From the IMG/VR virus record IMGVR_UViG_3300045988_154294: a DNA stretch of 39,044 bases. One strand, given 5' to 3'. Source of the DNA: a virus. The notes below the pieces were generated by a model. The model was not told where the DNA came from, did no database searches, and saw only the letters and a list, made by a program, of their open reading frames with translations. This document shows, in pieces, positions 1 through 39,044 of the stretch (positions within the stretch are counted from its first letter, which is position 1; every line of letters begins with the position of its first letter). The position numbers and the translations under genes were made by a program.

Positions 1-65
1 GCTTACGAGTACCTGATTTTGATGAGGAGAACACCAATGAAGACACAAAGCAACATGAATTTTGA
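1..65 (+). CDS. C-terminal tail of the gp4-like primase/helicase. It continues the CDS that starts at 37429 across the circular junction; 1..55 duplicates 38990..39044, so only 56..65 is unique.
   Basis: The reading frame from the window end runs on as ...RLRVPDFDEENTNEDTKQHEF and stops at TGA 63-65. The first 55 nt of the window are identical to the last 55 nt. Confidence 0.8.
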   Translation, partial: LRVPDFDEENTNEDTKQHEF

Positions 66-237
66 AAATGTTGTGGCTCATTTTGATAACTACTTGTATG
101 AGCTATACGATGAACTGAACATGTCATTACAGCAATCAGAGAAGCCATATGAAGCCTATGAAATTGCACTTCAAAAAACTTTATGGAATCGCATAGCGAC
201 TAAATGGTCTTTAATCAAAAGGAGCGAACAACAATGA
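37..237 (+). CDS. Hypothetical small protein at the position of T7 genes 4.3-4.7
   Basis: ORF in the track (19..237). I trimmed it to the ATG at 37, which follows a GAGGAG box at 24-29. It overlaps the helicase 3' end in another frame. No recognisable motif. Confidence 0.3.
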   Translation: MKTQSNMNFENVVAHFDNYLYELYDELNMSLQQSEKPYEAYEIALQKTLWNRIATKWSLIKRSEQQ

Positions 238-413
238 TGAATGCATTTTTTATTGAACTACTTGATTTTCTAATAGTAGCACTCAAGCATTGGCAAGTGA
301 AACTCATCAAGAAAAGAATCAAGAAGCTCAAATCGTATAACTCATGGCATTTTGACCAACAGGGACGTAATGACTTTGAGATTGAACGCTATGAGAAATT
401 CTTGAATAAGTAG
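234..413 (+). CDS. Hypothetical small basic protein
   Basis: ORF 204..413 trimmed to the ATG at 234, which follows an AAAGGAG box at 219-225. The ATGA overlaps the previous ORF. Lys-rich, no recognisable motif. Confidence 0.4.
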   Translation: MMNAFFIELLDFLIVALKHWQVKLIKKRIKKLKSYNSWHFDQQGRNDFEIERYEKFLNK

Positions 414-423
414 GTGAGTATGA

Positions 424-2295
424 TTGTTATTCTTTGATATTGAAACAGACGGTTTACTTGATACGGTCTCAACAGTGCACTGTATGGTAATCATCAATGA
501 TGCTGGTGAGGTCTTCACGTACAGACCAAACGAAATAGACAAAGGTATCAAGAAACTACTCAGTGGTGACCAGATATGTGGACATAACGTTATAGCATTT
601 GACTTACCAGTGCTTACCAAATTGTACGGTGTAGAGTTTGACCATGAGAAAGTGGTAGATACTCTTGTCTTATCCCGACTTGTCTACTCTAACATCAACG
701 ATTATGACGCCCCATTAGTAAGGCGTGGTATTCTTCCCAGTAATCTTTTTGGGCGCTTCAGCCTTAAGGCTTTTGGCTATCGACTAGGTAACCTAAAGGG
801 AACGTATGCTGAAGACAATGAAACAGCATGGGAAGCATTCAACGAGGATATGCTGGAATATTGCATTCAGGACGTTGAAGTTACAAAAGACCTTTACAAC
901 AAATTGGTCTCTAAGAATTTTACTGAACACGCAAGTGAAATAGAACATAAAGCTCAATGGCTATGTCAAAAAATGGAGCACAATGGCTTTTACTTTGACA
1001 TGACCAAGGCGCTGGAACTCAAGATGATACTTGAGAAAGAATACTTGCGTATCGTTGATGAACTTACTGAGTACGCTCCAAAGATACCTGATAAGGTATT
1101 TGTACCTAAGAGAGACAACAAGAGACTAGGGTATCAAGCCGGTGTAGCCATTCAGCGGTACAAAGAGTTTAACCCAAACAGTAGACAACAGTTGTATTAC
1201 ATACTGAATGACCATTATAAATACAAGTTTTTAGACTGTATGTATGACATTGAGGTAGACAACAATGGCGAGGAAAAGAGCCGTAAGTTGAAACTTAATG
1301 AAGAAACTCTCAAGGCAATCAGTAAAGACCAAAATGCTAATGATGAAGTAAAGAGCATAGCAGAACTCTATAGTAAGTCTTTCATGTTGTCTAAACGACT
1401 AGGACAGCTGGCTGAAGGTAAGAATGCGTGGTTGAAACTTGTAGGGAAAGACAACAAGATACACGGCAGAATTAACCCTAATGGGGCAGTCTCAGGACGA
1501 GCCACTCATAACAGCCCTAATGTAGCTCAAGTACCAGCAGTGAGTGCTGAATATGGTAAAGAATGTAGGGAACTATTTTGTGTACCAGAAGGCTGGTATC
1601 AGGCTGGCGTTGATTGTAGTGGACTGGAACTTAGGTGTCTAGCACATTATTTGTACCCTTATGACAACGGCGAGTATGCACACACAATTCTCAATGGAGA
1701 TATTCATACGGCTAACCAAAAGAATGCAGGGCTAGAAACAAGAAATCAAGCAAAAACATTTATTTACGCATTCTTGTATGGTGGTGGTAATGCAAAAATT
1801 GGTGAAATCGTTGGTGGTAGTGCAGAACATGGTAAAGCACTTAAAGACAAATTCTTAAAGAACACACCAGCAATCAAGCAGTTGTCTAGTGGAATCAAGA
1901 ACACACTAGCACCGTTCAGCATTGCTAGACATAAACGTGTCTGGAAACGGCGATATCTCATTGGACTTGACGGTAGACAACTACATGTACGGTCATTGCA
2001 CAGTGCATTGAACCTACTATTGCAATCAGCAGGGGCACTCATTTGTAAACGGTGGATAACACGCACAGAAGAACGCTTGACTGACTTAGGGTTAACTCAT
2101 GATTGGCACGGCGATTATGCAATGATGGCGTGGGTACACGATGAATTTCAATGTGCATGCAGAACCCAAGAGATAGCCGAAGTAGTCGTACGTGAAGCAC
2201 AAGAGGCAGTACGTGATGTACAGCACGAGTTTAACTTTAGAGTGCAACTTGATACTGAAGGTAAAATCGGTAGGAATTGGGCTGATTGTCACTAA
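424..2295 (+). CDS. Family A DNA polymerase, T7 gp5-like, with N-terminal 3'-5' exonuclease
   Basis: 623 aa. The N-terminus LLFFDIETDGL...HCMVII...YRPNEI...GHNVIAFDLPVLTKL aligns with T7 gp5 MIVSDIEANAL...HCGVIY...YRPSDF...FHNGHKYDVPALTKL. The only in-frame start after the TGA at 421-423 is TTG 424, which lies 6 nt after an AGGTGA box. Confidence 0.93.
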   Translation: MLFFDIETDGLLDTVSTVHCMVIINDAGEVFTYRPNEIDKGIKKLLSGDQICGHNVIAFDLPVLTKLYGVEFDHEKVVDTLVLSRLVYSNINDYDAPLVRRGILPSNLFGRFSLKAFGYRLGNLKGTYAEDNETAWEAFNEDMLEYCIQDVEVTKDLYNKLVSKNFTEHASEIEHKAQWLCQKMEHNGFYFDMTKALELKMILEKEYLRIVDELTEYAPKIPDKVFVPKRDNKRLGYQAGVAIQRYKEFNPNSRQQLYYILNDHYKYKFLDCMYDIEVDNNGEEKSRKLKLNEETLKAISKDQNANDEVKSIAELYSKSFMLSKRLGQLAEGKNAWLKLVGKDNKIHGRINPNGAVSGRATHNSPNVAQVPAVSAEYGKECRELFCVPEGWYQAGVDCSGLELRCLAHYLYPYDNGEYAHTILNGDIHTANQKNAGLETRNQAKTFIYAFLYGGGNAKIGEIVGGSAEHGKALKDKFLKNTPAIKQLSSGIKNTLAPFSIARHKRVWKRRYLIGLDGRQLHVRSLHSALNLLLQSAGALICKRWITRTEERLTDLGLTHDWHGDYAMMAWVHDEFQCACRTQEIAEVVVREAQEAVRDVQHEFNFRVQLDTEGKIGRNWADCH

Positions 2296-2492
2296 AGGAG
2301 AATCACATGTTATTAAAGACGGTAAAAGTAGAGGTGTCCTTTAAATTGGTACATGAATACACTATGGACGTATCAATTTATAGGGACAATGACTTAATTG
2401 CAAAGAGTGAAGAAGAATTTATTCGTAGAGAAATGAACGAGTTTGAACCTTATAAAGTTGACGAGTTTGATATTAAAGTTACTGATTATTAG
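2286..2492 (+). CDS. Hypothetical protein at the position of T7 genes 5.3-5.9
   Basis: 68-aa ORF with a GGAG box (AAAGGAGAATCAC) before its ATG. It overlaps the DNAP stop. No motif recognised. Confidence 0.45.
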   Translation: MSLKENHMLLKTVKVEVSFKLVHEYTMDVSIYRDNDLIAKSEEEFIRREMNEFEPYKVDEFDIKVTDY

Positions 2493-2503
2493 AAAGACAA
2501 CAA

Positions 2504-3241
2504 ATGACCAAACTTATTTTTGACGCTGACATGCTTTTGTATGTTGCATGTAATAGAAGTGAACAGGTAATCGAATGGGACGGTGGAATGTACACCCTTC
2601 ATTGTTTCTTTGATGATGTTAAAGAAGCTTTTGATGAACACGTTGAAGAACTGGTGGATTTAGTACTGGAACACTACAACATTAGTGGTGAATTTGAAAT
2701 TGTGATGTGTCTTAGCCACCCCGATAACTTTAGAAAGAAACTTGTGTCTTCTGATTACAAGGCTAATCGAAATACCTTACGAAGACCACTATGCTACAAA
2801 CCTATGCGTGAGTGGATAGCCAAAGAGTACAACACATTGATGTACCAAGGACTTGAAGCTGATGATGTTGTAGGTATCACCGTTGGTAAAAACGATGTAG
2901 CCATTAGTGGCGATAAGGACTTTCGATGTATTCCTTGTAAACAATATGACTTTATGCGTAATGAGTTTTATGAGGTAACACTTGAGGAAGCTAATTACTT
3001 TCATTTGTACCAAACGCTCATAGGAGATAGCACAGACGGCTACAAAGGTTGCCCTCATATTGGAGACGTAAGAGCAAGACGAATACTTGATGAAAGTCCA
3101 ACATGGGAAACAGTTGTTGATACCTATGAACGCAATGGAAGTACCGAGGAAGAAGCATTGAGAAACGCAAGGTTAGCTTTCATTTTACGTAAAGGCTATT
3201 ACAACAAGAAAACTAAAGAGGTGAGGTTATGGACACCGTGA
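2504..3241 (+). CDS. 5'-3' exonuclease, T7 gp6-like
   Basis: 245 aa. DYKANRN, EADDVVGI, SGDKDFRCIP, FHLYQTLIGDSTDGYKG and the ending RLWTP align with T7 gp6 NYKANRK, EGDDVMGV, SCDKDFKTIP, WHLFQTIKGDITDGYSG and LWRP. Confidence 0.9.
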   Translation: MTKLIFDADMLLYVACNRSEQVIEWDGGMYTLHCFFDDVKEAFDEHVEELVDLVLEHYNISGEFEIVMCLSHPDNFRKKLVSSDYKANRNTLRRPLCYKPMREWIAKEYNTLMYQGLEADDVVGITVGKNDVAISGDKDFRCIPCKQYDFMRNEFYEVTLEEANYFHLYQTLIGDSTDGYKGCPHIGDVRARRILDESPTWETVVDTYERNGSTEEEALRNARLAFILRKGYYNKKTKEVRLWTP

Positions 3242-3708
3242 TTAAAGACCACAAGTTAAGACACCCTGAAATTGAATATAGTCTCATTGCAGACAAATTT
3301 ATTGAGATAGCTAAGAAACAACAAGTGTGCAATCATTTGTTGTCTAAAAAGGCAATCGTACAGACCCTTCATGAAGTACAAGAGGCTGGTGCAATTCGTA
3401 CATGGTATGACAAAGATGACGAGCTTGTAGGTCTACTGATTTTTCAAGTTGGCGAAATATGGTGGAGTGAAAGCCGTGTAGTGACTGAAGAACTGGTCTT
3501 ATGCATGAAGCCTGAGTACGCTGGTATTCAACGAGAAGCAATGCGAGAATTAGACCGACTAGCGAACGCATGGAATGCTCAAATTATCATGAGTGGCAAC
3601 CTACTGGCAAGCAATAAGAAAGTTATTGAGAACGGCTACATGCGACACGGTGGCTTTCAATTGAAATCTAATGTGTTTCTAAAGGTAGTACGAGGTGAAA
3701 ATGATTAG
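3229..3708 (+). CDS. Hypothetical protein at the T7 6.5 position, possibly an acyltransferase-like fold
   Basis: 159-aa ORF overlapping the exonuclease stop. There is only a weak resemblance to GNAT-like sequence, and I did not assign a function. Confidence 0.4.
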   Translation: MDTVIKDHKLRHPEIEYSLIADKFIEIAKKQQVCNHLLSKKAIVQTLHEVQEAGAIRTWYDKDDELVGLLIFQVGEIWWSESRVVTEELVLCMKPEYAGIQREAMRELDRLANAWNAQIIMSGNLLASNKKVIENGYMRHGGFQLKSNVFLKVVRGEND

Positions 3709-3889
3709 TGATGAATTAGACTTCCCAAGAGTAGCGGAAGAACTTCCTGATTATATTATGAAGAATTTCAGCAATGAATACATCTTGAAAAAAGAAAGTA
3801 TGAGTGCTGAAGGTAAACTAGCGTGCATTATGATACGAGATGAAATTATCAACTATCTTAATGCCTGCATTGAAGAAAGGAGAGTGTAA
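3695..3889 (+). CDS. Hypothetical protein
   Basis: 64-aa ORF whose start overlaps the upstream stop. No motif recognised. Confidence 0.35.
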   Translation: MKMISDELDFPRVAEELPDYIMKNFSNEYILKKESMSAEGKLACIMIRDEIINYLNACIEERRV

Positions 3890-3891
3890 AT

Positions 3892-4164
3892 ATGGGTGGT
3901 GTTGGTAGAGCAATTGGTAAAGTTTTTAGACCAATTACCAAAGTAGTAGGTAGTGTCTTAGGTTTTGGTGGTCAAGGGGAAAGCAATCCTGTACAAATTC
4001 CACAGCCAACCGTAACGGCACAGCAGTTAGTCCCTCAGACAGAAGCAGTAACACCTGAAGCCCCTACTTTAGGTACTTCTAAGAAGAAAAATAAGATTAG
4101 TCGAAAGTCGCTCCTGATTGACCGTACAGGTTCTAATAGCGGCGGTACTGGTCTTAACGTATAG
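3892..4164 (+). CDS. Small virion/tail protein, T7 gp7.3/gp6.7-like
   Basis: 90 aa and Gly-rich, lying just upstream of the portal gene. The C-terminus KKKNKISRKSLLIDRTGSNSGGTGLNV resembles the T7 gp7.3 C-terminus ...GGKKSLSVARSSGGGINI as I recall it. Confidence 0.5.
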   Translation: MGGVGRAIGKVFRPITKVVGSVLGFGGQGESNPVQIPQPTVTAQQLVPQTEAVTPEAPTLGTSKKKNKISRKSLLIDRTGSNSGGTGLNV

Positions 4165-4173
4165 GGGTAGCTT

Positions 4174-5694
4174 ATGGCAGAAAAACTACAGTTAATTCCT
4201 GACGCTAAGTCAACGTTTAACAAGTTGAAAACTGATAGAGACCCATACACTCAACGAGCGGAAGCTAATGCTAAACTGACAATTCCTGCATTGTTCCCTA
4301 AAGAGAATGACAATGCTCAGACCAAATATGAGCAACCATATCAATCAGTAGGGGCACGAGGAATTAATAATTTGTCTAGCAAGTTGAACCTTGCACTGTT
4401 CCCACCAAACGAACGCTTTTTCAGACTAGGTATTTCACCTGCTGACCTGCAAGCTATGGGTGTAGACGAACAGCAAATGGCACAGGCTGACCAAGCGTTA
4501 ATGCGTATTGAAGAACGAGTGAATCGTTTCATTGAAGACAATCAAATCCGTATTACAGTCAATGAGTGTCTCTTGCAATTACTCATTGCGGGCAACTGCT
4601 TGTTATTCTTGCCGCCTGCTGAAGGCGGGGCACGCATGTACAACTTGAAACAATATGTTATCAGGCGTGACCCTTTAGGCAACGTGTTGCAAATCGTTAC
4701 GTTAGACAAAGTAGCTAAAATGGCACTACCTGAAGAACTTCAATCACTGGTAGCTGATAACAAGCCTGAAGATGACATTGAGGTCTACACGAAAATTCAG
4801 CGAAATGGAGATGAATGGGTCACATTTCAAGAAATCAACGAGAGTATCGTTCAGGGAAGCGAACAGAATTATCCAATTGATAAAGCCCCTTATATTCCAT
4901 TAAGAATGTCCAAACAAGACGGCGAAAGCTATGGGCGGTCTTTCATTGAGGAATACTATGGGGACTTATTGAGTTTAGAAAATATATCAAAAGCAATCTC
5001 ATTTGTTGCTATGGTATCTTCCAAAGTATTATTCCTTGTAAACCCTAATGGGTTAACGAGACCAAAGAAATTACAAGACGCTAAGAGTGGCGATTTTGTG
5101 ACAGGGCGTGCAGATGACGTACAAGCCCTACAACTAAGTAAATATCCAGACTTACAGATAGCCCTTCAATATCACGATAGATTGGAGCAACGGCTATCTT
5201 TTTCTTTTTTATTGAGCAGTGTAGTACAACGAAATGCTGAGCGTGTAACGGCTGAAGAAATTAGAACCGTTGCAAGTGAACTTGAAGATACCCTAGGCGG
5301 TATTTATAGCATTTTGTCTCAAGAACTACAATTGCCACTTATTAAGCGTATTATGGCGGTCTTAATGTCACAGGGTGAAATCGTACAGCTTCCTGATGGT
5401 GTAGTAGAGCCTACTATTACCACTGGTATGGAAGCATTAGGGCGTGGTCATGACTTTAACAAATATATGACCTTCCTAAGTGCAGTCGGTCAAATGCCTG
5501 AAGCATTACAAATGATGAACGTTAGCAACCTTGTAACAAGCATTGCAACAAGTCTAGGTATTGAAACTAGCGGGCTAGTGAAGACACAAGAAGAACTGCA
5601 AGCTGAACAAGAGCAGGCTATGGGTCAACAAGTAGCTATGCAAGCGGCTGAACAAGGACTACAACAGCAACCGTCACAGGGAGAGGAGATGTAA
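4174..5694 (+). CDS. Head-to-tail connector (portal) protein, T7 gp8-like
   Basis: 506 aa. It aligns along its length with T7 gp8: FPKENDNAQTKYEQPYQSVGARGINNL vs FPKDSDNASTDYQTPWQAVGARGLNNL, and ERVTAEEIRTVASELEDTLGGIYSILSQELQLPL vs ERVTAEEIRYVASELEDTLGGVYSILSQELQLPL. Confidence 0.95.
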   Translation: MAEKLQLIPDAKSTFNKLKTDRDPYTQRAEANAKLTIPALFPKENDNAQTKYEQPYQSVGARGINNLSSKLNLALFPPNERFFRLGISPADLQAMGVDEQQMAQADQALMRIEERVNRFIEDNQIRITVNECLLQLLIAGNCLLFLPPAEGGARMYNLKQYVIRRDPLGNVLQIVTLDKVAKMALPEELQSLVADNKPEDDIEVYTKIQRNGDEWVTFQEINESIVQGSEQNYPIDKAPYIPLRMSKQDGESYGRSFIEEYYGDLLSLENISKAISFVAMVSSKVLFLVNPNGLTRPKKLQDAKSGDFVTGRADDVQALQLSKYPDLQIALQYHDRLEQRLSFSFLLSSVVQRNAERVTAEEIRTVASELEDTLGGIYSILSQELQLPLIKRIMAVLMSQGEIVQLPDGVVEPTITTGMEALGRGHDFNKYMTFLSAVGQMPEALQMMNVSNLVTSIATSLGIETSGLVKTQEELQAEQEQAMGQQVAMQAAEQGLQQQPSQGEEM

Positions 5695-5697
5695 CAA

Positions 5698-6444
5698 ATG
5701 GCAGAAATTGAAATATCAACAGCTTCTAATCAAGAGACTTTGACAGTAGAAGCAGAACCACAATTGCCTGAGGGTACTCAAGAAGTAACAACAGAGACAA
5801 CTCAGGAAACAGACACACAGCAACAACAGGACGCACAACCTGAAGAAAATACAGCAGAGGAAACTGAGCTACAGTCCGTTCAAGAGGAAATGAATAGTCA
5901 AACTGAACTGGAGACCCAACTCAAAACTGAGCTTTCTGAAAAGGGAATCGACTTTGATGAAATCAGTAATGAGTACAACGCCAAGGGTGAATTGAGCGAG
6001 ACCACATTAAGCAAGTTGGAAAATGCAGGATATCCAAAGACAGCCATTCGAGCTTATTTAGACAATCTTGAATTGCGTGCTGAAAAGTTTGCAAATACTG
6101 TTTTGTCTTTTGCAGGCACAGAGGTGGACTTCCGTAATATCCAAGAGTTTGTACGAGCACAGGGGAATGAAGCCATGGACGCATTCAACGGTGTTCTTCA
6201 GACTGGCAACCTTGCAATTATTAAGGCTCACATCAATGGTCTTAAGGCACAAATGGGTAATTCCTATGGTACTGCTAAGCCAACCATTATGGGGAACGGC
6301 ACAGTGACTACAGGTACAACTCAGGGCTATCAATCTCAAAAAGAAATGGTAAAAGCCATCAGTGACCCAAGGTACTACGATGACAAGGTTTATCGTGCTC
6401 AAGTTGAAGCAAAAGTAAAAGCCACAGATTTTTCTAATTTATAA
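5698..6444 (+). CDS. Capsid assembly (scaffolding) protein, gp9-like
   Basis: 248 aa, very acidic with a Glu/Gln/Thr-rich N-terminal half. It lies between the portal and the major capsid gene, as in T7. Confidence 0.75.
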   Translation: MAEIEISTASNQETLTVEAEPQLPEGTQEVTTETTQETDTQQQQDAQPEENTAEETELQSVQEEMNSQTELETQLKTELSEKGIDFDEISNEYNAKGELSETTLSKLENAGYPKTAIRAYLDNLELRAEKFANTVLSFAGTEVDFRNIQEFVRAQGNEAMDAFNGVLQTGNLAIIKAHINGLKAQMGNSYGTAKPTIMGNGTVTTGTTQGYQSQKEMVKAISDPRYYDDKVYRAQVEAKVKATDFSNL

Positions 6445-6463
6445 GACAAAGGAGATTTAAGCA

Positions 6464-7453
6464 ATGGCAACAATTCAAGGAATTACTAAACAAGGTCAAG
6501 TGAAGAACACTGGCGATGAGTTACAAATGTTTCTTAAAGTGTTCAGTGGTGAGGTCTTAACGGCTTTCACACGTACTTCTAAAGTTATGAATAATCACAT
6601 GATTAAAACTATTTCTAGTGGTAAATCCGCTTCCTTCCCTGTAATGGGGCGTACAACCGCTAAGTACCTCAAAGTAGGTAATAGTCTTGATGACCAACGT
6701 ACGGCTATGGAACACAATGAACGAGTTATTAACATTGATGGTCTTTTGACAGCCGATGTTTTAATTAGTGACTTGTTTGAAGCAATGAATCATTTTGATG
6801 TTCGTTCTGAGTATGCGAATCAGTTAGGTGAAGCCCTTGCATTATCCGCTGATGGTGCAATGTTAGCAGAACTTGCAAAACTCACTCAGGAAACCAACGA
6901 AAACTACACTGGTGCAGGTAGCCCAGTTAAAATTGCTAAAACAGTGAAGGCTACTGGTATTAACCCTGAATATGGTGAAGCTATCGTTCAGTCTTTACTT
7001 GAACTTAAAGCTAAATTTAGTAATAACTATGTACCACCAACTGACCGTTTCGCATACATGAAACCTGAAGCTATCTCCGCAATTATTGCTAACAAGACAG
7101 CAATTGACCGTGACTATGGTGCAGTAGCTACTATTGTTGATGGTGATTTAACTAAGTTATGTGGGTTTAATATCGTTGAAGTACCACACTTAACCATTGG
7201 TGGTGCAGACAAAACTGGTATGGTGGGTACAGCCCCTCAGGGTCATGACTTCCCAACAGCATTGAAGAATGACGTTGCGTTCCTTGCTTGTCACCGCACA
7301 GCATTAGCAACCGTTAAACTTAAAGACCTTGCATTGGAACAGGCACGCCGACCTGAATACCAAGCAGACCAGATTATTGCAAAATATGCATTGGGACATG
7401 GCGGGTTACGCCCAGAAGCCAGTGCAATTTGTACAATCAAAGCTAGTGTTTAA
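6464..7453 (+). CDS. Major capsid protein, T7 gp10A-like
   Basis: 329 aa. FLKVFSGEVLTAFTRTS, ISSGKSASFPVMGRT, IDGLLTADVLISD and the C-terminus KDLALEQARRPEYQADQIIAKYALGHGGLRPEA match T7 gp10A almost residue for residue. Confidence 0.95.
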   Translation: MATIQGITKQGQVKNTGDELQMFLKVFSGEVLTAFTRTSKVMNNHMIKTISSGKSASFPVMGRTTAKYLKVGNSLDDQRTAMEHNERVINIDGLLTADVLISDLFEAMNHFDVRSEYANQLGEALALSADGAMLAELAKLTQETNENYTGAGSPVKIAKTVKATGINPEYGEAIVQSLLELKAKFSNNYVPPTDRFAYMKPEAISAIIANKTAIDRDYGAVATIVDGDLTKLCGFNIVEVPHLTIGGADKTGMVGTAPQGHDFPTALKNDVAFLACHRTALATVKLKDLALEQARRPEYQADQIIAKYALGHGGLRPEASAICTIKASV

Positions 7454-7469
7454 TCTAGTTTAACTTCAA

Positions 7470-7502
7470 GGGGGACTACTAAGTGGTCTCCCTATTTTTA
7501 TT
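7470..7502 (+). terminator. Rho-independent terminator after the capsid gene (T-phi-like position)
   Basis: GGGGGACTAC / GTGGTCTCCC form a 10-bp stem with two G-U pairs and a TAA loop, followed by TATTTTTATT. It sits in the 63-nt gap between the capsid and tail tube A genes. Confidence 0.7.
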
Positions 7503-7516
7503 GAAAGGACACAACT

Positions 7517-8089
7517 ATGATATTGACACCATTGACACCATTGGACGCTATCAATGAAATCTTAGCGGCTATTGGTGAAGCCCCTGTTGACACCATTGAA
7601 GACAGCGGCAGTATTGATGTAGACAATGCATATAGAATTCTCAAGAGCGTCAATAGACAAGTACAAATAGATGGCTATACGTTTAATACCGTTAGCAACT
7701 ACCAGATGAATCCTGATAGATTTACGAAAGAAATCGCATGGGACAGCACACTGTTACGAGTGAGCAGTAGTGAGGGGAACTTCCTTAGAAATCGTGGTGG
7801 TCTTGTGTATGACGTAACGAATAATACAGACAAATTTGATGGGTCTTTTGAAGTGGAAGCTATTGTGTTAGTACCATTTGAAGAACTTCCTGAAGCCTTT
7901 AGAGAGTACATCACAATCAAGAGTGCACGCTTGTTCGCTACTAGATATTTAGGTGACGAGTTGGCTATGAATGCACTCATGCAAGAAGAACAAGTAGCTA
8001 AAATTGCTGTCTTCAACTATGAGATTGACCTTGAAAAACCTTCTATGGCTAACAATACAGAAATCAGTAGTGACCTCAAGAGGACGTAA
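7517..8089 (+). CDS. Tail tubular protein A, gp11-like
   Basis: 190 aa. LDAINEILAAIGEAPVDTIE...ILKSVNRQVQIDGYTFN aligns with T7 gp11 [20 protein letters not shown]...ILNKINRQIQSRGWTFN. Confidence 0.9.
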   Translation: MILTPLTPLDAINEILAAIGEAPVDTIEDSGSIDVDNAYRILKSVNRQVQIDGYTFNTVSNYQMNPDRFTKEIAWDSTLLRVSSSEGNFLRNRGGLVYDVTNNTDKFDGSFEVEAIVLVPFEELPEAFREYITIKSARLFATRYLGDELAMNALMQEEQVAKIAVFNYEIDLEKPSMANNTEISSDLKRT

Positions 8090-8091
8090 TC

Positions 8092-10422
8092 ATGGGAAGA
8101 ATAGCACAGGTAGTAAAAAATATAATCAGTGGTATCTCACAACAGCCGCCAATCATGAGACACATGGAACAACTTCAGGAACAAATCAATGGTTTTTCTA
8201 CTGAAGCTGATGGTCTCCAGAAAAGACCGCCAACGGTACACGTTGCGGAACTCTCTTTGTCTACTTCAATTAGACCAAAAATTCACGTTGTAAACCGTGA
8301 TGAAAACGAACAGTACATCATGGCATTCGATGGGTCTACTGTTAAAATATGGGACGTTAAGGGGAACGCTAAGCCAGTTACCATTGAACACTCTGAGTAT
8401 TTAAAGACAAGTAATCCTCTAAGAGATATTAAAGTAATTACCATGGCTGACCATACGTTCATCGTAAATAAGAACACTACAGTAGCTATGAATACATCGG
8501 CTAAAACTGAAGAAGGGCGGGCAGATGGTGCTACAGTATACGTTAAGAGTGGTCAATATGGACGAAAATATGAAGTCATCGTTGATGGTAGTACCGTGGC
8601 AAGTTATGAGACACCAAACGGTTCAGACCCAAGCCATACTACACAAATCGGCACGAACAACATTGCACAACAATTAGTTAATCAAATGCGTGATAAGGGG
8701 TATGACATTTATCATATCGGTGGTGAAAGTTGGTTTATTGTCTGGAAAATGACTAATAGAAACATTCGTGTTCGTGATGGCTTCAACAGTCAAGCCATTA
8801 GTGCATTCAAGCATGACGTACAGAAATATACCGATTTACCAAGGACACACAGAGATGGCTACATTGTACGAGTGTATGGTGAATCTAATGGGGACGATGA
8901 TTATTACTTAAGGTATAACGAAAAGTCACTCTTATGGGAAGAATGCCCCGCTCCTAATATTCTCTATAAGTTTAACTATGGAACATTACCACATAGGCTA
9001 ATTAGACAAGCTAATGGAACATTCAAGTTTACAACTATTGAGTGGGCGAACAGAGAAGCAGGGGACAACGATAGCAACCCAGAGCCTTCCTTTGTTGGTA
9101 GAAAAATTAGTGACATCTTTAGTTATCGCAACCGTTTGGGACTTATTGCAGGGGAATCCGTTTGTCTTTCTAAAAGTGGAGACTATTGGAACTTTTGGGT
9201 AGACAGTGCAACCACAATCGTTGATACAGACCCTATTGATGTAAACGTCTCTCACAACAGAATATCAGAGTTATTCAGTGCAGTACCTTTTAATCAAGAC
9301 CTATATTTGTTCAGTAGACAAACCCAGTTTATTTTAACTGCTGATGGTGCATTGTCTCCAAAAAATGTTCAACTTAAGCAGGTAACAGAATTTGAGAATG
9401 ACACCAACATTAAACCTATAGGCGTAGGGAGAAACCTTTACTTTTCGTCTAAACGGTCTAACTTTGCAAGCATTTTGGAATACTATGCGGTCTATGATGG
9501 AAACAACAGTAAAGACAGCAATAACATCACGTCACACATTCCAAATTACATTCCTAATAATATGTATGGTCTCATTGCATGTGAAAATGAACATCTCATT
9601 ATGGCTCTCACTGAGGGGGCTAAAGATAGCCTATTCGTATACAAGTATTTGTACGCTCAGGAACAAAAGATACAATCAAGTTGGTCTAAGTGGGTATTCT
9701 CAGGTGAAATCATTGGAGCTGACTTCATTGGTAGTACCCTCTATATTGTCATTAAGAGAAGCGGCAGGGTTTACCTTGAAAAACTCATGATTAACTTTAA
9801 TACGAAAGACTTTGAGAGTGAACCATATCGGTTACTCATTGACCGTAAATCAATTGTTACCCTTAACGGCACATTTGATAACTACAACATGACCTACACA
9901 TGGAACGCTAAAGACTACTTCAAAGACACAAAGGCACAGACGTATTTCTTAGTGTTGCCTGATGGTAGAACCTTTGAAAGTGATGAAAATGGTGTCTTTT
10001 TGTGTAAAACTCAAGAGACCCTCACAGGGGTCAAAGCGATTGTAGGAACAGCCTACACAATGCAAATTGAGTTAACTACACTGTATATCAAACAGGCTGA
10101 CCAAGGTGGTACTACATTTATGCAAAACTATAGACTGGTCTTGCAGGAAATCGAATTCCAATATTCTGACAGTGGTGAGTTTACCGTATGTGTTGACTAT
10201 GTAGGGAAGCCGTCACGCATAGCTAAGTTTACAGGGCGTATCTTAGGGCATGAAGAAAACATCATTGGTCTTCACCCTCTTGTAACAGGGGCGTTCCGTG
10301 TACCATTGCACAACAAGAACACAGACACCAGAATCATAATTAAGAACAGTAGCCCATTACCAAGTAGTTTTGTAGGCTACACATGGAGAGGAAATGTTAC
10401 CTATCGTTCAAGACAAATTTAG
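8092..10422 (+). CDS. Tail tubular protein B, gp12-like
   Basis: 776 aa. GISQQP, GLQKRPP, VNRDENEQY, GQYGR, NPEPSFVG, FSYRNRLG, ITSHIPNYIPN and FVYKYLY are all shared with T7 gp12. Confidence 0.9.
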   Translation: MGRIAQVVKNIISGISQQPPIMRHMEQLQEQINGFSTEADGLQKRPPTVHVAELSLSTSIRPKIHVVNRDENEQYIMAFDGSTVKIWDVKGNAKPVTIEHSEYLKTSNPLRDIKVITMADHTFIVNKNTTVAMNTSAKTEEGRADGATVYVKSGQYGRKYEVIVDGSTVASYETPNGSDPSHTTQIGTNNIAQQLVNQMRDKGYDIYHIGGESWFIVWKMTNRNIRVRDGFNSQAISAFKHDVQKYTDLPRTHRDGYIVRVYGESNGDDDYYLRYNEKSLLWEECPAPNILYKFNYGTLPHRLIRQANGTFKFTTIEWANREAGDNDSNPEPSFVGRKISDIFSYRNRLGLIAGESVCLSKSGDYWNFWVDSATTIVDTDPIDVNVSHNRISELFSAVPFNQDLYLFSRQTQFILTADGALSPKNVQLKQVTEFENDTNIKPIGVGRNLYFSSKRSNFASILEYYAVYDGNNSKDSNNITSHIPNYIPNNMYGLIACENEHLIMALTEGAKDSLFVYKYLYAQEQKIQSSWSKWVFSGEIIGADFIGSTLYIVIKRSGRVYLEKLMINFNTKDFESEPYRLLIDRKSIVTLNGTFDNYNMTYTWNAKDYFKDTKAQTYFLVLPDGRTFESDENGVFLCKTQETLTGVKAIVGTAYTMQIELTTLYIKQADQGGTTFMQNYRLVLQEIEFQYSDSGEFTVCVDYVGKPSRIAKFTGRILGHEENIIGLHPLVTGAFRVPLHNKNTDTRIIIKNSSPLPSSFVGYTWRGNVTYRSRQI

Positions 10423-10437
10423 AAAGGAGAGTGAGCT

Positions 10438-11223
10438 ATGAGTTGGTTAGGCTTAGGGCTTCAGCTAATTGGCACTTATAACCAGTGGAAGGGTGAACGT
10501 GAACAAGCGAAAGCTCAAGGGAGACAAATGGCAGAGCAAGCTAAAAATGCTATTCTGACCATGAACTATGCGTTCCAGAACTATGAAGAAGAACGGAGAG
10601 ACGCTTTTGAGACTGGTCTAGCGAACCTTGAGAAGTTAGAAATCAATTCTAGTGGTCTCATCGGTAGTGTTGAAAATGCTGTGTCTGAAGAAATGGGCGA
10701 TAGCAAGACTGGCAGGTTACTCAATAGAGCAACTCATGCTGAAAAGTTGAGAACCGCCTTGAGTGAGAAAGATACCTACACTAGAAGAAGCAATGAAATT
10801 GACCTCAATAAAGAACAGCAACTTCAGTACACCAAAAGCTATACAGCAGGTCTTCACCCGCCTAAATTACCGAGCAAGGGTGAGCTACTCTTTAGAATGG
10901 CTAACAATGGGTATCAGTGGTATTCCCAAATGAAGAACATTAAGGCATTTCAGCAAGCTCATTTTGGAACACAGGAGGCAGGAGACACCCGCACACGTTT
11001 TGATAGTAATAACTTGTACAGCACAATGAAGTACCAAGCAGGTGCTTATGATAACCCAACAAGTGCAATGTATTTTGGTACAGGGTACTTTAGACAATAT
11101 AGTTACATGCCGCCAACATCAGGGTGGTTTAGTAGTCGTAGTTACAACTCAGGAAGTTATGCTCAAGACCCTAATAATATGCAGTGGGGGGCAAGTGCAT
11201 ATAGACGTTTTGGCGTACGCTAG
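10438..11223 (+). CDS. Internal virion protein, gp14-like by position
   Basis: 261 aa with no strong motif. Assigned because it lies between tail tube B and the gp15/gp16 homologs. Confidence 0.5.
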   Translation: MSWLGLGLQLIGTYNQWKGEREQAKAQGRQMAEQAKNAILTMNYAFQNYEEERRDAFETGLANLEKLEINSSGLIGSVENAVSEEMGDSKTGRLLNRATHAEKLRTALSEKDTYTRRSNEIDLNKEQQLQYTKSYTAGLHPPKLPSKGELLFRMANNGYQWYSQMKNIKAFQQAHFGTQEAGDTRTRFDSNNLYSTMKYQAGAYDNPTSAMYFGTGYFRQYSYMPPTSGWFSSRSYNSGSYAQDPNNMQWGASAYRRFGVR

Positions 11224-11240
11224 AAAGGAGACAAAAGTAA

Positions 11241-13397
11241 ATGCCAAGTGAAGTTACACAGGCAATAGGCACAGCTCAGCAATATATGCCTAACCAAAAG
11301 GTTACTTATGAGAAACGACTGTTAGGCGTACAGCAAAATTGGAACGTCACACCAGTACAAGATGGTACTAGGGAACGAATTGGCAAAACCCTAGAAGCCT
11401 TAGGCGTTTCTATGGGGCAACAAGATTTACAAAATGAGAAGAATCAATTTGAAATCGCTAAGGTAATTGCCCCTCAATACTTTGAGAAGCTATCGGATAA
11501 AGAGAAACAAACTTTGTCTAACGCTCAAATCTTAGCGAACACTGGTGAATACAACTTGATTGACAATCGGTATGCTATTGGTGTGTTAGACCAGTTACGA
11601 GGGAAGTACACTAATGCCCGCTTCAATCAAGAGTATCGTATATGGTCTCAGAATCAGCCACTAGCAGGTAGTCTTGAAGAAGAACAACAGCGTTACCATG
11701 ACTTCATGGAAAAGAGCTTTAATGAATGGTCAGAAGAAAATCCAAACCTGTTTGACAACCAGTATGCTTTTTACAATGGTTACCTTGACGCACAGGCTGA
11801 AAACGTTGTAAATGTGTCTTCAGACTACCTAGACAAAAAGGAAAAGCAGTACCAACAAGACCGCTTTACTACCCTTTTGTCTCAGGCAGATGATATTTTT
11901 AGGGGTCTTCAGTATCGTAAGGATATCACTGATGAAGAACTCAGAGAGCTATTCATGCCATTCATGACACAGGTCAATTTGACACAAGGGAAAGACCCTG
12001 AGTTTGAATATAAGTTACTTCAGGAAATCATGCAGAAAGCTGTTGAACATACTGGAGACCAACGTATTGTTAACTTCTTAGGTGAATTCACTGACTACCG
12101 AGGTAAACCAATTAAGGATACCATCAACCCTAAAGCGTTAACTGAATTGACAACCGCTCAGTCTCAACGAATGATGAACCAACAAGCTGTTGCTGACCAA
12201 AAGGAACTCAATAGTTTTACATCGGCTTCAGCATTGCGTGACTGGCACGAGAAGAATATGGAGACTGACCCAGAGAAAGCCAGACGGCTTGCCCCATTCA
12301 TTGAACCAAGAGCTAAACAATTGGAAGCTGAAGAAAAAGCACTATTAAGTAGACAGGCTAGACAAGTTGGTCTTAAGGGCACGGCAGAGACACGAACTGC
12401 ACTGTACAATCAGATAATTAATAATGTTACATCAGGTAAAGTTGTTGGTGTCCCTCAGTCTGAAAAGGAATTAGAAGCCTTAGGCGGTAATGTATCTGAA
12501 ATGAATGTTGTCATGCTTGCCCGCATTGATGAAATGGTGCAGGCAGGAGATGACGCTTCAGTTGCTACTATGGTAAATACGCCATTAGCACGAAAGGGAC
12601 TTCAAGCCTACTTTAGTCAACACTTAGCAATTGACCTTAATCGTGGCGAGATGACCCCCTCAGTTGCTATGGCGTTAAAACTTGCAGGCAAAAGTGGTAA
12701 ATACATTGAGGAAGCTATTGGCAGTCAATACGCTAATGATGTGACTGTCTTGAAAATGTTAGTGGATACTAACGGCGAACAGGAAGGGTTACAAGTGTAC
12801 CGTGAAAGTAGAAAACGCTTGAATGACCCTGATGAACGCAAACGAATACAAGACAACTTAAAATATGTTGCCATTAATGACCTCTCAGTGTACGACTTGT
12901 ATTATGACGCTGAGACCCCATACAGCTACAACCCTGATAGTCTCCCTTATGATATAACCAATAAAATTAGTAAGTTGTCTGAGAGTTATTATGCTACTGG
13001 TCTTTATAGTGAGGAGCAATCGAAAGACCTTGCACGACTTGCAGTACAACAGCAATATGTAGCTGTGCATGGTATCTTTATACCTGCTACTGACTATCAG
13101 CAGATTGTCAACGGAAACACATCAAGAACTAATCAAGCACTACAGTACATCATGAATTATTACACAAATGAGTACCGATATAAGGCAACATGGAATTCTA
13201 ATGGTAGTCAAATGTATCTAAGTGTTAGCACGCCTGATGGTCTTAAATCCTATGATTTAGACAAAATTATTAATGATGTTAACTATGCTACAGACCAATA
13301 TGCAAAACAAGGAAGTAGCAGTACAAATAACTACAGTCAACAAGAAGTCATAGACGCTATTCAAAACTATGTTGATGGCGTAGACGTAAAAGACTAG
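11241..13397 (+). CDS. Internal virion (core) protein, gp15-like
   Basis: 718 aa, close to the 747 aa of T7 gp15, and immediately upstream of the gp16 homolog. Confidence 0.65.
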   Translation: MPSEVTQAIGTAQQYMPNQKVTYEKRLLGVQQNWNVTPVQDGTRERIGKTLEALGVSMGQQDLQNEKNQFEIAKVIAPQYFEKLSDKEKQTLSNAQILANTGEYNLIDNRYAIGVLDQLRGKYTNARFNQEYRIWSQNQPLAGSLEEEQQRYHDFMEKSFNEWSEENPNLFDNQYAFYNGYLDAQAENVVNVSSDYLDKKEKQYQQDRFTTLLSQADDIFRGLQYRKDITDEELRELFMPFMTQVNLTQGKDPEFEYKLLQEIMQKAVEHTGDQRIVNFLGEFTDYRGKPIKDTINPKALTELTTAQSQRMMNQQAVADQKELNSFTSASALRDWHEKNMETDPEKARRLAPFIEPRAKQLEAEEKALLSRQARQVGLKGTAETRTALYNQIINNVTSGKVVGVPQSEKELEALGGNVSEMNVVMLARIDEMVQAGDDASVATMVNTPLARKGLQAYFSQHLAIDLNRGEMTPSVAMALKLAGKSGKYIEEAIGSQYANDVTVLKMLVDTNGEQEGLQVYRESRKRLNDPDERKRIQDNLKYVAINDLSVYDLYYDAETPYSYNPDSLPYDITNKISKLSESYYATGLYSEEQSKDLARLAVQQQYVAVHGIFIPATDYQQIVNGNTSRTNQALQYIMNYYTNEYRYKATWNSNGSQMYLSVSTPDGLKSYDLDKIINDVNYATDQYAKQGSSSTNNYSQQEVIDAIQNYVDGVDVKD

Positions 13398-13408
13398 AAA
13401 GGAGACAA

Positions 13409-16400
13409 ATGGCACATTGGTTTTTAGAGCGGATACATGACCTTGCAACCGCTGATAAAGGTAAAACCTTTGCTGACTTCCTTTTATGGCAACATAAGGG
13501 GGAATCAACAGATGGTACAAGTAAGGTATTCCTATTAACAAATAACCCTGGTGGTCTAACGCAAGGCATGACACCAAATAAATCAGGGGCAAGACAACCG
13601 CCAAAAGAAGGTGGGGCATACTACAAGGAATATGCAACACCTGAGGAAGCGTATGCGGATATTAAGAGAAGCTTCTATGATTACTACCCTGAGATATATA
13701 ATGCAAAAACCGTTGAAGAATATGCCACAATTTTACATGACAATGGCTACTTCACCACCACTATCCCTAAGTATATCGAGATGTTGTACAACAATAGTGA
13801 TGGCAGTGCAGGGTCATATAGTGGTGGTGGGACTGATGATGAAGACCCAATGACCGTTCTGCAGAATACTAACTTCTATGGTGGTCTTAACCCTATGTAC
13901 TACCTACAGAATGCCCCTATTTCACCCTATGGTTCTCAAGGCTCACTACAGAGAAACAGTGAATACCATGATATCACCAGAGGGGCTAATGAGAACAGTG
14001 GTGGGTGGTGGTCTGACTTTGCGGATAACTTTGCGAACTCATGGCTCAACAATGGCTCAGTTAGCTTAGGTAGAAATTACTTCACTATGGGGGCTAACGA
14101 GATGATGGGGTTCGGCAAGGAAGACCTCATGAATGACCTTGATGACGCTACACTTAAAGAAGCCATGACACGAATAGGGCTTTCTGAAGATGAATATAAG
14201 GCACAATCAGGTAGACGCTATGAAACATTTCAGCAATTAAGACAAGATGCATGGGACAAAAGACAACTACTTCTACTTGCTAAAATGAAGGGTGAAGACT
14301 TTGACCGTGAACAACGAATTGAAAATCGTAGTACAACCGCAATGGGTGTCACTGGTATGGTGGCAGGGACGCTTTTAGACCCACTGAATTTGATACCCGC
14401 TGTTGGTCAAAGTGCAATTGGTCTTAAACTAGTAAGTCGTGCAGGTCTTAGCATGGCAAGTAAACTATTAGCTTCTCCAATGGCTCACATGACTGAAATT
14501 GGGCTGACAAATGGTCTTATCAATGTTGCTGACCAGTATGTTGCCAATAAGTCAGGTTATTGGAATAACAACAATTATGCCATGTCATTCCTCTTAGGGG
14601 CAGGGGCAGGGGCAGGTTTGTCTTTTCTAAGGCGGCACTCATTAGTTGCCCCTTATGTTGAAAAAGGTGAAAACTTGAAGAAGTTTGAAGGGGAAGTCAC
14701 CCAGATGACCAACAAGGCAATTGAAGGGTTCACTGAGACAAAACCGCCTAAAGCCCCTGTGAGGGTAGCTGATGAAATGCAGGCTAATATCCCATCGGTT
14801 AGAGCAGAAGCTCAAAAGGTAACACCATTGAAGGGTCTTCAGCCCCTTGATGATGACCTAATAGAACGTGTTACCCAGAGTGCAATGGCTAGAGACAAAG
14901 TTGTAGATAGTCAACTGGTTAATATTCTTAATGACCGTTATGGTCTTAAAATCAAGGGGGAAATCAATGGTGGTCAGCTCATGAAGTATCTTCACAATGA
15001 ACCTGACGCTATTTACTTGAGACCGCCAAAAGTTGCAAAACTCATGGAAGCCTACCAGTTGGAAACAATAGAAGACCTTGCTAAGCATGCATTGGCGTAC
15101 AAAAAACACCCAAAAACAGGTGTCATTAAAGAATACTTTGAAGACATTGTAGGGGGTAAACTTAAGGGTACTCAATTCATGGAAATTGCAAGACACATCA
15201 AGAATGGTGGTACTTTTAGAGACCTCACAGTTAAACTTGATGATGGTAGTATGTTTGTCAATGGTGCTCACTTATCGGAAGACAACCTGATAACTAAAGC
15301 AGTTGAAAATGACGCTATGTATGCTGACCCTGAGGAATTGACAAAAGAAGCCGCTAAGAATTCCACTGAGTATGACCCATTTAGACTTGAAAAAGAAGGG
15401 CGTGCAGAAAATAATGCAGGTTACATTAGAAGTCAAGATGTTGTAGACAGTGAACAGCAGTTAGGTGGCTCTAAAGTAGTACAGGTAGCAGGGCGTAAAG
15501 CTGAGACAAACAGATGGGTAGGAAATCGTTATGGTGTATTTATCAACTCAGTGTCTACTACCATGAATAAAGTAGGTAAATTGTTTGGTATTGACCCAAG
15601 GTTACGAGAAGCAAACAACACTGGTAATGTAGCGGTGTCTATGCAGAAGAAAATTCTCATGAAGAAATACGAGAAACCTCAAAGCGACTACATGAACGCT
15701 TTTAATAAATGGTGTCTTGAAACAGGTCATGTCAATACAAACAGCAATAGAAGACAATTTAATGAGGAAGTCAATAGAGTATACGATAGTCTCTATAATC
15801 CGTACAATGTAGAAAACTATACATCAACTAGCAAGGCAATTAATGACGCTGTGCAGGCAGTTAAGGACTTTCGAGACTTAGACTTAAGACTTCATAAAAT
15901 CAACGGTACACTTCCTAAAGATTTTGAAGGGGCAGGCGAATTATGGAGACGTATTGATTATGACAAACAGGGGTACTTGAGAACACTCTTTAGCAGTGAT
16001 AAGAAATTCTTTGAATATATGAAAAATGTAGCTAGAGAATCAATTCATTGGGGGGACATTTCAGATAAATTCAAGACAGACTACATCATGAATCTTGATT
16101 TATCAGACAAAGAAATGGACGTAATCATGAAAAGAGCGGGACTTCCTTATGAATTCGTTGAGAAATATGATGGAAATCCTAATCATTATCTCAATAGGGA
16201 AGAACTGGAAGATGTAGTACGAAACTTAATAGCAACAGATGAGAAACTCTTTAGAGATGTTGTATCAGGTCATTGGGCTGACCAAATTACATGCCGTCAA
16301 GATGCCTTAGCGAGTGACCTTCATGCAGGCTCAAACCGTATGGGGTATTACCAAGGGCGTTTACCGATGGACACCACACAGGTCTTTGAATTACCTAATG

Positions 16401-18118
16401 GGTCTTTATTCACCTTTAATGACAGCCTTAGAAATCAAGACCTCAGTACAATCATGGCATATGTTGCGAATCGTTCCAGTGGTACAATGGCACTCAAAAG
16501 AATCGGCATTGATAACCCTGTGACTGACTTAAAGAAAATCTATGAGAGAATCGAGGGTGAATTAGCTGAAGCTGTACAACAAAAGAAAATCAGCATGAAA
16601 GACATGGCAAGAGAACTTGAGGAGACTAAAGACGTATTCCAGAGAACTAGCGGGTCTTTAATATTCCCTGAAGCAGTAAATCCTAATACCGTCCCTGATA
16701 TGATTAAGAGAATACTCTTAGGGGAATCGTATAGACAGAATGGCTTCAATTTTGGTATCAACCAGATAGCTGAAATGATAGGCGGTATTAGTAAAGTAGG
16801 AGTACGAGCATTAACACATTATGTTCCTATTTTACATGACCTATTGCATAACCTTAAGTATTCTAAAGACTTCAGTGCCGCTCAACTTAAAGAATTCAGA
16901 GATAGACACCTAGGGTATGACTTAGCACAACACATATGGTTTAACCCTCAGCTTAAGCGTAGTCTATTTGAGACAGCCGCAGAACAGCAAGGGGCTACTA
17001 TGAAAATCTTAGGTAATGTTCAAAGTGCTGTTGAGTATGGGGGCAAAATAACGTCTACCATTAATCAAATCACACGGTTAACACATTTGAGTGTTGCAGG
17101 TATCAAAGCTGATATTTTACCAGAGATGATGTTATGGGCTAGAGGAGAATTCAAGAGTACATTGCGAAAGGACCTCTTTAGCAACCGTCATCTAGCTGAA
17201 GCAGGTATTACCAATGCAGAGGAATTTAAGAGCATCTTAAGAACACGATTGATGCACTTAGGGGACGAAAAAGACGCACTCTCTAAGGCAATCACTAAGT
17301 GGCAAGACGAGGACATGGCAAGTTACATGAAGTTAGAAGCATTTCTAGACCTATCAAGTCAAAAGGCAATCCTACAGCCTGACCTATGGAACACCTCAAA
17401 GAAAATGAATGGGTGGTGGGGCTTATTCCAAGGTATTGCTTTTCAGTTTAAGAACTTCTCACAGGTAGCCCTTAATGGTCACTTAGGGCGTGTACTCAAC
17501 AGTCGTGAACGTGAAGACGTAACACTTCTTATGACTACAGCTTTAAGTAATGGGGCAGTATGGGCGTTATCAGTATTCTTCAATTCGTATAAGTATTTTG
17601 GGGGCAACGAGGAAAAACGCCAAGCGTACCTTGAAAAGACACTCACACCTGAACGAATGCTTGCTACTGGTCTTTTAAGAAGTAGTGTATTGAGTGGTCT
17701 TTCATTCGCTAATGACGCATGGGAAATGACGAACGGCGGTACTTCTAGTCGTACTACTGTTGACCGTATGCCTGAATCAGACAACTTAGCATACAATGTT
17801 ATTACTCAATTCCCTGCCGTACAGAGTGCTTTTAGAGCATTCAATGGGGCGGCAAGTATGCCTGAAATTATGGCGAACCTTGCGTCTAACAAAGAAGCTG
17901 ATTATGACCCACTTACACGACTATTCCCGATTGACCGTTGGATACCAATTAAAGGCGTTTTGTCTATCATGGCTGATGAAGCTGATATTGAAAAGAAAAG
18001 ACAAAAGGAACACCAAAAGAAACAAGAGGAATATAACAAGAATAAATTAGAGAAACGAAAGGAACGAAATGGACAACAGAACGTACAAGACCAAAGTTTA
18101 CTTGACATGCTCAAATAG
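13409..18118 (+). CDS. Internal virion protein D, gp16-like, with a divergent lysozyme-like N-terminal domain
   Basis: 1569 aa. The C-terminal two thirds align with T7 gp16: IAEMIGGISKVGVRALTHYVPILHDLLHNLKYSKDFSAAQLKEF vs ITEIAGMIVTGNVRALGHGIPILRDTLYKSKPVSAKELKEL, with a basic tail. In the N-terminus, ES-(15 aa)-GGLTQ and EIYNAK have the spacing of the SLT motifs ES...GLMQ and AYNxG. It also resembles the glucosaminidase pattern NNxFGI...YATDPxY. Confidence 0.85.
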   Translation: MAHWFLERIHDLATADKGKTFADFLLWQHKGESTDGTSKVFLLTNNPGGLTQGMTPNKSGARQPPKEGGAYYKEYATPEEAYADIKRSFYDYYPEIYNAKTVEEYATILHDNGYFTTTIPKYIEMLYNNSDGSAGSYSGGGTDDEDPMTVLQNTNFYGGLNPMYYLQNAPISPYGSQGSLQRNSEYHDITRGANENSGGWWSDFADNFANSWLNNGSVSLGRNYFTMGANEMMGFGKEDLMNDLDDATLKEAMTRIGLSEDEYKAQSGRRYETFQQLRQDAWDKRQLLLLAKMKGEDFDREQRIENRSTTAMGVTGMVAGTLLDPLNLIPAVGQSAIGLKLVSRAGLSMASKLLASPMAHMTEIGLTNGLINVADQYVANKSGYWNNNNYAMSFLLGAGAGAGLSFLRRHSLVAPYVEKGENLKKFEGEVTQMTNKAIEGFTETKPPKAPVRVADEMQANIPSVRAEAQKVTPLKGLQPLDDDLIERVTQSAMARDKVVDSQLVNILNDRYGLKIKGEINGGQLMKYLHNEPDAIYLRPPKVAKLMEAYQLETIEDLAKHALAYKKHPKTGVIKEYFEDIVGGKLKGTQFMEIARHIKNGGTFRDLTVKLDDGSMFVNGAHLSEDNLITKAVENDAMYADPEELTKEAAKNSTEYDPFRLEKEGRAENNAGYIRSQDVVDSEQQLGGSKVVQVAGRKAETNRWVGNRYGVFINSVSTTMNKVGKLFGIDPRLREANNTGNVAVSMQKKILMKKYEKPQSDYMNAFNKWCLETGHVNTNSNRRQFNEEVNRVYDSLYNPYNVENYTSTSKAINDAVQAVKDFRDLDLRLHKINGTLPKDFEGAGELWRRIDYDKQGYLRTLFSSDKKFFEYMKNVARESIHWGDISDKFKTDYIMNLDLSDKEMDVIMKRAGLPYEFVEKYDGNPNHYLNREELEDVVRNLIATDEKLFRDVVSGHWADQITCRQDALASDLHAGSNRMGYYQGRLPMDTTQVFELPNGSLFTFNDSLRNQDLSTIMAYVANRSSGTMALKRIGIDNPVTDLKKIYERIEGELAEAVQQKKISMKDMARELEETKDVFQRTSGSLIFPEAVNPNTVPDMIKRILLGESYRQNGFNFGINQIAEMIGGISKVGVRALTHYVPILHDLLHNLKYSKDFSAAQLKEFRDRHLGYDLAQHIWFNPQLKRSLFETAAEQQGATMKILGNVQSAVEYGGKITSTINQITRLTHLSVAGIKADILPEMMLWARGEFKSTLRKDLFSNRHLAEAGITNAEEFKSILRTRLMHLGDEKDALSKAITKWQDEDMASYMKLEAFLDLSSQKAILQPDLWNTSKKMNGWWGLFQGIAFQFKNFSQVALNGHLGRVLNSREREDVTLLMTTALSNGAVWALSVFFNSYKYFGGNEEKRQAYLEKTLTPERMLATGLLRSSVLSGLSFANDAWEMTNGGTSSRTTVDRMPESDNLAYNVITQFPAVQSAFRAFNGAASMPEIMANLASNKEADYDPLTRLFPIDRWIPIKGVLSIMADEADIEKKRQKEHQKKQEEYNKNKLEKRKERNGQQNVQDQSLLDMLK

Positions 18119-20105
18119 TCAACTTAACTATACCTTTGCGTTTGACTACATTAACGTGAAGTATGTTAAGGCAACCATTAATAATGGCAGACCGTTGCAA
18201 TGGGGAACTGATTATGTTGTAAATGGACATACCTTAACGCTCACCAAAACCCCTACTAATGGAGCACTACTGTTAATCTACCGTGAAACACCAACAGACA
18301 AAACCGTTGAGTGGTACGACAGTAGTATTTTGAGAGCTAAGGACATGAACCTCTTTAACACTCAGTTGCTACATGTGAATGAAGAAAACGTAGACAGGTT
18401 GGCTGATAGTGGTATTCAAGAAGATAAATTAGATAAACGATGGGACGCACGCTTAAAGAACATTAAGAATCTCAAAGCCCCTGCACGTGATGACGAAGCA
18501 GTTAACTTAGGGTTCTTAAAGAAAACCCAAGAATCATACCTTAATGCCAGCCAAGCGAAAGTCAATGAAGCCACCACACAGGCAACCAATGCAAAAACCA
18601 GTGCTAATGACGCTAAGAAGTATGCAGAACAAGCAAAGGTTAGTGCAGGGGACGCTGAAGTGTCTAACCAACATGCAGAACTTAAGGCAAGTGAAGCTGA
18701 CGCAAGTGCTACCCAAGCAACACGCATGGCAACCAATGCGAGCAATAGTGCTACCAGTGCAAGCCTTAGTGAAACCAATGCGAACACCAGTGCAGTTAAC
18801 GCAAAGGCTCATGAAGATAAAACACAAGAGTACATGGAAACTACACTGGCGTATAAGCTTGATGTTGAACGATATGCAAACAATGCGAATGACAACATGG
18901 TACAAAGTGCTACCTATGCAGAAGAAGCAAGGGCGTACCGTGATGAAACTAAGGCAATCGCTGGTGGAGATTATGTGACTAATAGTGACTTTGATAGTTA
19001 CAAGCAGAGTGTACCAAACGATATTAAGGCTGAAGTAGATAGTCATAATAAATCACTAGACGCTCACTATCAGTTGTTTGAAGATGTTAACCAGAAGTTA
19101 GACACAAAAGCAACCAAGAACGAACTGAACACGATGAAAGACAACGTGAACACTCAGTTGGCACTAAAAGCAAGTACTACAGCAGTCAATGATTTAAAAC
19201 GTGCAGTTGATACCAAAGCGAACACTTCTGATTTATCTTCAAAACGTGATATTTCTAATGCTGACTTCAATAAACTAATTGCTGTTCGTGCAGGCTCATA
19301 CAGTAATATCCGACTATACAATGATGAAGGTGAATATACAGCATTTGAAGGTGTACCACAGAGTAATACTCAATACATGGGTTCATTTATTAAACGTAAT
19401 AGTGATAATACAGCTACATTGAATTTTGTGCGTATTCCAAATAAAACAGGTGTAGTTGCATTAGAAGATGATATGCGAAACCTTCAAGCCTTATTGCATA
19501 AATTCCCAGATAATACATCATTTACTAACTTGTCAAATGTTCAGTGGAATCAAAAAGGCTTATTTAGTTGCTTTATTGCTAAGAATGGAAAGGTTGAAAA
19601 GCAACCTACGCAATACGGGCAACTTATTAATTTACCACCGAGCGAGTATTCAAACAGTCCAGAGTGTGCTCAATTATGGATAGAGCAAGCTGGTGCTTCT
19701 GTATGGACACGAGGTGGGAATGCCGCACAAGCAGTAAAAGATAGAGCATTTAGACGATTAGCATTTATTGATGAAATTCCTAACATTACTGGTTTGCTCA
19801 ATAGACGCTATATTGTTGACAGTTGGCACAACCCAGCGAACGGCGATTATTGGAGAGAATGGAGTGACGGTTGGTGTGAGCAAGGAGCATTTTATCCTAC
19901 TAACAGTACATCAGCAACGGTATCGTATCATAAACCATTTAGAAACCCACCAATACTAACAATTACTAGCAGGACAGCTCAAGAGGCGAGTACGCAAACA
20001 ACGCTAGCAATATTTAAAGCACCAACGAATACAAATTTTATAGTGACATTACAGCGTGATAACCGACAAGGTTTCTATTGGAAAGCTGAGGGATATAAAG
20101 CATGA
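18069..20105 (+). CDS. Tail fiber protein, gp17-like
   Basis: 678 aa. The N-terminus aligns with T7 gp17: SILRAKDMN vs SILRAYDLN. This is followed by an Ala/Thr/Asn-rich coiled-coil segment and a C-terminal globular domain. The start overlaps the gp16 3' end by 50 nt. Confidence 0.9.
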   Translation: MDNRTYKTKVYLTCSNSQLNYTFAFDYINVKYVKATINNGRPLQWGTDYVVNGHTLTLTKTPTNGALLLIYRETPTDKTVEWYDSSILRAKDMNLFNTQLLHVNEENVDRLADSGIQEDKLDKRWDARLKNIKNLKAPARDDEAVNLGFLKKTQESYLNASQAKVNEATTQATNAKTSANDAKKYAEQAKVSAGDAEVSNQHAELKASEADASATQATRMATNASNSATSASLSETNANTSAVNAKAHEDKTQEYMETTLAYKLDVERYANNANDNMVQSATYAEEARAYRDETKAIAGGDYVTNSDFDSYKQSVPNDIKAEVDSHNKSLDAHYQLFEDVNQKLDTKATKNELNTMKDNVNTQLALKASTTAVNDLKRAVDTKANTSDLSSKRDISNADFNKLIAVRAGSYSNIRLYNDEGEYTAFEGVPQSNTQYMGSFIKRNSDNTATLNFVRIPNKTGVVALEDDMRNLQALLHKFPDNTSFTNLSNVQWNQKGLFSCFIAKNGKVEKQPTQYGQLINLPPSEYSNSPECAQLWIEQAGASVWTRGGNAAQAVKDRAFRRLAFIDEIPNITGLLNRRYIVDSWHNPANGDYWREWSDGWCEQGAFYPTNSTSATVSYHKPFRNPPILTITSRTAQEASTQTTLAIFKAPTNTNFIVTLQRDNRQGFYWKAEGYKA

Positions 20106-20398
20106 TTGGGACTAAGATTTATAAAGACAAACTAGACAACTACACCGAGGTAGCCCAGTGGTGTAATGCTAATAATGCTACTATAGTAGAACGTGAAGAC
20201 TACTATGAGGTAGTACCAGTAGTCCACATTGAAACCCTTGAAGACCAAGAGCGTAAACTCTTTGAGAAAATCGAGGTACTCAAAAGTGCATACGCTGGAG
20301 CAATGCTCATGGGTAATGATGTGACTGAACTAGAAGCAAGTTTTAAGGAACTAACAGGTAAACTTGCAGAAATTCAAGCTAAGGAACGAAAGGAATAA
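20102..20398 (+). CDS. Hypothetical protein downstream of the tail fiber, possibly a fiber-associated chaperone
   Basis: 98-aa ORF whose start overlaps the tail fiber stop (ATGA). No motif recognised. Confidence 0.45.
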   Translation: MIGTKIYKDKLDNYTEVAQWCNANNATIVEREDYYEVVPVVHIETLEDQERKLFEKIEVLKSAYAGAMLMGNDVTELEASFKELTGKLAEIQAKERKE

Positions 20399-20401
20399 CT
20401 A

Positions 20402-20920
20402 TTGGAAAATATACCTTTGAAAGCGTTTCAAAACGCCCTAAATATGTCACTATTGATTAGTATTCTTGTCTTTGCCGATGTAATTACCAAATGGTTTTGC
20501 ATTATAGACAGATATAACAGGGACAACAATAAAGAATGCAGTTTTGTAAATACATTCAGGGGAATGTTCTTCAGAGCATGGCAAGAGGGATATTTAGAAA
20601 GTAGAAAATTTAGAGAGGAACTAGGGAAGAAATCAAGAGCATATGGTATATCAATACTGGTAGCCATTGCCGTGTACCTATTCCCAGACTTTACAGTACA
20701 AGGTGTACCAGCAGATGAAGCACTCAGTTTTATCATTTATCTTTCGATAGTGGTAGCTGAGTGCTTTTCTATTGTAGAAAATTTGAAAGAAATGGGAGTA
20801 AAAGAAGCAAGTTTTGTAAGGGACGGACTTTTAGCAGTCTTAAGGAAATTCGGTGTAACCCCTTCGCCAGACCTAACTAGACAATCAGAAAGGAAAACGA
20901 ACAAAGATGAATCAAATTGA
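20402..20920 (+). CDS. Holin, three TM segments, TcdE/holin_4-like family
   Basis: Three hydrophobic segments (LLISILVFADVITKWFCII, ISILVAIAVYLFPDF, SFIIYLSIVVAECFSIV). The C-terminal SIVENLKEMGVKEASFVRDGLLAVLRKF resembles the TcdE/holin_4 family. It lies directly upstream of the endolysin. The start is TTG 20402, after an AAAGGAA box; an alternative ATG lies at about 20444. Confidence 0.6.
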   Translation: MENIPLKAFQNALNMSLLISILVFADVITKWFCIIDRYNRDNNKECSFVNTFRGMFFRAWQEGYLESRKFREELGKKSRAYGISILVAIAVYLFPDFTVQGVPADEALSFIIYLSIVVAECFSIVENLKEMGVKEASFVRDGLLAVLRKFGVTPSPDLTRQSERKTNKDESN

Positions 20921-21416
20921 TTTTCAAGACCTTAGCATGTTCACAGTACCAGCTAGAGGACAAATCAATCGTATTTACCTTCACTGGACAGCAGGCAGAT
21001 ACGGACAGCACTTTAGTGACTACCATTTGAACATTGACGCTGACGGCTCACTATGGACTGACATGTATGACTTTACAGACAAAAAGGCACACACATGGAG
21101 AAGAAATAGTAATGCTATTGGTATTGCCCTTGATTGTGCTTATGGCTCATCGATTGATACTAATGGTTACGTCACTCATGGGGACTATCCGCCAACGGAA
21201 GCCCAGCTTGACACACTGGCTAAAGTAGTGGCTAAAATTTGTATCGAAATTGGTACTCCTATTTGTTACCCTACAGTCATGACACACGCTGAAGTTGCTG
21301 ACATTGACGGTTATGGTATTCATGATGATGACCCAGATATGCGGTGGGACTTGTATGGCTTAGGGGACGAAATTCGATATAGAGCACAGAGGTATGCGTA
21401 TGATTGGGGGTATTAA
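20907..21416 (+). CDS. Endolysin, N-acetylmuramoyl-L-alanine amidase (Amidase_2/PGRP fold, T7 lysozyme family)
   Basis: 169 aa. YLHWTAGRY...YHLNIDADG...NSNAIGIALD...PTEAQLDTLAKVV...MTHAEVA carries the amidase_2 pattern H...Y...H. It overlaps the holin 3' end. Confidence 0.85.
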   Translation: MNQIDFQDLSMFTVPARGQINRIYLHWTAGRYGQHFSDYHLNIDADGSLWTDMYDFTDKKAHTWRRNSNAIGIALDCAYGSSIDTNGYVTHGDYPPTEAQLDTLAKVVAKICIEIGTPICYPTVMTHAEVADIDGYGIHDDDPDMRWDLYGLGDEIRYRAQRYAYDWGY

Positions 21417-21963
21417 GAAGACAATCAGAATCTTTGTAAGTGTCTTATTCGTTGGACTTTTAGCTACTGGCTTATGGTTTTACCTTTATCAAAACCCACC
21501 CGACAGTCCACAACAACAACCACCAGTTACCACAAAGAAAGACCCAGTAGTCATTGACCACAAGACAACCAACACCACTACTTACCAGTATGTTCCTAAG
21601 GTTACACCTTATGATGCTGATGTAGAAGTTGTGTCTGCCCCTAAGCCAATCGTTGTAAGTATCAATGGTGAAAGGCATGAGATACCTACAGGAGAAGTTA
21701 AGGAAAGTCACAAGTTAGACAATGGCAAGCTAGTGGTTACTGAAGAACGTGAAGTGAAACTTAACTTGACCGTACCAGAACAACCTAAGTTTAAAAAAGG
21801 GGTATACATCGAGAATGACTTAAGCAAGGGTACTCAGGATATTAATGTAGGTGTACGTGCAAGTTATCAGACAAAAGACTTTGATGCAGACCTTAAAGCT
21901 GAACTATGGACTAAAAAGGATAAAGACAAAAGAATTACAGCTACTATGACCAAGTGGTTTTAA
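21394..21963 (+). CDS. Membrane-anchored lysis-accessory protein, possibly i-spanin-like
   Basis: 189 aa. N-terminal TM anchor IFVSVLFVGLLATGLWFYLY, a Pro/Gln-rich linker, then a polar extracytoplasmic domain. It overlaps the endolysin 3' end. No embedded lipoprotein (o-spanin) ORF was seen. Confidence 0.4.
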   Translation: MRMIGGIKKTIRIFVSVLFVGLLATGLWFYLYQNPPDSPQQQPPVTTKKDPVVIDHKTTNTTTYQYVPKVTPYDADVEVVSAPKPIVVSINGERHEIPTGEVKESHKLDNGKLVVTEEREVKLNLTVPEQPKFKKGVYIENDLSKGTQDINVGVRASYQTKDFDADLKAELWTKKDKDKRITATMTKWF

Positions 21964-21977
21964 TAGACATTCAATTT

Positions 21978-22356
21978 GAAGTGCTGGAAGCGTACCACAG
22001 AGCGTTTCTAGCACTTCTAATTGTTTTCTAATGGTTTTATATAGGAGAAGAAACAATGAGTAAGAAAATACGTTTGAGAGTACCTAAAAAGATATCTTAT
22101 GCAAAAGCAATCAGAGAAAAATGTTTAGAATGCACATGCAATCAACCTAATGAAGTCAAATATTGTACCATTACTGATTGTGCATTATTCCCTTATCGTT
22201 TTGGTACAAGTCCTGAAACGTATCTCAAACGATATGAAGAAAATATTATTGTTATTAAATAAACCTACTCACAGAGCGTTTTAGCACTTAACTATTTTAA
22301 CTAGGGTAATTACACCTGAAAACAATTAGAAGTGCTGAATCGCATTCCTGAGTAGG
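21978..22356. repeat. Nested direct and inverted repeats flanking the Cys-rich ORF
   Basis: CACAGAGCGTTT(C)TAGCACTT occurs directly at about 21996 and 22269. AGCACTTCTAATTGTTTTC at about 22010 is repeated as a perfect inverted copy, GAAAACAATTAGAAGTGCT, at about 22317. There are local hairpins GAAGTGCT/AGCACTTC, and outer arms ACCTACTCA (22262) and TGAGTAGGT (22348). Confidence 0.8.
22056..22262 (+). CDS. Small Cys-rich (zinc-ribbon-like) protein
   Basis: 68 aa with CLECTCNQPNEVKYCTITDC. A GGAG box (ATATAGGAGAAG) precedes the ATG. Repeat elements flank it on both sides. Confidence 0.5.
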   Translation: MSKKIRLRVPKKISYAKAIREKCLECTCNQPNEVKYCTITDCALFPYRFGTSPETYLKRYEENIIVIK

Positions 22357-22361
22357 TCATT

Positions 22362-22631
22362 TTGTATAGAAAGGAAAGTATGGACAAGAAGAAGCCTACA
22401 GTTTTTGACAAACGAGCGGTTATTGATACCATTGCAGAACTGGAAGTTATGGCGTTAAAGGAAGGGCTGGAAGACCCAGAGTTAAGACGCAACCCAGCAT
22501 TCCTTGAAAAAGTAAGACGATTTATGAAAGACCACAAACTTGAAACAACAGCCAATTTGACCACCATTGTTACAAAGGCTATCGAACAACCAAAAGAAAT
22601 TCCTATTTTTGATGATGAGGACATGGACTAA
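22362..22631 (+). CDS. Terminase small subunit (DNA maturation protein A), gp18-like by size and position
   Basis: 89 aa, the same length as T7 gp18, and immediately upstream of the large terminase. The annotated start is TTG; an in-frame ATG 18 nt downstream follows an AAAGGAAAG box. Confidence 0.55.
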   Translation: MYRKESMDKKKPTVFDKRAVIDTIAELEVMALKEGLEDPELRRNPAFLEKVRRFMKDHKLETTANLTTIVTKAIEQPKEIPIFDDEDMD

Positions 22632-24334
22632 TGGCAAGCTATAAGTGGAGTAAAGAACAAGTTCAGAAAGCTAAAGAAGACTTTCGAGTGTTCCTATTCA
22701 TTGTATGGGACAGCATTAGTCTCCCAGAGCCTACACCAGTGCAGTATGATATTGCGAATTGTCTACAGCATTTACCTAATGACCGATTTATCATTCAAGG
22801 TTTTCGTGGTGTAGCCAAGTCGTTCATCAGTTGTGCTTTTTGTGTTTGGTCTTTATGGCGAGACCCTCAGCTTAAAATTGAAATCGTTTCGGCTTCTAAA
22901 GACCGTGCAGACGCTAATGCTGTCTTCATCAGGAATATCATTCGGACTATTGACTTCCTTGAACACCTCTTGCCCCGCAAAGGACAACGAGACACTCAAA
23001 ACCAATTTGATGTTGGTGAAGCAGTGCCCGATATTTCACCTTCAGTTAAGTCCGTAGGCATCACAGGACAAATTACTGGTAGTCGTGCTGATATTCTATT
23101 AGCTGATGACGTAGAAATTCCAAACAATAGTGGTACTCAGGTACAACGAGATAAGCTAGGGGAAGCTGTAAAAGAGTTTGACGCTATTATCAAACCTGAA
23201 GGAAATATCATTTACCTAGGAACACCTCAAAATGAAATGAGTTTGTACAATGAGTTACAACAACGTGGCTATAAGACACGCATATGGACAGTTATGTACC
23301 CTGAGAATGGTACTGAAAGGGAATTCTATGGAGACCGCTTAGCTAAACTCATTGCTGACAAGTACGATAGTGACCCAGAGCAGTGGGCGGGTAAACCAAC
23401 AGACCCCAAACGATTTAATGAAGAAGAAATTTATAAACGCCGTTTGTCTTATGGCAAGGCGGGGTTCGCCCTTCAGTTTATGCTTAACACTAACCTCAGT
23501 GACGTTGAGAAGTATCCTCTCAAAGTGGCTGACCTTATTGTGTCTTCTTTAGACCCTGAGGAAGCAAGCTTGACCTATAGTTGGTCTAATGAGCGAATGC
23601 ACAGGCTTCAAGATGTACCATGTGTTGCCCTTAAGGGGGACTATTATCACGAACCAAACAGTCGTAGTACGGAAACAGTACGTTATACAGGCTGTTGTAT
23701 GGCGATTGACCCCAGTGGTAGAGGTAAAGATGAGACCGCCTATGCAGTCATTAAGTACCTCAATGGTTACCTATTTATTATGGAAGTAGGGGGCTTTAGA
23801 GATGGCTATAGTGACAGCGTGTTGCAACAACTGGCGAACAAAGCGAAATACCATGGTGTCAACGAGATTGTCATCGAGGGCAACTTCGGGGACGGTATGT
23901 TTACCAAACTGTTCACACCAGTGGTCATTAGAACCCACCCATGTGCTATTAGTGAGGTCAAGAATTATACCCAGAAGGAAGCACGCATTATTGACACTTT
24001 AGAACCTGTCATGATGAGACACAAGTTGATTGTGAATACTCAAGTTATCATTGATGACTTTGCTATCTATGAGATGAACCAGCAGTATTCCCTCTTTTAC
24101 CAGTTAACACGCCTCAGTAGGGACAGAGGAAGCCTTGCTCATGATGATAGGCTTGATGCTGTTACCATGGCTGTTAAGTACTGGTTAGACCAAATGGACA
24201 GAGACGAACAAGTTGGTATGAATGACCTTATGGAGCAACAACTGGAACAGTGGTTAGACCCAGACCGAGGTGTTCTATGGAAAGAAGATACTGTTGACGT
24301 AAGGGGACACTTCAATTACATTAAGAAATTCTAA
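22631..24334 (+). CDS. Terminase large subunit, gp19-like
   Basis: 567 aa. QGFRGVAKSFISCAFCVWSLWRDPQLKIEIVSASKDRADANAVFIRNII, SPSVKSVGITGQITGSRADILLADDVEIP and DPSGRGKDETAYAV match T7 gp19 closely. Confidence 0.95.
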   Translation: MASYKWSKEQVQKAKEDFRVFLFIVWDSISLPEPTPVQYDIANCLQHLPNDRFIIQGFRGVAKSFISCAFCVWSLWRDPQLKIEIVSASKDRADANAVFIRNIIRTIDFLEHLLPRKGQRDTQNQFDVGEAVPDISPSVKSVGITGQITGSRADILLADDVEIPNNSGTQVQRDKLGEAVKEFDAIIKPEGNIIYLGTPQNEMSLYNELQQRGYKTRIWTVMYPENGTEREFYGDRLAKLIADKYDSDPEQWAGKPTDPKRFNEEEIYKRRLSYGKAGFALQFMLNTNLSDVEKYPLKVADLIVSSLDPEEASLTYSWSNERMHRLQDVPCVALKGDYYHEPNSRSTETVRYTGCCMAIDPSGRGKDETAYAVIKYLNGYLFIMEVGGFRDGYSDSVLQQLANKAKYHGVNEIVIEGNFGDGMFTKLFTPVVIRTHPCAISEVKNYTQKEARIIDTLEPVMMRHKLIVNTQVIIDDFAIYEMNQQYSLFYQLTRLSRDRGSLAHDDRLDAVTMAVKYWLDQMDRDEQVGMNDLMEQQLEQWLDPDRGVLWKEDTVDVRGHFNYIKKF

Positions 24335-24374
24335 TGGTAGTGGACTTTTTAGTGAGAATGTTTTTGAGAATTTC

Positions 24375-24397
24375 TAATTGGAACACTATATAGCCAT
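24375..24397 (+). promoter_or_regulatory. Degenerate copy of the phage RNA polymerase promoter
   Basis: TAATTGGAACACTATATAGCCAT shares TAATTGG.ACACTA with the consensus, but the initiation region diverges, with A at the predicted +1. Confidence 0.3.
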
Positions 24398-24398
24398 T

Positions 24399-24421
24399 TA
24401 ATTGACACACTAATAGGAAGA
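24399..24421 (+). promoter_or_regulatory. Phage RNA polymerase promoter (phi-OL-like position)
   Basis: TAATTGACACACTAATAGGAAGA. It aligns with K11 AATTAGGGCACACTATAGGGAGA and T7 TAATACGACTCACTATAGGGAGA, with +1 predicted at G 24416. It lies 65 nt after the terminase gene. Confidence 0.6.
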
Positions 24422-24619
24422 AGGGGAAAACAAAAGAAAAACTAAAGGTATATATAAAGACACCTAAAGGTATTACTTAAGTATTCCTTATTTTTCTAAC
24501 TGGTGAGATATCCTTTAGCATACTAAAGTATTCTCATAGCACCAGTACATGAGCTGGTCTTTAGCTGACAAAGAGCATAACCACCAGCTTCATATGAATT
24601 AAATATTGGTTTTCCTATA

Positions 24620-24668
24620 GGGGACTTGCATGGAACGCTACTTGTTTCTGTAAGTCCCCTTTTTTTAT
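24620..24668 (+). terminator. Terminator-like hairpin with U-tract immediately upstream of the integrase
   Basis: GGGGACTT...AAGTCCCC forms an 8-bp stem with a 24-nt loop, followed by TTTTTTTA. It ends 1 nt before the integrase TTG. Confidence 0.45.
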
Positions 24669-24669
24669 C

Positions 24670-25989
24670 TTGAAAGGTAGTGTTACTAAAGTGTTATCAG
24701 TAAGAACTTTTGCAAACCGTATAGGTGTTACTGAAGCGACAATAAGGACAAAACTCAAAAGTATGTCAAACTTAAGGAAAGACCAAAGCGGACGTTACAT
24801 TCTAAGTGAAGAAATCTATTCACAATTCCTTTACAAATTTTATACTAGATTATATGCTAAAGATAGCCATAGTAAAGTGTTTGTCCAACAGAAAGGACAC
24901 ACAATGCTAAGTAAAGGAAAAATCAATAAAGTTACCAAAAAATCTAATGGTAAGACCTATTATTACTTGTCACAATTCCCGATAGGGTATGATGTCAATG
25001 GAGAAGTAATATATAGGAACTCTAAAGGACTACCATCAAGAGCTGAATGTGAAGCACTGAGACAACAATGGATAACTGAAAGGGAAGCACCAAAGTACAA
25101 CCCTATGTCATTCTATAATTACTGTAAGAACCTCTATGAGAATGACAAGACACTAGCTGAATCCACTAAATACTTTCACTTAAAGGTTATCAATAAGCAC
25201 CTCAAAGACTACTTCTCAGATGTCCCTTATAATGAGATAACCTCAAAGATACTCAATGACTACACTGAGCACCACTTAAAGAGTAGCATATGGGGAGTAC
25301 GAGTGGTTATTACTAAGGCACTTCATGAGTTGTACCGAACGGAAGTCATTGAGCGAGACCTAAGCCAACTAGTGAAATATCCAAAGGAACACCACAGAGC
25401 GAAAAAGAAACCTTTGTCTAGTCAAAATGTCAAACTGGTATTTCAGTATTTCAAATGGCACAGACTGGAGCACGCAATACAACTTCTATTTAAGACTGGT
25501 GTTCGTGCTGGTGAGCTACTGGCGCTCCATTGGGATGACATTGAGCTACTTGATGATAACCTCATAGTTACTCATGTGTCTAAATCCATTGCAATCACTG
25601 ATGCAGGGTACATCGTGAAAGAGCCTAAGAATAGGAGTAGCATTCGAGAGGTCTACACGTATGACGAGGAGCTATGGCAACTCTTAAAGACAGCCAAAGA
25701 CAACTCAAAGACCAAATGGGTAGTACCTAACAGAAGCAATACGTCATACTTGCAGTACAACAGTTTGACCCGCTTCATGAGAGAGGCTGGAGAGACCATT
25801 GGACTCCCTGAGAGACTAACTCCTCACGTTGCAAGACATACTTATATATCTTCATGTCTTCACAAGGGTATCAATGCTGAGTATATAGCCCCTCAAGTAG
25901 GACATACAGATACCACAATGATATATAAGGTATATGGTAAAGCTACTGAAAAGATTAAAGACATATTCAAAAATGTGTCAAACTATTAG
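24670..25989 (+). CDS. int: Tyrosine recombinase / integrase
   Basis: 439 aa. GVRAGELLALHWDDIE is box I with the Arg; HVARHTY is H-x-x-R; VGHTDTTMIYKVYG carries the His and Tyr. A helix-turn-helix-like N-terminal arm is present (RIGVTEATIRTKL). Start is non-ATG: TTG 24670 or GTG 24691; the first in-frame ATG is at 24763 and has no RBS. Confidence 0.85.
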   Translation: MKGSVTKVLSVRTFANRIGVTEATIRTKLKSMSNLRKDQSGRYILSEEIYSQFLYKFYTRLYAKDSHSKVFVQQKGHTMLSKGKINKVTKKSNGKTYYYLSQFPIGYDVNGEVIYRNSKGLPSRAECEALRQQWITEREAPKYNPMSFYNYCKNLYENDKTLAESTKYFHLKVINKHLKDYFSDVPYNEITSKILNDYTEHHLKSSIWGVRVVITKALHELYRTEVIERDLSQLVKYPKEHHRAKKKPLSSQNVKLVFQYFKWHRLEHAIQLLFKTGVRAGELLALHWDDIELLDDNLIVTHVSKSIAITDAGYIVKEPKNRSSIREVYTYDEELWQLLKTAKDNSKTKWVVPNRSNTSYLQYNSLTRFMREAGETIGLPERLTPHVARHTYISSCLHKGINAEYIAPQVGHTDTTMIYKVYGKATEKIKDIFKNVSNY

Positions 25990-26087
25990 TCAAACTCATG
26001 TAACAAGACTAGCAACCATCAGGAATGCATGGTAAAATACATAAAAACTTGACGAATGGTTCAGGAATCACTGGTTTAGCCATTAGT

Positions 26088-26115
26088 TTGACCTCATATT
26101 TTGACAACATATAGT
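26088..26115 (+). promoter_or_regulatory. Candidate host σ70 early promoter
   Basis: TTGACC, a 16-nt spacer, then TATAGT. A second TTGACA overlaps it at 26101. Confidence 0.3.
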
Positions 26116-26529
26116 TACAGTTGGACAAACACTAGATATGGCAAAAGGTAAAAATTGGTAAAAATTTGTGAGCCCATATGTATCCTTTAGAAATTTCTCA
26201 TGTCCCCCATAGGGCTGTCTCAAAGCTCATCATATCAATTCACTACTCTTGTTCTCCTATCTTATTATTCAATTTATAACGTAGGTGAGTGGGACGTTTC
26301 ATGTCCAGCTAAAGGCAGTCGATACCAGCGTTACTCCCTAGGATAACCATTAGCTAATTCATCAGCACAACTAAAGTCTAACTCATAGTATTATCTCAAA
26401 ACAACAATACACATCAACACAGTATAACGTATGGTCTAACATACAGTAATATCTAAAGTCTTACTCAAGACTAACAACAGTATCTCAATCTATTAAACAA
26501 AGGGAATACCTTCCCTTAAACCCTTGTAT

Positions 26530-26593
26530 CTTTTGATAACCAATGGTTTAAACTAAAGATTATTCACATATTTAAACCATTGGTTATCAAAAG
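26530..26593. repeat. 23-bp perfect inverted repeat with an 18-bp spacer
   Basis: CTTTTGATAACCAATGGTTTAAA, then ctaaagattattcacata, then TTTAAACCATTGGTTATCAAAAG. Confidence 0.9.
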
Positions 26594-26598
26594 ACCGT

Positions 26599-26773
26599 CC
26601 ACCAGTGACCAATAGACAACATAGAGCAACTAAGGTATAAAACCTCTAAAAGAATACTGGTGTATCATAGAAGTATAACCAGTGGTGCACATAGAGACAA
26701 CCAATAGACAAGACACAAGTAATCGAGGTGGATAACTCAAGAAATCAATAGACCATAAAGGGAATACCTCAAG
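26599..26773. repeat. Iteron/arm-site-like direct repeats
   Basis: CCAATAGACAA occurs at about 26608 and 26701, and a variant (TCAATAGACCA) at 26747. CCAGTG...CATAGAG occurs twice (26602, 26680). AAAGGGAATACCT occurs at 26500 and 26757. Confidence 0.7.
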
Positions 26774-26846
26774 TATATTCGTGTCTGTGCATAAGCAGGA
26801 AAATAAGGAAACCGTGACGAATACCAATAGTAAAGGGGGTAAGACT

Positions 26847-27011
26847 ATGAGCAATACAGAAGTCTACATAGTAGCAGGAATATTTTACGCCTTTATGACT
26901 GGCATTGTGATGGACGCTATGCGAAAACGGGACAGTGATACATTACTAGTCATTGGAACACTATGGGTCTTCATCAGTTGTTTGTTTGGATATCAAGTGT
27001 TTTTCAAATAG
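26847..27011 (+). CDS. Small two-TM membrane protein
   Basis: ORF 26781..27011 trimmed to ATG 26847 after an AAAGGGGGT box. 54 aa with two hydrophobic helices. Confidence 0.45.
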   Translation: MSNTEVYIVAGIFYAFMTGIVMDAMRKRDSDTLLVIGTLWVFISCLFGYQVFFK

Positions 27012-27020
27012 GTAAAACAA

Positions 27021-27072
27021 AAGACCTCAAGGGTTTGACTTATTGTCTCACTCTTGAGGTCTTTTATGTCTT
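27021..27072. terminator. Bidirectional terminator between convergent genes
   Basis: AAGACCTCAAG...CTTGAGGTCTT is an 11-bp perfect stem with T-runs on both strands. It lies between the + gene ending at 27011 and the - gene ending at 27072. Confidence 0.55.
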
Positions 27073-27296
27073 TATTCTTTTGTAAATTCGTATCGGATAT
27101 TGAAAGGTTGAAGAATCTTATTGAGTGTCTTCAGTGTTTTACATCTGGCAACCCTTTTTGAAATTTCAACCCCTAAATCGGCAAACTCTCCAATGTCTGA
27201 AAGATACTCTATGCAGTCACTTTCAGAACACGAAATTAATTTCAATTCGGTGAACTCCTCACCACTTTCGTATCCTTTTATAATAGTTACTTTCAT
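27072..27296 (-). CDS. Hypothetical small acidic protein, third gene of the minus-strand cassette
   Basis: 74-aa ORF whose start lies 10 nt after the upstream gene's stop. Confidence 0.5.
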   Translation of the reverse strand: MKVTIIKGYESGEEFTELKLISCSESDCIEYLSDIGEFADLGVEISKRVARCKTLKTLNKILQPFNIRYEFTKE

Positions 27297-27305
27297 GGTC
27301 TAACC

Positions 27306-27842
27306 TCAGCAATCAAGCGGCAACTTTAGAATATTTACAACGTCTTCAGAGGATAATGGGTCACCTGTAAAGGTCATGAGAAATCCATTCAGAATTTTCA
27401 AGTATGTAACTGTCTCATCGTTGTACTTAATAAAACAAGCATAATCAACAAGAATATCATTTTTATGATAGAAGATAACCCGATGTAATTCATCAAGTGT
27501 CTTTTTTGTGAGACAACCGAGAACGTCTTCTAAATCGCTCTTGACCTCATCAACAAAAGAACTAGGGAATTCGTCCGCTTCAGTCCCTTGATACAACTTT
27601 TCAGAACTATCAATTTCGACTGAGTACCAACTGAAACCAATCGCTTTATTTAATTCTACTATTGTTTCACAGTCTGAGAACCATTCTTTTAATTCTTCCT
27701 GTGTCTGTTCGGTGTCTTCAGATAACCAATTGATGATATAGTCATCTAACATTACCTTTACTAACTCAGCTTCCGTATCAGCATAGTAATTGTAAAAATG
27801 AATTATTCCATCATTATTTTCACGCACTGTATACTTTCTCAT
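27306..27842 (-). CDS. Hypothetical strongly acidic protein, second gene of the minus-strand cassette
   Basis: 178 aa with roughly 35 Asp/Glu against 14 Lys/Arg. A GGAG box (AAAAGGAGAACAAGACC) precedes the ATG. It has its own consensus σ70 promoter. Confidence 0.55.
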   Translation of the reverse strand: MRKYTVRENNDGIIHFYNYYADTEAELVKVMLDDYIINWLSEDTEQTQEELKEWFSDCETIVELNKAIGFSWYSVEIDSSEKLYQGTEADEFPSSFVDEVKSDLEDVLGCLTKKTLDELHRVIFYHKNDILVDYACFIKYNDETVTYLKILNGFLMTFTGDPLSSEDVVNILKLPLDC

Positions 27843-27905
27843 GGTCTTGTTCTCCTTTTGTGTTAAATATTTTTGGGTCTTAAGATAACCCCTATCTTTA
27901 CTTGT

Positions 27906-27934
27906 ATTATACTATGGTACACACCAAAAGTCAA
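27906..27934 (-). promoter_or_regulatory. Near-consensus σ70 promoter on the minus strand, for the 178-aa gene
   Basis: Minus strand reads TTGACT, the 17-nt spacer tttggtgtgtaccatag, then TATAAT. It starts 9 nt after the RHH stop codon. Confidence 0.55.
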
Positions 27935-27942
27935 CACCTGAA

Positions 27943-28140
27943 TTAGTCTTTTTTATGAAACCCAATAGTTTTTTCTATCATCAGCTCCTTTACTAATTCG
28001 GAAACCGTTACGCCCTGCCGCTGAGCTACTTTTTTAAAGTCATTATGTAACTCAGTCGGCAACTTGATATTTAGTCGCCCATCACTATTTAATGACCTGT
28101 AATAATAAACGTTTTTTTGATTCATGTTGTTGTCTTTCAT
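27943..28140 (-). CDS. Ribbon-helix-helix (CopG/Arc/MetJ-type) DNA-binding protein
   Basis: 65 aa. RLNIKLPTELHNDFKKVAQRQGVTVSELVKELMIEK is a beta strand, helix A, G-x-T-x-S-E, then helix B. A GGAG box (AAGGAGAGGACACC) precedes the ATG. Confidence 0.6.
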   Translation of the reverse strand: MKDNNMNQKNVYYYRSLNSDGRLNIKLPTELHNDFKKVAQRQGVTVSELVKELMIEKTIGFHKKD

Positions 28141-28186
28141 GGTGTCCTCTCCTTATCTATACATATAATAGTATTTATATACTTAT

Positions 28187-28220
28187 ATTATATCATGGTA
28201 AATATAAAAAGGGAATACAA
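28187..28220 (-). promoter_or_regulatory. Extended -10 promoter on the minus strand, for the RHH gene
   Basis: Minus strand reads ...tttaccaTGaTATAATataag, which is TGnTATAAT. The -35 is weak (TTCCCT at 17 nt, or TTGTAT at 22 nt). Confidence 0.4.
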
Positions 28221-28239
28221 AAAATATGTAAAAAAGGGA

Positions 28240-28268
28240 TTGACATTAGGTACATACCATGCTATACT
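28240..28268 (+). promoter_or_regulatory. Near-consensus σ70 promoter for the rightward early genes
   Basis: TTGACA, the 17-nt spacer ttaggtacataccatgc, then TATACT. It lies about 45 bp from the divergent RHH promoter. Confidence 0.6.
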
Positions 28269-28357
28269 TAAACCATAGAGAGGGGCAGTACGATAAAGCC
28301 CCAAAAAATTTTAAACTCTTGGTACATACCAATAGTAAAGAAAAGGGGTACAGACAC

Positions 28358-28573
28358 ATGAGAAAGATTACAACTAAAAGAACAATTAGAAACTACCAAG
28401 CGAAAGACGTTTCAAACTTAACTTTTTTACAGTTTAAAAACTTGAGCCATAAAAAATATATGGACGTTGTTTATTACTCACGAAATGCTGAAAAAATTAC
28501 AGGTGTTGTATTCTTGATGGACGGCATCGTATATAAAGCAATTGATACTAAAATAGTCGCAATGGTCTTATAA
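28358..28573 (+). CDS. Hypothetical small basic protein
   Basis: ORF 28259..28573 trimmed to ATG 28358, which follows an AAAAGGGGT box and lies downstream of the 28240 promoter. 71 aa. Confidence 0.45.
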   Translation: MRKITTKRTIRNYQAKDVSNLTFLQFKNLSHKKYMDVVYYSRNAEKITGVVFLMDGIVYKAIDTKIVAMVL

Positions 28574-28588
28574 GAAGGGGAACTAAAA

Positions 28589-28810
28589 ATGTTATGTTTC
28601 AAAATGTCATATAAAGAAATAAAAAGGGAAGACGCTATAGATATTACAAATATGACACCTGAAGAATTCAAAGAATTAAAAAGTGGGCAACATATAACAG
28701 TAATATGCAAGGCTAAGACTAGTTATGAAACAACTGCTATTCTGTTTGAAATGAATAATATGTATTACAAGTGTTTACATAATGAAGCCCTTATAAATGT
28801 AATTTATTAA
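28589..28810 (+). CDS. Hypothetical protein
   Basis: 73-aa ORF with a GGAG box (AAGAAGGGGAACTAAAA) before the ATG. Confidence 0.45.
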   Translation: MLCFKMSYKEIKREDAIDITNMTPEEFKELKSGQHITVICKAKTSYETTAILFEMNNMYYKCLHNEALINVIY

Positions 28811-28833
28811 GTTAATCAAAGGAGAACAAGACC

Positions 28834-29223
28834 ATGAGAAAAATTAAGTGCTTTTATAAATACAATGAATACGCAACTTTCATCGTGTCCCCTGAAGCCC
28901 GCAACCCATATCATATAAATTGCATTGGGACACTTCAGGATATAACACAACGTTATGACATGCCATCATGTTGGGGCGTAGATGATATAGTGGGGTACTT
29001 AGAGACGTTAGACCTCTATTTATATCGTTGTATATATGAGGTGTCTCACGTTAATCAGGGCGTGATAATGCGGGGAGACATAGAAAGCTCAATTATTGAT
29101 GAAATTGCAAAGGTCTTTAAGTATGAAGACGTATGTATTGATTTTACTGACATTGATACGGTGGCTGAAAGTATCAACTGTCAGAGCGATTATGAAGTAA
29201 AAAAGGAACGTGAGAGAATATGA
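28834..29223 (+). CDS. Hypothetical Cys-containing protein
   Basis: 129-aa ORF with a GGAG box (AAAGGAGAACAAGACC) before the ATG. That leader is the same as the one before the RNA polymerase gene and the 178-aa gene. Confidence 0.5.
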   Translation: MRKIKCFYKYNEYATFIVSPEARNPYHINCIGTLQDITQRYDMPSCWGVDDIVGYLETLDLYLYRCIYEVSHVNQGVIMRGDIESSIIDEIAKVFKYEDVCIDFTDIDTVAESINCQSDYEVKKERERI

Positions 29224-29333
29224 AATACTTTGATGAGGTCTTTAGCATAACTGCACATATAGCCGCCATTGCCATGTGCATGTACTTCATAGCAACGTTT
29301 GTAAATGAGGTAGGGCACGCACTGGTCCGCTAA
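29220..29333 (+). CDS. Possible 37-aa hydrophobic peptide
   Basis: MKYFDEVFSITAHIAAIAMCMYFIATFVNEVGHALVR. Its ATGA overlaps the upstream stop and an AAGGAACG box precedes it. Below the size cutoff of the ORF track. Confidence 0.3.
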   Translation: MKYFDEVFSITAHIAAIAMCMYFIATFVNEVGHALVR

Positions 29334-29335
29334 AT

Positions 29336-29465
29336 CGAACAAATAGAGGGACTTAAGAGTACGAATTGAGTACCCTCTATTTTTTATACCCAAAATGTGA
29401 ACAAATGTACTATTATACACCTCATTTGTTCTATTTAATAGATGTTATTTAGTACAAATGTTCGA
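29336..29465. promoter_or_regulatory. Array of GAACAAAT(G) half-site repeats, possibly operators, with a candidate -10 element
   Basis: GAACAAATA 29336, GAACAAATG 29399, inverted CATTTGTTC 29423 (a 9-bp perfect inverted repeat with a 15-bp spacer), GTACAAATGTTC 29452, and a TATAAT at about 29466. Confidence 0.4.
29343..29386 (+). terminator. Terminator-like hairpin with T-tract upstream of the RNA polymerase gene
   Basis: ATAGAGGG...CCCTCTAT forms an 8-bp stem with a 22-nt loop, followed by TTTTTTA. Confidence 0.45.
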
Positions 29466-29616
29466 TATAATGAGACGGTAAATTGGTTTGTTCCTCAGCC
29501 TCAAAAGGCGGCAAATTGACCGCTTGAGACACCTCAGGGGTTATCTATCGGACAACCAACAGAAAAGCCCTTATACGGCGAAAAGTGACCTAGTTTTAGT
29601 AAAGGAGAACAAGACC

Positions 29617-32178
29617 ATGAGTAACACTTTAGAAGACCAAATTAGCCTTGAAAGACAGTACAAGGAATACGCAAAAGAGCTATTCATTAAACGCCATGAG
29701 ACGGAACAAGAGAAGGGGCGAGCGTCTCAAACTCAAGTAGGCAAGGGGCTACTTAATTATGTCAGTGAGAGCCTAGCAACAGCAATTGATGAGTGGCTCA
29801 CTGATGAGCTTAAGCCTAGGCGGGGCGTGCAAAAGACCTATAAGAAGCTATTACAGGCAATCGTTGACGCCGTAGGACATGATGAAGTTGTCTTGAATGC
29901 TTGCGCTTATACGTTTGAGAACGTCATCAATGCAGTTATTAAGGGCAACAAACACTATATAACCGCCTCAAGTATTGCGAGTGAAATAGGTATAGCCCTC
30001 TTTTATGAGTGCAAGTTGTCCGCTTTTATGTCTCAGCTTACAACGTACCATCAAAAGAGCGTTATTGAAGAAGAGCTCAAAAAGCGAAACCTTCTGAGGT
30101 ACAAATGGAATTATATTAAAGAGGTTACCAATGATGAGCAATATGAGTTTTTCAAGCCAACTCATGAGCAACTAAATTGTTTAGGGATGGAGCTCTTAAA
30201 TATCTTTATTGATGTTACAGGGCTGGCTGAGTATAGCAAGGAAGACGCAAAGTCAATTCATGTTATCGCTTCAGATACCCTAGTTTCAATATGGAGAGAA
30301 AATATTGACAACGTAAGTACAAAAGTGAATATGTTTGTCCCTACCATCATACCACCAAAAAAATGGGCTTCCCTTAATGAGGGCGCATATTATGACGTTG
30401 CAAGCTATCACGCTATTTTTATGAGGCTTGACTGGACAACGCAACGCTCACGCACAGGGCGCAACTATTTACGAAAATTGGCTGAGGTGGATTTGTCTCA
30501 GGTCTTCAGCGCCGTAAACGCTATACAAGAGACCGCCTACACGATTAATGAAAAGGTCTTAACGGCGGTTAACTACCTAGTTTCAAAAGGTGGAAACCGT
30601 GCTGGAATTGAGAAGTTAGAGCCCATTGAGTTGCCTCATGAGCTAACAGGGGACTACACAGAGGAAGACCTGAAGCGTCATAAAGAGCTTATCAAAGAGT
30701 TAAGGGCTCAGGAACTATCACGAGTATCAAAGGCTTTACGAGTGTATAAGACCGTTAACTTTGCAAAGGACTTCTCAAAGTACGAAAAGATATACTTCCC
30801 ATGCAATATTGATTTTCGAGGGCGTATCTATCCAATTCCATTTTTCAACTTTCAGGGAGATGACCTCATGAAGTCCCTTTTGTTATATGCTGAGCCTGTC
30901 CCTTGCAGTCATGAGGAAGACTTCAGAACCCTACAGGTTCAAGGGTCAAACCTATGGGGCAACGATAAAATCGGCTATGCGAAACAATGTGAATGGGTAG
31001 AGGAGAACACACAGAGAATCCTCTTAACCGCTGAAGACTACCTAGTGTCAGACTGGTGGGAACAGGCAGATGAACCATTGCAATTCCTAGCGTTCTGTTA
31101 TGAGTATGCTGAGTGTCTTAAATACAAAGAGGCACACGGCGGTAGTATCATTGGCTACATGTGCAGAATACCTATAGCTTTTGATGGTACGTGTAGTGGT
31201 CTTCAGCACTATAGCGCTATGCTTCTTGACCCTATTGGTGGCAATGCAGTAAATCTCACGAGCGGACATGAGAAGCCTGAGGATATTTACCAGCAAGTTG
31301 CCGATGGTGTTATTAAACTTGTTGAACAAGACGCCCTCACAGGTACGATTGATGAGACAAAAATTGCAAAAAACAAGTATAAATCAAAAGAAGATGACCC
31401 TGAGGAAGTTGAACTGACAGTATCAGGTACACGTACACTTGCCCAGGCGTGGCTGGCTCATGGTATTACCCGCAAGGTATGCAAAAGACCAGTAATGACA
31501 CTTGCCTATGGTAGCGGTGAGTATGGATTTAGTGAACAGCTATTTGAAGACATCGTACGCAACAGTCCACACTTTAAAGGAATAGCAAGACCAGCAAGTA
31601 AGTACCTAGCGAAACAAATAGCTAAAGTTGTGAAGGATGTTGTTGTCTCAGCCGTTACAGGAATGGCGTTCTTGAAAAAATTAGCTATAAAGATGAATGA
31701 GGCTGACATTGCTGTTAGCTGGTGGACGCCTTTAGGTTTACCAGTCCAACAAAACTATTTGTCTATCGAGAAGAAATACGTTCAAACACGCCTAGGAGCT
31801 CAAAAGCGTGTACGTATTTATTGGGATGAGCCTACAGAAAAAGAAGCAGTCGATAAGAACCATCAGCGAAACGGTGTAGCCCCTAATTTTATTCATAGTT
31901 TGGACAGCACACATCTCATGATGGTAGTAAACGAGGCTGGTCTTAATAACTACACAACGATACATGACAGCTTTGGTACTTCCCTAGGTGAGACCCTAGT
32001 TTTAAAACGTGTATTGCGTGAACAGCTCTATAAGCTATACACAGAGTACAAGCCATTGGAGAGCTTCAAAGAATATGTTGAACAAGAACTTGATACAGAA
32101 CTACCTGACATTGAGATACCAAAGAAGGGGACTCTTGATTTAAGTGAAATTCTTATGTCTGAATATGTGTTCCACTAA
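29617..32178 (+). CDS. Single-subunit DNA-dependent RNA polymerase, T7 gp1-like
   Basis: ORF 29488..32178 trimmed to ATG 29617 after an AAAGGAGAAC box, giving 853 aa. FDGTCSGLQHYSAMLLD, LAYGSGEYGF, NFIHSLDSTHL and IHDSFGT are shared with T7 RNA polymerase, and the C-terminal F-H/A is similar. Confidence 0.95.
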   Translation: MSNTLEDQISLERQYKEYAKELFIKRHETEQEKGRASQTQVGKGLLNYVSESLATAIDEWLTDELKPRRGVQKTYKKLLQAIVDAVGHDEVVLNACAYTFENVINAVIKGNKHYITASSIASEIGIALFYECKLSAFMSQLTTYHQKSVIEEELKKRNLLRYKWNYIKEVTNDEQYEFFKPTHEQLNCLGMELLNIFIDVTGLAEYSKEDAKSIHVIASDTLVSIWRENIDNVSTKVNMFVPTIIPPKKWASLNEGAYYDVASYHAIFMRLDWTTQRSRTGRNYLRKLAEVDLSQVFSAVNAIQETAYTINEKVLTAVNYLVSKGGNRAGIEKLEPIELPHELTGDYTEEDLKRHKELIKELRAQELSRVSKALRVYKTVNFAKDFSKYEKIYFPCNIDFRGRIYPIPFFNFQGDDLMKSLLLYAEPVPCSHEEDFRTLQVQGSNLWGNDKIGYAKQCEWVEENTQRILLTAEDYLVSDWWEQADEPLQFLAFCYEYAECLKYKEAHGGSIIGYMCRIPIAFDGTCSGLQHYSAMLLDPIGGNAVNLTSGHEKPEDIYQQVADGVIKLVEQDALTGTIDETKIAKNKYKSKEDDPEEVELTVSGTRTLAQAWLAHGITRKVCKRPVMTLAYGSGEYGFSEQLFEDIVRNSPHFKGIARPASKYLAKQIAKVVKDVVVSAVTGMAFLKKLAIKMNEADIAVSWWTPLGLPVQQNYLSIEKKYVQTRLGAQKRVRIYWDEPTEKEAVDKNHQRNGVAPNFIHSLDSTHLMMVVNEAGLNNYTTIHDSFGTSLGETLVLKRVLREQLYKLYTEYKPLESFKEYVEQELDTELPDIEIPKKGTLDLSEILMSEYVFH

Positions 32179-32198
32179 GAGACAAACGTATGGAATTT

Positions 32199-32221
32199 TA
32201 ATTGGCACACTAACAGGAAAG
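32199..32221 (+). promoter_or_regulatory. Phage RNA polymerase promoter (phi-1.1-like position, just after the RNA polymerase gene)
   Basis: TAATTGGCACACTAACAGGAAAG. It matches the 24399 copy at 20 of 23 positions and has the same AATTTTAATTG upstream context. Confidence 0.65.
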
Positions 32222-32425
32222 AAGGAAGACCAAAATAACTTCCTAAGAGTACACCTAAGGAAAACTTAAGGTTTACTTTCTTTTCATTAATTTTATCTAT
32301 AAGAAGGACAAGGGAAACTAAAGAAATTCTGAATGTATACCAAAGATACTAAAGGAATTGCTCTCCATGTTATCAACTATTTCATTCCCTTGTCTTTTCT
32401 TATTTTAGCGAAAGGAGAACACCAT

Positions 32426-32560
32426 ATGAACAAACAAGAAGAACCTCTAAAAGTTACCGAAAGTGTGACGAACCCAAACGAGGAAGAACCTTTATTATTA
32501 AGTCCACCAGTTGTCATTAAGATAACTAAAAGACAACAACAGTTATTACTAGGTTTATAA
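32426..32560 (+). CDS. Hypothetical 44-aa protein
   Basis: ORF 32333..32560 trimmed to ATG 32426 after a GAAAGGAGAACACC box. Confidence 0.4.
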   Translation: MNKQEEPLKVTESVTNPNEEEPLLLSPPVVIKITKRQQQLLLGL

Positions 32561-32573
32561 AGGAGAACACAAC

Positions 32574-33161
32574 ATGAGAAGACTAGAAGTATTACTTGCA
32601 TTACAACAACAAGGTTTACGTTACGTTGGACGTGATAGAAAACCAGTAGAGGTAGATAAGCCACTATTTGCATACAGAAGTGAACCATATCAGACAAGTG
32701 TAGGAAACTGGAAAGTACCAAACATGAGAAGGGCTGATTTTGAAGTAATTACTGATACTGATGTGTTTTCTGATGTTAAATGCGGTGTCTTATTGAATAT
32801 TGATGACGAAATTCTAAGATTAGCACATCTTAATAAAAGTCGTGAATCCTTAATTAAGAAATATGTTGAAGATAAGTATATCTACATGACGCGAGATGAG
32901 GACGGAACGCTAGAAGTATGGAAAGTAAAGCCGATTAAAGATGAAACAGCGTGGGAGTACACAGAAGATTGTAGTTACTCAGAGGTTGCTGAGGTAATTC
33001 CTAAGTATATAGCAGATATTTTTCAAGAAATCACATGGAACTCAGAAGAACCCTATGTACTACTTGATGAAGCATGTGAAGTCAAACCTAATCGTTGGCT
33101 AAGTTTACCAAAAGGAACACCAGTTTATGTGTCTGGACTACCTGAAATGAAGAGGAACTGA
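32574..33161 (+). CDS. Paralog A of a tandem Y-x-TRD-x-DG repeat protein family
   Basis: 195 aa. Two internal repeats (LRYVGRDRKP and YIYMTRDEDGTLEVWKVKP) and the C-terminus NRWLSLPKGTPVYVSGLP are shared with 33365..34090. Confidence 0.6.
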   Translation: MRRLEVLLALQQQGLRYVGRDRKPVEVDKPLFAYRSEPYQTSVGNWKVPNMRRADFEVITDTDVFSDVKCGVLLNIDDEILRLAHLNKSRESLIKKYVEDKYIYMTRDEDGTLEVWKVKPIKDETAWEYTEDCSYSEVAEVIPKYIADIFQEITWNSEEPYVLLDEACEVKPNRWLSLPKGTPVYVSGLPEMKRN

Positions 33162-33287
33162 CCGCACTCACTAAGGCTTACAACGGGTAAAGAGGGGAAT
33201 AACGAATGGAATACCAAGTGATTTTAAGGTATCTAAAGGAATTAGTAACAGAATGATAATTAGCTTATCTGAAAAAGCCTAAGCAAT

Positions 33288-33310
33288 CTAAATGACACAC
33301 GAATAGAATT
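33288..33310 (+). promoter_or_regulatory. Candidate phage RNA polymerase promoter
   Basis: TAAATGACACACGAATAGAATT matches the 24399 promoter at 17 of 22 positions. It lies about 55 nt upstream of the gene at 33365. Confidence 0.45.
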
Positions 33311-33364
33311 AGAAACGTTGATTATGGCAATAGAGTTATTTGAAGAATATAAGGAGAATAACAA

Positions 33365-34090
33365 ATGAAACGATTAGAAGCACTAGAAGAACTATACAAG
33401 CAAGGTTTTAAGTACTTAACACGTGACAGTGGTGGAACATACAAGAATCACTTAACAGCATTCAAAGGCTACCCAACACTTACATCAACAGGCGTATGGA
33501 AAGAGAAATTCTTTGGATTTAAAGTTGTACAAGAGTATAACGAACTGTTCCCAGATGTACAAAATGAACACTTTTTAGACATTTATGAAGACATTCAACA
33601 CTGTAAAGAAGTAGAACCAATGCGTAATTACTTAGTGAAAACTTTTATTAGTAACGGTTGCAAGTGGCTTACACGTGATAGGGACGGCTCATTGGCAGTA
33701 TGGAGTAAATTACCAGAGAAAACCGATACGTTTTGCGAGTGGGAAAATGAAGAAGACGAAAACAGCTACTCCTTACCTTCTTATTTGTCTAAATGTTTTG
33801 TAGACGTACAATGGAATGCTGATAAACCTTTGTGCCTTTATAATGATAACCGTGGACTTGACCATAACAAATGGCTAAATGACGTACCTATTGGAGCACG
33901 TGTGTATGTATCAACATTACCAGATAAAAAATATGCTGGTAAAGGACACTATGCTGGATATGACCCATTGACCCCAGAAGCACCCTTTACAACCTTTGTT
34001 GATGGCAAATCAGACTGGACAAGTGAAGAAACGACACCTAAAGTACATTGGGCGTACTGTTGGTTGCCAGAAGAAGTTGAGGACGAATGA
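33365..34090 (+). CDS. Paralog B of the Y-x-TRD-x-DG repeat protein family
   Basis: 241 aa with FKYLTRDSGG, CKWLTRDRDGSLAVWSKLP and HNKWLNDVPIGARVYVSTLP. Confidence 0.6.
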   Translation: MKRLEALEELYKQGFKYLTRDSGGTYKNHLTAFKGYPTLTSTGVWKEKFFGFKVVQEYNELFPDVQNEHFLDIYEDIQHCKEVEPMRNYLVKTFISNGCKWLTRDRDGSLAVWSKLPEKTDTFCEWENEEDENSYSLPSYLSKCFVDVQWNADKPLCLYNDNRGLDHNKWLNDVPIGARVYVSTLPDKKYAGKGHYAGYDPLTPEAPFTTFVDGKSDWTSEETTPKVHWAYCWLPEEVEDE

Positions 34091-34614
34091 ACTATAAAGA
34101 AGCCAAAAAGAAGGGCTATAAGTACATTACAAGAGACCGCATAGGTGGCGAATGCGCACATATGCTCTTACCGGTAAATAAGAATGGCTACTGGTACTCT
34201 AAGGGCTGGCATTATATAACCACTGGTGGACATGCTTGTAAATCACTTGATACAGTCATGGAAATCGACCAAGCTATCAAGAGAAAAAAGCCTACACCAC
34301 AACCAAGGAAAATAAAGAAAGACCCAGAGCGCCCAGTTTATATTGTCACTTGTAAGCATTGCGGAAAAGTCTTTGAGACAAACTACAGTATTAGAACCTA
34401 CTGTTCACACGATTGTGCAGTTAAGGCTAACAATAAGCGCATCAGTGAGAAGCCTAAGCCAATAGTCAACTGTATCATTTGTGGAAAGCCATTTGAAAAG
34501 AATACAAGAAGTAACACTTGTAGCCCTGAATGTAGTTATAAAAGAAAGTTGATAAAAAATGCAGAAGCAAAACAAAACAGAAACAGTGCTAAGAATCGCA
34601 CTACTAAACATTGA
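34087..34614 (+). CDS. Paralog C: N-terminal Y-x-TRD repeat fused to two C4 zinc ribbons
   Basis: 175 aa. YKYITRDRIGG at the N-terminus, then CKHCGKVFETNYSIRTYCSHDC and CIICGKPFEKNTRSNTCSPEC, then a basic tail. Confidence 0.6.
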   Translation: MNYKEAKKKGYKYITRDRIGGECAHMLLPVNKNGYWYSKGWHYITTGGHACKSLDTVMEIDQAIKRKKPTPQPRKIKKDPERPVYIVTCKHCGKVFETNYSIRTYCSHDCAVKANNKRISEKPKPIVNCIICGKPFEKNTRSNTCSPECSYKRKLIKNAEAKQNRNSAKNRTTKH

Positions 34615-34710
34615 TGTAGAAATCATGCATACAAAGAGGGAACTTAAAGCATTAGAGAATCTTAAGGCACGTCTTGAAGATGAGCTCATAAAGGAAGGGG
34701 AACAAGAGGA

Positions 34711-35349
34711 ATGACAATTATTATTTTTGTCTTGATGACAGTATTGGCTTGTCTAATTTGTGACATTTACGTTGTACTAGCAGAACATGAGCGAGAAGAC
34801 AAACGAACTAGAGCAGACTACTTTAAGTTAGACAGAAGGATTGACCGAGTAGTTAGACGCATTAGTGAAGATGAGACGCAACTAGACAAAGTTGAAAGGG
34901 CTCAGGTAGTCATGAAGTCGAACGTAAAACTTTTACTTAATGACCTTAATGAACGTGAACGTAAAGAATTAATAGGTGTATCAAGCAATGAAGAATTAGA
35001 TAAGCGAGCAAAAGTATTAGAATCACTAATTATTGACGCAAACTCTCAAAGTATTCCCAAAAAAGTATTAGATAGCCTGAAGCAGACAAATGAAATAAAA
35101 GTTGTATCTAATGATGATACGCCTTTACATGACAGTCACTATAAGAAACTAGGTATTGAACCGTGGGACATTTTGAAAGCCAACATGACTTTTGAAGAAT
35201 ACAAAGGCTTTCTAAAAGGGAACATTCAGAAGTATCTACATCGAAATAAAGAAGGTCTAAAAGACTATGAAAAACTAGCAAACTATGCAAATAAATTAAT
35301 AAGCGAGGTGAAAGAGCATGGCAACAACAGAACGAACAACAACGGCTAA
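34711..35349 (+). CDS. gp1.7-like protein: N-terminal TM anchor and coiled coil, then a DUF3310 (T7 nucleotide kinase family) domain
   Basis: 212 aa. The C-terminus DSHYKKLGIEPWDILKANMTFEEYKGFLKGNIQKYLHRNKEGLKDYEKLANYA aligns with the T7 gp1.7 C-terminus PSHYMLFDDIEAIEVIARSMTVEQFKGYCFGNILKYRLRAGKKSELAYLEKDLAKADFY. The N-terminus is a hydrophobic helix followed by a charged coiled coil. Confidence 0.6.
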   Translation: MTIIIFVLMTVLACLICDIYVVLAEHEREDKRTRADYFKLDRRIDRVVRRISEDETQLDKVERAQVVMKSNVKLLLNDLNERERKELIGVSSNEELDKRAKVLESLIIDANSQSIPKKVLDSLKQTNEIKVVSNDDTPLHDSHYKKLGIEPWDILKANMTFEEYKGFLKGNIQKYLHRNKEGLKDYEKLANYANKLISEVKEHGNNRTNNNG

Positions 35350-35806
35350 GACAACAGCACCAACTAAACCAGTTTTAGGTGTCTTTCCATTAGAAGATGA
35401 TATTAAACTACCAGAGTACAAGACAAAAGGAGCGAGTTGTCTTGATGTATACCTAAAAGATGACTTGCGAATTGCTGGTAAGCATGAATGCACTTCCCAG
35501 CTAGTCCCTTTTGGTTTTAAATTGGATATTCCAAAAGGCTATTCCGTACGCATTCACTTGCGGTCTAGCGTGGCAATGTACTACCCAATTCAATTAGCGA
35601 ATGAAGAAGGTATCATTGATGAAGACTTTACAGGTGAAGTAAAAGCAATCGTACGGAATTTAACCAATGCAGCCTTTTACTTCCATAAGGGAGACCGCTT
35701 GTTCCAAATGGAAGTCGTGAAAGATACACGCATGAAGCTCAAAAAGTTAACTACTTATACCAAAGTAACAGACCGAGGTGAGACTAATGGCAGTACAGGA
35801 AAATGA
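35318..35806 (+). CDS. dut: dUTP pyrophosphatase (trimeric dUTPase)
   Basis: 162 aa carrying dUTPase motifs: GASCLD (I), RSS (II), GIIDEDFTGE (III), GDRLFQ (IV), RGETNGSTGK (V). Confidence 0.85.
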   Translation: MATTERTTTAKTTAPTKPVLGVFPLEDDIKLPEYKTKGASCLDVYLKDDLRIAGKHECTSQLVPFGFKLDIPKGYSVRIHLRSSVAMYYPIQLANEEGIIDEDFTGEVKAIVRNLTNAAFYFHKGDRLFQMEVVKDTRMKLKKLTTYTKVTDRGETNGSTGK

Positions 35807-36080
35807 CCCTATTAATGAACTAAGTGCAATCAATGCAGAGTTTTATGATACTTGTAGCATCTTATACATGAACTGGATTGACGGTGAAAAAGCTGACAAA
35901 ATTCTAAATGAATTGTTCAAGGTAACAGCACGAGTACAACAAGAACTTGCTGAGAATATTGAAGAAGCTGAGATACAGCTAACAAAAGCACTAGAGGAAA
36001 ACTTTGATTTAACTAATGAGAACATCGACTTATTACAACAAGAAGGTGAGCTCTATGACCAATTATTAGAAGAAGACTAG
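35787..36080 (+). CDS. Hypothetical acidic protein
   Basis: ORF 35778..36080 trimmed to ATG 35787 after a GAGGTGAGACTA box. 97 aa, Glu/Asp-rich. Confidence 0.45.
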   Translation: MAVQENDPINELSAINAEFYDTCSILYMNWIDGEKADKILNELFKVTARVQQELAENIEEAEIQLTKALEENFDLTNENIDLLQQEGELYDQLLEED

Positions 36081-36089
36081 GAGAACAAA

Positions 36090-36674
36090 ATGGCAAGCAA
36101 TAACACAATTTTAATTAATGGAACCGCCTATTGGGCGCACGTACAAAAGCCTGAGGAATACAACGGCTCCCCTATTGGCTACTCAATCATGGTAGACCTT
36201 GAGGACGATGACAAAATGGCTAAACTTCAGATGCACCTTGCGAATGTATTTAACGAGGAAGCTAAGGAACAGGGCTGGAAACTTGACCCTAAGACCACAC
36301 TGAACTTACCAATTAAAGACAACACCACCGCCAATGGTGAAACACGTGAATGCGTCAAAGCTAAGACAAAGCACGAGTACCAAAACAAAACAACTGGTGA
36401 AATTGTCAAACGTTCCTTACCAATCTTTGACGAGTATGGTGAACCAGCACCAAAGGGAACTCTTATTGGCAATGGTAGTAAGGTACAAATCAATGTGACA
36501 CCACACTGTTACATGATTAATCGTAAGAACTTTGGCGTCACTTTACGATTAAATGCTGTATGCGTGACTGAGTTAGTCGCTTATGGTGGCGGTAATGATG
36601 CTAATAGTTACGGCTTTCAGACCAAAGAAAAACCAGAAAGTGACCAATTGAATGACGGTGAAATGGAGTTTTAA
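36090..36674 (+). CDS. Single-stranded DNA-binding protein, T7 gp2.5-like
   Basis: 194 aa. GNGSKVQINVTPHCYMINRKNFGVTLRLNAVCVTELVAYGGGND aligns with T7 gp2.5 GGGSKLKVKYSLVPYKWNTAVGASVKLQLESVMLVELATFGGGED. The acidic C-terminal tail ends in Phe, as in gp2.5. Confidence 0.8.
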   Translation: MASNNTILINGTAYWAHVQKPEEYNGSPIGYSIMVDLEDDDKMAKLQMHLANVFNEEAKEQGWKLDPKTTLNLPIKDNTTANGETRECVKAKTKHEYQNKTTGEIVKRSLPIFDEYGEPAPKGTLIGNGSKVQINVTPHCYMINRKNFGVTLRLNAVCVTELVAYGGGNDANSYGFQTKEKPESDQLNDGEMEF

Positions 36675-37074
36675 CCGTAGGCGTGGCTTTAGAAAGCGTG
36701 TAGACAAAACAGTACGTTCTAACTTTGAAGGGAAAATAAAGAAGCATTTGTTGTCTCATAAGGTGAAATTTGAGTATGAATCAGTAAGTTATCCTTACAC
36801 AATTACTCATAAGTACACGCCTGATTTTGTGTTGTCTAACGGTATAATCATCGAGGCAAAAGGTTTATTCTTACCGGAAGACCGCACAAAGCACTTACAG
36901 ATACAAAAAGAGCACCCTGAGCTAGATGTACGGTTTGTCTTTCAGAAAGACCAATGGCTTACGAAAAATAAGAAGACAAAATATTCTGACTGGTGTAAAA
37001 AGCACGGCTTTATGTACCATGTTGGAGACAGTATACCATTAGCGTGGATAGAGGAGAAACATGGCAGTAATTAG
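36652..37074 (+). CDS. Endonuclease I (Holliday junction resolvase), T7 gp3-like
   Basis: 140 aa. KFEYE, YTPDFVLSNGIIIEAKGL, EDRTKHLQIQKEHPELDVRFVF, DWCKKHGF and IPLAWIEE match T7 gp3. Confidence 0.9.
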   Translation: MTVKWSFNRRRGFRKRVDKTVRSNFEGKIKKHLLSHKVKFEYESVSYPYTITHKYTPDFVLSNGIIIEAKGLFLPEDRTKHLQIQKEHPELDVRFVFQKDQWLTKNKKTKYSDWCKKHGFMYHVGDSIPLAWIEEKHGSN

Positions 37075-37426
37075 AGGAAAGCTAAGAGAACGCCAAGCCA
37101 CTACTGAAATCATTTGTCTATTCAAAAATATGGACGAATTGACATTTCAAGAAGTGGCAATGAAGGCGAAACAAGCTGGCTACTTATTCTTCCCTTATCA
37201 CGCATTTGTGAATTATTTAGGTGAAATTCATGAGGGACGTGATGAGAAAGCAGTAGCCAACGCTGAAATTGATGAAACTGAGGAAGCATACACGATACTG
37301 GTGGACGCACCGAGCGCCAAAAAGGTAACGCCGGAACAGCGAAAAGCAGTACTTGAGTTATGCAGTAAATACCCTCAGGCAGTATATAAGGAATTTGAAG
37401 GTAGTATTAAAGACGAGTTGATTTAA
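37061..37426 (+). CDS. T7 lysozyme (gp3.5) homolog lacking the zinc ligands; probably non-catalytic
   Basis: 121 aa at the canonical gp3.5 position. GYLFFPYHAFVNYLGEIHEGRDEKAVANAE aligns with T7 gp3.5 GWLDVGYHFIIKRDGTVEAGRDEMAVGSHA. The His17 equivalent is absent (EIICLFKN vs AIFVHCSA). The protein ends before the AHHEVAPKACP zinc-binding segment. Confidence 0.6.
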   Translation: MAVIRGKLRERQATTEIICLFKNMDELTFQEVAMKAKQAGYLFFPYHAFVNYLGEIHEGRDEKAVANAEIDETEEAYTILVDAPSAKKVTPEQRKAVLELCSKYPQAVYKEFEGSIKDELI

Positions 37427-37428
37427 CT

Positions 37429-39044
37429 ATGGAAGAATCAACCTTAATTAAGGCACATTTGCCTTGCCAAACTTGTGGTAGTCACGATGCACTCTCAGAG
37501 TATTCTGACGGACATACCCATTGTTTTTCTTGTGGTACAACAAAATTTTTAAACAATGACAAAAGACAAATAAGCAACTCAGTATTTACCAGTAGGGTAT
37601 CGTCAACCCATATCAGTAATTTACCAAAACGAGGTATTTTAGAGCATACATGCAAGAAATACCAGTACCAAAAAGGAACATACAATGGAAAGCCGGTACA
37701 AGTCGCAAACTATTATGACCAGTATGGTGAACTTACAGGGCAAAAGTTGAGGTTTGCCGACAAGACTTTTTGTGTGTTAGGAAGCATTAACGATACGTTT
37801 TACGGACAACAGCTGTATAGTGGTGGAGACCAATTGATAGTCACAGAGGGCGAGATTGACTGTTTAACGGTATCACAAATGTTCGCCAATACTATCCCAG
37901 TAGTAAGCCTACCAAAGGGCGCTAAGAGCGCAAGAAGGACATTTGAAAGTAATCTTGAATGGCTACAACACTTTAATGAAGTTGTGGTTATCTTTGACAA
38001 TGATGAAGCCGGAAGGGAAGCAGTCAAGAGTGTAGAGGGCATTCTTGAAGCTGACAGATTGAAAGTAGTGGTCTTAAATCAGCACAAAGACCCAAATGAG
38101 TACCTACTGGCAGACCACGGTAGGGAACTCATGGACGCCATTAGTAATGCTAAGGCGTATACCCCTGAGAACATTGTCAACGGTAGTACATTGTGGGAAG
38201 AACTGAAGAATGAACCTGAAGAAGAAGTTGGATATAGCTTACCGTGGGACATAAAAGCACAAGATATGACCAAAGGAATACGCAAGGGGGAAATCGTGTT
38301 ACTAACCGCCGGAACTGGCATTGGTAAATCAACCATGGCAAGAGAAATCATGTATGACCTTGCTATGAATAAAAACTTAAAAGTAGGCGTTATGATGCTA
38401 GAGGAAAACATAAGGCGCACCGCCAAAGGTATTATGAGTATACATGTTGGTAAACCTCTACACATATCACGTCAAGGACTTACTGAAGATGAATACAAGA
38501 CCGCATTTGATGAGACCCTAGGAACAGGGCGTTTTGTCTTGTATAACCATTTTGGTAGTCTAGCAGAAAACAAAATATTGAGTGCAATGAGGTACATGGC
38601 TGTTACTGAAAAGTGTGACTTTTTGGTATTAGACCATTTGAGCATTGCAGTGAGTGGAATAGACACCAAGGACGAGCGAAAACTCATAGACGTGCTTATG
38701 ACACGTTTACGTTCGTTAGTTGAGGAAACTGGAGTAGGTCTCATAGCCATATGTCACTTGAAACGCACAGACAATAGCAATCATGAAGAAGGTGGCGTCA
38801 TCAGTTTGAATCATTTACGAGGTAGTCAATCACTGGCTCAACTTTCAGATACCATTATTGCACTTGAGAGAAATCAACAAGCCACTGAAGACAAAGAAAA
38901 GAATCGCATTAAGGTACGCATACTGAAATGTAGGTGTACTGGTGATACTGGTCTAGGTGGCTATCTTTATTTTGACAAAGGTATTAATCGCTTACGAGTA
39001 CCTGATTTTGATGAGGAGAACACCAATGAAGACACAAAGCAACA
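37429..39044 (+). CDS. DNA primase/helicase, T7 gp4-like (3' end continues at 56..65 across the circular junction)
   Basis: N-terminal zinc ribbon CQTCGSHD...HCFSCG; primase motifs VTEGEIDCLTV and FDNDEAGREAV; Walker A GTGIGKST; VLDHLSI; ICHLKR; the C-terminus SDTIIALERNQQ...ILKCRCTGDTGLGGY is nearly identical to T7 gp4. Confidence 0.95.
   Translation, partial: MEESTLIKAHLPCQTCGSHDALSEYSDGHTHCFSCGTTKFLNNDKRQISNSVFTSRVSSTHISNLPKRGILEHTCKKYQYQKGTYNGKPVQVANYYDQYGELTGQKLRFADKTFCVLGSINDTFYGQQLYSGGDQLIVTEGEIDCLTVSQMFANTIPVVSLPKGAKSARRTFESNLEWLQHFNEVVVIFDNDEAGREAVKSVEGILEADRLKVVVLNQHKDPNEYLLADHGRELMDAISNAKAYTPENIVNGSTLWEELKNEPEEEVGYSLPWDIKAQDMTKGIRKGEIVLLTAGTGIGKSTMAREIMYDLAMNKNLKVGVMMLEENIRRTAKGIMSIHVGKPLHISRQGLTEDEYKTAFDETLGTGRFVLYNHFGSLAENKILSAMRYMAVTEKCDFLVLDHLSIAVSGIDTKDERKLIDVLMTRLRSLVEETGVGLIAICHLKRTDNSNHEEGGVISLNHLRGSQSLAQLSDTIIALERNQQATEDKEKNRIKVRILKCRCTGDTGLGGYLYFDKGINRLRVPDFDEENTNEDTKQ
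38990..39044. repeat. 55-bp terminal overlap with 1..55 (assembler k-mer overlap marking a circular contig)
   Basis: The last 55 nt of the window are an exact copy of the first 55 nt. Both lie inside the primase/helicase CDS. Confidence 0.9.

What the first reader, a model, noticed from the sequence alone, without database searches (positions are those of the whole stretch)
27072..28270. Reverse-strand three-gene cassette headed by an RHH regulator with back-to-back consensus σ70 promoters
T7-like genomes are transcribed from one strand, and here about 1.1 kb runs the other way. The cassette is, in order, an extended -10 promoter (TGaTATAAT), a 65-aa ribbon-helix-helix protein, a consensus TTGACT-17-TATAAT promoter, a 178-aa strongly acidic protein, a 74-aa acidic protein, then a bidirectional terminator. 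About 45 bp from the RHH promoter a TTGACA-17-TATACT promoter fires rightward toward the early genes and the RNA polymerase gene. Divergent promoters around a small RHH repressor are the classic layout of a lysis/lysogeny switch or a plasmid-type control module. The acidic proteins could alternatively be Ocr-like DNA mimics or anti-defence proteins expressed early by the host RNA polymerase.
Basis: partly seen in the sequence, partly recalled or inferred. Interest (0 to 1): 0.75.

Follow-up and report, generated by a model that had tools for sequence, protein, structure and literature searches.

The report
RHH immunity switch of temperate T7-like prophage
The backwards-running gene cassette is real and looks like the on/off control region of a T7-type virus that lives integrated in the chromosome of the gut and mouth bacterium Veillonella. 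A tiny DNA-binding protein appears to hold shut the virus's only two strong host-type promoters, which makes the question of how a T7-like virus stays dormant directly testable.

Summary
Observation confirmed. The 74-aa protein is only mildly acidic.

The window is a circularly assembled, 38,989-bp T7-like phage that also encodes a tyrosine integrase. I mapped attP (26029-26043), attL/attR in Veillonella scaffolds, and an empty attB downstream of gyrA. It is therefore a true temperate phage.

The 65-aa protein is a ribbon-helix-helix (RHH) protein and the only recognisable regulator found. Its gene is bracketed by the only two near-consensus sigma-70 promoters in the genome. These are paralogous, inverted promoter-leader modules. 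Each carries the 10-bp pseudo-palindrome GGTRCRYACC in its spacer, and a third copy lies 72 bp downstream of the rightward promoter. There are no other copies in 39 kb.

Relatives with a different RHH family keep the same architecture but use a different palindrome, TGTCATGACA. A near-identical prophage carries a diverged RHH allele with matching operator changes.

Best reading: a lambda-like immunity region built on an RHH repressor. The 178-aa and 74-aa proteins are shufflable accessory proteins, and no function could be assigned to them.

This is a new variant of a known kind: described temperate T7-likes are proposed to use a same-strand MarR-type regulator. RHH binding and expression in lysogens are inferred, not shown.

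The parts
24763..25989 (+). Tyrosine integrase (408 aa as called on related contigs)
   Evidence: Pfam Phage_integrase, E 8.8e-18. Called as 408 aa next to attR in prophages.
26029..26043 (.). attP core ATGGTAAAATACATA
   Evidence: The same 15-mer occurs at attL (L014 ~3158), attR (L003 ~13400) and in an empty attB in Veillonella MAG L020 (~5634). The flanks switch exactly at the core.
26847..27011 (+). 54-aa hydrophobic (two-segment) protein gene that converges on the cassette
   Evidence: Called on related contigs. GRAVY 0.85. Conserved in the distant relative L099. Function unknown.
27019..27065 (.). Two-way intrinsic terminator shared by the 54-aa gene and the cassette
   Evidence: RNA fold -26.6 kcal/mol (minus strand) and -32.4 kcal/mol (plus strand), z -6.2 and -7.9, with U-tracts on both strands.
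27072..27296 (-). p74: 74-aa accessory protein with no detectable homologues outside this phage group
   Evidence: ORF. Near-identical (0-2 nt differences) in type A and type B prophages. No family, fold or defence-system hit. The predicted beta-beta/alpha-alpha-alpha/beta topology matches the p178 N-domain.
27306..27842 (-). p178: 178-aa, strongly acidic, two-domain accessory protein (N-domain 1-~95, C-domain ~98-176)
   Evidence: pI 4.2, net charge -22. The domains occur as separate genes in relatives: N as P0006 among the rightward early genes of L098, and C as P0005 directly after the RHH gene in L099 and L108. The gene is absent from L014, L098 and L102, with deletion ends at the shared TCATGGTCT start block.
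27906..27934 (-). Leftward early promoter (P_int): TTGACT-17-TATAAT
   Evidence: 11/12 match. One of only two such promoters in the genome. Aligns as a paralogue of P_R, including the leader hairpin.
27916..27925 (.). Operator O_L, GGTACACACC, in the spacer of P_int
   Evidence: One of three exact GGTRCRYACC sites in 39 kb (0.26 expected). L014 has GGTGCACACC at the same place.
27943..28140 (-). 65-aa ribbon-helix-helix protein, the proposed repressor
   Evidence: Pfam RHH_5 above the curated cut-off. PHROG Arc-like repressor. Against the L014 allele, pN is 0.175 and pS is saturated, so the gene is under purifying selection.
28187..28215 (-). RHH promoter (P_L): extended -10 TGATATAAT (28195..28187), weak -35 TTCCCT (28215..28210), and a degenerate operator-like TATATTTACC in the spacer
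   Evidence: Read from the sequence. The only TGNTATAAT in the genome. TG and -10 are conserved in L014. The equivalent promoter in L099 carries a full palindrome.
28240..28268 (+). Rightward early promoter P_R: TTGACA-17-(TGc)TATACT
28249..28258 (.). Operator O_R1, GGTACATACC, in the spacer of P_R
28282..28312 (+). 5' leader stem-loop GGGGC-N11-GCCCC followed by A6T4
   Evidence: Present in all four aligned promoter modules of the window and L099, with compensatory stem changes.
28321..28330 (.). Operator O_R2, GGTACATACC (within TTGGTACATACCAA), 72 bp downstream of O_R1
   Evidence: A downstream copy lies at 73 bp in L099 and L104.
28358..29333 (+). Rightward early operon: e71 (28358-28573), e73 (28589-28810), e129 (28834-29223), e37 (29220-29333)
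   Evidence: The e71 protein is identical in L014, and the family is conserved in all relatives. No Pfam, PADLOC or NCBIfam family hit for e71, e73 or e129.
29345..29385 (+). Terminator closing the early operon, upstream of the RNA polymerase gene (29617-32178)
   Evidence: Fold -18.4 kcal/mol, z -5.2, followed by a U-tract. Conserved in relatives.

Best explanation
The cassette and its divergent promoters form the immunity and early-control region of a temperate T7-like prophage of Veillonella. It is laid out like the lambda cI region but built around a 65-aa ribbon-helix-helix (RHH) protein.

Proposed mechanism (inferred, not shown):
1. RHH is made from its own weak extended -10 promoter at 28195..28187.
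2. RHH oligomers bind the 10-bp pseudo-palindrome GGTRCRYACC.
3. One copy sits between -35 and -10 of each of the two strong host-polymerase promoters that flank the RHH gene. P_R (28240-28268) drives the small early genes towards the phage RNA polymerase gene. P_int (27934-27906) drives p178 and p74. A third copy lies 72 bp downstream of P_R.
4. Occupancy blocks host RNA polymerase, so both early operons stay silent and the phage RNA polymerase gene is not switched on. That last step must be indirect, because no RHH operator lies at the polymerase gene.
5. A degenerate site in RHH's own promoter would give weak autoregulation.

p178 (a fusion of two small domains) and p74 are exchangeable accessory proteins of the leftward early operon. 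They are most likely made right after infection or induction. Low-level read-through from the RHH promoter in lysogens is also possible, because no terminator separates the RHH gene from p178.
For: Temperate lifestyle:
- Integrase.
- attP core, attL, attR and an empty attB.
- A single prophage spans 38,993 bp between the two cores in one scaffold.
- The host GyrA next to attL is 98% identical to that of a Veillonella species.
- The cassette is identical in six integrated or tandem copies.

Regulator:
- RHH_5 above the Pfam cut-off.
- No other DNA-binding regulator was seen in Pfam scans of the unknown proteins or in the precomputed annotations.

Promoters and operators:
- Only two sigma-70 matches of at least 11/12 exist in 39 kb, and both flank the RHH gene.
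- Both fit TTGACN-TTN-GGTNNNNACC-ATNN-TATANT (0.01 expected).
- GGTRCRYACC occurs exactly three times, all within 27916-28330 (0.26 expected). Allowing one mismatch adds no site near int or the RNA polymerase gene.
- The two promoters and their leaders are paralogous inverted modules.

Covariation:
- Relatives L099, L104 and L108 carry a different RHH (Pfam RHH_9, 25.4 bits against a cut-off of 23.4) at the same position.
- In L099 and L108 the palindrome TGTCATGACA sits in the spacers of P_int, the RHH promoter and P_R, with a further copy 73 bp downstream of P_R.
- In L104 it sits at the RHH promoter, P_R and downstream. P_int there carries a different palindrome.
- L014 is 95-99% identical in the flanks but only 69% identical in the RHH ORF, with synonymous sites saturated.
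- Its beta-strand reads RLHIKL instead of RLNIKL. Three of its four operator copies read GGTG instead of GGTA.

Host-polymerase dependence: the phage-promoter-like 20-mers occur only on the + strand.

Read-through: there is no terminator between the RHH gene and p178 (z -0.9).
Against: - No binding, transcript or lysogen-expression data exist. Everything about RHH occupancy is inferred from sequence.
- The RNA polymerase gene has its own upstream region behind a terminator and carries no RHH operator. RHH alone cannot be shown to silence the key lytic gene.
- RHH has no cleavage or sensor domain, and no antirepressor or Cro-like partner was identified. The induction route is therefore unknown.
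- The type A versus type B operator covariation rests on seven sites only.
- The O_R1-O_R2 spacing is 72-73 bp in types A and C but about 65 bp in type B. Looping geometry is therefore not strictly conserved.
- RHH regulators in phages can also act as lytic-cycle shut-off factors, as Arc does.
Confidence: 0.6

Rival explanations
1. RHH is an Arc- or Cro-like lytic-cycle regulator. It is made early after infection and then turns down the two strong early promoters once the phage RNA polymerase has taken over. Lysogeny is maintained by something else, such as a host factor, the unexplained elements upstream of the RNA polymerase gene, or an unrecognised protein.
For: - PHROG hits are to Arc-like repressors.
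- Operators sit in the early promoters.
- The RNA polymerase gene has separate, conserved upstream repeats that do not follow the RHH type.
- RHH has no induction-sensing domain.
Against: - RHH has its own, differently built promoter rather than being part of an early operon.
- It is the only recognisable regulator in a phage that demonstrably integrates.
- The ancient RHH allele swapped into near-identical prophages is the pattern expected of an immunity determinant.
Confidence: 0.2
2. The p178 and p74 genes are lysogen-expressed conversion or exclusion genes, like lambda rexAB downstream of cI. They would be co-transcribed with RHH from its promoter and protect the Veillonella host against other phages. 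On this view they are not early lytic or anti-defence proteins.
For: - No terminator separates the RHH gene from p178.
- The cassette lies at the prophage end next to attL.
- Gene content varies between close relatives, as is typical of accessory 'moron' genes.
Against: - P_int carries the same operator and the same leader as the early P_R. Its main expression should therefore be shut off together with the early genes.
- The N-domain homologue sits inside the rightward early operon in L098.
- No PADLOC or Pfam defence hit.
Confidence: 0.25
3. The cassette is a type II toxin-antitoxin or plasmid-type addiction or partition module, with RHH as the antitoxin or CopG/ParG-like protein and a downstream toxin or partner.
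For: Weak sub-threshold RHH hits to CopG_antitoxin, HicB, ParG, BrnA and RelB models.
Against: - All those hits fall well below the curated cut-offs.
- A 100-bp gap with a strong promoter separates the RHH gene from p178.
- p178 is highly acidic and has no toxin family or fold match.
- p178 is absent from L014 while the RHH gene stays.
- In L104 the next gene is another RHH.
- No rep or par genes were found, and the element integrates.
Confidence: 0.04
4. p178 is an Ocr-type DNA mimic that blocks restriction or BREX systems early in infection.
For: - Net charge -22.
- Driven by a strong host-polymerase promoter.
- The N-domain homologue occupies an early-gene slot just before the RNA polymerase gene in L098. 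From my own knowledge, that is roughly where T7 carries gene 0.3.
Against: - The confident part of the model (residues 1-80, pLDDT 79-94) is a beta-hairpin plus helices, not an all-helical mimic.
- No significant Foldseek match in PDB or BFVD.
- No sequence relative in 50,697 phage records.
Confidence: 0.12

Closest known systems
Lambda immunity region (P_L/O_L - cI - P_RM/O_R/P_R - cro)
   Same: The repressor gene is transcribed leftward from its own weaker promoter. It is flanked by two strong divergent early promoters that carry copies of one operator. An early-left and an early-right operon result. Accessory genes lie downstream of the repressor. Hetero-immune alleles are swapped between otherwise near-identical prophages.
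   Different: - The repressor is a 65-aa RHH protein, not a two-domain helix-turn-helix protein with a RecA-sensitive domain.
- Each promoter holds a single 10-bp operator inside its spacer, rather than three tandem 17-bp sites.
- No Cro analogue was identified.
- The lytic programme is run by a phage RNA polymerase whose gene lies behind a terminator.
MarR-type lysogeny module proposed for temperate T7-like phages (LUZ100 and related Pseudomonas prophages; PMC10134795)
   Same: A T7-like genome with an integrase and a small regulator placed ahead of the RNA polymerase gene, proposed to decide lysis or lysogeny.
   Different: - In LUZ100 the regulator is MarR-like and is co-transcribed with the integrase.
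- It is proposed to act at sites flanking the promoter of the RNA polymerase gene, and stable lysogens were not obtained.
- Here the regulator is an RHH protein on the opposite strand, and the integrase lies on the far side of attP.
- The operators lie in host-type early promoters, not at the polymerase gene.
- Integration is documented.
P22 immI region (Mnt, Arc; RHH repressors with divergent P_mnt/P_ant)
   Same: Small RHH repressors and divergent back-to-back promoters with operators overlapping the promoters. PHROG hits are to Arc-like repressors.
   Different: immI controls an antirepressor and is secondary to the c2 repressor (my own knowledge). No Ant homologue and no second repressor were found here.
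SSV1 F55 (archaeal fusellovirus RHH carrier-state repressor; PMC9608457)
   Same: A roughly 55-65-aa RHH protein is the main maintenance repressor. It binds repeated ~11-nt sites in the early promoters and in its own promoter.
   Different: The virus and its host promoters are archaeal, and there is no sequence relationship. F55 release involves host RadA. Nothing comparable is known here.

Membership tests
Ribbon-helix-helix (MetJ/Arc/CopG) DNA-binding superfamily | Sequence match to an RHH family model above its curated threshold | tested here: met
   Pfam RHH_5, 31.5 bits against a cut-off of 26, E 1.5e-7, residues 22-54, plus nine further RHH families at lower scores. The L099 counterpart matches RHH_9, 25.4 bits against 23.4.
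Ribbon-helix-helix (MetJ/Arc/CopG) DNA-binding superfamily | N-terminal beta-strand, then helix A, a G-x-S/T turn and helix B, forming an obligate dimer that inserts a two-stranded sheet into the major groove | not testable with these tools
   The sequence pattern fits by eye (GRLNIKLP, TELHNDFKKVAQRQG, VT, VSELVKELMIEK). No structure was predicted for it, and PDB sequence hits (ParG, Arc, ORF56) are not significant.
Lambda-type immunity region | Repressor gene flanked by divergent early promoters that share its operator | tested here: met
   O_L lies in P_int and O_R1 in P_R at the same spacer position. That RHH is the protein binding them is inferred from covariation.
Lambda-type immunity region | Repressor with a LexA/S24-type self-cleavage domain for SOS induction | tested here: not met
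   The protein is 65 aa with an RHH domain only.
Lambda-type immunity region | Repressor expressed in the lysogen and sufficient for immunity | not testable with these tools
   Needs RNA-seq of lysogens and superinfection tests.
MarR-type lysogeny module of temperate T7-like phages | MarR-family regulator co-transcribed with the integrase, upstream of the RNA polymerase gene | tested here: not met
   No MarR hit in any scanned protein or in the precomputed Pfam annotations of the prophage genes. The integrase is separated from the regulator by attP and lies on the other strand.
Type II toxin-antitoxin system with RHH antitoxin | Antitoxin gene directly adjacent to or overlapping a toxin gene of a recognisable family, in one operon | tested here: not met
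   A 100-bp gap with a promoter separates the genes. The downstream proteins have no toxin family or fold match. The partner gene varies or is absent in relatives.
Ocr-like DNA-mimic anti-restriction proteins | Strongly acidic protein | tested here: met
   p178 has pI 4.2 and net charge -22. p74 has only -2.5.
Ocr-like DNA-mimic anti-restriction proteins | Fold or sequence similarity to Ocr or other known DNA mimics | tested here: not met
   No Foldseek hit with E <= 0.001 in PDB or BFVD. No tblastn hit in the phage records. The C-domain model has low confidence, so this holds only for the N-domain.
T7-like phages (Autographiviridae sensu lato) | Single-subunit RNA polymerase plus a T7-type replication and structural gene order on one strand | tested here: met
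   - The RNA polymerase is about 33% identical to those of T7-like phages over 99-100% of its length.
- Pfam RNA_pol, Helic-prim_T7_N, Phage_endo_I, Phage_T7_tail and Terminase-T7 appear in T7 order.
- Formal family placement was not tested.

The most novel reading that the evidence does not exclude
A lineage of T7-like phages forms true, site-specifically integrated lysogens in Veillonella, a double-membraned member of the Bacillota. It keeps them silent with a minimal 65-aa RHH repressor. That repressor would clamp the genome's only two strong host-polymerase promoters, so the phage RNA polymerase gene is silenced only indirectly through an early-gene cascade. Immunity types would evolve by swapping RHH and operator sets. 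The leftward operon would serve as a slot where small acidic proteins are shuffled at conserved ribosome-binding-site and start-codon blocks.
Probability: 0.4. Interest if true: 0.75.

Novelty: new variant of a known kind. Interest (0 to 1): 0.6.

Why it matters
T7-like phages are the textbook strictly lytic phages. Recent work proposes that some are temperate, but stable lysogeny and its control have stayed ambiguous. The LUZ100 study obtained no stable lysogens, and its MarR model is hypothetical (PMC10134795).

Here integration is documented at base-pair resolution, with attP, attL, attR and an empty attB. It occurs in an abundant human gut and oral bacterium.

The candidate switch reduces to one 65-aa protein, three promoters and three 10-bp sites. 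Three natural immunity types are available for cross-testing.

This makes the question of how a T7-like phage stays silent directly testable. It also offers compact orthogonal repressor-operator pairs for Veillonella genetics. Finally, it flags a family of shufflable acidic early proteins that may act against host defences.

Tried and rejected
- Other minus-strand genes: the ORFs at 37800-38750 lie inside the primase-helicase gene. Spurious.
- Known phage relatives: no megablast hit. The RNA polymerase is only ~33% identical to known ones. RHH and p178 give no tblastn hit in 50,697 phage records.
- p178 and p74 homology: only near-identical copies turned up in 5.8 billion proteins. A full HMMER scan found only single-domain relatives from the same phage group, plus one repetitive 1380-aa hit judged spurious. 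An IMG/VR pattern scan found none.
- Folds: the p178 N-domain model is good and the C-domain poor. The p74 model is mediocre. Foldseek against PDB and BFVD gave nothing with E <= 0.001. The weak GIY-YIG-like topology hits lack the catalytic motifs by inspection.
- p74 as a paralogue of the p178 N-domain: same predicted topology and a shared C-x-T-[LI]-x-x-L-N-K motif, but BLASTP E is 0.05 and hhalign E is 0.019. Suggestive only.
- Defence, toxin-antitoxin or plasmid module: no PADLOC hit, and NCBIfam gave nothing above cut-off.
- tRNA or Rfam elements: none. Only junk miRNA hits on the long inverted repeat.
- Host LexA control of the RNA polymerase gene: the best Cheo-box-like site (29451-29464) has two mismatches, no better than chance. 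Not supported.
- RHH binding to the GAACAAATG/TCGAACA repeats: the repeats are conserved across phages with different RHH types. Rejected by inference.
- Phage RNA polymerase relatives in GTDB representative genomes: none by pattern scan.
- Metagenome scan with the e71 family: added only two loci.
Full report
**What the window is.**
- The first and last 55 bases are identical. The window is therefore a circular assembly of about 38,989 bp.
- It encodes a single-subunit RNA polymerase (29617-32178) that is only ~33% identical to those of known T7-like phages.
- It also encodes T7-type primase-helicase, endonuclease I, tail and terminase genes in the usual order on the + strand.
- A tyrosine integrase follows the terminase gene (Pfam E 8.8e-18).
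- There is no nucleotide match in 50,697 phage records, and no tRNA or Rfam element.

**The phage is a real prophage.**
- Exact-protein look-ups place the same genes inside bacterial scaffolds of 120-650 kb from human, largely infant-gut, assemblies.
- Similarity between a prophage locus and the window stops at window 26029.
- Comparing junctions gives a 15-bp core, ATGGTAAAATACATA (26029-26043), shared by attP, attL and attR.
- In one scaffold the two cores lie 38,993 bp apart.
- An uninfected Veillonella genome has the core once, with the attL-type left flank and the attR-type right flank. It lies ~170 bp downstream of gyrA.
- The adjacent GyrA is 98% identical to that of Veillonella sp. KGMB01456.
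- Some scaffolds contain the int-attP-cassette junction itself, which indicates tandem copies or excised circles.

**Checking the observation.**
- The three minus-strand ORFs exist as described. Gene callers call them on all related contigs. They are the only real minus-strand genes.
- The 65-aa protein matches Pfam RHH_5 above its curated cut-off and PHROG Arc-like repressors.
- TTGACT-17-TATAAT (27934..27906, minus) and TTGACA-17-TATACT (28240..28268, plus) are the top two promoter matches. They are the only sites in the genome with at most one mismatch to TTGACA-N17-TATAAT.
- The extended -10 TGATATAAT (28195..28187, minus) is the only such nonamer in the genome. It is conserved as TGTTATAAT in a diverged relative.
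- The hairpin at 27019-27065 is a strong terminator on both strands.
- p178 is strongly acidic (net -22). p74 is only mildly so (net -2.5).
- The first rightward gene is the 71-aa ORF from 28358. The longer 104-aa ORF starts inside the promoter, and the 71-aa protein is identical in L014.

**Operators.**
- Both strong promoters have the same build: TTGACN-TTN-GGTNNNNACC-ATNN-TATANT (0.01 expected).
- The 10-bp pseudo-palindrome GGTRCRYACC occurs exactly three times in 39 kb, at 27916, 28249 and 28321 (0.26 expected).
- Allowing one mismatch adds only a site inside the terminase gene. None lies near int or the RNA polymerase gene.
- The two promoters, with their leaders, align as inverted paralogous modules. 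Each has a -35, operator, -10, a short conserved stretch, a 4-5-bp GC hairpin whose stem changes are compensatory, and then an A-run followed by a T-run.
- The RHH gene and its own weaker promoter are therefore bracketed by two operator-bearing early promoters. This is the geometry of the lambda immunity region.
- No terminator separates the RHH gene from p178.
- Candidate phage-polymerase promoters (AATTGRCACACTAAYAGGAA at 24400 and 32200) occur only on the + strand. The cassette therefore depends on host RNA polymerase.

**Natural variants link RHH to the operator.**
- *Type B (L014, L098, L102).*
  - The flanks are 95-99% identical to the window, but the RHH ORF is only 69% identical.
  - Synonymous sites are saturated and pN is 0.175. 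This is an old allele under purifying selection that was recombined in.
  - The beta-strand reads RLHIKL instead of RLNIKL. Three of the four operator copies read GGTG instead of GGTA. One of these is a single change at O_L within an otherwise 91%-identical segment.
- *Type C (L099, L104, L108; RNA polymerase ~71% identical in L104).*
  - These have a different RHH (Pfam RHH_9 above its cut-off) at the same place.
  - In L099 and L108 a different perfect palindrome, TGTCATGACA, sits in the spacers of the leftward promoter, the RHH promoter and the rightward promoter, with a further copy 73 bp downstream.
  - In L104 it occupies the RHH promoter, P_R and the downstream site. P_int there carries another palindrome.
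  - GTCATGAC occurs four times in L099, all within ~400 bp.
- The architecture is conserved while regulator and site change together. That is the main argument that RHH binds these sites.
- The TCGAACA/GAACAAATG repeats upstream of the RNA polymerase gene are conserved in all relatives whatever their RHH type. They are therefore unlikely to be RHH sites.

**The accessory proteins.**
- p178 and p74 have no relatives outside this phage group.
- HMMER over 1.8 billion representatives shows that p178 is a fusion of two small domains.
- The N-domain is a separate 104-aa gene among the rightward early genes of L098. The C-domain is a separate 86-aa gene right after the RHH gene in L099 and L108.
- p178 is missing from type B prophages, where p74 directly follows the leftward promoter. 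The deletion ends coincide with a repeated TCATGGTCT start block.
- L108 adds an unrelated 88-aa gene. L104 has a second, window-type RHH in that slot.
- AlphaFold gives a confident N-domain (residues 1-80, pLDDT 79-94, a beta-hairpin plus three helices plus a strand) and a poor C-domain. p74 is predicted with the same topology.
- No fold, family or defence-system match is significant.
- The leftward operon therefore looks like a variable slot for small, mostly acidic proteins.
- The shared operator and leader suggest co-regulation with the early genes. Read-through from the RHH promoter would allow low expression in lysogens.

**Mechanism and what is missing.**
- Shown from sequence and comparison:
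  - the lifestyle;
  - the genes;
  - the promoter and operator layout;
  - the covariation.
- Inferred:
  - RHH binds the palindromes and blocks host polymerase at both early promoters;
  - RHH is expressed in lysogens;
  - loss of early expression keeps the RNA polymerase gene off.
- Unknown:
  - how the RNA polymerase gene, which sits behind terminator 29345-29385 and has conserved repeats and a poor -35, is activated;
  - how induction happens, since RHH has no sensor domain and a LexA-box test was negative;
  - what p178 and p74 do.

**Comparison with known systems.**
- Described temperate T7-like phages are proposed to use a MarR-like regulator. It is co-transcribed with the integrase and acts at the promoter of the RNA polymerase gene, and lysogeny remains unproven (LUZ100, PMC10134795).
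- The system here works like the lambda immunity region and like the RHH repressors of P22 immI and SSV1 F55 (PMC9608457). It is not a member of the MarR module, a toxin-antitoxin system or the Ocr family.
- It is a new variant of a known kind, in a host group and phage lineage with no close described relative.

Noticed in passing
window 26490-26700 (perfect 24-bp inverted repeat 26529-26552 / 26571-26594): An ~800-bp gene-free stretch lies between attP and the 54-aa gene, and its core is strongly conserved in the distant relative L099. The long hairpin (-32 kcal/mol, z -9) keeps its pairing in L099 through several compensatory changes, has no U-tract, and is followed by ACATAGAG..CAAC direct repeats. 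It could be a structured RNA, an origin or a protein-binding palindrome. Rfam gives only junk miRNA hits.
   Followed up: partly
window 27835-27858(-), 28818-28841(+), 29601-29624(+); also 27293-27301: A 24-nt translation-start block, AAAGGAGAACAAGACCATGAGAAA, is identical at p178 and e129 and has one mismatch at the RNA polymerase gene. In L014 it also heads p74 and e71. The p178 presence/absence boundaries fall on its TCATGGTCT core. These blocks may act as recombination joints for gene shuffling.
   Followed up: partly
window 29334-29470: TCGAACA/GAACAAATG repeats in both orientations lie between the early-operon terminator and the RNA polymerase gene. They are conserved in all relatives whatever the RHH type. 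The nearby TATAAT is not conserved (GATACAAAT in L103, GATGTAAT in L104), and the -35 is poor. This may be an activator-dependent promoter or another control element. The conserved basic e71 protein is a candidate binder, which is pure speculation.
   Followed up: partly
window 24400-24419 and 32200-32219 (+): Two copies of AATTGRCACACTAAYAGGAA (0.01 expected) look like phage RNA polymerase promoters. One lies just after the RNA polymerase gene. The other lies between the terminase and the integrase genes, so the integrase may be transcribed by the phage polymerase. A weaker third copy lies near 33290.
   Followed up: partly
window 26847-27011 (+): A 54-aa protein with two hydrophobic segments converges on the cassette and shares its terminator. 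It is conserved in L099 and disrupted in L108. Its position at the prophage end suggests a membrane-acting exclusion, holin-like or small-toxin role, but nothing was tested.
   Followed up: no
L104 100-500: In this relative the leftward cassette carries two RHH genes in tandem: a type C one, then a window-type one behind a promoter with a different palindrome (TTGACA-TGTGTATACATGCATAT-TATGCC). This could give double immunity. The contig ends there.
   Followed up: no
L007, L016, L017 (scaffolds of 215-307 kb): The terminase-int-attP-cassette-RNA polymerase junction appears inside large bacterial scaffolds. One scaffold holds two terminase copies ~39 kb apart. This indicates either tandem prophages or excised circles collapsed into the assembly.
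   Followed up: partly
window 28282-28312 and 27860-27890(-): Both early leaders begin with a short GC hairpin followed by A5-6 T3-4. The stems differ among the four aligned modules but always pair. This may be a 5' mRNA stabiliser or a pause element.
   Followed up: partly
window 27072-27296 versus 27306-27842: p74 and the N-domain of p178 share their predicted topology and a C-x-T-[LI]-x-x-L-N-K-[IA] motif. This suggests distant paralogy, but the statistics are weak (BLASTP E 0.05, hhalign E 0.019).
   Followed up: yes
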